Assembly: GCF_038025025.1 (NCBI RefSeq)
Contig: NW_027117340.1
Span: 372,001-436,000 of the forward strand
DNA length: 64,000 nt
Origin: Phyllosticta citribraziliensis
Taxonomy: Eukaryota
Direction of reading: 5' to 3'
How positions within the stretch are numbered: position 1 is the first letter of the stretch; every line of letters starts with the position of its first letter. The position numbers and the translations under genes are program-made. Positions 1 to 64,000 of the stretch are shown here, in pieces. The notes beneath the pieces were generated by a model. That model was not told the origin of the DNA and did not search any database. It saw only the letters and a program-made list of their open reading frames with translations.

Positions 1-1609
1 CTTCATCCGTCATGCCAGTCTCGCTTCGAAGTGCCTCTCTTGCTCTGCCCCGTCTCGTCGCGGCGTCTCGGTTGAACGTGTCCTTTGAGAGAGAGTAGGC
101 GCGGAACAGTGCCTCTTCGTTCTTGTCGCGCAAATCGGCCGCTTCGTCGCCTGGAGCAGCTGAATCTACCGTGCCGCCGACGTCTTCCACGTCGTAAGTG
201 TCGTCACGCTCATCATCGTCCAAGTCAAACGTTGCCAGGGCAGACAAGATGGCGGCTTTGTTTGGTGCAGTCTTTTTGTCTGCCAGTATTTTATCTGCAG
301 TAAGATTCTCATTCTTGCGCCCAATATGCAATCGCGAAGCATCGACCGCGAGTTGATCCAGTTCGTCATTATCGTGTATGTTGCGTCTGTCAAAGACCGG
401 CGTCGAACGAGGCTCCAGAGTTGAATGGTGATGCTCGGTCTTGTCTTGGACTGTTGGTGGAAGTTGCGCAGTTCGGTCAGCAGCTTTGAGATGTGCCGGC
501 AGTGAGTCGTCGAGAAGATGCGCCGTGACTTGCTCGACGTCGTCTTTATACTCGCGCAGACATTGGATGATGAACGCAGAACCGAGGTCGGGAAACAAGT
601 CTTGAATCTGAGTGACGAGACTCATCTGGTGAACGCTGACGCCTCCAGCGCCATGTCCAAACACATCATCCGCTGCTCTTCCTTTGCCCTTTTCAGCCTT
701 GCGCCGCACGACTTGCTTCGGCCTTGCGAGACTCGACTGCCTGAATGAGGACAGAGACTCAACAAAGTTTTTGACTCTCACACCGTCATCGCCGCTTCCG
801 CTATCCCGGATGCGCGCTATCAGGGGAGTGTTGGTGACAAGGTCAGACAGGAGCGAAGGCTGTAGACTCGACTCTGCCACTGTCTCCGCGTTGCTTTTCA
901 GGCTGTACAGAGTATCAGACAGGAGAGAATAGCTCGGCCTCTCTCCTTTCGTCAAAGCAAGCAATGCCAGTGACGCAACAGTGACAATCTTTGGTCGGAG
1001 CTCGGGTGATGCTTTGGTGTAGCTTGCACACAGAGCGTCAAGGAAGTCAGTCCCAGCGATGAAAAACGTTGCGACCTCTGAAGACGTGTGCAGGAGCGGG
1101 ACGAGCTCTTTCAATGCGTCCTCTGCTGCTTCCGGGGTCGTTGATTCTAGCGTCTTTGTCAAAGAAGACTTTAGCTTTTGCAGATTTGACTCGATCTGGT
1201 CGCCATTCTTCTTCCAGATGGTGGAGAGCAGTTCTCTTAATCGCTCACTGCGCAGGAACACGTGGCTGAGGTTTGAAAGAAAAGTCCAGTGTAGTAGTTT
1301 TTGCGGAACCTGTTCTCCTGAAAGCAACCTATGTGACAGCAAGAAACAGGTCTTCTTCAGCTCGTGTGCTTTCTTGGCCTGAAATTGAGCGTCATTCCCC
1401 GGAGCTTTTGCCGCCTCTTGGAAATAAGAAGTCAAGAAAGTGATTAGAGGTCCCTCTTCTGCAGCTGCTTGGGCGAAGTCTTTTTGAGGGAGGCGCAGAT
1501 ATGCCACAGCGAGCGTCGACCATGCCTCCACGCAAGATTCCCATTCGGCTGGCGGGATACTGCGCCGGACGGTAGAAGGAGGAAAGGGCGCAAGAGGCGG
1601 AAGAGGCAT
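1..1609 (-). CDS. CUE-domain protein, ASCC2/Cue3(Rqt3)-like; 3' end runs off the window
   Basis: Uninterrupted minus-strand frame from ATG at 1609 (MPLPPLAPFPPSTVRRSIPPAEWESCVEAW...) to the window edge; missing from the ORF track because no stop is reached. Contains a CUE-like segment LVTQIQDLFPDLGSAFIIQCLREYKDDVEQVTAHLLDDSLP and an acidic DDDERDDTYD motif typical of ASCC2/Cue3. Confidence 0.85.
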   Translation of the reverse strand, partial: MPLPPLAPFPPSTVRRSIPPAEWESCVEAWSTLAVAYLRLPQKDFAQAAAEEGPLITFLTSYFQEAAKAPGNDAQFQAKKAHELKKTCFLLSHRLLSGEQVPQKLLHWTFLSNLSHVFLRSERLRELLSTIWKKNGDQIESNLQKLKSSLTKTLESTTPEAAEDALKELVPLLHTSSEVATFFIAGTDFLDALCASYTKASPELRPKIVTVASLALLALTKGERPSYSLLSDTLYSLKSNAETVAESSLQPSLLSDLVTNTPLIARIRDSGSGDDGVRVKNFVESLSSFRQSSLARPKQVVRRKAEKGKGRAADDVFGHGAGGVSVHQMSLVTQIQDLFPDLGSAFIIQCLREYKDDVEQVTAHLLDDSLPAHLKAADRTAQLPPTVQDKTEHHHSTLEPRSTPVFDRRNIHDNDELDQLAVDASRLHIGRKNENLTADKILADKKTAPNKAAILSALATFDLDDDERDDTYDVEDVGGTVDSAAPGDEAADLRDKNEEALFRAYSLSKDTFNRDAATRRGRAREALRSETGMTDE

Positions 1610-2084
1610 TCTTGTCAGAACCGAGACGAACCAGAGAAGCGAAGAGAAGAGGAGAGGGAGGGAAAGGGCAGAATAGCGGCTTGGAGGCGAAAACGATAGG
1701 AATCACATTCAGGGCCAGGCGCGAGTTGAGACTGGAGGTGGTCGTTTTGGGACACCGTCATCCAGCGATCCAATGTCAGCCGTTTGACGCGCTAACCTTA
1801 ACAGCACTAGCGCGCCAAGATTTCTTTCCGAACCACGCACAGTTGCCGAAAATGCGCCCGCAATTCCAAACTTCTCTTCTTCAGCACCGCGACAATCTGA
1901 GCAGCTGCCAGTCATCACGTTACCGAGAGGAACCCTCCGAGTCTTGACTGGAAATTTCACTTCATAACCGTACGTCAAAACCAGCATCCGCGCGCTTCAC
2001 CGAAGTCAGCCAGCAAGCCGCATCGCAGCGCTCGCTCTTCTTCTCTTCACTCGCTAACCACCAGCGCCTGCAGAATCGCCAAAA

Positions 2085-2497
2085 ATGTCTTACAACAAGG
2101 AGAAGGACTTTTCCGAGGGTCCCAAGATCCACAAGATCCGCATCACTCTGACCTCGCGCAAGGTCCAGTCGCTTGAGAAGGTCTGCCAGGAGCTCATCGA
2201 CCGCGCCAAGAACAAGGACCTGCGCATCAAGGGCCCCGTCCGCCTGCCCACCAAGAACCTCAAGGTCACCACCCGCAAGACGCCTTGCGGTGAGGGCTCC
2301 AAGACCTGGGACACGTACGAGATGCGCATCCACAAGCGCCTCATCGAGTAAGCACCGCCGCCGCCGTTTGTGAGACGTGGTTTGGAGACGATGAACTGAC
2401 ATGGGTTTGTAGCCTCAACGCCCCCACCGAGGTTGTCAAGCAGATCATCATCAACATCGAGGCCGGTGTTGAGGTTGAGGTCACCATCGCCGCTTAG
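2085..2497 (+). CDS. RPS20: 40S ribosomal protein S20 (uS10); exons 2085-2347, 2413-2497
   Basis: [11 protein letters not shown]...KGPVRLPTK...[25 protein letters not shown]; intron 2348-2412 (GTAAGC..CTGAC..TAG) restores the C-terminus [27 protein letters not shown]. Confidence 0.97.
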
Positions 2498-2710
2498 ATA
2501 TACCCACGGGCAGCGCGACGGAGAGACGCAGCAGCGGACAAAGACATTGGGCTCTTCATGTAGATTCTAATCCCATGAACCGTCCATTGGCGAACAGCGA
2601 GGTTGCAACGTGCGTTGTTGGTGTTTGAATGTGCCGTGCCGTCCAGCATGCATTCATACCACTCATCGCCCTTCAAGGTAAGCACACTTTTTTCTTTTCT
2701 TCTCCTGCAA

Positions 2711-2798
2711 TGGACACTCCCACAAGGATGAGCATTTTTACACTAGTTATCCCTGTCTGAAACACCCTGTTGAGAAACGTATTCACACTCTGAGTCCA
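2711..2798 (+). ncRNA. snR38: Box C/D snoRNA, snR38-like (predicted guide for 25S rRNA Gm2815, yeast numbering)
   Basis: Box C variant AGGATGA 2725-2731; guide CTAGTTATCCCTGT 2743-2756 complementary to the conserved LSU sequence ACAGGGAUAACUGG; D' CTGA 2757-2760; D CTGA 2790-2793; terminal stem TGGAC/GTCCA. The +5 rule selects the middle G of CAGGGA. It lies inside a putative intron 2678-2863 (GTAAGC..GCTGAC..AAG). Confidence 0.85.
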
Positions 2799-3844
2799 CC
2801 ATCAATTTGCAAAATTGCACAGCAAACAGAATTTGGAACATTCGCTGACTTGTTTGCAAAAAGGTCGAACGATAGACGTGCCCGGTTTCGCAGGTGATGC
2901 GCATACGTTCCAGCCCCACGACCCGCTTATCATGAATGAATTCGTGCCCATTGAAGTCATGCCGAAGTCAGAAAATTCACCGTGAATCTCCCACGCAGAG
3001 CCTCCAAATCCACTAGCGGAGACGTCTGAATCCAGGTAGGTAGCGTAGTGCGAACAACCCCAACCAACCAGATAGCAAACCAAACAAATAAAACAATTCC
3101 TCTTCTCCATGCCACCTCATCCCACGTCCAAACCTGAGTCCCGTAAATCTCCTCGCCGTGCGTCATGCCATCAGATATCCGTGTCCGCCATCACACAGCA
3201 TTTGCATCTCCTCACCAAACTTGCTACTGCCACATCTGTCTGTTTTTACCACACCACCCTTCTCTACTCGTTCCCCCACGTCCTCTCTCCCCCTCCCCTC
3301 CCTTCTCCCACGCAGCGAGACAACCAAGCTGCCGACTATAAGTCGCGGCAGTGGTGTGGTAGAGTACGACACCCCGCACTCTCGGCCCATCCGTCAATGG
3401 CACGAAAGCATGTATTTACATGTACGCAACACAAACTCTCGCTTGCAAACAACGCTCCTACTGGCGGGAGGAAGCTATGTATGTACAGTACAGGATCCAA
3501 AAGCGCAAACACGCGGGTGGGAAGGTGTGCCGTCATCTCTTGAGCATCTGCCCATTGCGTGAGGAACGGGGCTGAGGTGTCTTTTTGCTGATGGGGCTGG
3601 AGCTGTGAATGGCAGCGCCCAGACGCAACTGATGGCGGCAGCTCTTTTGGCGGTATGCGGTCGTGGACGCATGCTGTCTGGAGGAGCCATGATGCCCTCT
3701 CATCTTTCCGCAACTTGAGCAGTGGGTGCACACCATGCGCGCAATGGAAAGGAGGCGCGCGACGCGGCGGCAGGCAGAACGAGCACTCGACGAGGCGTGT
3801 CTATGTGAATTCGATAGCGGCAGCGAAAAGACCAGCCTCCCATC

Positions 3845-5155
3845 TCACTTGACCCTCAACTCCTCGCCAGACGCCAGGCGGAGTATACGCGTCGACGCCC
3901 TCTTCACCACACCATCAGCATTAACAGCAAGCCGCCTCCGCACCTCGTCCAGCCCGACCCTGCGCGTCCGCAGCAGACTGACGCTGACGCCACGATTCCG
4001 CTTCTCGCCGTCGTGCGCCGCGACCCACGCGCGCGCCATCAGCCGCCGCGCGATGTCCGCCCCGCCGCCCTCCGCCCCCGTCGAGATGTTGCCGCCCAGG
4101 AACCACGGGTTGTCGACCCGGTCGAAGCCGTGCAGCAGCAGCGTCAGGGGCAGCGCCGCGTGCCCGACCAGCTGCGCCGTCACGAACGGCTCCAGCGCCG
4201 CGTACGGCACGCCGTGCGGCGAGTAGAGGACGGACAGCGTCGGCTCGCGGTCGCGCGTGGGCGACGCGTCCGGGACGCCGGCGCCGGGCCCGGCGCTCGT
4301 GAGGGCGCTTGCGATGGAGCTGTGCGAGCGCGCGGAGCGGATCGTCGTTGGGTTGTCGCGAATTTGCTGCGGCGCCGATATGGGTTTGCTGGGCCGGTTG
4401 AGCTCGGAGAGCGTCTCCCGTGCGTCGCGGAGGCGCGCGGCGGCGATGGTCACGTCGATGGAGGCGGCGCGTGGTTTGGGAGAGGGTTTGGGGCCCGACG
4501 AGAGCGATGTGCTGGTGTTGGTGGACTGCGTTTGCAGGGAGCTGGTCTTGACGCTGGGGGAAGGTCGGGTGGGGAGGTTGATGAGAGTGTGGCGATTAGG
4601 GGTCAGGACGCTGGTTGGAGCGCGATAGGTGATGCCAATGGCTTTGTGGAGGCCGGTGATGTCGTTCTTTTGCGATATCAAACTGACGGTGACTTGGCCG
4701 GGAGAACCCAGTGGCGAGAACGAGGGCAGCTCAATGCGAAGAATGGTGGATTGGTCGGTTGCAGAGTAGAGTGGCAGAGACTGGACAACGTTTGGCTTGA
4801 AATGCTTCCATTTGCGTATTCTTGCGGCGGCCGCCGGCGCCGCGACAATGAGAGACTGCGTGTCTGGTGGGAGCTGTGTCAAGGTTTCTTTGTGGCAATG
4901 GTCCGGTTTATCTTGCGATACAATGACCAGGTCCGGCTCCGGCAGGTCAGCGAGGGAAGACACGCATGGCTGGGCTTGATGATGCGAGACTGAGAATGCA
5001 GAGGTCAGGATTTTGGCGGGACCCGTCAGCCATGGGTCTATCAGGACGGTAAAGGCGCCTGGGAACTGGGCGACGGATGGTGTGTCTGGAGCGATGGACG
5101 GAGCGAAGACGAGGAGAAACGAAGCGTCGCCGTTCAACGCCTTGACGACGAGCAT
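3845..5155 (-). CDS. Conserved fungal metallo-beta-lactamase-fold hypothetical protein
   Basis: Likely start MLVVKALNGDASFLLVF (ATG 5155) inside ORF 3845-5608; motifs VLIDPWL, DLVIVSQDKPDHCH, SVLYSPHG and WVAAHDGEK resemble MBL-fold motifs; intronless. Confidence 0.7.
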   Translation of the reverse strand: MLVVKALNGDASFLLVFAPSIAPDTPSVAQFPGAFTVLIDPWLTGPAKILTSAFSVSHHQAQPCVSSLADLPEPDLVIVSQDKPDHCHKETLTQLPPDTQSLIVAAPAAAARIRKWKHFKPNVVQSLPLYSATDQSTILRIELPSFSPLGSPGQVTVSLISQKNDITGLHKAIGITYRAPTSVLTPNRHTLINLPTRPSPSVKTSSLQTQSTNTSTSLSSGPKPSPKPRAASIDVTIAAARLRDARETLSELNRPSKPISAPQQIRDNPTTIRSARSHSSIASALTSAGPGAGVPDASPTRDREPTLSVLYSPHGVPYAALEPFVTAQLVGHAALPLTLLLHGFDRVDNPWFLGGNISTGAEGGGADIARRLMARAWVAAHDGEKRNRGVSVSLLRTRRVGLDEVRRRLAVNADGVVKRASTRILRLASGEELRVK

Positions 5156-6080
5156 GTTGCAAACAAGACAGTCATGGCGAGAGCAAATGGAGGCGTATTC
5201 ATGGAACGAGGGGAAGATGGCAACGAGACGGGCGGTGCGCGCGAGGCAGCATGTTGTCCTGGCGGAACATGTATCGATTGGAAGCGGTCGAGGTGGTGGA
5301 GAGGCTTGGGGGGGCAGGATTAAGCGAGGCCGACGGTGGTAAGCTTCTCGAAGGCGCGGAGAAGTGTGTCTATCTGACACTGGGGAGGAGAGCAGAGGGC
5401 CGACGACCTGGTCGACAAAGCCGACACGTTGAAGCAGCAGGGATTTGTCGCCGCCGGCCGGGGCGAGGTTGAGGTGCTTCTTGAAGAGGCGAGGGGAGGG
5501 ATTGAGGGTCCTGATGGCCGTCGAGAGGAGCAGAGGCGGGCAAATTGAAGCGCACAGACTGGAGGCATGGGCTGGTCGCCGGCGCCGTGGCTGGCTGACG
5601 TCGACCATTGTAGAAATGATGATTTACGGGACGAGATAGCCTTGGGCGCCGTCGTGGGCCGGGCTGTCCCTAGCCACGGCAAGCCATGTGGTGTTGGGGA
5701 AGAGAGACGTGACTGCACATGGCCGATGCACCATGCCGTGCTGCTGCTGGAGATGACTTTGCATGAGGATTGACGGACCTGACTTGGTGAGATGAATGGT
5801 TGGCGCCATAGCTCCAACAGCTCCCACAGCTCCCAGTGCCCGCGTCGAGCTGGAGCTCCGTCGGGAGCCACAAAGGGACGGAAGCTCTCCAGAGCTCCAG
5901 CGGAACGAATAGCGGCGACATGAGACGACCATCAGCAGCAGCCGAAGTGGCCATGGCCCAGAAGACATTTTTTTTTCTTCACAGCACTGGGGCCGGCCGG
6001 CCAATCACCGAGGCAGCATCAGTCAGAGCTTTGCAAAAAGAGGGAACCCTAGCTTCTGCACATCCCCGCATGTCTCTGCT

Positions 6081-6120
6081 CTCTGCTCTGCTCTGCTCTG
6101 CTGTGCTCTGCTCTGCTGTG
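6081..6120. repeat. (CTCTG/CTGTG)n pentanucleotide repeat between divergent genes
   Basis: ctctgctctgctctgctctgctgtgctctgctctgctgtg read directly. Confidence 0.8.
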
Positions 6121-6402
6121 AAAAGCCGGAGCCCCTCCTCGACAGCTCCCCCAACACGCTCCCACCAAGATACCTTGCCTACCGTACCGTACCTTGCCTT
6201 GCCTTGCCTACCTTGAGCTACAGCTCAGCTCCGCTCAGCTCAGCTTCACCCACTCGACACCTCTACATCTCTACCGACTGCTCCTCCACAGCTCCCTCGA
6301 CGCCCATTGATTCCCGCCCTCGTCCGCTCGACCGCTCCTCTTGTCCACTCCACTCCACTCCCTCCACTCCTGCGCCCGCTCCTCCTGGGTGCATGTCCTG
6401 CC

Positions 6403-8036
6403 ATGCCGCCCCCTCGCAACCTCACAAACTCCTTCTCCGTCTCCGACAGCACCAATGAGGTCGTCTGTCCGTTGCGCAACCAAGATGGCTCCAGCTGCCG
6501 CAAGCGCTGCCTCGGTGTGAGTTCCGTCCAGGTCGCCCGCAACGTCATCGATTCAGCCTCAGTCCAGCCAAGAGCTTCAGTTGCCTCCAAGACACTCTGC
6601 TGACCCTCAATCAGGAGAAGCGCTATCGCTCCATGCAGGAGCACATTCGCCGCGCCCATCCCGAGCATTACATCCCGAAGCTGCCCGCCACCGAGGAGAG
6701 CTTCGCCCTGATGGTCAACACCCCGCCCCACGAGCGCCCTGCCCCTCCACCGACAAATGCTGCCCCTCCTCCTCAAATATCAGCTGGTGCGTTCGCGGCT
6801 CAGAACATGACTGCATGGGCATATGGTCTGACTCCCTCAGGCCATGTCGGCGATGCTGCCGTGTTCTTCCAAGACGACGGGACTCCGCGATCGTCGGACG
6901 AGATGCGCCGCGGCTCGCTGCTGCCCGCCGCCAGCGCCGCCGCAGCACTGGCACAGCTCCACAACCACAGACCAGACTATGAATGGGACTCTGAACAGGT
7001 ATGCCGTGTGCTCCGCGGACGCTGAGCTCAGCTGGCGGCTGCCAATCCAGCAGCGCATCACCATTCATTGCCATTTGCGCGCACTTGCGTTGCGACAAGG
7101 TGCTGGACAAAGCTAACCGTGACAACCCAGGATGTCTTGTCCGACCCAGAGTCCAAAAACAGGCACAAGGCGCGCTTCGCGGTGGATCCCCAGCTCATGG
7201 GAGAAGGTGAATATGCTTACGGGGGAAATACCTCGACGCCGCGCGAGTTGCTCCCCTCGTCGCTGGCACACTCTCCGCCGGGCCGCTCCTCTACCCTGCC
7301 CCCCATTCCGCGCTCCAACAAGTCGCGCCCTCGCAAGAATTCCGTGACCCTAAATGCTCGCCGCCCAAAGCACGAGAAGCACAGGTCCCGGGATTTGGCG
7401 CGGCGCATGAGCCACGACCGCAAGGCATTCTCGGTCGAACCGCCCAGCTCCACCACCAATGCCTATGGCAAGCGGTGGGAGGATCTCATTGATGCTGCCG
7501 CGTCGGCCACCGAGGAGGACAGTCGAGATTTGACGCCCGTAAGTTGCAGCGTTGCACCCACCTGGGCTCTAGACGTTTGAACTCACGCTGCACCGTAGAT
7601 CCCCGGGTCGCCCCACCACCACCACCTGAACCGTGCCTCGCTGCCGCCCTATGTGGCTTCCCAATTCCAATCCTACCACGCCTCACCACTACAGAACACG
7701 TTGACGCCGCCGCCGCCCGACCATTCGGGTCTTGAACCCTTTCCCTCGGTCGAGTCGTCCATCGAGTCGACCCAGTCGGGCCACAACTTTCACATTTCGT
7801 CTCAAGGCCTGTCCGACTCGTCTCCGACCTATGGTCAGTCGGTGCACATTTACTGCGCTGCATGTCGAAGGTTGTCGCTCCTGCGTGCAAGCTATGCCTG
7901 TACCGAGTGCATTTGTGGTTTGTGCCAGGACTGCGTCGACGTGCTCTCGAGCGAGCAAAATCGCAACCGTGCCCGCTGTCCCAAGTGCGGCACGATTGGC
8001 GGCAAATTCAAGCCCTTCCAACTAGACATTCGGTGA
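6403..8036 (+). CDS. Fungal zinc-finger protein, putative transcription regulator (possibly RfeD-like); exons ~6403-6516, 6615-6786, 6841-6998, 7131-7538, 7599-8036
   Basis: Spliced N-terminus VVCPLRNQDGSSCRKRCLGEKRYRSMQEHIRRAHP (C2H2-like) and C-terminal Cys cluster CAAC...CTECICGLCQDC...CPKC (RING/treble-clef-like); canonical introns 6517-6614, 6787-6840, 6999-7130, 7539-7598. The family name is from memory only. Confidence 0.75.
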
Positions 8037-8787
8037 TGCGTGCCCTGCGCGTAACCTCGTTGTAGGTGACCCATCTTGCGCTTCCGATCTTTCCTTCCTC
8101 TTCTTCCCAACTGCCCCTTTTAGACCTGGTGTTTTCGCTTCATTCCTTCCATCTCGTCGCCTTGAATATTCCCCCGACCAACTTTTCCTTACTTTTTTCT
8201 CGACTACGTGGCGCCTTGTCTTTTTTGTTTTGGGTATACCCTAGAGTCGGAAGCAGAGCGAGCAGGCAAGCATGCAAAGCACAAAGCAAAGCAAGCACGC
8301 ACTCCAAACGAGGGCTCCGATCTGCTTTTGCTGACGATACACACGAACTACTACAACATCATCACCTTTGCCGCCACCACCACTACCATCACTACTACCA
8401 CTGACGTTTTCGCGGCGAGACACTGAGAGAGGAAGAGGCTGCTATTCATGGCGACTCAAATGACTGGTCTCTCCCCCTGATTCCTTTCCTTCTACATCTT
8501 TCCCTTTGGTGGTCTTTTTGGTTGGTACCGAGAGGCACACTGCAAGCATTTTGTCCCCTTGGACACACCCCCGACCTACACGCATAGACTGGATTTGGAT
8601 CTCTGTTTTTTTGTTTCGTTTTCGTCGTTCCGTCGTTCCGTCTTTTGCGCAAAGTTGGAGTGAATGGCGTTAGTCGTGTTTTTTTTTTGGAGTTTGGGTT
8701 GGGTTTGGTTGCAGTGCGATTTGAATTGAAATTTCCCCCTCACCCCCGCTTTCCTCCTCCTCCTTCTTTCTGGGAGAGCAGGGCAGA

Positions 8788-8811
8788 GGATGGATGGATG
8801 GATGGATGGAT
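8788..8811. repeat. (GGAT)6 microsatellite
   Basis: Direct reading, in the region between convergent genes. Confidence 0.9.
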
Positions 8812-9145
8812 TTGAATATACATATGTAGGGCCGGGGCAGAGAAATAGTACTGGCTACATACCTGTAGATTGTGCGCTTGTATGTATGCACGCACGCACG
8901 CACGCAGCTGGAAGGAAACAACAATAACCACTGATGCAACATGTCTGACTGACTGACTGCCCTTGCTTCATTGTGCGCTATGTCGATGTGATTTGATTTG
9001 CGGGTCAATTGGGAATTCTCGGGTGTACATATACGTGTGTGAAGCGGATCTACTCGCTGAGTATTTATTTACCTATTTGACGTGGACGGTGGTGGGGTTT
9101 TGCGTGGTGGCAGGCGAGGCAGCTCACGTCGTTTTATTTGTATAC

Positions 9146-9171
9146 ATATATATATATATATATATATATAT
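9146..9171. repeat. (AT)13 microsatellite
   Basis: Direct reading. Confidence 0.9.
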
Positions 9172-9514
9172 CTGTCGAGTAAACGAGCAAGCAAACAATC
9201 CGTTTTCTGTCTATCTGTCAGGAGTCGGTGAGCTAGGTAAGGTAGGCAGCTCTGTACATGTGGGACGCGGCCAGCGTTTGTGGGCTACCTATCCGGGACG
9301 GCGCGAGCGTGCGGGGCGGGCATGCGGGGCAAGAGGTGTGGAAAATAAGTGTGGAAGTCCGGTAGGATGGATGGATGGATGGATGTATGTATGTATACGC
9401 GTGTGCCAATGACTTGTTATTACACGCAGTCCAAGATACCGCGTCTCCTCTCTCTCTCTTTCTCTCCCTCCTTATGTGGTCTACTTATTACATCCCGCCC
9501 CCTCTCGCTCTCCG

Positions 9515-10853
9515 CTACCCAGTCTTCTCATTCAATTCCGCCTCGCCCTCACCTTCGCCCTCGCCATTCTCAAACAGCGCCTTTTCCTCTTCGACTGACG
9601 GCGGACTCCCCGGTTTGCTCCCCGCCGCGTCCTTTGGCGGCGGCCCCGACGGTGGTCCGCCCGAGCCTGCTCGAGGCGGTGGACCAGCTTTCGGCGGCGG
9701 CGGTCTGCTGCCGCTGCCGCTGCCCGACCCGTAGTCCAGCTCGCGGCTCTTGGCTTCGCCTTCGGCGAAGTACTCGTCGATGCCGCCGGCGCCGCCGCGT
9801 GAGCTGGCTGCGTGGTGGTGGCGGGCTTTGGAGCGGCGGGCGGGCGGAGGAGCGGTGGAGGAGGAGGATGAGGGAGGAGGCGGTGGTGCTAGTGTTGCTC
9901 CTGGGGGCGGCGTGTTGGTGTTGGAGGCGGAGTGCGGAGCGGGCGAGGCGCGTAATGAGCTGGCGGGCATGGCGTCTGCGGGGACGAAGAAGGACGACGG
10001 CGTCAGCGGGGCGGGCTCGAAGCCATTCTGCGCCGCTGCTGGTGCGGTGCCCGCCGTGGTGTACTGCGTAGGCGCCACGGTGTGATCGGAACCGTCAAAG
10101 AGGGTTTCGCCAGGGCCGGCCGGCGGCTCCTCGAGCGGCGCCGGCAGCCGGTGCAGCGCGCCGAAGCCCAGCACGCAGCCCAACAGGCCCTGGCCGCCCC
10201 AGCTGCGGCTCGGCGTGATGGTGACGGGCCGCGTCACGTTGTACTCGTGGTTGTAGACGAAGAGGCGCAGCGGGCGGTTGGCGTAGTCCTCGACCAGCTC
10301 GCCCAGCCCGCTCTCGCCCTTTACCAGGCCCTCTGGGCTGCCGATGATGTAGTCGCCATACGGTAGCAGGCCGGCCACGTCGGCCGGCGAGTTGGGGGAT
10401 ACGTCGAGGATGTGCCACACGTCGTCGGTGCTGGATAGTGGCGTCCATTGCAGCGAGAGCCCGAGCGTCGGGTTGTCGGCCGGGATGGGCACGTATAGCT
10501 CGCGGATGCGCTGCCCTTTGGCGCTCCATATCCCCAGGCTGATGGTGGTGCCCGCGCTGTTGCGGACTTCTTTGGCGAAGAGCGTTGGGTCCGGATTGTC
10601 CTGGAGAAGCACGCGGGTTAGCAAGGTGCCTAGGTACAGTCTTGTTGGGATCGTGGAGGGGGAGCAGCATTACAACTGTGCGCCCGTTGATTCCAATGAT
10701 GAAGTCGAACCACGGCTCCAGTGACAGCGTGTCGTTGGTGTTGCGCAGGATCTGGAATCCCCATGCCCCGTTGTCGCCGCCGTTGTTGCGCTCTCCTTGC
10801 GGTTCGGCGTCGAGCCGCGCAATGAAGCGGTTGAGGGCGCCAAACATGCTCAT
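9515..10853 (-). CDS. GRH1: GRASP55/65-family Golgi reassembly stacking protein; intron 10601-10673
   Basis: MFGALNRFIARLD N-terminus, GFQILRN...LEPWFDFIIGING, VWHILDVSPNSPADVAGLLPYGDYIIG, WGGQGLLGCVLGFGALHRLP (tandem PDZ GRASP domain), then a Pro/Ser-rich tail. Start is 10853 or 10847. Confidence 0.92.
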
Positions 10854-11169
10854 TTTCGCTGATTTTCCGCCTGCTGTCCTTTTTCGTCTGGGGTCCGGTG
10901 GTGCTGAGAGCGAGCGTGGGGAAAGTGTGGGTTGGGGTTTGTGGAGCTGTTGTCGACGTCGTGTTCTGTGTTTTGGACCCCTGTTCGGTTGGTGGTCATA
11001 GCTTCCATCCCGCTTGCATCCCGGCGGCGTTCTTTTCCTCACACCTCGCTGTCCGGTCTGCTCCACATCACTAACCCATCTCCAGTGTCTTCGGTCCTCA
11101 TTGTGCCCCACATTTTCGAGATCGCTGGAGATCGGGGCTTGAGCTCGCTTTACGCATCTGTCAAAAGTA

Positions 11170-12082
11170 ATGGAGGAAGAGGAGTATTACGAATACTATG
11201 GCGAGGATGCGTACGAGGAGGAGTACGAGCCGACTGCATGGCACTATGAAAGTGTCGAAGAGGTTCCCAAAAACATTCGCAAGTAAGGCCAGCCCCGGTA
11301 GTTGCGTGATTTTGGGGCAACTGACACTCATCAGATATTTCCACCAGCGATACCATCTCTTCGAGCGGTATGACGAGGGCGTGTTGCTAACAGACGATGC
11401 CTGGTTTGGCGTTACGCCGGAATATGTTGCCCGGTATGTCGTAACCATTCGTTTTCCAAGAATGCTTCTGCTGACTTGGCTCAGAACCATTGCAACACAT
11501 GTCGGCAATGCAGCCGGATCCGAAAAGACGACCATCGTCGACGCCTTTGTCGGCGTAGGTGGCAACGCCATAGCCTTCGCGCTCTCGGGCCGCTGGGAGC
11601 GCGTCTTTGCCATTGAGAAAGACCCGGAGACGCTCAAATGTGCCAAGCACAATGCCGAAATCTATGGCGTCGGCAACAAGATCTGGTGGATCGAAGGCGA
11701 CTGCCTCGACATCGTGCCCAAACGCTTCCCCGACATGAAGGAGACCGTCGTCTTTGCCAGCCCACCCTGGGGAGGCGTCAGCTATCGCCACCAGCCCGTT
11801 TTCGACCTTGAGACCATGCAGCCGTATGGTTTGAAGGAGCTATATCGCACGTTGAGCCGGTGCTCCAAGGAGCTGGTTCTTTACCTCCCTCGCTCGTCGG
11901 ATCTGAATCAGGTTGCTAGGTATGCTGCTGATGGAACCAAAACTTTGGTGGCGCACTACTGCTTGAGAGGCGCGAGCAAGGTAAGATATGTTGACAAGTT
12001 TTGTTGACTTCTGGCTCCTTGCTCTAACTACTGGTAACAGGCCCTCTGCGTATACTATGGCGACTTTGGGAGCGTCCCCTGA
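11170..12082 (+). CDS. TGS1: Trimethylguanosine synthase (RNA cap hypermethylase); introns 11283-11334, 11434-11484, 11981-12040
   Basis: KYFHQRYHLFERYDEG, WFGVTPE, IVDAFVGVGGNAIAFA (SAM-binding), VFASPPWGG, LYLPRSSDLNQ, KALCVYYG. Confidence 0.92.
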
Positions 12083-12965
12083 GCGACATCTGGTCTCTCT
12101 TTACCCAATTCAATTTTCGTACGGATTGACTCACGGGCCATTGTTCACGTGCGAGGTCACGATTCCGTCGCCCAAGTTGTTCGGATGGAACCATGACTGC
12201 CGCGGTCGAATTTTGCAAGGCTAGTCGACTGGCATTTACGTCCATTGTGATGGATGGGTGCCCACCTCTTTCCGTGAGCCCGTCGCAGTTGCGGGCGACA
12301 CTAAATGAATGAGACGGCAGCATCAAGACTCCCCAAGCAAGATTTAGGGGAAGTCGTGGATCAAAATGAGACCACTGGATGCTCTTGGGAGCATCTATTC
12401 TACTTGCAAGTCCGGGACAGTATGTAGATTGCGTCCGGGTTGTCTGTGGGAAGGTTAGATCATTGTGGTTCTGCGTGGTTCTCAGAATGGAGACATGACA
12501 GATCATGACAATTTTGAGCTCCATGTCAGAGTTGAAGTCTTTGATATGACGTGAATTCTGTAAATCTTGAAGTGAGGTTGAGGCAATGACCACGTCCCAG
12601 GTGATCTCAAGGAACTGGGTCCTAAATGCCTGACTAAGCGGCCCGCTCGGGTGAGGTCCGTGCGCAGGAGGCTTGGCTTGGCTTCCGTCCGCCAACGCTT
12701 CACGTCAACTGCGGTGCCACTCTCCTCCCACCCACCTCACCAGACGACTGCGCTCAGTTGTCGCTCGCCGAGCTCTCACGCGGATGAGCTGACCACACCC
12801 TACAAAGCCAAGCACGACTCAGAGGTTGTGTCTGCTGCTGGCGAAAGTAACCTCTAATTGCTGTCGTCGCAACAGCGCGCCCCAGGCGATCGTACTGGAA
12901 CGACACCTCTGACCTCGCAAACCTTACGACTCTCGAGTCCGGCGCACCTTCCCTGACCTTCCAAC

Positions 12966-15900
12966 ATGCCGCATGCCGTAGATCAGCAAGAACAGGCCGA
13001 TGAGGAGCTCATCAGCCAGTTGCTTGCCGCCGACCCCACCCATAATCCGCTCGATGGACTCCTCACCGGCGAACGGTTCGACCACGAGCCCAAGGCGGAC
13101 GATGCCGTGGACTACGAGGATATCGGGGACGATGACCTGGCAGAGGAAGATGTGGCAATCAAGACGGAGAATGCGAATGGAGACGTGGATGCCGACGGCG
13201 ATAATATCATGGACGATCTCTTCTCGGAGGCAAAAGCTGGCGACGGCGCAGATGCAGAAGGCGAGCACGACGACTTTGATGACTTGTTCGGCGACGGGCC
13301 TTCGTCGCCTCCGCCGACGCAATCCCAGGAATTGAACGATGCGCAAGTTTCAGCTGCCACCGAAGCCATTGCAGCGGCAGACTATGCTCCAGGCGCGCCC
13401 AACTCCCCGCCTCCTACGCAGATATCGAATCTCGATCACAGTCCAAAGAGCGGTCGCGATGAGCCCAGTTTGAAGGCCTCAGCGCTCGAACAAGGAGGAG
13501 GCGATGAAGAGGACGATGATGAGGACCTCAAGATACAAAGGGAGCTTTTCGCAGAGGCGCAAGCACGCCTTCGCAAGGGTGGAGTGGAACCGGAGGCGAT
13601 TCCCCCTGCGCCGCAAACCGACCATGATGTGTTTCAAGCAATCTGGCACAACTATGAGCCAGGGGGTGTGCTCCGCTTTGGCGAGCTTCTGCCTCATCGG
13701 CGCGCGTATTACGTGCCCAAAGTCCCGTTCAAGCCACCAAAGGCTGTTCAACCAACAAAGGTCAACCTCGACATACAAAATGACCAGGAAAAGGCGTTTC
13801 GCCTGCCTCCTTCAGCTTCTGCGAATCGTAACCAACGCTCCAACGAAAATGAACACAAAGGCCTCCAGCTCATCACCGAGGCCGAGGCTGGTGAAGAAGA
13901 GAGTGACGAAGATCACACAATGCTGGACGACTTTGATCCAAACGAAAGATTTGGAGCCGTCACTGGTAACGACCTCTTGATGGTTGTAGACAGTTGGGAT
14001 ATCCCTTCACCGGACAGCATGTCTGAAGCAGATGGGCACGAATTTACCGCCACAGGTCCACGAGACATGCCTACAATCTTTGATGACTGGGACCGCGAAG
14101 AAAAAGGACGCCCTCGCAAGAAGCGCAGAACTGACTCGGGTAAGAGCTTACCGGTATTCCACGACGCGTTGCCAAATCTTGAAGAGCCCGAAGATGTTAC
14201 GGCAAAAACTGGAAAGAAGGTCGTTCTTGATCTCAATGATCCCGAGCTACTCTTGGACATTCAGCAGCCAGACACCGCTCGCAAAAAGGCTCGTCCACAA
14301 GACTTCCGTCGCGAGGTCAGTGGTAGTCTCACAAAGTCTCTCTTCCAAAAGTTCAACATCTCCAACGACGAGAGTTACGACGTTTTGAAGCACAACAACC
14401 GCGAAAAGGTGCGGAACATTACCAACTTGAACTCGCTGGAGCACAGCTTGCCAGCTGTGCGGTTGCAATTTCCCTTTTACAAGCTCGAGCTGGCCCCTCG
14501 AGACTGTCGTGCATTCCACAGGCCAAACATGACCTTTGTTCCAGGCCAACTGGTCAGGTTCGAGAAGCAAAAGTCCAAGAAGAAGAAGGATCTCAAAGGC
14601 CAGGACCCCAAAACGCTCTACGCCAAGTCGGACGACCTCTCTCTGCGCGACAACTCCAACATGCTTCTGCTGGAATACTCGGAAGAGTGCCCAACCACAC
14701 TGTCCAACTTTGGCATGTGCAATCGCCTCATCAACTACTACAGACGCAAGGACAAGGACGACAACTTCCGCCCCAAGCTTGATCTCGGTGAGCCTGTGGT
14801 GCTGAGCCCCAATGACCAGAGTCCCTTTGCCATTTTTGGCAACGTTCATGCCGGAGAAACGGTCCCGACGCTGCACAATGGCATGTTCCGTGCACCTGTA
14901 TTTGCCCACAACACCAAGCCTACCGACTTTCTTGTCATCCGGACCACCACAGGTATCCACGGCACCGATTGGTACATCCGCAACCTCCAAAACTTGTTCG
15001 TCGTCGGGCAGCAGTACCCTTCGCAGCAAGTTCCTGGAATACACTCTCGAAAAGTCACCGACATTTCTAAACGACGCCTCAAGATGATTGCTTACCGTCT
15101 CTACAATAAGAATGTAGACAAGCGATCACCGCTGACCAACCACATGATTGCCGACCACTTGCGCGGTAGTGACATTGCCCAAAATCGCGGCAAGATGCGT
15201 GAATTCATGCAATACGACAAGGAGGTTTCTTCGTGGAGACCAATGCCTGGAGAGACACTCCCGGATGAAAGTCAAATGCGGGGATGGATCTCACCAGAGG
15301 ACATTTGCCTTCTTGATGCCATGCAGGTCGGCGTCAAGCAACTCCAGGACGCAGGATACCAAGAGGACAACGATGTGGCGATGGAAGACGAAGATGGCGA
15401 GGCAACCGACGCGTATGTGCATCAACAGCTGGCCCCTTGGAACACTACCAAGAACTTCCTCGAAGCCAGTTCGCGGAGGGCGATGCTGGAACTGCACGGC
15501 AAGGGCGATCCCACAGGCCGCGGGGAGGGCATCAGCATGATCAAGACATCGATGAAGGGCGGCTACAAGCCACAAGGCCAAAGCGCCAACGACAAGATGG
15601 ACGCCAAGGCGCGGAAGGACATTGGCGGGCACAGCTACAACGTCAAGGAGCAGGAAGCAAACTACAACGCGGCCATCAATAAGATTTGGGAGGCGCAGAA
15701 GGCGAGCTTGTCCTCGAACATCGAGCACTCCGATGTTGAGTTGGATCCGGATGACGCCGGAGAAGAACGCGTCGAGACCATGAGTCGCGGGAGAACACCC
15801 CAGTCTCAATACGGCACACCCGCCACTGCCCGTCGCGACGACGAGACTATGAGTCAATTCAGTCGCTTCAGCACATCGAGTCAGTCAAGAAACAGGGTCC

Positions 15901-16472
15901 TGAAGATTGTCCGCAGAGTTCCCAACAAGTATGGGAAGCTGGAGGTGCAAGAGGAGCTCGTGACGGACCCGACCGTCATCAGGATGTACACTGAGAGGCG
16001 CCGCGACGAACAGGTGGACTCGGTCGGACTTGGGCAGCTCAAACCCACCGGAGACGAGGACACGGATGCTCGTGCTCGCAAGCGTTTGATGCTCGAGCTG
16101 CAACGTCTTGAGCGCAACAAGGAACGACGCCAGGTCCGCGAAAAGGCAAAGGCTGCGTTGAGCAACGTGGGCATCGGCCCTGACGGCAAGGCTATTGGAA
16201 CGACGCGCAAGTGTGCCAACTGCAACAGACCTGGCCACATCAAAACCAACAAGAAGATGTGTCCGATGCTCAACGGCATCGCGGCCACCATTGAAGAGTT
16301 GGAAAATGTCGAGGCAGCTAACCCCGGCTCGACGTACCCTCCTTTTGGAAAGTCCAAGAAGGGCAATGCCAACGCCAACGCACCAACAAGCAGCGCAGCT
16401 TCGCCCCCAGGACCGGCGACATCACAGGCAACTCCTCAGCAACCACCACCGGAGTTTGAAATGACGGGGTGA
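12966..16472 (+). CDS. TAF1: TFIID subunit 1 (Taf1), intronless, 1168 aa
   Basis: Acidic N-terminus (DAVDYEDIGDDDLAEE), central DUF3591-type region (FNISNDESY, LEHSLPA, LLEYSEE, YYRRK, LAPWNTTKNF, GDPTGRGEG) and C-terminal zinc knuckle RKCANCNRPGHIKTNKKMCP. Confidence 0.96.
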   Translation: MPHAVDQQEQADEELISQLLAADPTHNPLDGLLTGERFDHEPKADDAVDYEDIGDDDLAEEDVAIKTENANGDVDADGDNIMDDLFSEAKAGDGADAEGEHDDFDDLFGDGPSSPPPTQSQELNDAQVSAATEAIAAADYAPGAPNSPPPTQISNLDHSPKSGRDEPSLKASALEQGGGDEEDDDEDLKIQRELFAEAQARLRKGGVEPEAIPPAPQTDHDVFQAIWHNYEPGGVLRFGELLPHRRAYYVPKVPFKPPKAVQPTKVNLDIQNDQEKAFRLPPSASANRNQRSNENEHKGLQLITEAEAGEEESDEDHTMLDDFDPNERFGAVTGNDLLMVVDSWDIPSPDSMSEADGHEFTATGPRDMPTIFDDWDREEKGRPRKKRRTDSGKSLPVFHDALPNLEEPEDVTAKTGKKVVLDLNDPELLLDIQQPDTARKKARPQDFRREVSGSLTKSLFQKFNISNDESYDVLKHNNREKVRNITNLNSLEHSLPAVRLQFPFYKLELAPRDCRAFHRPNMTFVPGQLVRFEKQKSKKKKDLKGQDPKTLYAKSDDLSLRDNSNMLLLEYSEECPTTLSNFGMCNRLINYYRRKDKDDNFRPKLDLGEPVVLSPNDQSPFAIFGNVHAGETVPTLHNGMFRAPVFAHNTKPTDFLVIRTTTGIHGTDWYIRNLQNLFVVGQQYPSQQVPGIHSRKVTDISKRRLKMIAYRLYNKNVDKRSPLTNHMIADHLRGSDIAQNRGKMREFMQYDKEVSSWRPMPGETLPDESQMRGWISPEDICLLDAMQVGVKQLQDAGYQEDNDVAMEDEDGEATDAYVHQQLAPWNTTKNFLEASSRRAMLELHGKGDPTGRGEGISMIKTSMKGGYKPQGQSANDKMDAKARKDIGGHSYNVKEQEANYNAAINKIWEAQKASLSSNIEHSDVELDPDDAGEERVETMSRGRTPQSQYGTPATARRDDETMSQFSRFSTSSQSRNRVLKIVRRVPNKYGKLEVQEELVTDPTVIRMYTERRRDEQVDSVGLGQLKPTGDEDTDARARKRLMLELQRLERNKERRQVREKAKAALSNVGIGPDGKAIGTTRKCANCNRPGHIKTNKKMCPMLNGIAATIEELENVEAANPGSTYPPFGKSKKGNANANAPTSSAASPPGPATSQATPQQPPPEFEMTG

Positions 16473-17890
16473 ACGGCGTTTCCAGCAGAGATTTTTAGCA
16501 TTTTTAGGGACGGCAAAGCCAGGCGCAAAAAGGGACGGTAGGGGCATGACAGGAGAAACACGCCGTGGAAAGGGACAGGGGAAGGGGAAAGAGCTGATGG
16601 GATCGGGCTGGAAAGATGCCACATCGGGAGCATTCGTACGGGACCACGGTGGGCACGAGGCACATGCTCAAAGCAGAGAGGGTCGCCGAACGAAGAATAA
16701 ATCCAAGGCTAGAGATAGCGAATACATGAAGTACCACGAGTCCGGTGCCGTCGAGTAACACATGTCGACTACCAGTGAGGGCGACGGGGGCATGACCGAG
16801 AAGCAAAGTGGCTGCTGGTGACACAGGAGCGAAAGGTGCCTGGATGGGCGTTGAGACGGAGCTTGTCATGGGGCTGAAGGCTGGTCGACGTGGCGCATCT
16901 TCTGTCACAAGTTGGGTGTGAGCAGCAGGAACAGCATTCAGCATCGGAGGCTCTGAGATTCCCATGAGGACGGCAAGGAGATGACGGGCAGGTCCTGAGC
17001 CACTCAGACGGAGGGCGAGGGACAAGCCATGCGCGATTTCGAGATGGTGGTCACGAGGGCGCGTCTCCTTATCCACCGCACCCCATGTGAGCTTGGGCTA
17101 CTAGCGCCACATCCAAAGAAGTCGGCAGCGGCCGCTGACGGCGGGAGTGGACAAGTGACTCGAAATGGACGGGCTGGGCGTGGAGAGCAAAGAAAGGAGC
17201 AGTGAGACAGCGTCTGAGGGATGGGGACGAATTGGCTGGGCCCGAAGAGGCACTGGAGGGCGGAGGAGGGGAAGGCAGGGTAGGTAGGAAAAGGCTACGG
17301 CGGGCGATAAGAGCTAGGCACGACGTTGCGCAGCGGGAGATGGAGCTGACACGGGGAAGTCTTGGGGAGGTGGAGGCCGGGGTCGGGGTCGGGTCGAGTC
17401 AAAGGAAAAGACTGTGGTGGTTGCTCTGGGCAAGGGTAGGTGTGTTGGCGCCAGGGTCGAGGTGGAACGTGGACGAGGGGACGTCTCGAGGGCGCAGGGC
17501 AGGGCAGCGGGCATGAGCACGCAGCGAGGGAGAGAGAGGGAGGGGCAGAGACAGCCAAGCGTGAAGAATCAAGCTAAGATGGACGCCGATTGCCAGTAGA
17601 CAGCAGCAGGCAATAGGGCGTCAGGAAACGTGGACGACAAAGATGTTGTGGTGTTATGGATTAGGTTTAGCGTTGAAGTGCGAGTTGATGAGATGGTTTG
17701 ATTTTCAGCGCTGCGAGCTCAAAACCCCCCGCCTGCCCACCTCACGCGCGCCCTCGACTTCCCGGCACCTCTGCGACGCAGCAACAACCACCGCGCCAAC
17801 GAAATCTCGCGCTCAAACAGCCCATCATCCAAAAGCCTGCCTTCTGCTCCATCCACCCCATCCATTTTCGCAATTCCCATTCCATCAGCC

Positions 17891-19099
17891 ATGCCTCCCA
17901 AGAAGTCCGCCGCTGCCGCGCCCAAGAAGGCCCCGAGCTCCTCCGCTCACACCTCTTACCAAGGTTTGTCCCACGCACCACCACCACCATCCGCTGCAAT
18001 CGCATCATGCCCATCTGCTTCGCCGATCAATACTGACTCTCGTCCCCAGCCATGATTTCCGATGCCATTACCGCTGTAAGTCTACAAGTTCCGGCGCATC
18101 ACGGTCGCAAGCGACGAGCCCGCGTCGCCTGGCCGCCCGCCCCGCCCGCCTCAACCACGACCGCTTTGACGACCCCCAAAGCACTGCAATGCAGCAAGCT
18201 GACGCCTAGTTTTTCCCCCGTAGCTCAAGGAGCGCTCCGGTAGCAGGTGTGTTTGCCCCCTTTCCCCCCGTCCGCGCCTGACGCCCGTTGAGGCGGGGCG
18301 CTGGTTTGGCCTGTTGGGAGACTGACGTGTCCGCAGCCGTCAAGCCATCAAGAAGTATGTCATGGCAAACAACAAAATCGGCGACATCACCGACAACCAA
18401 TTCAACCAACACATCAACCGCGCCATCCAGCAGGGTGTCGCCAAGGGCATTTTTGACCAGCCCAAGGGTGAGCGACTCCATCTCGTTGAACGACCGGCGC
18501 ATCCAGCGTCTTTTCCTCGCCACTGGACTCGAGCTGACCCAAACAAGGTGCCTCTGGCCCCGTGAAGCTCAAGAAGTCGGACAGCAAGGCTAAGCCCGTC
18601 GCCGCCGCTACTAAAAAGGAGCCCGCTGCTAAGAAGGCCGCCACCACGACCAAGGTACATTTTATTCACCCCAGAGACGCGTGATATCAACCATACTAAT
18701 CCAGGCAGAAGGCTGCCCCCAAGGAGAAGGCTGCCGCGCCCAAGAAGGAGAAGGCCGCGCCCAAGAAGGCCCCTGCTCCCAAGAAGGCTGCCGCCGCCGC
18801 TAAGCCCGCAGCAAAGAAGACTGCCACCAAGGCCAACACCGGCCGCGGCCGCAAGGCTGCCGCAACCACCTCTGTAAGTTTTAACTCACCAAGCAGTTGC
18901 AAATGGTGCAACAGTACTGACTGTTTTCGCGCAGGCCCCCGCTGTTGAGGACAAGCCGGCGACGGTCCTCGGGAAGACCAAGTCTGGCCGCGTGACCAAG
19001 ACCAAGGCACCCGCGGCATCGGCCAAGCCGGCCGCAAAGGCGGGCACCAAGAAGGCGGCCGCTGGCAAGAAGGCGACGCCCAAGAAGGCCGCTGCGTAA
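17891..19099 (+). CDS. HHO1: Linker histone H1; exons 17891-17963, 18050-18075, 18224-18246, 18337-18467, 18548-18654, 18709-18873, 18935-19099
   Basis: Spliced globular domain [34 protein letters not shown]...FDQPKGASGPVKL followed by a Lys/Ala/Pro-rich tail; six GT-AG introns with branch sites. Confidence 0.95.
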
Positions 19100-21490
19100 A
19101 TGACGACGTGTTGAGATTTGGGTGATTCCAATTCTGGCAGGCGTTTTTTTGCGGGTTGACTTGAGCCTTGTTGTTTTTCTTGCCTTGCGTGTCCGACAAG
19201 CCTTTCTTGTTGCTGTCGCTGTTCTTTTTTTCGACGCCTCGTCGTCGTCGTTGTCGCACTTGTTGCTTCTCGGCTCTTCTTCGAAATGGGTACGGCTGGC
19301 TGGCTGCTACTGCGGTAGTCGAGGTAGACCGGACCGGCTGGCTGGCTATCTATGTGGTGGCTACCTGGTCATCCGATCTACCTGTTGTCTGCCCTGGCTG
19401 TCGGTCTGTCTTATGATGAACGGCGTCAATCCTGGGTTCGGGTACGGTGTGTTACGGGTACGGTACAAAGGGCGCGAGGCCGAGCCTCGCCAGTCAGTCA
19501 GTCCCGCTGGTGCCAGGCGGGCAAGCACACGGGATGGATGGACGACGGGACGAATGAACCCTTCGGTCCTCTCTTCCACCGCGTCGCTGCTTGCTTGCTT
19601 GCTTGCTTGCTCCTTCGCTTCAACAACGCGACTGACGGACTGACGGACTGCACGGAACCTCTCTCCTCTCCTCCCGCCGTCTTGCTCTCCATTCCTCTCG
19701 CGATTGACGGACGGGCGGGGTGGTTCCCCTTTCCCACTTCTCTCTACGGGCTATTTTTTCCGCGCACCTCACGTTACGGCTTTCCCTTCCTTTCCTTTTT
19801 ACCCCTCTCGTTCTCGATCTTTTCTCGTTTTTGTCTTGGTCTGCTTTTCTGCTTTTTAGTCTCGCAACGGTCGTCTCAAGGGAAAGGAGTGGGTGGGTGG
19901 GTATGTGGGGCTGCACGGCGTTTTCTGGGACGGAGCAACTGCCTGATGTATGTACGTATGCTTCGTACGAACGAAACCGACGGACGGAGGGGGGGTGGTG
20001 GGGGGGTGGGCTTGCTTGCCACGTCACGGCAACATCAATGAAAGCAATCTGTCTGTCTGGCTGTCGGAAGAATGGATGATGTGCTCTTCTCGTCAGTCTT
20101 GTGGTTGATTGACTGCTATGCCGTTGATGGTGTCCTGTTCACTGCCATCGGTTGAGTGGGTGTGGGTAAACAGCCGCAGTTGCTGAACGTGTCCAGTCTC
20201 TGCCTAATGTGTTCTGATAGGCGTGTGGTACAGTACAGTAGGTATAGCACGCATAGCACAGCACAGCAAATATACACATGCGCTGCCGGTCAACGCGTTG
20301 CACAATTGGCGGTAGACAGCCGTGTGTATGGACACGATGCCGGCTGGAGATGAGACCACCATCATTTCAGGTCGCATGTCTAGTCTGAATATTGGGAAGA
20401 GTTGTGAACATGTATGTGTTTATATCCATGTCAAGTGTGTATGTTTATGGCTTCGGTTGGGCGCGATGGTGGTGGTGGTGGGCGGGCGGTGCGGAGCGGC
20501 AGGCGGGACGTTGGTCGGGCCGATTGGATGTTTTGGGCGGCGTGTTTCCTTCGTGGTGGCTCCGTGCGTGTCTGGGCGGGCAGGCGACTTGGCGGCGGAT
20601 GTAAGGATGGGTTCAGACTTGAGATGGGGAGGGAAGGTGAAGACGGAGGGGGAAGAGGAGAAGGGGGGAGGATTATAATGTTGTTGGTCAGCCTCGAGGC
20701 ATTTGATTATTGATGGTTGTGTGGTCACGGTGGTGATGTGGTGTGGCTTTGCGGGAGACGGGCAGGGGGGAGATGATGATGGTGCTTGGCGAGTAAGTGA
20801 CAGAGAGGGAGCATGAATGGGACGGTGGGACAAGCGATGAAGAAGAGACGGCGATGGCGAAGTTTTGGAGCAGCGAGTGAATAATGAGCACCGTGGCTGG
20901 ACAGGAGGAGCAGTCGTCCGTCTTGTCTTGGCCATCCATGATGCAGCGTGTTGCTATTCTGGTAACGGGTGTGGTCAGGTCCAAGTCGTCGGCCGCGGCG
21001 CTCCACGGGTGACGAAGCTGGACCTGAGGGCGTGGCAGCAAGCAGGTTCTGCATGTCGATGGCTGTACTCGATGGAGGCTGGAGTGCACCGAAGCGAAGC
21101 AGGGCAGCGTGTTTCAAAGGGCGTACATGTAGAGATGGAGTCGGCAGCGAGGGAGAGCGAGACTGTCGCATCGCAGGGCCCGAGCACGGCAGCACAGCCG
21201 CAGCGTCATTTCGGACGGTCGATTCTCCGGCCCTTTGGCGTCTTTGTCATCGCACCCTTCCCTTCCCTTCACAGAGCAGAGCAGAGCAGAGCAGCCAGCC
21301 CAGCCCCCAAGAGAACGAGGAGCCAGCATCTTCACCCTAAGCCTCCTTTCCACCACTACTACAGTACCGTACACTACTCTCCCACTGTCCACCGCCCGTC
21401 TTCACTTTCTCACTTTCTGCCGCCTCGTCCAGCTCTGTTCTGCTCTGCTTCGCCGTCGTCCAGTGATACCCCAATCTCATCCTTCTTTTC

Positions 21491-21533
21491 CTTCCTCTTC
21501 CTCTTCCTCTTCCTCTTCTTCTTCTTCTTCTTC
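21491..21533. repeat. (CTCTTC)n/(CTT)n pyrimidine microsatellite in the probable MSS4 leader
   Basis: Direct reading. Confidence 0.85.
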
Positions 21534-21776
21534 TCTCCCCTCCTCTCCCCTCCGCCTCCCTCTCCTTTGCGCCAGTCGTCCCAAGCCGCGCCCCGCTGCC
21601 CGCCTTCCGTTGCGCCCGCCGCTCCCGCTCGCCGCCCATCAGCGCAATCATATCACCTAGACGACTGGCCCCCCTCGCTCCCCTACCGACCCACGCCTCG
21701 CCTCGCCTCGCCTTGCGTCGCCCACTCCCATGTCCTCTGCTTCATGACTTACCTGCTCATGCTGCACTCTGGAGAC

Positions 21777-24702
21777 ATGCCGTCCTTCCTCGCCGATGAC
21801 ACCGACCGCTCCGCATACTCGGCCCCGCTGACTGAAAAGTCGCTCCACCTCACCAACGGCGACTCCAACCCTCACCACCTCAATGGGGACTTCTTCCACC
21901 GCCCCGACCGAGTCCTGACCAACGGCACCTCTTCGACCAAGACCACCTCCTCTTCGCTGCCAAACGGGGGCCCTGTTGGCGGAAACGGCGACGTCAGGTC
22001 CTTCACCCTGCAGACCGCAACAACAACATCAACAACAAGCCCCATGGAGACGGTCCGCTCCGTCGCCCCCGAGAGCCCGGCCCTGGCCAGCCCGCTCGAC
22101 GCTGGCCCTCGCGATGACGGTTACTTTGCTGCCGTGCAAAACGGCGTTACACAGGACGGCTGTCTGACAACACACGTCAAGCTGGAGCCAGCATCCGTAA
22201 CAAGCGAATCCTTCCAAGCGACGAGGGTCGTCTCCTCGCCTGCATCCTCGGGCATGCTCTCCCCAGCCACTGCCTCAGACTCTGCACATCAACGCAAGGC
22301 CTCGACCGCCACAAACACCTCGTACCAAACCGCCCCCGACGCGACCTTGCGCGTGCCCACCACGGCCCACCGGCTGTCGTCGCCGCCCGCTCTCGGATAC
22401 AACCCACCCACGTCGCCCTCGAGCAGCAACCCCCCCGTCGCTCCTGGTCTGCAGCACCGACATACGTTGGAGGTGCCCAAGGCCCAAGGCTATCGCTCCT
22501 CCAAAGACGCTCCCCGCACGTCGGACGACCAAGCCGTCCTGGCAACCGGCCGCTTCTCCCCAAACACACCCACTCGGAGACGAGGCTCCATGTCGCTGGT
22601 GAGACGGACGACGCGCTCCATGCAGTCGGACGTGCATCTCGACGAGGTCCCCACCGACGAGGATGCCGCGCGCTGGGCGGAGCACATACGGCAAAAGAGG
22701 GCTAGCAAGAGGAAGAGGAAAGAAGACGAGGATGACGACAGGGTGGTTGTCGGCACCAAGGTCGACCAAAACCACGTCAACTGGGTGACGGCGTATAACA
22801 TGCTAACCGGAATCCGCTTCACCGTGTCCCGGACGCATGCCAAAATGGACAGGGAGCTGACCGATGCCGACTTTGTTGCAAAACACAAGTTTTCATTCGA
22901 CATGTAAGCCCTGATGCAGCCACACTCGCCAAAAAGACTTTTGCTGAACGTATCGACAGTGCTGGTAACGAGCTCACCCCTTCAGCCAAGTACGACTTTA
23001 AATTCAAGGACTATGCTCCGTGGGTTTTTCGACATCTTCGCCAAACTTTCAAGATCGACCCGGCAGACTACCTCATGTCATTGACCTCCAAGTACATACT
23101 CTCCGAGCTTGGGTCTCCTGGCAAGAGCGGCAGCTTCTTCTATTTTTCCAGAGACTACAAGTACATCATCAAAACCATTCATCACGCAGAGCACAAATTC
23201 CTCCGGCGAATCCTCAAGGACTACTACAACCACGTCAAGGACAACCCCAACACCCTCCTGTCTCAGTTTTACGGACTTCATCGCGTCAAGATTCCCTATG
23301 GCCGCAAAATTCACTTTGTGGTCATGAACAACTTGTTTCCCCCGCACCGCGATATTCACCGGACATTTGACCTCAAGGGCTCGACCATTGGAAGAGATTT
23401 CAAGGAAGAGGATTTGGAAAAGAATCCCCGCGCGACCCTGAAAGATTTGAACTGGCTGAGGCGGAACCTGCATCTCGAGTTTGGACCGATCAAGCGGCAG
23501 GCTTTCATCGACCAAATGGAAAAGGACGTCAAGCTGTTGCAAAAGCTCAAGATTATGGACTACTCGCTTCTGGTTGGAATCCACGATTTGGAAAGAGGAA
23601 ACGAAGAAAACCTGCGGGACAAGACTTTGCAGGTTTTCCAGCCTGGCGGAGAGGACGCGGGCGAAAATGTACCAAACTCGCTCATGCGGACACCCTCCAA
23701 GCTGGAGAATGCACGCAAGGCCAAGGAACTCCGCCAAATGATCAAGAACCAAAGACCGATCCCCATGGACCAGACGACCAACAAGATGCCCGACGACGTC
23801 CAAGAGACGCGGAAACACTTTTACTTTTACTCGGATGACGGGGGTTTCCAGGCGACGCATGAGGACAACGCGCCGGGGGAGGAGATATACTATCTGGGCA
23901 TCATAGACTGTTTGACACACGTAAGCATCACAGGATTTGGAGAAGCGTGCCCATGCTAACGCCCTTGCAGTATAGTTTCATCAAGAGGATGGAACACTTT
24001 TTCAAGGGACTCACGGCCCAAGAGTCCCAAATTTCGGCCATTCCGCCGGAAAGATATGGCGACCGCTTTGTCCGCTTCATCAGCGGCATCACCAAAACGC
24101 GCGAGCGCGCCGAGGAGGAAAAGCAGGAGCACCAGCACCAGGTTTATGATGACCCGCAACTGCGGGGTGTCAACATCCAGCCCACCAAGACAGAGGAGGT
24201 CATGGAAAAGGCCGAACGTGTAGCCGACCGTTCCGTTCGCCACGGTGCCAACGAGGAAAACGTCCCTGAGCGCCGCATCCACCCCATTCGCAGCCCGTCT
24301 GCCGAGCGCGGCGAGCCGCACGGCAGCATTCTGCCCATTGTCGAAGAGGCGGGCGAATCAGCGAGCGTGGGTGGCCGCAGCAACGGCGGTCGCAGCGCAG
24401 AGACTTCGCCACGCCTCGGGCCCGCCGGTGGGTCCGTCAAGCCTCCGCCGACGCCGCCAAAGGACTCGAGGGATGGCGAGGCTGACGTGCGCCCGCCGAC
24501 GCCGCCCAAGAACGACGGATACCAACCTGCTTCGACAGTCTCGCCGCCCACGCCTCCCAAAGATGACCGCGGCCGCGGCAAGGACAAGTCGCTGCCGGTG
24601 CCGCCGTCGTACTCGGAGACGTTTACGCGGAGCCCGTCGAGGATGAAGGGCATGCCGGAGATGGAAGAGGTTGGGTTGAGGGTGGAGGCCCGGGTCAGCT
24701 GA
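21777..24702 (+). CDS. MSS4: Phosphatidylinositol-4-phosphate 5-kinase; introns 22904-22959, 23921-23970
   Basis: [71 protein letters not shown]. Start taken as MPSFLADD (21777); in-frame ATGs a few codons upstream are possible. Confidence 0.95.
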
Positions 24703-24991
24703 TTGGCGTCGCCGGCCACACCAGATTGAGCCTCTTGCCGGGCATGCACAACACCAAGAAAAAAAAAAAAAAAAAAAAAGCATGAGCGCACAAAGCGCAA
24801 GCAAAAAAGCTCTCCATCTCTCTCTTGCAAAGTACGTTGTGGTGGTTGAAGGATACCCCATGTTCGAGTCTTGTTGTTTTGCTGTTCCCTTTGTCTATTT
24901 GTATCTTCGTCGTTCAGCGTCCGCTGCCATTTTTTTTCTTTCCTTCCTGTTTTTCGTCTCCTTTTTCCTTTTGCTGCTTTTGCTTTTGCTT

Positions 24992-25029
24992 CTGCTGCTG
25001 CTACTGCTGCTGCTACTACTGCTGCTGCT
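24992..25029. repeat. (CTG/CTA)n trinucleotide repeat; a poly(A) run lies nearby at ~24759-24779
   Basis: Direct reading in the low-complexity region between convergent MSS4 and NoxB. Confidence 0.85.
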
Positions 25030-25944
25030 CTTGCTGGCGCCGTTTTGCTACGTATGTATGTGTGTATGTATCTATGGCTACGGTGGATCAAGCAAGCAAG
25101 CAAGTAGACAAGCTGGCAGGCGGGCAGGCAGGCAGGCAAGCTAGCTAGCTAGGCATCTCGCTCTCTGCATATTGGTTTTCCTTGTGTCATCATGGTCTCC
25201 CCCCACCCCTTTTTCTCTTTTCTTTCCCTCACTCTTCTTTCTCTCTTGCTCTCTTCTCTCGTCATTTATGGATCACAACTTTTTTTCGTCTTCCCTCCTG
25301 GCTTTCCTACTGTCGTCTTTTGTTGCGTGTGTGAGTGAGGGGGTGTGTGTGGTGTGTGTGTTGAGACGTGGTGATGTGGCGCCTGGTTTTGGACTTGCAT
25401 GGATGGATGGATGCATGCCCGCCCGCACGCACTTTTCCTGTAGGAGCACGGCATGGCTGCTGCTGTCATGGGTGGTTGAGGAGGAGGAGGAATCATTGGA
25501 ACCACTGGGATTACTGGGATCAGCAATACCATTATCATTTCCGAATTGAATCGACATTGGCATTGACAATCGTCACCTCTCATCCTGCCTCTCTGCTTTG
25601 TCTGTCTTGTCTCGTTCGGTCTCTCTTCTTGCTCCGTCAACATGCCGACTACCGTAACAACTGCCTCTTTGGCTGGCTGGCTGGCTGGCTGGCAGGAGCC
25701 TTTTCTTTCCTTTCATTAAATGGAAGGGTACGGCAGCGATAGCAGCAGTGGAGAATCGAGATGCCTACATGTAGTGAGTGACGTGTGTAAGCGGAGAGGA
25801 GAGGGCAGAGCACGCACGCAGCACGCACAGCACAACCTTGAGAAGCGCAAGAAGTATCATAACGAAAGAACGACGACCGATTTCAATTGCATCCTTTTCC
25901 CCCTTCCCCCTCCCCATCCCCCTTCCCCCAACCCCCCAACCCCG

Positions 25945-27842
25945 CTAAAAGTTCTCCTTCCCCCAAACAAACGAGAACCCCGGATCGCTATACATGTTGC
26001 ACTTGACGTGCAACTGGCTGCCCAGACCCTTGGGCCCGCAGAAGAAGACGCCGGCCTCGGCCGGCGTGTGGATCTTGCGGATGCACTTGAAGATCATGTC
26101 CCAGTTGGGGCGGCCGAAGTTTGTGGGCGCGCGCAGGCCCGTGATGGCGTCTTGCTCGGCGTTGGCGTCGTTGATCATGATGTTTGTTGCGTCGGCGATG
26201 TTGATTTTGGCCGTCAGGTACTGCGGGGAGGGATGTTAGTATCTAGGAGCGGTTGGGGCCCAGTGCGGGACAGAAGGGGGGGGTGGGGAAGGGAAGGGAA
26301 AGGAAGGGGGCAGAACACACGGTGTGAATCTCAATCCTGTGCTCGAAATCCTGCGCCTCAATCGCCATCAGCAGGCTGCGGAACCACTCCAAGCTGCCAA
26401 AGTCGCGGCAGATCCAGAAGAAGTACACCTTGCGCAGCCGCGTCTTGCTCGTCGGGTAGTTCAGCCGGTACCAGATGCTCTTGAGGATGCTGGCGAAGGG
26501 CGTCACGCCGATGCCGGCGCCTACCAGCACCGCGATTTCGAACTTGAACACGTCTTCCGACGCGCTGCCGAACGGTCCGTCGATGTAGACGCGCGGCAGC
26601 ACGCGCCGGAGCGACGGGTCCACGCTGTCTTCGTCTTTGGCCGCGGACACTACCGCCCCGTCTTTGGCTTCGAAGTCGCAGCCGAGGGCGCGCGCGAGCG
26701 AGCGCGTGAAGTTGCCCACGCAGCGCACGTGCACCGAGATGTAGTCTTCTTCGGGCGCCGACGTGAGGGTGAAGGGGTGGTATTGCCAGACGGAGACCTC
26801 GGGGCAGCAGAGGAATATGTACTGGCAACGGGGGTTAGCATATGCGGTCAGTAGGGGGGTGGAGGGGCTAGAAACTCACCTGGCCCGCCTTGGTCTTTGT
26901 GTTTTCCTTCTTGATCTGGATCTCGCACACGTTGCTCGGGTGCTGGACGACCTTGGACACGTACGTCTGATGGCGGCCGCGCACCTCGCGCGCGATGCGC
27001 TCGGCCAGGTACAGGAAGCCGCCGTACATCCACCACAGCCAGAAGACGCCGACCGTGTTGCAAAAGGGGCCAAAGTCGGGGCGGATCATGCAAAAGGCGC
27101 CGTGGATGCTCCACATGACGAAGAAGATGATGAAGAAGTGGTGCGTGTACCAGAAGCGCTCGTAGTTGGCGCGCCGCGTCTTCTCGACCGACGTGAAGAC
27201 CATGGCCATGAGCGAGATGAGCATCACCCACCCCGTCCACCCGGGCCCCGTCACGAAGTTGGCAATCAGCCAGCCCGCCACGCCCAGGTTGTTGACGGCC
27301 GCGAAGCGCCCAAAGTTGTAAAAGTGCGCCAGCGTGTGGATCCACGTGAAGAGCACAATGGACCAGGCCACCAGCTTGTGGAACGTAATGTTCTTGTCGA
27401 GCTGGATGATGCCGTTGAGCGGCGTCTCGCGGAGCAGCGAAATGAAGGTGCGGCACACGGGGAACAGGATGAGCGCCACGTCAAAGTGCAGCACCATGGC
27501 GGCCGACCGCGCAATCACGTAGCCGTTGCGGAACTCGGCGCGCGACTGCGACAGGTTGTCCTTGAGCCCGTAGTTGAGGACGCCAAACACAAAGATCATG
27601 ACGTGCGCCAGCATGAAGACGGCCACGAAGAGCCGCCGGTACCCTTCGTTCACCATCCACCGGTCGAAGCGCTCGCGCACCGTCAGGTCGCGCGGCGGCT
27701 CGTCGCTCATCTCGCCCGACATGAGCATGCGCGTGAGCGGCGGCCATCGTGATCGCTCGCGGCCAGAGAGGCTGCGGAGGCTCTGTCCGGATATGCTCGC
27801 CCCAGAGTACCGGTTCTCGGCGTAGCTCTTTTCAAAGTCCAT
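25945..27842 (-). CDS. noxB: NADPH oxidase catalytic subunit, NoxB/Nox2 type; introns 26822-26879, 26221-26320
   Basis: N-terminal extension RSRWPPLTRMLMSGEM characteristic of fungal NoxB/Nox2; heme His motifs (TFHKL, IHTLAH, WYTHHFF, SIHG), WQYHPFTLTSAP, IDGPFG, VGAGIGVTPFAS, C-terminal FFCGP...WGKENF. Confidence 0.95.
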
Positions 27843-28672
27843 GGCCAGGCGTGACGCAGAGAAGCAACTCTTTCAAGTTGCCTGCTTTGCGGCGGCGTGG
27901 CGGCGGCTGAGGGTGACCAGGCGGCGGCGGCGGCGGCGGCGCGATGCTGCTGCTGCTGGAGATGAGATGGACTGACGGCGAGGCCAGCTCGGTAGTCCCA
28001 ATTGTCGAGTCGCGCCTTGAGGATTTGGATAAATTCAGTCCTGGCCGACGTGCGTTAGCATTGAACAAGAGAGGCCTCGGGAACGACCCACCAAAGAAAA
28101 GTACCAGCCTTGGAAAAGATGTGTAAAAGGGCCAAGTTCAGTGCGTGTTGGCGAGGAGCGTCGGGTCAAGGCACTCAGGCACTCGCAGAAAACCAGGCCG
28201 TCGTGGCATGGTGGCATGGCGTGGGATGAAGGCTGGATGGCAGGGCGACTGCTGCGCCAGAAGCGTAGCAGGAACAGAGCCGCGGTGCGAGAAGCGGCGG
28301 GCCAATGTCAGAAGAGCACTTCATTGGCAGGCGCTGGCGAATCGCATCGCGGCGGAACAGGTGGTTCTGTGTTACGAGCGGGCATTGCGACGTCTCGCGC
28401 TGCATCGTCGTCGTGCGAGCGAGCCTTGGCCCCGTGTCAGAGGTGCGTAAGCGCCGCCAGTGCCCGTCGGACCATGGTGTTCCTGCTCTTCCCAGCCGCT
28501 GATTCGTCCCTGGGCGATCTCTGTGCAGGCGGATATCGACCATCATCGGCGCCCGGCGTTGGACCTGCGCTGTTTCAGTTCCCACTTGAGCTCATGAACG
28601 TGATTGCGAGCCGATGGTGGCGAGATAAAGTCTGCATTCTTCTGCGCTAGTCCACCCCCTCTTGTACTTGAT

Positions 28673-29504
28673 CTATATCATGTGTAGCCCTCCTGAAGCC
28701 GCAATGGTTTGGCCCGTGACCCAGCGGCTCGATTCCTCTGCAATGAAGCCGACAATGCCAGCAATGTCGTCAGGCCTGCCAACGCGGCCGACCGGAGTGG
28801 TGGCCTTCAAGTGCTCAATAGCAGCTGCAGGTGCTCGACCCATCATGTCGGTCTCGACAGGACCAGGCGCGACGGCATTGACGGTGTGGCCCAAGGGACC
28901 AAGCTCCTGAGCAAGACCGCGCGTAAGGGACTCGAGCGCGCCCTTGGACGCCATATACATGGTGTATTGGGGAAAGGCGACCCTCGCTCCTGTAGAAGAG
29001 ATGTTTATGATTCTTCCTGGAGCTCGCAGACGCGGCACCACAGCCTGCGTCAAGAGGATCACGCCGCGCACATTGAGATGGAAGACTTCGTCGAAGTCCT
29101 CAGGGGTGAGGTCCTCCAGCTTCTTGACTTTGTCGACAGCAGCATTGTTGACCAGGATGTCAATCGATTCTCCAAAGGCTGCGACAGTCTCGGACACAAT
29201 CTTTGCCGGCGCATCGAGCTCGCGCAGGTTTGCTCGGATGCCGAGGGCTTGGGCTCCGTTGCCGAGATTGTTGATTTTGGCAACAAGCTCGTCGGTGGAC
29301 TTGACACTGCTCTCCGACGTGTATGTGAGGACGACCTAGAGCAACCGTCAGTATCCTGTCCGATGGTCCCAATTGGTGTCCCACCTTTGCACCACGATTG
29401 GCCAGCTCAAGAGCAATGGATGCACCAATGCCACGGGAGGCACCCGAAACAATCGCGACCTTGTTTGCCAAGGCAAGAGAGTTGGAGTTGTTGATGGAGC
29501 TCAT
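28673..29504 (-). CDS. Classical short-chain dehydrogenase/reductase (FabG-like); intron 29336-29384
   Basis: VAIVSGASRGIG, DILVNNAA, IINISS, catalytic YMASK, VNAVAPGPVETDM, WVTGQTI. Confidence 0.92.
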
Positions 29505-30335
29505 GATTGTGTTACTGTGAGGACGTGATGATGGAGTAAAGGGGACTGCAGGATGGAAAAGGGGGTCATAGATGGCTGCTTTTATGTGGGTATAGTATTG
29601 GTTACAAATCCTCACTCGCCCTCGCACCAAATTGCTCTTGCTGAACCGGCCACTCTCCCGCTTAGCCGTGGTTTCGTTGTTTTACGCGTTTATCAATCAT
29701 GGTATGATGCCACCGCTTACACGACCACGCGGAGCAGCGCCCTCTAGCATCCTTGTGCGCTGATGGATATGGGACACGTTGCTTGGGAATATTGGTACGG
29801 AGGACACCGGACTTCGCCATGAGGATGTTGCTCGGGGATAGCCACCATTTGTCACGCACCTGGTAGCATTGGTCAGCATCTCGGATGGCACATTGCCGGA
29901 TGCCTCGACGGCGAAGCTCGTGCAACCGAAAAGTGAAGGAAGGATGGGAAGTTCACTGCGGCATGGTTGTTCGACCTCAGGTGCCGAGCATGTGAAGCGG
30001 CAAAGGGGGGAGCCGGAGTGGTTCAGTTGGTGGAAGTTGGTTCGGCACGCGCACGGGGAATGCGATGGGCGGGGGTCTGGAGAGTTGACAGTCGACCGTC
30101 GACAGCGGCAGAAGACGGGATGGGGTGGGAGGTGGTTGAGTGCAGTGCAGGACGGAGGGTTTTAGCTTCAGCTCTGGGTCCCGTCATGGTCAAACTGCGG
30201 AGATGGCCGTAGCGAGCAACGGCGAGAAAAGTCTGCATCCACAGTCTTGGTCTTCATTCACCACAAGAACGTACCATCTCGCAGAACAGAAACCACCCGA
30301 TCGTCCGGCTGATTTTTCTCATCTTTCGTATCGTT

Positions 30336-31341
30336 ATGGCATCATCAGCAAAGGCCGAGGGCGGCGTCAAGCTCGACGCAGAGGACAGTCCCCGCCCAAC
30401 CTCGATGCAGCAACGCGGCACCAAGAGAATCAGTCAGTTCAGTCCAGTCCAGTCTTCGCTCGGCCCCAGCAAAACCACCACCTCCTCCTCCCAAACACGC
30501 CTGTCTGTTTCGTCTAACCAAGCGCCATGCTCTTCGACTATTCAGGAACCCAATCGCTCCCTCCTCCAGACCTCCCGCGCCTCGTTGCCGAGCAGGCCAC
30601 CCCGATCCCGCGCAGCGACAAAGATACTCAACGCCTCATCGTCGTCCTCTCCAATGCCAGCCTCGAGACTTACAAGGCCTCGCATGCCCGCGCCGGCCCC
30701 GGCCCCGGCAAGGATGACAAGTACTCGCTGCTCAACAGCGACGAGCACATTGGTATCATGAGGAAAATGGGCCGCGACATTAGTGATGCTCGCCCCGACA
30801 TCACCCATCAGGTCGGACCCTGTCTGCTATTCAACATAGTCCAAGACGGTTGACGTCTCTCTAGTGCCTGCTCACCCTCCTCGACTCGCCCGTCAACAAG
30901 GCCGGTCGCCTGCAAATCTACATCCACACTGCCAAGGGCGTCTTGATCGAAGTCAGCCCCTCGGTCCGCATCCCGCGTACCTTTAAGCGCTTCGCCGGTC
31001 TCATGGTCCAGCTCCTACACCGCCTCTCCATCAGGTCCACGACCTCGCAAGAGAAGCTGCTCAAGGTGATAAAGAATCCCATTACTGACCATCTCCCGCC
31101 CAACTGCCGCAAGGTCACCATGTCCTTTGACGCCCCCGTCGTCAAGGTGCGCGACTACCTGGAAGAGCTCAACCCCAACGAGAGCATCTGCGTCTTTGTC
31201 GGTGCCATGGCAAAGGGCAAGGACGACTTTGCCGACGAGTTCAAAGACGACACCATCAGTATCAGCAACTACAGTCTCAGTGCCAGCGTTGCCTGCTCCA
31301 AGTTCTGCCACGCCGCCGAGGATGTCTGGGACATTATCTAA
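30336..31341 (+). CDS. EMG1: 18S rRNA pseudouridine N1-methyltransferase Nep1/Emg1; introns 30433-30545, 30812-30864
   Basis: [82 protein letters not shown]. Confidence 0.96.
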
Positions 31342-32378
31342 AATACCCACGCGCACAAGTCACAACACGAGTTGCAGCAGGGCAAGCTATGAAACTTGGC
31401 TTCGGCGGTGGGGAGGAACACCGGGGTTGTCCTGGGGCTGCGATCGCAACATCAAAGCTCTGGCACGACGCCCAGTCGCGATGAGGATCTGTGGAGTGGT
31501 CTCTGTTTTCGCAACCAAAACACAAGGCTTTCAACAGACTCACGGCGTCTCTCTTCGCAAAGCACTTCAACTTGCTCTGCGACCTTTTCTTTCTCTCAGT
31601 AGCTAGTACTCTTCTTGGGTACGTAGGTTGGCGTTTTCAAGGGTCAAAACGGGGCAAGGTGTTGGTTGGGTATTTGGGGGGTTCAAGATTCAGCTCAATC
31701 ACGATTTTAGTTCCCATGCGGTATTCCTCCATGACCTACCTCCAAGGACCATCCAGCGACACCTGGATACTAACGCGTAGAATCCCGAATCAAAACTTTA
31801 ATCACATGCTCAGCGCCTCGCATCCCAAGTCGTTCCACTCTGATTCCAACACCGAGCTTTTCCAATGACTTCAGACGAGCTGGGGTTATTGGGGAATTGA
31901 TTCATCTGGATGGCACAAGAATCACGCCGAAGAAAGAAGAGGGCAGGTCTGGCTGACTGTGTCGAAAACTGGCACACGAGGGCGATACATGGCTCGGGGT
32001 CGGGAGTCAAGACAGTGAGACTTTAGGTGCTACTATGGCGAAGATAACGACGGTGATTGACCCAAGGCCCCGTGGCCGAGGAGGTCCCGCCATTCGCTGC
32101 AACGACAGGGCAGCCCACAAATGCACCGACCTTGGCTCACGCTGCTTGCCTAGGTGTCTGCCAAATTGGTGCACTGGAGCCAGCTGGGCACCAGCGCATC
32201 CACAGAGCAGGGCAGGAAGAAGCGGACCAGCAAACCAGCCAAACAAGACGACCGAAGCGCTGGATGGATTGAAGTAATGTTCGACTGGGCCAATCCACCT
32301 GATGCGGGTGAGATGCATAATGCGTTGCGTTGCGGGGCACCACCACCACCTCAGTCAGATACGAAGAGCAACGCAATG

Positions 32379-32409
<31 letters not shown>

Positions 32410-34538
32410 AGCGCTCCCGCGCTGTCGTGTCACGCTCCGTTTGCATTTCTTTTTCCTCCGACCATGCCGTTATAAATACGCGTCCACTCGTTGCCAGACG
32501 GCCTCTGGTCAGTCAATCGGCGTTGCGTCCATGTATGTGTGTGTGTTGCCAGCCTCCGCCCGGCTGCCAGCCACCCAGATGCCGACGCATGCACGCAGCC
32601 AGGTGGCGACGGTCTGGGCCTTTTCTGCGCCCAGATTCTTCTTCGCTCTTGTTGTCCCACTGGTCGAGTCGATTGTACATTGCATTGCATAACTACAGCA
32701 AAGGAAATGCACGCGCTCTGGCAAGCTGCTGCTGTTGCATAAACGCCGGCTGGCGATCGCCGGCCGTTGAGTAGCCGCTGGCTGTGACGCATGCACGCCG
32801 TGTGCAGAATCTGGTGGACTCGCACAGAAACAGGACGACAGCAGGTAATGAAGAGTTGGGGAACTGCGAGCAACAGCAGCAATGGCAGACGGCCGTAGAA
32901 GAAGCAGAGGCGCCATTGAGCTGTCAGTGGCAAACACAAGTGGATCGCCGCTCGACTCCACGTACAACTCCCAAATCGACAGGGCGTCTGCCTGGCTGTC
33001 CTCTCCTCTCGTCAGAGGCTCGTTTTCCTGCCTCTCATCGCTGCTGTCACATTTACCTGGCGCACGGAGTCAGAGAAGCACTTGTGCAGAATGAGGCGCG
33101 CTGCACCACGGCACCCAAACGGATACCTAGGCGGATCGAGGAACCACTCGGCAGCGTCTGCTGTGGCGGCCGTGGTGTCGGTCGGTAAGTGGACTGAGGT
33201 AGGTGGTAGGTCTTGACAGGTGCAGCGACTCGGGCGGCTGTCGCGCTTCTCTATGGACGGGCTGCCCGCCTGGTTGGCGTGAATAGTGACTACTCGCAAT
33301 TACGTTGACAGGAATTCCCAATTGCGGGTAGCTCTCGGATACTCGGACCAGGACTTTGCGGCCTTTTTGGTTAGACGATGATGCTGTTCGGTATCGCTCG
33401 TTCTGCTGCTATTCGGTCCGCTGCCGTCAAGGCGGGCCACGAGCTGCAGTAGTTGGAGTCTTGTATCTGTATCAGGCTGGTGGACTGCTCGGGATGAAGT
33501 CTTGATTCTGATTCTTTGGTCAGCTAATGTTGATAGGGACATGTGCAGGACTGAGGACGGTGCAACCGGTGGCTCCGGTGTCTGCTCCGCTGATTCGACA
33601 GTTGGAATCTTACTGGCCCAAACACTGGTAACCAGCTGGTGCGACCTCACTCGGTGTGGGTTGAATGGGCGAGATCAAACGAGACGAATGCTGTGCGACC
33701 CATCAGAAGAATCGTCGTACCGGGGTCTTTGTCCACGCAAATCCAACGTCTCTCCATCCTCAATCAAGCCCTTGCTGGGATTTTAGCTTGGATTCTTCCA
33801 TCTTGAATAGTTTGCCATCCGTCACATTTAAATTCCACTTACCGATTATCGACACGTCAAGGTATAGCCGCAGTAAGCCTTTAAAAGGGCTGCTCGAATC
33901 GGACTCGTCTCGATCCAGAGCGAGATGCAGGAGTATGCAGTTTGAAAAGAAGCAGCCGCTTGAGGTCAAGAGTGAGGCAATCACTGTGGCCAAGGCGGAT
34001 CCGCCAGGCCCGTTCCGCGTCCAACCACCAAGTGCAAGTCGACCTCAACCGCAAGCCTTACGTGGCCTCGTGAGCTGACGGGCGCTCGACCTGGGCGGAA
34101 AACGGCCATCGACGGTGCCAGATGCGTTTGCCGGGGGCGACCGGGATGCTGCAGCGCTCCCCTGCGCACGCTTCGCCTTCTTTCGGGGCTTCTTTGCGCG
34201 CTTCGCCCTTCTCCACCCGAGCGAGCCCTGCCTCGACGCGGTAGGTCGAGTAGCAGCAGGAACACTGCTCGCCTGCTGGATGTACATTGCGCCATGGCCC
34301 TCGACTGGATCGGGGGTGCGCCTCAAGCAGGAATGGGGCGTCGTGCGGCGTCAGAGGTGCCTTTATCCGCCGCACAACCCCCTCTGCGATATATAGACCG
34401 GAGAGGTACAGCGGATGCTGCAACATCTACTCATGTAGGTACCCCTTCTGTCCACCGCTTCTCTTCAAACCCACGCGCCATTTTGCAAAAGTTTCCTCGT
34501 TCTTTGTACTCTTTTGCTTTCCTTTTCCTTTGATCAAA

Positions 34539-36747
34539 ATGCCCGTCTCGCATATTGGTCTCACAGTCTCCCATCTTCCTACGTCGTGTTCCTTCTTTTT
34601 GGCTGCTCTCCAGCCTCTCGGCTACCGCTTCCTCGGTCAGCAAGGAAATCAAATTGGTCTCGGAATCAACAATGAGGCCGACTTTTTCATCTGTCAGGAG
34701 ACGCCTGGGTAAGCCTCACCTCGCGGCATGCACTGCAGACTGCTTACATGTCACAAGTATAAAAGCCGGCGCCGCCCATATCGCCTTCTCGGCACCAGAC
34801 CGCATCGCCGTCCGTGATTTCTACACGGCAGCTTTGACTGCCGGGGGTCGTCCTCACGGGTCCCCGGCCACGCGAGACCAGGAGAATGGCGTCTTCAATG
34901 CCGCCGTCCTGGACGTTGACGGCAATAGCATCGAAGTGGTCTTTCGCGAGAGCGTAGATCCCAGGGATGACACGCAATCGGCCGTAGGCGGACAGAGCCG
35001 AGTGCTGACATGGCGAAAGTCTGTCAGCGAAAGCCTCGGGGACGGACAATCGGTCGTGAGTGCCAAATCGGCATCTAAGACGGCCATGGTGCCCTTTAAA
35101 CAGATGGCGCAGAGCGTCGTCTCTTCTGCCCGCTCGCAGTCCATAGCAGCACCCTCTGTTGCTCCCTCTCAATCCATCAGCCAAGCTCCCACTATGATAC
35201 GTACGAGCTCGGCTCCTGCACAGCCGCAAGCTCCGACTCATGCCTCGAAAGAGCTGAATCCGGAGCTGATGGCTGATGCCGGAGCGCGGAAAATCATTGG
35301 CACGTTGATCGGCGCTGCTGCTGGAGCAGCGGTAGCGTATGCCATGGTCAAGAGCGAGCGTGACAGTGCTCGCGAGGAATCAGACTGGGTGGCTTCTCAA
35401 AGAGCTGCCTCGTCCAGACCACCGTCCGCCAAAGCCCCCAGCCCCCAGCCGCAACAACCGGTCCAATACACGTACACGGCGTCCGAGGTTCAACGCATGG
35501 TGCAGTACGAACAACCGCAGAGCCGCCGCAACTACAGCGAGACGGATTCTTTCTACAGTCATCCACATCAGCAACGAGCGATCGAAGCTCCACCAGCCAG
35601 GAGCGCACACGCGCCGACTCTTGTCTCGGCCCTGCAAGCCGGCAACACGTCTGTCCGCCAACAGCAGTCTCCCCACCGCAACTTCAGTGAAACCGAGTCC
35701 CGCTACAGCACGCCAGACAGCAGAGAGCGGTATGCACGCGCCGCGCTCGAAGCCGCCCCCGTGTCGGCAAAGGCCTACCTCAACCCTACGTGTCAGTCTG
35801 TAGCGCAGTCGTCGCCGCACGACGAAGCCGTCGACTACATCCCCGCCGGCAGCGCAGTCGCCAAAAGCCACTTCTCCATCAACCGGTCCGTCACGGCGCC
35901 CAGCATCGTATCACAGACGAAGAAAAGCGCGGCGCCGTCGGCCGTTGCCTCAAAACCTCCCTCTTCCCATGCCCCCTCGAAAGCCCCCTCAAAATCCCCT
36001 TCCAAGCTGGTCGCCGACGACGCCGCAAGCACCGCCCGCCGCAGCTCCGCACCCTCCACACACTCGCACTCCAGCAAACAGGCTCCTGACGCAGACCGCC
36101 GCAGCTCCGCCGGCGGCAGCAAGCACGCGTCGCGCGCCGCAACGCTCATCTCGTCCTTCGTGCCAGACTATGCGGACGCGGCGTCGCCCTCGCGGCGATC
36201 GAGCACCGGCGGCTCCAAAGCGTCGACGGCCAAGCCGAGCGCTACAGGAGGCGCAGGCGCAGAGCGAGCGCCGAGTCTGCTGGGCAGCGCGCTGGGCCGG
36301 GCGGCGGCGGCGGCAGAGGCGGCGGCAGAGCGCGCCGGTGAGTCTGACAACGACACCGTGGCGCCGAGCGACAGCATCAGCAACGCGGGGTCGTCGCCGT
36401 CGTCGAGGCGGTCGCGGACGGGCGGTGGCGGGAGCAAGGTGTCGCGGCACTCGTCGCGGCACTCACACCATTCGCATTCGCACTCGCGGCGCGGGAGCAG
36501 AGACGCGGGGGCGTCGTCTGCGTCGACGAAAGACAAGGACAAAGACAGGAGGTCCAGCGCCGGCAGTCGCAAGAGCTCGCGCGCCGGCGTGAGCGAAGAC
36601 GCTGCGGCCGTCCAGCCCGATGCCGTCAGTGAGGCGAGCACGGTCAAGCCGCGGTCGGTCAGGAAGGACAGCGTTGTCAGCGTGTCGTCGGCGAAGAGCT
36701 CGCCGTCGAAGGCTGGGTCGAAAAGAGGAAGCAAAGTTGAGGCGTGA
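34539..36747 (+). CDS. Glyoxalase/VOC-domain protein with a long Ser/Ala/Arg-rich low-complexity C-terminus; intron 34709-34757
   Basis: MPVSHIGLTVSHLPTSCSFFLAALQPLGY, AHIAFSAP, FYTAALTAGG, NAAVLDVDGNSIEVV are VOC motifs; the frame stays open for ~600 further residues. Confidence 0.85.
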
Positions 36748-37186
36748 GGGAGGCACTCGATCAAGGGGGTAGGGGAGACAGACTTTGATGAGATTTGAGG
36801 GTCATGGCAAGCGGAAGCGTCTAGCGGAGGAGGCTTTCTGTTTCTGCAGGCCGCTTTTGCGCTGGGATAGACGTTTGCTGAAAGTGGAAGATCTTTTGCG
36901 TCCAACAGTCCTCTTGCCAACACCGTTCTTGACCTGTCCATCTAATCGACGCTTGTTCTCAGATCTTTGTTTACTTCGCGCTTGTCTGTAGAAAACTGGA
37001 CCTTCACTGGATCGTCGTTTAGACAGCTTACAATCCACTGGCAGCGTTTATCAGCTCTCGACGTGCACACCATGTCCTCATCCCCCCATCAATCCCTCTT
37101 CTCCTCACACATCCTCCCTAACGACCCAAGCCAAGTCAAGCCACCAAATTCAACCCTCAACACCCCCCATCTCCCCCGTCCATCCA

Positions 37187-37816
37187 TCAAAGCCACGCCA
37201 ACAAAGCCGCAACACCAGCAACAACGCCAGCAACGACGGCAGCAAGGGCCGGAACGACGGCAACGAACAAAGCAACGCCATACCCTCCCATAGCCGCGCT
37301 CTGCAAGACAGCGAAGACGCTTCCAGCCGCGACAGAGCCGATGGCCGCCTGCGTGCCAGCGGCCCACGAACCTTCGAGACGTCAGTCAGTCAGATCAGTC
37401 AGATGGCCAACAACCCGTCCTCCCGCACGACCAAAAAAAAAAAAACGAAAACAGAGAATCTCGACGCCTTGCCTAGGTGACTGAGGTGACTTACCAGCGA
37501 CAGGCCCCACAGCCGCAAAGCCCGCAGCACCAAGGACAGACCCGTAGGCGAGGGGTACGACGACAGCGACGACGCCGCACGCGACGAGCAGCGCGGTGAG
37601 GTACGGGTGCGCCTTGATCCAGGCCAAAGTGGCGCGCAGCTGGTCGGTGATGCGGATTCTGGTGGTGCGGAGGAGCCGGTCCCAGTCCGTGGTTTGCAGC
37701 CGGCACTTGATGGTGCGGGCGGCGCGTTTGATCGTGGTGGCGACGCGCTTGCTGCCGGAGCCGATGCTTCTGATTGCTTTGTGGAGCGTGGCGCCTAGGC
37801 GGTCGGAGAAAGGCAT
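37187..37816 (-). CDS. Small hydrophobic IFI6/IFI27 (ISG12 motif)-like membrane protein; intron 37372-37494
   Basis: Splicing GTAAGT..CTGAC..AAG joins GAAGFAAVGPVAG to SWAAGTQAAIGSVAAGSVFAVLQSAAMGGYG, matching the ISG12/FAM14 pattern (GF...G..AGS.AA..Q......AGS..A.LQS.G); hydrophobic segments on both sides; stop TGA at 37187-37189. Confidence 0.75.
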
Positions 37817-38442
37817 GGTGGGTGGATGGATGCGCGTGGAAGCGGTGAGGTGGGTTTGGGGGTTGGATAGGTTTGCAGTGTGGGAGAGGGATTGAGGTGG
37901 ATGTGTTTTTGAAGTCAGTGTCCATCCAGGCTGTCCTTCGTGTTGGCGCTAATCATCAGTGTTATGAGGTGAATGGCCGGCCGATTGATTCATTCACCAA
38001 GTTGGGGCTTCTCCGGATCATTGACAGGCTTCTAGTCACATGCATAATTCAACCCCGGAGGAGGACTGGTGGTTTTGGCGAAGGATGGGCTGTATTCATG
38101 TTGTCTTTTCTAGTCAAACCCCTCCCCTTTCGGTCGTCCCATTTTCCCGTCCAGTACTTTTCAGTCGTCATTTCTTTGTGATGCTCAAGTCTTCGCTTAG
38201 AGAAACTCCAAGTATACAGGGGGTCAATTGTCTCGCTCTTCAGTGTGCCGTGTACTATGTGTCCGCCCCTGGACCTCCTGTTTGCTCAGAACACGGAATA
38301 CAGTGAAACAACCCTGTTCTTCAATGGAACGTTCTCCAGCAGCCAGCAGGGCTGCGCGGTTGACGACTCAGCGGCTTATCTTAGTGTCGCATGCGCCGGG
38401 CGGAATCTCCTTCTTTTGAAATCCACAAGTCGTCGCTGAGAC

Positions 38443-39132
38443 TTACTTCGACTCTGGCGGAGGCCGAGGTCCCCACAGTCGCGCTCCGCTCTCAGGACCC
38501 TTGGCTATCTTCTCGTCCATCCTTCGGCGGGCGACCTTCTTCTCCTGGATCTCCTGCACGCGAGCCTCCAAGGCTTCGGCGGTCTCGCCGTCTCCAATGC
38601 AGCTGCATTGGCGCAGCTTCTCGAGGACTCTGCTCCATCTCCTGCTCGGTTTTGTCTTCAACAATGCAGCGCACGACTCCCCTGCTTTTCTCCAGGTTAA
38701 ATTGGCCAAATGCGTCGCGCGCTCCTTCTTCGATCTCGAGAAGTGGCTGAACGGCGATCCGGACCGCTGGTGGTGGTTTACGCGGAGAGACCAGTTGGTG
38801 CGTTTCTTTCGGGTAAGCAAGGGTCGCGCGTAGTCGACATGGCCACCCAGGACCGGCAGGGATGGAAAACACGGTTTGGCATTTGAGGCTTTGGTCTTCC
38901 AAGACGACGAGCGGCTGCGGCTGGCGACTTTGTTGTACCGACTGAAACCCTTTCCACTGCTTCCCTTATTGCCTATCGACTTGCTCCGGCCGCGTTTGAA
39001 AGGAGTCTGCTTCTTCAACGCATCGTATTTGCCGCGCATGTGAGTCAGGTGTCGCTTCAGGAGATTGGGGATCTTGGAGGTGTAGGCTCGCCCGGCCTTC
39101 GTGGTGGTCGTCTTCCGCTTTCTGACGCTCAT
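38443..39132 (-). CDS. Orphan basic (Lys/Arg-rich) protein, structure uncertain
   Basis: 229-aa ORF preceded by a clean 5'-UTR intron 39150-39210 (GTGAGT..CTGAC..CAG); its stop overlaps a GTAAGT donor, so further exons are possible. No family recognised. Confidence 0.35.
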   Translation of the reverse strand: MSVRKRKTTTTKAGRAYTSKIPNLLKRHLTHMRGKYDALKKQTPFKRGRSKSIGNKGSSGKGFSRYNKVASRSRSSSWKTKASNAKPCFPSLPVLGGHVDYARPLLTRKKRTNWSLRVNHHQRSGSPFSHFSRSKKERATHLANLTWRKAGESCAALLKTKPSRRWSRVLEKLRQCSCIGDGETAEALEARVQEIQEKKVARRRMDEKIAKGPESGARLWGPRPPPESK

Positions 39133-40502
39133 TCTGGCAGATGCGGTTTCTGTCTTCCATGGTCGTCAGTTGAGAACATGGCCTCGCTTTACTGATTTGA
39201 CTTTACTCACAGGTTTGATGGCTTATTTAACACTTCCACAGTATCCGACACAAGGAACAAGGCAATAGGCCAAAGAGATAGAGATGATAGCGCAGAATGC
39301 TCGACCTCAGCACGCCTAGGCTGTTGGGATTTTGCTAAGACAGCGTAGGTTTGCTCGTATTGTGGGTTGACTCGTAGGACGTGGTGGTAGAATGAAAATG
39401 GAGAGTTGACCAAGAAGACAAGTGCTGATGATGACAACAGGTCCTCTTTGACACGAGAACGTATGGATTGGGGCGGCAGAAGTGCTCTGGTGCGAGGATG
39501 GATGGATACATCGTCAATAGCGCTCGGACGCGTGCCAGGTGACTGATCGCGCAATCGGTCGGCCGCCAACCTTCGCGGTCAACTTTGCCTCGAGCGTCGC
39601 GTGGCGAGACTTCAAATGAGCAATATCGAGCAAGGAGCAAAATGAATTTATACAAAGGTGTGTTTACGAAAGTTGAGATAGTCCATTCCCAACACGACCC
39701 CTGGGACGCGGGTTTCCGTGCAGACACTGACTTTTTAAACAGGAAGGTTCTCCTGTCTAGTTGTTTTGCCGAGCCAACAGAAACTTTGAACATGTTGCCA
39801 TCATCAACCCTTTGAGAGAATGGCTCAGCTTGAGCAGACAACTTTGATTGAGAAACTTGGAACTTACGCTGCGGTGATGAGTTTGCGGTAATTCTCGTCG
39901 AAGCGACGGAACCTCTTGGTGGACGTGTGTGTGCTGGTCCTACAGTATACTGTACTATGCTATACTTTGATTTCTTGCAAGAGTATCTCACTGGCTGTCC
40001 CGTCACTACTCGCGCAATTTAGTGAGACATCCTCTTGACACAGACCCTTGTGAAGGTGTGAGACAGAATATCTGACGCTTCCCTGTGTCTAGCTATTCCG
40101 ACACTGTTTGTAGACAATGCTTTGTCGACTCTACCAGCCGTGCTCACTCAGCCACGAAGGCCTTCAGCCCACCTTGTCCTTATATATGAAGCGGTGCGGA
40201 TTTTCTCAAGTAGTTCCTCAATTCAATTAAACCACGATCATCCAAACCCCATCTTCGAGTCGTTGAACGACTTGCTATTCAATTCGCGGAGTTCCCCTTC
40301 AGTCGTTAATCGACGCTTTGCCCTTCAATTAGCCTTTCTTGACGCCGCCAGACTTTTGCATTCTTGCCTTTTGCCACCAAAGCGACTCTGTTCCCAGACG
40401 TCAAATTCCTGACAATAGTCCCCTCCGATCGCCAACAACTCTAGTGTACCAGCTTGCAACCCCTGTTTTCAGGAGTGACCCCTGATTCAGCTCCGCAACA
40501 AA

Positions 40503-41403
40503 ATGACGCTCAATCTCTCCAACCTAAACAGAAGCTTCACAGAGCAGTACTATATCAATATGGGCCAACAAATTGGCAATGGTGCCGATGGCAGAGTCTA
40601 TTGCGTAAGGGAAGAAGGTTCGGGATGGTTCTACGCGGCCAAAGTCTTGAGGAGGAACCGCCGAGGCATTACTCCGCATGAAGTCCACATCAACAGCATA
40701 ATATTCTCCGGATCTTTCGTCAACGACCACATTGTGCAATATGAGTGCTGGTTCGAGGCATCAGGCCCGCGCCAGCGACCAGTGATACTCTTTGAGCACT
40801 GCGAGATGGGCACCTTGCAAGAATTCATGACCAGAGAGTACGGATATAATTTCCAAGTCAACAACGCCCCGCCGGAAGACATGATACGCACCTTCTTTTT
40901 ACAGCTACTAAGCGCGCTTTTGTTCTTGCACGAGCCAGGGCCTGATGCAAACCGTGGCCCCATCGTGCATCGAGACATCAAACCGAGCAATATCCTGCTC
41001 GTCGAAGGGAACGACAGCTCAGGGTGGCCATGTGTCAAACTGTGCGATTTTGGCGGCGCGCTCGAGATTGACAGTTGGAGTTGCAATGTGGAAAACGCGC
41101 AACGTCCTTCGGACCCCGCTGTCTTCACGCGGAATTACGCAGCGTCAGAAATTCCGTGGCCAATCTCGACAACTACACTCACTCATGTACGCAGCTCATC
41201 CGTCGTTTGACGTGTATGGCGTCGGGGCGTCGATTTATTTCGCCATTTGCAGGAGACCACCGCCGAGAGATTCGCGGTCCGTCGCGCCAGGGGGGAATGC
41301 CTCAAGGTTTTACTCGGAAGAATTGTGGCGCGTATTGAGGGGTGCTCTGATGAGAACTCCAGATTGCAGATGGGAAGTAGAGACCTTGTTAGATGATTTA
41401 TAA
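40503..41403 (+). pseudogene. Ser/Thr protein kinase with an apparent +1 frameshift at ~41149-41151 (pseudogene or sequence error)
   Basis: Frame 1 has IGNGADGRVY, YAAKVL, HRDIKPSNILL, KLCDFG, YAASE; subdomains IX-XI (FDVYGVGASIY...RTPDCRW) are in another frame. Removing one A from GAAATTC joins them; nearby GT donors are in the wrong phase for an intron. Confidence 0.7.
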
Positions 41404-42786
41404 CTCAACGAGCGTCTGGTCCTTGAGGACGTTTCGGGAAGTTTCTAGAACCTGACCATTTTAACTAAACACGCGGAATTTGTCCTTCAGAGAATCTCCA
41501 AGTAACAAGGCGAGAGTCGAATGTGACTGGCTTGGCACTCACTGAATTTGGGACTCCAAAAGGAGCCAACTCTTTCCAAACTTTCCTCGCCATGGCTGGA
41601 GTCTGGCGGATTTTTGTTTCCTGTTCGGCTGCGGTTTCGGTGGCTATCCGTCAGCACAACTCAGTCACCTCCCTAAATCCTTATTTTCCGCGTAATTTTG
41701 ACCTCTAGTCGCTCCCACACTGATAGACTTGATCCTTCACTTCCCTTGTATTTATGATAGCTTTCCATCTCAATGGTGGCTTACCCTGACTAGCATTTTA
41801 TACACCCTGGTCTCTTTACCCATCACTTTACCAGAGCCTAGCTTTCAAAAGACTCATTAATCTGTTAAAAGCCCGATAAAAGCTGCTATTGTTCCCAAGA
41901 TCCACCGCCATATACGGCACAAAATAGAACTACAAAGAGGCTTTGTTTGAGAAGCTTAACGTTCCTGCCCGCTTTGGGGCAAAGTCGTACTATGAAAATC
42001 TACACGGTGCTGCTGCTCTCGCCATACATCAGACATTGGTGGGGACAATCTGTGTTAGATAAAAAGTGTCAGCCTCCTGTCATGCTTATTGAAGGTTTTG
42101 TAAATTGAGTGGTTGCACTGTGAGTATCTCTGGGCTACTTTTGAGTACCCACCGAAGACCGCAAAACAGCCCCTTTTGCACCCCTTGAGTCGGATGAAAG
42201 GCTAAGCTCTCGACGCTCCTCAACAATATGAATTTCCCAGTCCTTCCTCTTGACGAACAGCACAGTTCACTTGACGCTATATTCTACAGCTGAGCAAGAA
42301 CCACTCCACGATGAAGGTCTACGGAGCTTCCGATCAACTAACTGACAGCTCGACAGCTTGTATCGATAGTATCTTTCATTTGGGCTGACTTGAGAATCCT
42401 TCATTTGACATGTCGGGGAGCCGAGGGAGTCACTGCGGCGCCTCGATTAATAGTTACCACGCAGACACACTACAGCAGCCAATCCGTGCTGGTTGCCGCT
42501 GTTGGATACAGGCAAGGTGGTGCCATAGGTGTCGGCTGAGATGCGGTGATTGAAATGTCTCCTAATAGCCTCCCCCTAAACCCCTTCTTTTCTCTCATCC
42601 CATCACCACACCATTGCAAATGGTTTTACATGTTCTCGATTAATAGTTCTAGATGTTATCTCCGCATCTCAGTGCTTTCCAAAGCGAAATGCTTCAAGCG
42701 CCCCCAAAAGTCTCCCTGGAGCACCCCTTAACCCCTAACATTTGCAATTATATGTTATTTTAGCCATAAATCATGTCATCAAGCAA

Positions 42787-42894
42787 GCGGGGTTGGTGTA
42801 GTTGGTCATCACGTCAGTCTAACAGAGCATTCCGGAGCAATTCGGACTGTCTGAAGAGCACTGAAGGTCGCGAGTTCAAGTCTCGCATCCCGTA
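42787..42894 (+). tRNA. tRNA-Val: tRNA-Val(AAC) with a 34-nt intron (42825-42858)
   Basis: Acceptor stem GCGGGGT/ATCCCGT+A; A box TGGTGTAGTTGG; anticodon arm TCAGT-CT-AAC-A^C-ACTGA; T arm GCGAG-TTCAAGT-CTCGC; T-runs immediately downstream (Pol III terminator). Confidence 0.93.
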
Positions 42895-43664
42895 TCCTTT
42901 TGCTTTTGCTCCCAGGGCGCACACGGTGTGCTGTGCTGACTTTTTTTGCACTCCGGGAGACAGGGCGAGGAAATCTTGCCGAGCGGTGGGGCGGGAGGCC
43001 TTTTGTGGAGCTTGCTGGGCCTGTGCATTGATCAAAGAGCTGATACAGGGGTTGGTAGTCAAGGGTCATGAAATCTTTTTGTGTGGAGGGATCCCATTCT
43101 CCGGGAGTCCCATAGTAGGTAGCGGACATTCTGCAGCTCGGCTTGAGTGTTTTTGAACGACTTTGGTATTATGTTCCCCTTTCTATGCTGACATGGTCGA
43201 CAACTGATTTTCCTCGTACTCTATTCTGACTGACCTGCGAAAGACACCAAGATATCCTCAGTCGCCAAAAGAAACTTGAGGATCTTGAAACGAAGAACAT
43301 TATGAATGGATGGAAGGGGAAAGGAGTTCCCGGGACAGGGGGCGCATCGGAAGCATAGTGGCGCTCGGCATGCCGAAGCGCAGAGCCAGCCACCCATCGG
43401 GCCGAGATTGCTAGTACTCGGGAAGCCAAAAGACCACCGAAGGCGGAGACATGGCAGTCAATATGAAATGGTAGGCAATTGAGTTGAATTTTGATTGATT
43501 GACTCCGTCATACTTCACAGTTTATTCCAACCCACAGCGCGTCGGTGACTGGTGTCGCTCAGCAGATTGACAGGGATCTTCGAAAGCTCGGCAGACGTCC
43601 GACCATCGTCATTCGAGATTGACGACACCACACAACGCAACTCCAACACCCAACGTCCACCACA

Positions 43665-45278
43665 ATGCAGCCCCGAAGTGCGCACTGGATCTGCCAATCT
43701 TGCCGCCGCACGAATGCCCTTAGATTACCGCTCGCCCGCCGACGAACTTACGCCACCGCCGCCACGAGCTCGACCACCGCCACACCCGAGATATACGATG
43801 TTGTATGTGTAGGTGGAGGTCCAGCAGGCCTGAGCCTGCTCTCTGGACTGCGTAGGACTACAACCATTCGATTAGTCGTGGGCAAGAGCTGGAAAGCTAA
43901 TGCGACGCAGGGTCTTCGCCCGTCACCGCAGGTCTCAAGATGGCCTTGATCGAAGGCCAGGATTTGGACAAGGGAATGCTGCGGAATCTGTCGCCAACGA
44001 CCTTTGCGAATCGATGTAGCTCATTGACGCCGGCGTCGGTCGAGAACCTCAAAGGTAGCAAATCCCTCAGAGTGGAAACCATTGGAGCAAAAAGCTAAGG
44101 GAGAGATAGACATCGGCGCATGGCAGCACATTGACCACGGCCGCGTACAGCCATACCAAGAGATGCAAGTCTGGGATGGCGTCAGTGATGCCCGCATATC
44201 CTTCGATTGGCCCTCGACAGACACGTTCCTCACGCCTCGACGTCCCACCGACCCTACCACAATCGCCTACATGATTGAGAATGCGAACCTCACAACTGGC
44301 CTTCTTACGCGTCTCAACAATCTCGGTGGCGTCGATACCTTCTCCCCTACTCGTGTCGAGTCTATCGACCTTGGTCCTGAAGAGCCCTTGAACAGTTCAA
44401 GTCCTGACCTCCGCTCCTGGCCTCACATAACACTTTCAAACGGCCGGACCCTTACCGCGCGCCTACTCATCGGCGCTGACGGCGCAAACTCTCCCGTCAG
44501 GACATTTGCTGGCATAACCTCGCGTGGATGGGACTATGAGCGACATGGTGTTGTGGCCACGCTGCGCCTGTCAGGCGACATGCCTCAGATGCGGACCGCG
44601 TACCAGCGATTCCTGCCGTCTGGTCCTGTGGCCATGCTCCCACTGCCTGGCAACATGGCCACGCTCGTCTGGTCAACACACCCAGCTCGCGCGGCATTGC
44701 TTCGCAGTCTTGCTCCTAACGACCAAGCCGCCCTTATCGACGCAGCGTTCCGCCTCTGCGTCGCCGACCTTGACTACCTGCACACCATGACCTCCGGCCA
44801 GGACGATGAGGTCGCCTGGCGTCTCCAACACAGCACCTACGATCAAGCACGCGTGCCGGGTCGCGTTGCCGCTGTGCAGCCCAACTCTGTCGCAGCATTT
44901 CCCCTCCGCATGCGCCACGCCGACGCCTACTCGGGCCACCGCGTGGCTCTCGTCGGCGACGCTGCGCACACGATACACCCGCTCGCCGGACAGGGCCTTA
45001 ATCAGGGCCAGGCCGATGCAGCGGCGCTTGTGCGCACCATCTCCCATGCGGTCGCGGCAGGCGATGACATCGGAAGCACGATTGCGTTGGAGAGCTACGA
45101 CGCCGCAAGGTGGCAAGCGAACAACGCGCTCCTGGGTGCGTGTGACAAGCTTCACAAGCTGTACAGTGTGGGATGGGGTCCGATTGTCGGCTTGAGGAGC
45201 TTGGGTCTGAAGGCTGCGGACAGCGTCGGAGCGGCAAAGGGGTTGTTCATGGGAATCGCGGCTTCTAACGGACGGTGA
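43665..45278 (+). CDS. COQ6: Ubiquinone biosynthesis FAD monooxygenase; introns 43852-43910, 44055-44109
   Basis: Arg-rich mitochondrial presequence, YDVVCVGGGPAG, NRCSSLTP, LLIGADGANSPVR, AYQRFLPSGPVAMLPL, ALVGDAAHTIHPLAGQGLNQG, DKLHKLYS. Confidence 0.95.
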
Positions 45279-48200
45279 GCTGGAAGTTGGTTTACTGATC
45301 TTTTCCTTCTTCCTTCTCGACAAGCCAACAGTCTGAGGATGCGTTGAATAAGGGGGCAGGCGCGGTGGATTGATAGAACCCTAGAGCCCCCGGAATCGAC
45401 ATATTGCCTTCGATGTCACTGTACTATACATACCAAAGCTCCAAAACAAACACAAATCGAGCCTTGCTGGGCAACAGATGCCGTGAGAAACGTTGTCTCG
45501 TTTTTCCCAAGTCAACAGTCCGGATCATCAGCGCAATGAACTTACTTGGCCAATGAACTGGGTCTGCCACTCAACATGATAGGCTCCTGGCTTTATCCTG
45601 ATCCGTAGTCCACAAAGACTGTTCTTTTATCGCTTGTGTCTGCCGACTGGACCCCTACCTCCCGCCCACCTCCGCTCATCTTTTCAGCTTCTTTCGTCTC
45701 GACTCCTATTGATCAGTACTCCTCCGAACTAACTCGTCACCCAACACAACGCCACATTAAACGTAGCATTCAAAGAGCGAGCCGCTTGGCATGTAGGTTG
45801 GGAAGCTCGAGCGAGGTCGGAGCCTGAGCCAGGTTGGACCCCACGTGCGCAGTAGAAGACGTGGACAGCCGTGACCCATTCGTGGAGGTTTAGAGTGTGT
45901 CAGAACCCTGAGACCGTTGTCTCCGTGTGTCGTTGGTGCCAGGCTGGCCGTCGGTGATGGATGACGGATGATGTCAACGACGCTTCGTCCCGCACTTTGG
46001 GCCTGTCACTGGAACAGATGGATGAATGGTACCAAAGGCGGGGAAAGGAGTACCGTGTAGTTCAACGGCGCTTCGAGCTGTCTGGTGGCAGCGTAGGAGG
46101 AGAACAAAGAGTGCCTCTGAGATACCTGGTCTTGTCAGCACGACGACGACGACGGCCTTTTCACTTAGCCTTGAGCATGCCTGTGCGTTTACTTGAGATG
46201 AGAAGCGCTGCCACTTGACCCCTGAAGGAACACCTATGTCGTCAGTGTTGAGTCGTGGGCAAACCGCCATTGCATATACTGTTTTTGGATGATGTTGGCT
46301 AAGATGTCTCATGGTATCTTCAGGGCATGTTTTTAGTTCCAGGGGCAGGTTGGTGTAACTTATCGGGAGTTCGAACTGATTTTCGTAGTGAACGTTGGGT
46401 AGTGGGAAAGGTTCAAAGAGTGACCGAGTGGGCCTCTTGCGCCTACACATCCCGTCCTGTCTCCTCACCGACAGGCTACTGCGCGCCTCAAGGCAAACTC
46501 GTCCAAGGAAAGGAGATGCTCAGGCGAAAACTGTATGAGACTGGACGACGTCGACCACGACAGATCAAGAGCGAGAACTGGGTCCACCGCCAGAGGAAAT
46601 CGTATACGTATTCTTCGTCAACCGACCTCCCAACTACGGTATACGAAACAGTGCGTCGGGCAACGAAGAAAAAACAAGGCTATACACAACTGTCACCAGA
46701 AAACAACACCACAGCAAGCCATGGCTTGCTCAATGGCCTTTCGAAACCCACCAAGACGGGTCCCACCGTCACACATACAGCCGTCGATTCAGCCATTTTC
46801 TTGGCCCTACGTGCGAAGTTGGTCTGCCACTGCCTCCAACCAGCCTAGCGCGTCACCCAATCTAGCAAGTATCGTCTCGTAACGGGGGGTGGGCAGACAT
46901 ACCGCGGCGGCGCTTGGGTGGGAAAAGGCGCGCCAAGGAAATTGCCGGTGAGAAGATGATGGCTGCAAGGTCTGTCGGTACTTGTGGACTGGGCACTCGG
47001 CGCTGGGGATGTGCCGGTAAGGCGGTAGGCACCGCGCGGGCCCGCGAGGCAAGGGGACGAAAAGACACGGGCAGGCAGGCAAGCGGTCGGGCTGCAGGGG
47101 GGAGGGGGAAATGGTGGGAATGAGATCGTCGGCAGGGGAACGAGCTCTCACACCCTCGTACGGTTCTGCTGCCATTGCTTATGCTGTGCACGCTTGCACC
47201 GCGCGCGCGAATCGGGTGGTCCGGTCTGCCAATTTCGTATCTCGGAGTCCCGAAGGACGGAGACAGGGACGAGGCCAAGGCCAGCGGATGCGTGGGAATG
47301 ACAGGTGCGGCATCCGATAACGACAGGATGGGGTTGCGGTGCAGGGTGTTTGCATCTGGATGCGCTGGAACGCGTCTGCTTCGTCAGCACACCGCTTTGT
47401 GGGCTGATGTTCATACTCTGGGCAAGGAATAATCACTGCGGAGAGGGCTGCCATGCCTAGGTGCACTGGGAATGCCACGTGAAAGCTGCTGGCTTATACA
47501 TCGGGTCGAAAATGGCTGAAAATTTGGTGGCATTTGCTTCACTGATTGGTAAATGACTTGCTGACTGGTCACGCTTTTTGAATTGATCCGCATTGGATGG
47601 GAAGTCCAATGTTCACATCACCACCAAGGTGCGGTCAAGATGGGTGTAGCTGTTTGTGCAAGGTTTTCTCAATCGGGCCCATGTGCGGGTGGGGCGATGA
47701 CAAGGTAGAAGATCCGGGGAGTGATTCGAACGGACAGTGATCATCACCGGGCTGCTGGCATAGGTGGAGGGGAACAAGTCCAACCATCACGTCATTTGCC
47801 AGGCTACAGCGTGGCTCATCCCGGTGGAGCCAAATGCCATTGTGGACGGCGGTCGCAGCCAAGTTGTCCAGTGTGTTCGACGTACCTGGAACGTGGCCGA
47901 GCTGTCCTTCCATGGATCTTGCTGTCGTTGCAGACCGAGGGGATATCGCGAAATATTCAGCCAATGGATGGTGGTGCACCAGTAATTTCTTGACAGCAAG
48001 GACCAACTTCACTTCGGTACGGGGCGAGCTGTCGAGAAGGCTATGCGGACGGGGTGCCAGCGGGACAGGAGGCCTTGACAGGAGTCAGACGGCTGGGGTC
48101 TTGTCCACTAATGCTTCCTGGTCAGATGGTGGGTGGAGAAAACAGGGAAGGCAATCTTCGGGTTCTCCTTGCATGCCACCCTCTTGTTCGGGCATGGGGC

Positions 48201-50259
48201 CGATCCAGTGGGATGGTTCTGCACTTGTGTACTTGGGACAGTGAACAGGCGTCAAGTGTCTCGTATGGCGGTTTTTGTGATGGCGTGCGTTGCTTCGAAG
48301 CTTCTGCTCGTCCACATGCGACGGTTTATTGGGCGACGAATGGCATTTACGTCTCAACGATGAGGCCTCCATCTCGAAGAGTCTCCTGGACCTGTAGTAG
48401 GGTGGGCCAGGTGCCATGGACAAGCACTTGTTGTTAATTGCAACGATCTTCGGCAAGTTCCTGGAAAGTGTCTGCCAACGTGCCGCACATCTCCTTGGTC
48501 GCTTCGGGCTGAGAGCAATCGATGACATACAACGACAGACAGACCGAGCCCTGTGGCCCTACTATCCGAGTCAGCCTACCTATCGCATGCGCTGGACTGG
48601 ATGCAAGTATCAGATCGACATTCTGTTTTCTTGTTGCAAATGGCGCAGAGAGAAAACGAAGGTCGAAATGGGGTGACTTTTTGGTCATTTACAGGCGACA
48701 TGCCTGTTGGAAGACAAGCAACAAAATAATCCAAAAGAGACGTTCCCTACCAAATGCCTGAAGACGATCCTAAATCGATTCGTGAGTTCGTAAGCCCCTG
48801 AGACAGCCACTCACCTCAACCACCACGTTCAAATCCAATCTCCACATCAAATCATTGCCTGCCTCTACTGATATGAGATGAAGGCAGTAGGAGGCAATGA
48901 AGAAAGCACGCCTGGTCAATCGATCCAGACTGCCCCCCGAGACAATGGTGGCAGATGCATCTTAGTGGCCCACAAGAGCCGACCACAAACAAGCGGCTTG
49001 ATCTGCCCCTATTGACTGACGCACTAAATTCAAAATCGGGAGTCAAGGCGATGCCTCTCATTCGCGTATGCCTCACCGTTGTCTTTACATCTAGCAAAGT
49101 AGCAAACGGGTGACAGTTCAGTTTGCCCCAAACGGCTCGGGGTTGAAACAGTCAAGGTCTCGGAGTTTTGTCGACAGAGTAGCTTTGGCAGCCTTCGAGC
49201 CCGGGCTCACGTCCATATCCAATGGCAGTGCAAAATGGCCCAGTTAGCACGACGGAGAACACCGAAGATGTCGCCTACGCCGAGGAGAGAACGGGAAGGA
49301 CCGTTGACAAATCTCGCTCCGCGCCGTTGAAAGTGAAACGCAAACGGGTAAGACCGCAAAACTCGCCAATGGCCAGCCAAAGCAAGATGAGGCGAGGCGC
49401 CTTGGAAACCCAGAAAGGCGAACTCGCGAGCTGTTGATGGCGGACGTTAGACGACCCTGCGTACGCCTAGCTTTTCTCGGCAGCTCGGCAGCCGTTGACA
49501 TTTGGATCAAGTGGTGCTCAGCGGACGTGGTCCAGCCTTCAGAGAGTCGTTTGGAATCCATTCCGCTCGTCCATTTTGGGTCCCGTGCTGTTGATCGTAC
49601 GGGCTTTGTTTTCCTCTTCTCTGGGGCGGTACATCGAAGGGATTGACGAGTTGACCGGACCGGCTTGACGACGCCTTCGAATGTCGGAACGAAGGAGTCC
49701 CTCTCTACTGTATGAGTGAGGAAGGTTCCCGTAAACAAGGAAGAGAAGAAGGCGACGACGGCGGCGGGCAAGCGGTCTTCGGAGCTTTCAAGCAATCTGC
49801 AGTCCAGGAGTAAGAAGAGGAGGAGCTGTCGACAAACACGAGAACGAAGCGCGTCAACCACGTTACACACACGGTCCGGCCGATTCAACGTCGACGATTC
49901 TGACCGAGCCACATGCTATCCAATGCCTTCAGATACATAGCTCTTTTCCAACGACATGTCTCGGCGCAAGAAGTACCACCGGTCGTTGACATGCTGCATA
50001 CAACGACCCGAAAGACCCTGCCTCATCCACGACGCATTGACCTGCTGAAGTGCGGCCACGACTTTACGGCCCTTATCTCCGCAGCCCCCCCCGGCACGAT
50101 CATGGCATCACCGAGAGACCGGCGCGCAAGCACGCAACCACGGTCCACCTCAGGACGTAGACTTGCTCCGCGCCGCATCTACTTCAACGCTTCAATTGGC
50201 TTTCTTGGCTTTTAATCAGTGGAATTGGAGTGTCGTCAACGCGGCAATTGGCAAAAACA

Positions 50260-51299
50260 ATGGTCAGAGCGAACGACATCAAGGAGGCTTGTAGAAAGGT
50301 ACGTTCGACAGCGGCCGAACAGAGCAACATCGAGCAAAGCTGACAACAACCCAGGTGGTCTGCATAGGCCGGAACTACGCGTAGCCCACCCTCCTCCCAC
50401 CCCATTCATACCCTCGCAATTCGCACATCAATCTGACTTTCCCGGCCTATCTTTCATCCAGCGACCACATCAGCGAGCTCAACAACACCCGGCCGAAGCA
50501 GCCTTTCTTCTTCCTCAAGCCGCCGACGTCGATTCTGTGCGCCGGCACCGATGCCGCCAAGGGCGCAAGCATCCTGCGGCCGCGCGGCGTCAACTGCCAT
50601 TATGAAGTGGAATTGGGCTTGATCATCGGCCAACAGGTCCGAGACTTGCACCCGGAGGATACTGAGGGTGCCATTGGTGCCATTGGAGGTATGTATGTCT
50701 AGCTAAGAGCTTGGATCGAAGACGGGAAGCACACTGGCGTAGTAGATCCCCACAGCCCTTGAAAATTGCGCGAAAGATAAGGACGCGTGGAAAACATCAT
50801 ACTGGAGGAAGAGGAACCCGGAGCAAGCAAGCTAACTTATCCGACTCAACGCCTAGGTTACCTCTTGTCAATTGACATGACTGCGCGCAACGTACAAGAA
50901 GAAGCAAAGCGCAAAGGACTGCCCTGGGACATTGCCAAAGGCTTCGACACGTTCCTGCCCATCAGCTCGCCGCTGATGCGCAGTGTCAGCAAATATCGGG
51001 ACCTAGACCCGCATAACCTGCATCTCAGCCTCAGCATCAATGGCCAAACCAAGCAATCTGACAGCACCAACCTGATGCTTTTCCGCATTCCGCGCATCCT
51101 CTCCGACATCAGCAGGGTCATGCAGCTCACGCCCGGCGACATCGTGCTGACGGGCACGCCAAAGGGTGTTGGTCCCGTCGTCTCGGGCGACAAGATGACA
51201 GCCGAGCTGCGGAACGGTGACGCAAACGGAGAAGTGCTGACGGAACTGGAGGTTGGCGTAAAGGATCGCGAGGGCCCGTACGAATTCAAGGAGACGTAA
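50260..51299 (+). CDS. Fumarylacetoacetate-hydrolase-family protein (FAHD1/Fmp41-like); three introns
   Basis: Spliced KVVCIGRNYADHISELNNTRPKQPFFFLKP, HYEVELGLIIG, IDMTARNVQ, GLPWDIAKGFDTFLP, GDIVLTGTPKGVG. Confidence 0.92.
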
Positions 51300-51382
51300 G
51301 CGATGTGTACGTTGTCGATAGAGCAAAGAGCCAGATTGAAAAAGCAAGGTAAACATGCTGATCAGCTGCACTTTCGAAATCG

Positions 51383-53058
51383 CTACCAGTCCTCGAGCGG
51401 AGGTAGCTCATAGATAGGGAGAAACCTCTTCTTGCGTCTGCTTGCGGGCGCTCTGGGTCCCTGTCCCATTTGTGTCCTGCCTTGATCATTTTCCGATTGT
51501 AGACCGCTCGAATTCGCCACGGCTCGCGACTCCATCTTGTGGCCAAGCTCTTGGGTCTGCCTTCGCTTCTGAGTCTCAATCTGAGTGCTTCGCCTCGTCT
51601 CGACGTTGCGCCGCTTCTCCAGGCGCGGATAGCCTTGATCCATGTTTGCACCGAGCCCATCTGGACCACCAGAGCTCGAATGCCCTTCGCCTCGCTCGGG
51701 GTTTTCAGCAGCCGAAGACTTCCTCTTCCTAGGAGAGCTCGCAGAGTGTGTGGCTGGACCCGAACGGGCCGTCTTTGCTGTCATCCGCCGTGTGGGATTG
51801 CCAGAACGATTCCTGTTCGTCGTCTCCACCAAGGGACGGGCCGGATCAGATCTGAGAAAGATCGAGTTCATCAATTCCCGGGCACGTTGAGTGTCCGAGT
51901 AGCGAAAGACCAGATTCTTGGTTATTGGATGCTGGGTAAGAGACATGGCTTCCTGCTTGGGAGGTTCCCCCTGCCGGCTTTGCCCTTCAATCGCTTGGAT
52001 CTCGGTCAACGGCTTCACAGTAGGATCTTGTGTAGGCTGCTGTGTATTGATTTGAATCTCCTCGGCTTTCTTCTCAAGAGGGCTTCTTCTGCGATTACCC
52101 ACTCGCTCAGGCAGCCTGGTCGCGCGGTGGGATTCCGCGGAAGCCTGGCTCTCTGGATGATTTCGTGGTGATCTCCGTACGTAAATATGTTCCAGCAATT
52201 GCGTTGGCTGTGATGTTCGAGGTTGCTGCGTAAGAACTTCAGTCCTGGCCGATGGACGACTACGCTTTCGAGTTCGGGTTGGCTGAGGGCTGTGCAGAAG
52301 GTGAGCAATGTTCATTTCAAGTCGTCGGGATGGGTAAGCGACACGGCCTACCTGTCCAGTTCTGGTTGTGTCGCGTCCTCATCCTGCGTTTCCTCTGGCT
52401 GACTTGTGGGTACAAGAACTGTAGGCGTCATGGACGACTGCGCCGATTCGATCGCTTGGTTTACTGGTCTCTGCTGCTTGAGCTCCACCAACTCTTTCTG
52501 TAGATTTTTGAAGTCCACGACGAGTTGTTCGCTTTGGAGTCTCATGGCTTGGAGCTCACCGCGCATGCCTCGGTTTTCCGTTGCCAGCGTCACCACTTGG
52601 CTTTCCAGATCCTGACCATCGTGTCTTTTGGTCAGCTCTCCGCGAATTTTGAGGAGTAGAGCTGTGCTTTGTTCCTGCTGGTCGAGTCTTTTCGAGACAT
52701 CTTGTATCATGCCAAAGAAAGTCTTCAGGCGACCGTCCTTCTCGTGGTCATTGGTCTCAAGAACTTTCATCTGCAGGTATTGTCGTTCAGCAAGCGCCTT
52801 CGTTTCCTCGACTCCTTTGTTCAACTCGGCGCAAGTCGTCAAGCAAGACTGCCCGCTTTCGTTCACAGCGTCAGCAACCTGGGCTGACTGCTGCTCCACC
52901 TGTGCCATCCTAGCCAGAAGCTCTTTGAGAGTCTCATTGGAGATATTCTGAGCAGCTGAGGTAGCATTGAGGCGCTCTGCAATGTGTTTGTGTTCCTGTT
53001 TGATTCGGTACAGATATTGTAGCGTCCGACCGGCTTGCTCCGAGCTGTCGAACGACAT
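51383..53058 (-). CDS. Hypothetical protein with N-terminal coiled coil and basic disordered C-terminus; intron 52290-52351
   Basis: ORFs 52348-53058 and 51383-52315 are joined in frame by GTAGGC..CTCAC..CAG; exon 1 is rich in Leu/Glu/Gln heptads. No family recognised. Confidence 0.65.
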
Positions 53059-54122
53059 TTTGAAGCTGTAGCTTTAAAGACCAAGTGTGAGTGCCACGGT
53101 TGTTGCTGTGTTGGAAGGAAGCCTCACGGTTGCGACGCACGTTCGAGACCAGCGCAACGACTGAAGGTGCTTTTTGCGAAAGAGCTTCTCAATGCAGCGA
53201 CTTTTCCATGCGGGATCGCGAGGTAGGACCCTCAAGACACTGGGACGAGCTGGGCCTGGGCGCTTCTTGCAGTCTGGACACGTGGTTTAGCGTTGGAGAC
53301 GATCCAATGGATTGCTCGTGGCAAGCTGCGCGGCGATTCAAGCTCGAGTGCTTGTATTGGGGATGGCTTGGGACTGAGTGGCGAGAGGCAGCAACGACGG
53401 TTTGAGAGGTCTGGCAGAGGAGAGGGGCTTGCGAGAAAAGTGTGGGGGGGATGAAGATGAAGGTTGCAAGATTTCTTCCTCTTGTGGAAGTCGCGCTAGG
53501 CAGCGAGTACATGTAGTACATGCTCCCACTGACGATCGCCAACATCACAATCTCGAATAGTCGAAGTCAACCTCGAGAATTTACCTGGGCAACGACAGGA
53601 ATGGCAAGACTGGCCACCGTAGTGCCTCATGTCACAAAGGTGACGCCCACGTCGATGGGTCGGGGTCACCAGCACGGCACCAAGTGAACTTGTTCCATCT
53701 ATTAAGGAAAAAAAGGCATTACTGTCGTCCCGAACGCATCTAGCCGTGGAAAAAGTCAACCACTTCCGCGCCCAGACGAAACCACGAAAGCAGCCTCTAC
53801 ATACTGAGCAAGAAGCCGATGTGAAGACCGCAGCAGATTCCCGCAGGAAAACCATCAAATCGTTGACGATCTTCCCTTTTCTTCTAACTCGACCTTTTGA
53901 GAGAAAAGCATTTTGACATGAAAAAGCACGAACGCCAAGATGCAGCAAAGACCAAATGTGCCCATCAGCGTTCAACCTTTTTGTAGCAGCTCCCGAGCTG
54001 CTACCTCAGGTGCCCATCGCGGCACCAAGACCACCGAACCCTTTGATGAATGCTTCAATGAAATGGGGAATCAACAAAGCTGCCATCGACAGGGAGCGTG
54101 ATCGAAATCGTAAACCATTCGT

Positions 54123-54376
54123 TTAGATGAGATCTGCGACTCAAGTTAGCGACCGAATTCGATGGCGCATCGCGCAGGAAAAACTTACCGGCAACGTTCA
54201 TGGGCATCTCCTCGATCTGAGTGCTGTAGAACTGCTCAATCTCGCGCATCATGCGGACGTCCTCGGCGGTGACGAAGTTGATGGCGACACCCTTACGACC
54301 GAAACGACCACCACGACCGATGCGGTGAATGTAGTTCTCGCGGTTGGCGGGGAGGTCGTAGTTGATGACCAGGGAG

Positions 54377-54416
<40 letters not shown>

Positions 54417-55574
54417 CGATCAGGACACGGGAGGAGCCGGAGCGGAACTCCTTCATGATGACATCACGCTGGGCCTGGTCCATGTCACCGTGCATGGCAG
54501 AGACGGTGAAGTCACGGGCAGTCAGCTTGTCGGTGAGCCAGTCGACCTTTCTGCGGGTGTTGCAGAAGATGACGGCCTGGGTGATGGTGACCGTCTCGTA
54601 CAAATCGCAGAGGGTGTCGAGCTTCCACTCCTCCTTTTCGACAGCAATGTAGAACTGCTTGATACCCTCGAGGGTGAGCTCGGCCTTCTTGACGAGGATA
54701 CGGACGGGGTCGCGCATGAACTTGGTCGTAACCTCGAGGACGTCCTGGGGCATGGTGGCCGAGAGGAGGACAACCTGGGTGGACTGGGGAAGCAGCTGGA
54801 AGATGTCGTAGATCTGCTCGGTGAAACCGCGAGAAAGCATCTCGTCGGCCTCGTCGAGGACGAACATCTTCATCGAGTCGGTCCTGAGGACGCGGCGCTG
54901 GATCATGTCGTGGACACGGCCAGGAGTGCCGACGACGACCTGGACGCCGGACTGGAGGGCCTTCATGTCGTCACGAACGCTGGTACCACCGATACAGGCG
55001 TGGCAGTCGATGTTCATGAAGTCGCCGATGGCGACGACGACCTTCTGGATCTGCTGGGCGAGCTCACGGGTGGGAGCGAGGATGAGAGCCTGGCACTCCT
55101 TGAGGTTGGCGTCGAGCTTCTGGAGAACGGAGATGGAGAAAGTGGCAGTCTTGCCGGTGCCGGACTGGGCCTGGGCAATGACATCGTGACCTGAGCATAT
55201 CGCATTAGCTGGGTTGCGAGGCGCGTGGAATTGGCGGGGTTGCCTCACCCTTGATGACGGGGACGATGGCACGCTGCTGGATGGCAGACGGGCGCTCGAA
55301 ACCGTAGGCGTAAACTCCGCGAAGAAGCTCGGGCTTCAAGCTCATGGAGTCGAAAGAGTCGGTGGTCTCATCGTAGTTGGACTCGATCTGACCTGTGGTG
55401 GAGCAACCGTCAGCGTAAGAATTTGCGTTTGGGCAGGTGAGCGAGGGTGCGCGTGCCGGGCGGCGCACTCGCACCCGCACGCCGTCGACAGCGACGGCGA
55501 CGGCGACAGCAGCTCGCGGCGACAAAAAACAACGTACCCTCGGGAACCTCCTCAAGACCTTTGCTGTCAGCCAT
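54123..55574 (-). CDS. TIF1: Translation initiation factor eIF4A (DEAD-box helicase); introns 55393-55537, 55191-55248, 54134-54188
   Basis: [58 protein letters not shown]-terminus EMPMNVADLI*. Confidence 0.97.
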
Positions 55575-56094
55575 GATTGCGATGGACAAGTCGTGTGATC
55601 ACAGGCGCTGGGCTGTGATGTGGATGGAAAGCGGTGGTGGGGCTTTGCGCGGCGAGCAGAAGCCTTTGCGGTCGTGTGTGTTGGTTGCGGGGGAGCAAGT
55701 AGATTCCAGACTCTCGTGAGTGAGAGTCGAAGCGGATATCTACACGGGCGAGCGAGTTGAAATGGGATGTGTCGATAAAGACGATGAAGTGGGTAGGCGG
55801 CGGAGGTCGCTTGAAGTTTTTTAAGAGCGCCCGCCCCGGCACCCGGCAGGCGAACGGAATTTGCGGCCAGCACACTTAGCTAACCAATTAGCGAGGGCGC
55901 TAATCCGTCATGTTCACCAGCATGCCCCATCACCACCGCATCACCCCAGCCCGCCCGTCAAAACTGCAACGGTCCTTGAAGAAAAACTTCGCGGGGTACC
56001 ATTGTTGACCTTGACTCACTCACAGTCATTAGCACAGCTGCACTCACCTGCTGCCTGCAGTGCGCCGCTTCCGGCGCCCCCAACATCCACGACC

Positions 56095-57978
56095 ATGGCG
56101 CCCTCTGCCGTACCGCTCAACGGCTTCGACCAAAAGGACGACGACACGTCCTTGTCCAGACCAACAAAGAAGCTGCGCATCGACCAACCCTTGCCTGGTT
56201 CTGGCTCTGCCTCTGCCTTTGCCTCTGATCCTGATGGTGATGATGTAGCCGCAATCCCTCCACACCCGCTTGGCGTGAAGCCTTCTGGAAACGCTCTGAC
56301 CTCAAACATCAACCTCAAAGCTCGCTGTGGTTTCTTTGCAGTGCTACCCGACGAGCTCCTTGCGCAGCTTTTGGAATTTCTAGACGCCCGCGCTCTGGTG
56401 CGCCTTGGAAGCACATGCAAGGCACTCTACGCTTTTACCAGATCTGAGGAACTATGGCGAGCCCTCTTCATCGAGTAAGTCCTTGACAGTCTCTTTCGTC
56501 TGCTTCGCTTTTGGTGCTTGGCCAATCACACGCCTCGACTTTTTGCACCAAAATTCCCAGTGGCGGTGACAGTGGCGGTGCTGAGCTAAGCCTTTGGGAC
56601 ACTCCAAGTGGGGTGTCCAACTCCGTTTGTTGATGATGTAACGAGCATTGGTTGTCAGGGAACGCATGTCGGCTTGATCGGCTCACAAAGGACAATGTTA
56701 AGCATGGTCTTTTTCTGGCTGAAATGAGCCTCCAACTCTGTACTGTTCGACATTTGACAAGCTTGAATTTTTGGCGTTCGATGCTGAAGCTCGTCCAGGT
56801 CGCGGCCGCTCAACTTTAAATGGCGAGGTTCATGGCGTTCCACTTGTCTTGACCTACCAGCAGCGCACCAGGCCCACGTGGACTGCAGTGGGCTATTCTC
56901 TGATGTTCTCTACCGGCCATTTCAATGCACCTACACTCCTTTGAAGCCGTACACAACGAACATCCCAACAGAAAACTTGATCCCACGGCTTGCCGATTTG
57001 ACCACGGACGAGTTCTCTGCAAAGTGGACCAACAAGCCGTTCATCCTGACATCACCGGTCAAAGAGTGGCCCATCTTTGGAAAATGGACCACGGAATACC
57101 TCGTCAACAAGTATCCAAACGTACCATTCCGAGCCGAGGCGGTGGACTGGCCGCTCCAAACATATGTCGATTACATGAACAAAAATACGGATGAAAGCCC
57201 GCTCTACTTGTTCGATCGCAGCTTTGCGGAAAAGATGCAAATAGCTGTTGGCAAGAACGTCAAGAACGCAGACTACTGGGCGCCATCTTGCTTTGGCGAT
57301 GATCTCTTTGCTGTACTGGGTGACCAGCGCCCTGATTCGAGATGGATGATCATGGGCCCGGCGAGGAGTGGAAGTACCTTCCACAAGGATCCCAACGCTA
57401 CCAGCGCGTGGAATGCGGTCTTGACTGGATCCAAGTATTGGCTCATGTTCCCGTCGTCGGCGAACCTGCCTCCTCCGCCTGGCGTCATTGTCTCGGAGGA
57501 CTCGTCTGAAATCACGGCGCCTCTCAGCATTGCCGAATACCTTCTTTCTTTCCATGAGCTCGCTCGTGCTACGCCAGGATGCCGCGAAGGCATCTGCCAC
57601 GCCGGCGAGATTCTCTACGTGCCGTCAGGGTGGTTTCACCTGGTTCTGAATCTCGAAGAGGGCATCGCGCTCACGCAAAACTTTGTTCCAAGATCAAAGT
57701 TGCCCGACGTCTTGGGGTTCCTGCGAGATCGGGCGGATCAGGCAAGTGGGTTCAAGGACGAGGTGACGGACCCTTTTGGGCTGTTGGTGGAGAGGCTTGG
57801 AAATGTCTATCCAGATATTCTGGAGGAGGGGATGAAGAAGCTCGAAGACAGGGCTAAGCCCAAAAAGGGAAAGTGGGAAGAGCTTGTCAAGGGAGGGGGT
57901 GACGATAAGGCTGAAGAGCAGGGAGGCTTCGCGTTTGGTTTCGGATTCGGAGGCGACGACGACGCCGAGGTAGCGTGA
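56095..57978 (+). CDS. F-box and JmjC-domain protein (JMJD6-like); intron 56475-56798
   Basis: HPLGVKPSGNA, F-box LPDELLAQLLEFLDARALVRLGSTCK, DESPLYLFD, WMIMGPARSGSTFHKDPNATSAWN (HxD), YVPSGWFHLVLN, IALTQNF. Confidence 0.9.
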
Positions 57979-59045
57979 AGGACCGGAGCATCAAAAGCAT
58001 ACGAGGGGTTTTGTAGTCTAATGAGGAGCGACAGAAGAAGCATTTGGTGATACAGGGAGTGCTAGATTAGAGCATATGACATGTAACCTGTAGGGAGCCT
58101 GTCTGAATGATTGACATGATGCAGCATGGATATGGTCCGAAGCTGAGGGATGCCGGCATCACCAAGTGCCGTGTATATTGCGAGCGGCTGGCGAGTGGAA
58201 ACGCAAGAGAAGCCGGAGAGGGCAAACAAGGCGAAAACAAACGCGAGGCAGGATTCGGTGCGGTGGGTGTTTGTAGAAGCGCCGTGCCGTATCGGGATCC
58301 CCATCCAAGTGCCGCCTGGCCGTCCGAGCGCTTGCATTCCGACCACACGATGCCTAGCTCTACAGTAGTTGAACATTGCGATACTGTAGATGGACGGCAA
58401 GTCTCCAGAAATGAGAGCCGGGACGCGAAACCTCGTGGTCCAAGCTGCAGGGTTGCAACGAATCAAGGGCGGAGCGGGTGCACAAAGCGGCGGCGGCGTG
58501 GGATTCCGTTGTTCTAGTCCAGGAAGGTCGACCAGGAAGCTCAGGGCCCAAGGCCAAGGGGCGAGGGGACATGTCGGGTGAGGGCAGAACGGAAGCAAGC
58601 AAACATCCAAAGCAAAGCAGACTAACCACCATCGGGCCCGGCGATTGTATCAGTCGACCCTCCGCTGAGCCTGACGCTGGCCCACGGACCTCTCCCGCTC
58701 CCGCCATCTCCAGTCCATCGGCAGTCCAGCTCCACCCGCGACCATCATTCCCACCTGCCTTAGCCCACCTCGTCCTCGACCTCGACCTCGACCTCGATCC
58801 GCCCGCCCTCTCTTCTTCTCTCTCGCTCTCTCGCTCTCTCTCCACCACCAGGGCTTGCCTCACCTGCCGTGTCTTTCAGTGCGTCCCACCCCTTGCCATC
58901 CTCAGCTACCCCAGCTTACACGCCTGCCGCGCCAGCTTCCCCCCGATTCGACGACGCGAATCCAACACAGCTCGACTCTTCCACCGACTCTCCCATAGCG
59001 CGCCCCTCCTGCATCACTACGCACCGGCTGAATCGCCCCTCCAAC

Positions 59046-61494
59046 ATGGTCTCCGAGGACCTTTACGAGCTGTGCCTGCCTGTCCTGCAGGACGACGCGC
59101 TTGAAGATGAGGACAAGACCGAGAAGCTCGAGGACCTGATTCGCGACAAGACCTCGCTCGCCGGCAAGCCACTCGAGGATGCCGTCCTCGACTCCCTGTG
59201 GCGATTTCGAGCCTCCAACAGCTCGTCCGCATCTCCTCCACCGGTCCGCCATACAATCATCCGCCGCTCGTCCCCGGCGCCATGGCAGGTTGGAAGAGCG
59301 CCCACCCCCTCCAACTCTTCCCCTCGCGTAGCTCCACCCCCAGGCTTCGGCGTCGCGCCCCCTGGCTTCTCGCGCGCAAAATCGTCCACGGCCTCTCCCT
59401 TTACTTCACCGCGACCATCACCCCGCCTTGCTTACGCAACCCCACACATTCCACACAGCCCGAACCTGAACGCCTACGAGTTCAGCGAACCCAGCCATAC
59501 GCCAGACATCTACGGCGACTATGGCAGCGACACCGTCGACTGGCTGGTGAATGATGATGTGGTCAGCGTTTCGTCGTCTCTCCCTGGCGACGGCTCGCTG
59601 AACGGGGCCGCTGCCGAGTGGGTCCAGCCATACACAGCCAACATGACCCCTTACGACATGCTGCGCTCAATCCTCCGTGATGAACGCTCAGATGAGGAGA
59701 TCCAAAGAGCTCTGGAAGAGAATGGCTATGACTTTACAGCAACCATCCAGGCAATGATGGACAGCCAAGGCCTGAACGGCTCGCATGCGTTACTACTCAA
59801 CCAGCCCGAGAAGACGTTTGTCGTTGGAAAATCAATGAGCCCATCTTTCAGGCCTGCAACCCCCTCGGCGCAGACTAAAACCCATGTCTTGTGCAAGTAT
59901 TGGCTGCAAAACGGCCAATGTGCGCGTGCAGACTGCCGATTCAGCCATGATCCTAGCAAGACTGTCTGCAAGTAAGTGATGTCAACATTTTGGCTTGTGT
60001 TTCTTACAGGTCTAACTTGAGTAGGTATTGGCTCTCTGGAAACTGCTTGGCCGGTGAAACATGTCTATTCTCCCACGACCCAGCCAGCCTCTTATCCAAG
60101 ATGTCGCTGGAAGGAAGTGCAACTCCACCTGCCCAACCAAATTTCCAGGTCCAAGACTATGAAGCATTCCCATCTCTACAGCAAACATCTCAAGTCAGCA
60201 TGAGCCAGTATCTGCACCTAAAAGATTCCGGCCTAGAGCAGTACTACAATGTTTCAGGGGTGGCGACGCCACCGCCCGGACTCAGTCCATTTCCGACCTT
60301 CACGCCGAGTTCAGCTCGCTCTCATTCGAGGCCTTCAAGCAGCCGCCAAGTATCTCACTCCCGGGCATCAACGCCATCCGCACCAGCAGCGGACGATCCG
60401 GAGGCTTTCCCGAGCCTTGCATCAGCAGCTGCCGCAAAAAGCGGGAAGAGACACCACGGTAAGCGTGGTGGCCACGGCCATGGTAGCAAGGAAACCTCGC
60501 AGCCCAATACGCTTGCAGAGGTGGTGCGCATGTCTCCCTCGCCTGCTCCCACGCAGCCGCGCAAGGGCCTTCGCACTGCAAAGAGCTTCAATGGGAGCAG
60601 GGAGAACAGCGCTGCCGCCCAGGCCATTCCCCCCCCTGAGCATATCCCTTGGCTCGAGACTGGCGAGGCTGCCAACAAGGCTTATCTGAAGGCTCGACAG
60701 GAAGCTTTTAAGCACGGTGGTCTTCGGAACAAATTCTTGCAGAGGTATGTGTTTGGAGCCCCGTTTGTTTTGCCGTTGTTGACTCGTTACAGTGCTGCTC
60801 AGGCATGGAATCGCAACGATTCTCGCGCGGCCAAAGCCCTCAGTCTGCGGGGCCAGAGTGAGAACAATCTTATGCGCCAGGCGCACCGCGAAGCCGCGGA
60901 GTATCTTTACAACGAGCGCAACAAGGACAACAGCCCCAATGCCAAGGAGCTCTACGTCGATCTCCACGGTACGTCTGAGACCTTGACCCAACACACAAAC
61001 AAGAGCCCTACACTAATCTTGCCCTCGCAGGCCTTCATCCCGAAGAATCAGTACAGTATCTCTCCAAAATCCTCATGGCGCACCAGCACTCGTCGCGGCC
61101 CATGTACGCCATCACGGGAACGGGCCACCACTCGAAGAACGGTAAGGACAAGGTCGGTAAGGCCGTCCGCGGCTTCCTCAATGAGTGGCGCTACGTCTTC
61201 CGCGAGTTCTCGGTCCCCGGCGACCGCGGCAATGTCGGCGGCATCCTGGGCATCGACCCCAGCTCTTGGGACCGCAGCCTCGAACGCGATCGGCTGGACT
61301 CGGGCGTCGGTGAAGAGCAGGGTGCTGTGGAGAAGCAGGGCGAGAGTGCCAAGGTTCGCGTCATCAAGGCCGAGGAGGTCAAGCCGCCTGGTGCTGGTGC
61401 CGTGTCGTCGTCTTCGGTATCGTCATCGTCGGCCGGTGGCAGTGCGTCGACGCCGGCAGAGGGCCCTGCTGCAGTCATTCATAAGGGTAGGTGA
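59046..61494 (+). CDS. CCCH zinc-finger and Smr-domain protein; introns 59972-60024, 60745-60792, 60969-61030
   Basis: Two CCCH fingers (CKYWLQNGQCARADCRFSH, CKYWLSGNCLAGETCLFSH), DUF1771-like AAQAWNRNDSRAAKALSLRG, Smr motifs VDLHGLHPEE and YAITGTGHHS. The 3' end could extend to 61576 through a further intron. Confidence 0.9.
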
Positions 61495-62881
61495 CAGGAG
61501 TCATTACAATAGAACAAATATCAATTCTTTTCCAGACTGTTTGGCCTGTTTGTTCCAACGAGTGAGCTGGATCTGACTCTTGTGCCTCGTGCCCTCCCCC
61601 TTTCTTGCCTTGGGCCCACGTCACAGTCGATCCACGTTTCTGTTGTGCAAGGTGACTATTCGTTTAAGAGGAGGTTGAAAGCGAGTGCGGGGACTATTGA
61701 CGACGTGCAGACGAGAAGCCGGACAACTTGGAAACAACTTCGAAAGAGGAATGTAGCTGTAGATGATGGCACGGCTGAACGCGACAGCCAGGTCAGCGAG
61801 CGAGCTTCCTTCCATCCGACTGATGACAGGACGTTGAGCACCCACCGCAAAACAAAGTGTTTCATTTTTGAAAGAGCGAAGAATGATGGAAGACAGGGTC
61901 GGAGGTACGTGAAGACGCTGGCACAAACTGAGTGGCGAGGTCAGTGAGCTAGCGTCGAGCATGGAGTGGAAGAAAATCGAGGACTTACATGTTACAGCGA
62001 GACGAAGCTGATTTCGACACTGACCATTGCAGACGCAAGTGCCGCAGACCGCGAGCATTGAGACGCCAGGAGCGCACAGCAACACCCAGCAGCCTTCATT
62101 TGGTTGTTTCCCCCGAGCGAGTACACGCAGCAGGCGACCCACCCACCCCAGCATTGCTCTCACGAAGCAACCCACAAAGCCCGCAAGGCGCGGCCACCGT
62201 CGTCGCCTCCCTCAGAGAGAGAGACTCGACTGGCCGCGCCGTCCGAGGCCCCGCAAGCCCCTCGCGTGAGCTGAAGAAGTTGCCGATACTCCTCGCCCTG
62301 TCCGTGGGCTGCTCCGTCTCGTGAGCCGGAGCGGACTGCTCAGCCGTCCAGACTTAGTGGTCACCGACCCAAGGTGCCCGGCAGTGCAATGGGCAGTTGA
62401 GTTTGGCTTTGGCCGCCTCGGCCATCCGACGGAGCCCCTCGTGCGTGCTGGTCATTGGGGTCCATCGGAGGTGAGGTCCACCGCTTGAGGGAGGGGCCTG
62501 GCTCCGGTCCGCTCAGCTGCTGTGTTTGCGTGTTGGACACGCTCGACAGAGCTTGACGGATTGAAGGGGGGGAGAAAAGTGCTTGGGCAGAGAGGGTCGT
62601 GCAATGGGAGGGATAGGCAAGTGGATTGAATAGAAAAGGCCCAGGAGCAAAGAGATGCATCGAATCTTGTGGAGGGAGGGTTGACAGAAGGAGAGGAAGA
62701 GGTTGCGAATGGGCGGCCGACGGGCTTTTATAGTCGGTAAAGCTGCTGTGCGGCGGGCAGAATCACTCCAAAGGAAGGTGCCTTCGTTGCGCGGGCCCTG
62801 CTCCATCCTCCTACTCGAGAGTTGCAAGGTGCATTGCACAAGTTTGAAAAGTGTTAAAATACATGTTCATACGACGCACCA

Positions 62882-64000
62882 CTACGGACCACCACTGAAG
62901 CTCCCCCTCTCAATCGCGGATCCCACCACCACATCGCCACTGATGACGCCCGTCGTAGCAACGACCAGCCTCTTTGGCCTGCCATCTTCCTGCAGCGCCT
63001 TCGCCACGAAACGGAGCGCTGCCACTTCCGCCCTCGTGATGCCTCCGAGGAAGAACAACATGACCGTCTTGCCCTCTCCCGAACTGCTGCCATTCAGCAC
63101 CTGTCTTGCTCTGGCAGCCTTCTCTTCCCCTGTTTGCACCTCGTCGACGGTGGAACCCCGGATCTGACTGAGGATGTTGTCGAACGGACGCCAGCCCTGT
63201 GCGTGAGAAGAAACCGCAGGCGGCGCGGCAGGCTGGGCGGTGTTTCCAGTACGCGTGGCGGATGAAGACAGTGTGCTCACGTAGTCCTTTTGGAGAATGC
63301 ACTGCACCAAACGAACGCTGAGGGGTGCGTAGCCTGAGAATACGTAGGCAATGTCGTCTGGCTCTGCCTCGTTGACTTCGTCCACGATCAGCGTCAGGTT
63401 CCGTCGCACCGCCGTGTAGTTGGTGATTTGGTTTGTCTTGACGCCTGAAAGAGCAGCACTGACTCCCAGTCCACTTGTTGTGCGCGGAATGAGCAGTCCT
63501 GCTTTTTCAAGGGACGTCAGCGTCAGCAAATGCTGATGGCCGTAGGCATGGAGAATTGCGCGTCTGAAGTTTTCAAAGTCCCGTGGCCGCAAGCCTTGAC
63601 TGAGTGTGCTCTCGAGGCACAACAAGCGCAGCATAGTTTCGATCCTCACTCCGCGAGCCATGAGCTCCTCAATGTTGTCGTGCTGCGTGTTGGGGTCAGC
63701 GCCAGCGGCGAGATTCTGTTGCACCTCCAAGACCCGGGAGAAGATGTCAGAGCGAGTATGCTTGATGATTTCCTCGGCGAGCGAGGTGTGCAACTTCAGA
63801 GAAGCTTGCTCAGCCTGGAAGCCGGGAAGCTTCGCCACAAAGTCTCGCAGCTCAGACGTCGTCTTCTGTGCAATGTTTCGATTTTCGTACGATGATTGAA
63901 GACGGCGAGCCACTTTGTTCAGAAGAGGTCCGACAGTTGCGAAGTTGGTATCTCTGAGGGTGCTGTACAAGGTATCTGAGGGGTCGAGAGGTATTTTTCG
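62882..64000 (-). CDS. VPS33: Sec1/Munc18-family vacuolar sorting protein Vps33; 5' part outside the window
   Basis: LRDTNFATVGPLLN, ELRDFVAKLP, SLKLHTSLAE, LRLLCLES, EPDDIAYVFSGYAPLSVRLVQ, FFLGGITRAEVAALRF. Confidence 0.93.
   Translation of the reverse strand, partial: RKIPLDPSDTLYSTLRDTNFATVGPLLNKVARRLQSSYENRNIAQKTTSELRDFVAKLPGFQAEQASLKLHTSLAEEIIKHTRSDIFSRVLEVQQNLAAGADPNTQHDNIEELMARGVRIETMLRLLCLESTLSQGLRPRDFENFRRAILHAYGHQHLLTLTSLEKAGLLIPRTTSGLGVSAALSGVKTNQITNYTAVRRNLTLIVDEVNEAEPDDIAYVFSGYAPLSVRLVQCILQKDYVSTLSSSATRTGNTAQPAAPPAVSSHAQGWRPFDNILSQIRGSTVDEVQTGEEKAARARQVLNGSSSGEGKTVMLFFLGGITRAEVAALRFVAKALQEDGRPKRLVVATTGVISGDVVVGSAIERGSFSGGP

Follow-up and report, generated by a model that had tools for sequence, protein, structure and literature searches.

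Organization of the locus

The stretch of DNA analysed here (the window) comprises 64,000 nucleotides from Phyllosticta citribraziliensis. At its start, a minus-strand CUE-domain gene is followed by RPS20 (uS10) on the plus strand and then by a convergent minus-strand gene of the metallo-beta-lactamase fold. For this last gene, every top named relative is a Phyllosticta (P. citribraziliensis, 99% over 48% of the query; P. citriasiana, 82% over its whole length), and Botryosphaeriaceae come next. The RPS20 stop codon TAG ends at 2497, and 180 nt further on lies the donor of a spliced intron in which a candidate box C/D snoRNA is situated. Table 1 summarizes the features of the locus. The donor, branch site and acceptor, together with their distance from the stop codon, had been placed in the initial annotation, and all these coordinates are right; the RPS20 5'-UTR intron and the second antisense element were absent from it.

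Table 1. Features of the RPS20-snoRNA locus. Positions refer to the window. X1 and X2 are RNA runs; L003, L007 and L039 are orthologous loci of other fungi.
Feature	Position	Strand	Basis or remark
RPS20 non-coding first exon	1875-1969	+	X2 contig (record 8) begins at 1875; start not fixed
RPS20 5'-UTR intron, 104 nt, GT..AG	1970-2073	+	Joint 1969>2074 in 4/4 runs
RPS20 (uS10), first coding part	2085-2347	+	PF00338, E 7e-23; translation
RPS20 coding-region intron, 65 nt	2348-2412	+	Joint 2347>2413 in 4/4 runs
RPS20, last coding part, stop TAG 2495-2497	2413-2497	+	
RPS20 3' UTR / exon 5' of the snoRNA intron	2498-2677	+	Gapless in X2 record 13; X1 record 6 from 2520
Spliceosomal intron hosting the snoRNA, 186 nt	2678-2863	+	Donor GTAAGC, acceptor AAG; RNA contigs
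Candidate box C/D snoRNA, snR38 orthologue	2721-2796	+	Rfam alignment; ends approximate
Box C variant AGGATGA	2725-2731	+	Sequence; identical heptamer in L007, AAGATGA in L003 and L039
D' antisense element (predicted)	2743-2756	+	Pairs at the LSU G that is Gm2773 in N. crassa and Gm2815 in S. cerevisiae
Box D' CTGA	2757-2760	+	Sequence
Box C' CTGTTGA	2767-2773	+	TGTTGA invariant in 4/4 aligned
Second antisense element (putative), 11 Watson-Crick pairs to an LSU hairpin loop	2779-2789	+	Loop lies 84 nt 5' of the site paired by the D' element
Box D CTGA	2790-2793	+	70 nt 5' of the 3' splice site
Branch site GCTGAC	2844-2849	+	Only branch-type motif in 2498-3100
Downstream exon	2864-3300	+	X1 record 6, X2 record 13; contigs continue beyond 3300

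Splicing and RNA contigs

Four of the 24 listed RNA runs (X1, X2, X3 and X20) were compared with the window. X1 and X2 carry the same organism label, belong to two studies and have no listed differences from the window, and one or the other may come from the project behind this assembly. Both are marked 'RNA?', and we read them as RNA because they contain spliced joints and empty intron bins. Three GT..AG joints are seen in these two runs, namely those of the RPS20 5'-UTR intron, the coding intron and the snoRNA intron, the last with sides of 155 and 255 letters. Among the six equivalent registers of this 186-nt joint, GT..AG is obtained on the plus strand only for 2678-2863 and on the minus strand for none, so that a minus-strand origin was rejected. 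The junction 2677/2864, named in the initial annotation as a check on splicing, is therefore present, in plus-strand orientation, among the RNA contigs from both studies.

In X2, an unbranched contig (record 13) extends from 2413 up to the donor and continues from the acceptor to past 3300. In X1, one contig (record 6) starts at 2520, crosses the joint and extends over 3355 nt, long enough to include the convergent gene, and another (record 7) is unspliced and covers 2717-2878; its first base lies 4 nt ahead of the predicted 5' end of the snoRNA, and it extends over the acceptor. Such contigs carry no information on ends, strand or levels, and a contig over two transcription units is not equal to a single transcript; past 3300 they are probably merged with the convergent minus-strand gene. 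The uncovered parts (2678-2716 in X1, the intron in X2) are holes and have no bearing. From the downstream exon, the contigs extend toward the convergent beta-lactamase-fold gene (3000-3845), and the two 3' ends may overlap. X3 and X20, despite other organism labels, contain low-depth spliced contigs identical to the RPS20 of this organism (1800-3300), which are probably carry-over or a co-occurring fungus. On synteny these two runs offer no evidence; their content is traces of RNA from this organism together with the RPS20 coding parts of other fungi.

The snoRNA is situated about 45 nt from the donor and 70 nt from the acceptor of this spliced intron, and the usual snoRNA-acceptor distance for an intronic snoRNA is about 65-85 nt. 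At both of its junctions the intron has the direct repeat AAGGT (5 nt), which is also expected from the splice consensus, and a repeat scan returned only repeats of chance size. The first eight donor bases are identical in the RPS20 coding intron (2348-2355) and the snoRNA intron (2678-2685). This may be chance, or the 5' end of the new intron may derive from RPS20.

The snoRNA and its D' guide

Boxes D and D' are exact, box C' contains the invariant TGTTGA, and the box C variant keeps the GATGA core. The complete C/D'/D snoRNA noticed at the outset is thus borne out, with boxes C, D', C' and D located at 2725-2793. Its non-canonical box C is also present, but it is not peculiar to this locus, since a purine occupies the same position in 3 of the 3 orthologues found, and two of these score above the gathering level of snoR38. 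A 5-bp inverted repeat, seen by eye, flanks the snoRNA (2711-2715 and 2794-2798) and may form an external stem.

In an Rfam search of 821 nt, the best match at 2721-2796 was Afu_328 with 48.5 bits (gathering score 70) and an E-value of 7.3e-6, or 5.7e-4 when the whole window was searched. The snoR38 family matched the same 76 nt with 27.3 bits (gathering score 45; E 0.049), and four C/D families in all were matched there by E-value, with Afu_328 leading. Among the three matches with E up to 0.5 in the whole window, the candidate was the sole snoRNA-like one, and at the gathering level the whole window gave one tRNA and no snoRNA. An Rfam hit to snR38, the check named at the outset, was therefore obtained by E-value for both families but under both gathering scores. 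The RNA is not a formal member of RF00213 or RF02403, and it is filed as an orthologue by target and alignment.

When compared with the fungal LSU rRNA of locus L062 (the rRNA of another fungus, 3969 nt, without most of the SSU), the D' guide forms 12 Watson-Crick pairs, or 14 pairs with one G-U, at -22.9 kcal/mol. The +5 base of the target is G, and the pairing covers the antisense element of at least 10 nt by which we recognize an snR38 orthologue. The yeast numbering (Gm2815, U2729 and U2731) assumes a constant offset of 42 between the N. crassa table and the yeast sites 2724 and 2815. The 14-nt guide to the peptidyl-transferase-centre sequence of the LSU thus holds as originally proposed, with the equivalent of Gm2815 at +5. 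N. crassa CD23 appears in Liu et al. (PMC2780460; Table 1, Additional file 4) under snR38 as the guide for Gm2773, and its register is the same as that of the window guide. Together with the Afu_328 and snoR38 matches, this register agrees with the snR38 identity given by the initial annotation, and on this sequence evidence 2721-2796 is the snR38 of this fungus, the predicted guide for LSU Gm2815.

A scan with the complements of both guides returned 24 eukaryotic LSU fragments; having been chosen by pattern, they show both sites together on fungal LSU rRNA and not the breadth of conservation. The fragments (L053-L076) are mostly fungal-looking LSU rDNA stretches within bacterial representative genomes, an apparent contamination, and the LSU rDNA of L062 carries a group I intron.

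A putative second antisense element 5' of box D

By the D+5 rule, the second antisense element would select the U equivalent to S. cerevisiae U2731. Shuffled snoRNA bodies match as well about 0.35% of the time, and 4 of the 507 CTGA in the window reach such a match, 2 of the 4 being this RNA. The element also has a 9-nt match to 5.8S rRNA, which is weaker than the LSU match. In L007, 10 nt of it are unchanged though adjoining non-box bases differ; the Afu_328 consensus, L003 and L039 are without it, unlike the window snR38.

The guide of N. crassa CD6, that is snR51 (Um2687, or Um2729 in yeast numbering), shares 10 nt with the window element and pairs with the same LSU hairpin. However, the register of the window element is shifted by 2 nt and points to U2731, two bases past the snR51 site, and for this reason the element was ruled out as a substitute for snR51. 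The same LSU hairpin is a place of lineage-specific guide switching according to the accessible parts of Canzler et al. (PMC5824354), in whose main text snR38 is unnamed. In the portion available of van Nues et al. (PMC3116282), snR38 is among the RNAs with extra pairing in most yeasts.

We tentatively treat the second element as a putative methylation guide, a reading to which we give slightly less than even credence. A helper pairing of the van Nues et al. kind is possible but clearly less probable, and that the element is neutral seems a little less probable still. A second guide, if true, predicts an unrecorded rRNA methylation; no report of Um2731 was found in the open-access literature.

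Hosts of snR38 in other fungi

A pattern search of metagenomes gave 52 matches, of which three are real snR38 orthologues (L003, L007 and L039) and 49 are chance matches in other DNA. All three fungal orthologues lie in the same coding-region intron of eEF1Bgamma, and none of the three is from the genus or family of the window fungus. A tblastn search with RPS20 was negative for all 52 pattern matches, and viral-contig scans for LSU, snoRNA and RPS20 returned nothing. As to synteny, a check named in the initial annotation, snR38 lies in the eEF1Bgamma intron in all three of these fungi, and no linkage to RPS20 was seen among the 52 matches.

The yeast snR38 lies in the TEF4 intron, as the initial annotation had it and as the available part of bioRxiv 10.1101/2022.02.02.478905 states. 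For S. pombe, the snR38 precursor primer agrees with the same eEF1Bgamma exon end in 16-18 of 24 positions, and its host is presumably eEF1Bgamma likewise. Since the three orthologues and the yeast TEF4 copy share this host, the position behind RPS20 appears to be derived. Judged from these alignments, snR38 has moved, or has been copied, from an ancestral eEF1Bgamma/TEF4 intron to behind RPS20. The eEF1Bgamma gene is absent from the 64-kb window; our guess, to which we give somewhat better than even odds, is that the old copy in its intron has been lost.

The intron sizes are alike (186 nt in the window versus 166, 184 and 187 nt in the TEF4-type hosts), as is the geometry, but the donor is GTAAGC in the window versus GTACGT in the introns of all three orthologues. 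L007, whose nearest named relatives are Coniosporium (79%) and lichen-forming fungi (about 80%), shares the box C heptamer and the D element with the window.

A decayed eEF1Bgamma duplicate as host was not accepted, there being no tblastx hit; in the tests for such a duplicate, one of 12 local alignments stood at 1/300 and one of eight fixed-register comparisons at 5/478. The fixed-register result is relevant to a further explanation, in which the host is a tiny protein-coding gene with a 56-codon ATG frame (2629-2985) that runs across the spliced joint in the phase of the eEF1Bgamma host intron. The last 13 exon bases agree with the eEF1Bgamma exon end in 21 of 39 comparisons, which 5 of 478 null donors equal, in a test picked after looking as one of eight. 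The 40-aa second part of the frame has no Pfam match and no homologue among 22-70-aa proteins, and the longer flanks are without similarity to eEF1Bgamma. We therefore consider such a coding host very improbable.

Source of the snoRNA

The initial annotation had offered two hosts, an extended RPS20 transcript and a tiny separate non-coding RNA. Both models still stand; the RPS20 model is ahead by virtue of the contig continuity with RPS20 (X2 record 13), although a contig cannot prove one molecule. We lean, by somewhat more than an even balance, towards a minor read-through isoform of RPS20 that is a likely substrate of nonsense-mediated decay (NMD). Most RPS20 transcripts would end at a poly(A) site upstream of the donor. 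A minority would read through and have the 186-nt intron spliced out, and the lariat would be debranched and trimmed to an snR38 of roughly 75 nt. The spliced long isoform would then be a by-product degraded by NMD that depends on the exon junction complex (EJC). In this scheme we infer the continuity with RPS20 at the single-molecule level, the location of the poly(A) site and the extent to which it is used, the lariat route, the decay and the methylation. EJC-dependent NMD acts on junctions placed over about 50 nt downstream of a stop codon, and the 2677/2864 junction follows the RPS20 stop at a distance of 180 nt. In N. crassa, 3'-UTR introns trigger EJC-dependent NMD (as cited in the available parts of PMC10578600 and PMC9801653), and the F. 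graminearum snR38 drops upon deletion of DBR1 (PMC9606315, in the part available).

The amount of the long form was bounded from the contigs. At RPS20 depth, the k-mer depth summed over the bridging contigs corresponds to 98 k-mers versus the 269 nt before the donor in X2, and 96 k-mers versus 158 nt in X1; these depths are contig means and not expression measures, and the X1 values seem to stop at 25000, so that the bound is weak. So small a k-mer mass suggests either that RPS20 mRNA mostly stops short of the donor or that the long form is unstable. We account for this by an end of most RPS20 mRNA before the donor, which is probable on this weak bound, and the main poly(A) site would fall within about 2580-2650. 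If every RPS20 mRNA instead carried the snoRNA intron constitutively in its 3' UTR, the contig continuity and the strong splice signals, with a donor octamer equal to that of the RPS20 coding intron, would be explained. However, the k-mer mass of the bridging contigs does not suffice for RPS20-level depth up to the donor, and a junction 180 nt past the stop would presumably expose an abundant mRNA to NMD, which makes a constitutive intron most unlikely.

A small separate non-coding host would consist of two exons, with its own start in the RPS20 3' UTR or terminator, and would overlap the RPS20 3' end and produce the same contig. Non-coding hosts are a common design for fungal C/D snoRNAs in the available passages of PMC2780460 and PMC4138321. 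In the latter, the start sites of fission-yeast snoRNA hosts are usually less than 200 bp from the snoRNA, which fits with a start inside 2520-2670 and counts against RPS20 as host. The sequence at 2648-2677 is C-rich and resembles a short leader, and the spliced form is minor relative to RPS20, a weak point in favour. On the other hand, the promoter would be placed inside a very highly transcribed exon, where interference may be expected, and the contigs of two studies are unbroken between the RPS20 exon and the donor. No copy of the GC-rich motif found upstream of RPS20 (1789), nor of the other promoter-like motifs tried, is present in 2498-2677, a weak argument given how few motifs were used. 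We consider a separate host rather unlikely.

The unspliced X1 contig (record 7), with its start close before the predicted snoRNA 5' end, would suit a post-cleavage route, in which Rat1/Xrn2 trims the RPS20 read-through product to the snoRNP, as in the mechanism described for mammalian SPA1 and SPA2 (PMC11028025, in the part available). By this route snR38 would arise largely without splicing, and the spliced form would be a side path. Nevertheless, this is one contig in one of two runs and contigs show no ends, while the intact, well-placed splice signals and the spliced joint in both runs favour the lariat route. Trimming after cleavage is accordingly given a low probability, well below that of a separate host.

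Returning to the read-through isoform of RPS20, the reading in full would be that the snR38 intron is situated past the main poly(A) site of RPS20, that the supply of the guide is set by terminator read-through, that the long isoform is lost by NMD and that a second guide methylates the U2731 equivalent. In this complete form we regard it as conceivable but doubtful.

Relation to known systems

The snR38 of S. cerevisiae (RF00213), CD23 of N. crassa, Afu_328 of A. fumigatus (RF02403) and SnR38 of F. graminearum have the same D' guide and target as the window snoRNA, and they too are intronic in a spliceosomal host, with similar intron size and position. The window snR38 differs from them in its host, which lies behind the RPS20 stop and is not eEF1Bgamma/TEF4, and in the purine at box C position 2.

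Relocated fungal snoRNA introns have been described with an 'excision-and-insertion' model (Luo et al. 2013, PMC3596301, in the part available). As in the window, a snoRNA intron is found there at a non-homologous site with a short direct repeat at the junction. Unlike the window snR38, however, those cases are cluster snoRNAs moving among non-coding hosts, and snR38 is not mentioned (0 occurrences) in PMC3596301. Constrained drift of snoRNAs (PMC3511168) and their mobility, in vertebrates only (PMC13736004), are treated in the available parts of two further papers.

Hosts in UTRs and non-coding RNAs are common in fungi, as far as the passages available of PMC4138321 and PMC2780460 go. The S. 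pombe and N. crassa examples resemble the window in having an intron outside the reading frame as carrier and a link to ribosomal-protein expression, but no C/D snoRNA intron behind the stop codon of a ribosomal-protein gene appears in those passages. The two 3'-UTR cases of N. crassa in the accessible part of PMC2780460 are H/ACA RNAs and are not listed there as intronic. Introns in the 3' UTR occur in about 3% of the genes of Podospora, and PMC8476143 describes snoRNA introns that are conserved in ribosome genes.

Human snoRNA hosts with NMD-sensitive isoforms (PMC4233243) and the SPA RNAs (PMC11028025) are, in the available sections of both papers, systems in which snoRNA output is uncoupled from protein output, by means of a spliced isoform that is discarded or of transcription past a poly(A) site, as proposed here. 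Those systems are mammalian, whereas the version in the window is predicted and would act through 3'-end choice and not through alternative splicing of a coding region. No report of snR38 behind RPS20, or of a Phyllosticta snoRNA, was found in the open-access literature. The RNA is a member of a known family with a known kind of mobility, and its host position is unusual.

Among ascomycetes, snR38 and its eEF1Bgamma intron seem to form one of the most ancient pairings of a snoRNA with a host. Where a lineage has broken this pairing, nature itself tests whether the position of a snoRNA is constrained by expression level alone and not by the identity of its host. If RPS20 read-through is the source, the amount of an rRNA modification would be governed by the choice of poly(A) site in a gene for a ribosomal protein. 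Such coupling is known in mammals (NMD isoforms and SPA RNAs), and we did not find it described in the open literature for the 3' end of a fungal ribosomal-protein gene. With a separate non-coding RNA as host, the move would be an ordinary relocation.

Additional observations

In L007 and L039, eEF1Bgamma is arranged head-to-head with a ribosomal protein gene of the S9/S16 family, which is probably mitochondrial. Elsewhere in the window, a tRNA gene with an anticodon-loop intron is located at 42787-42894. It is matched by Rfam, reads by eye as Val(AAC) and was missed by ARAGORN in bacterial mode.
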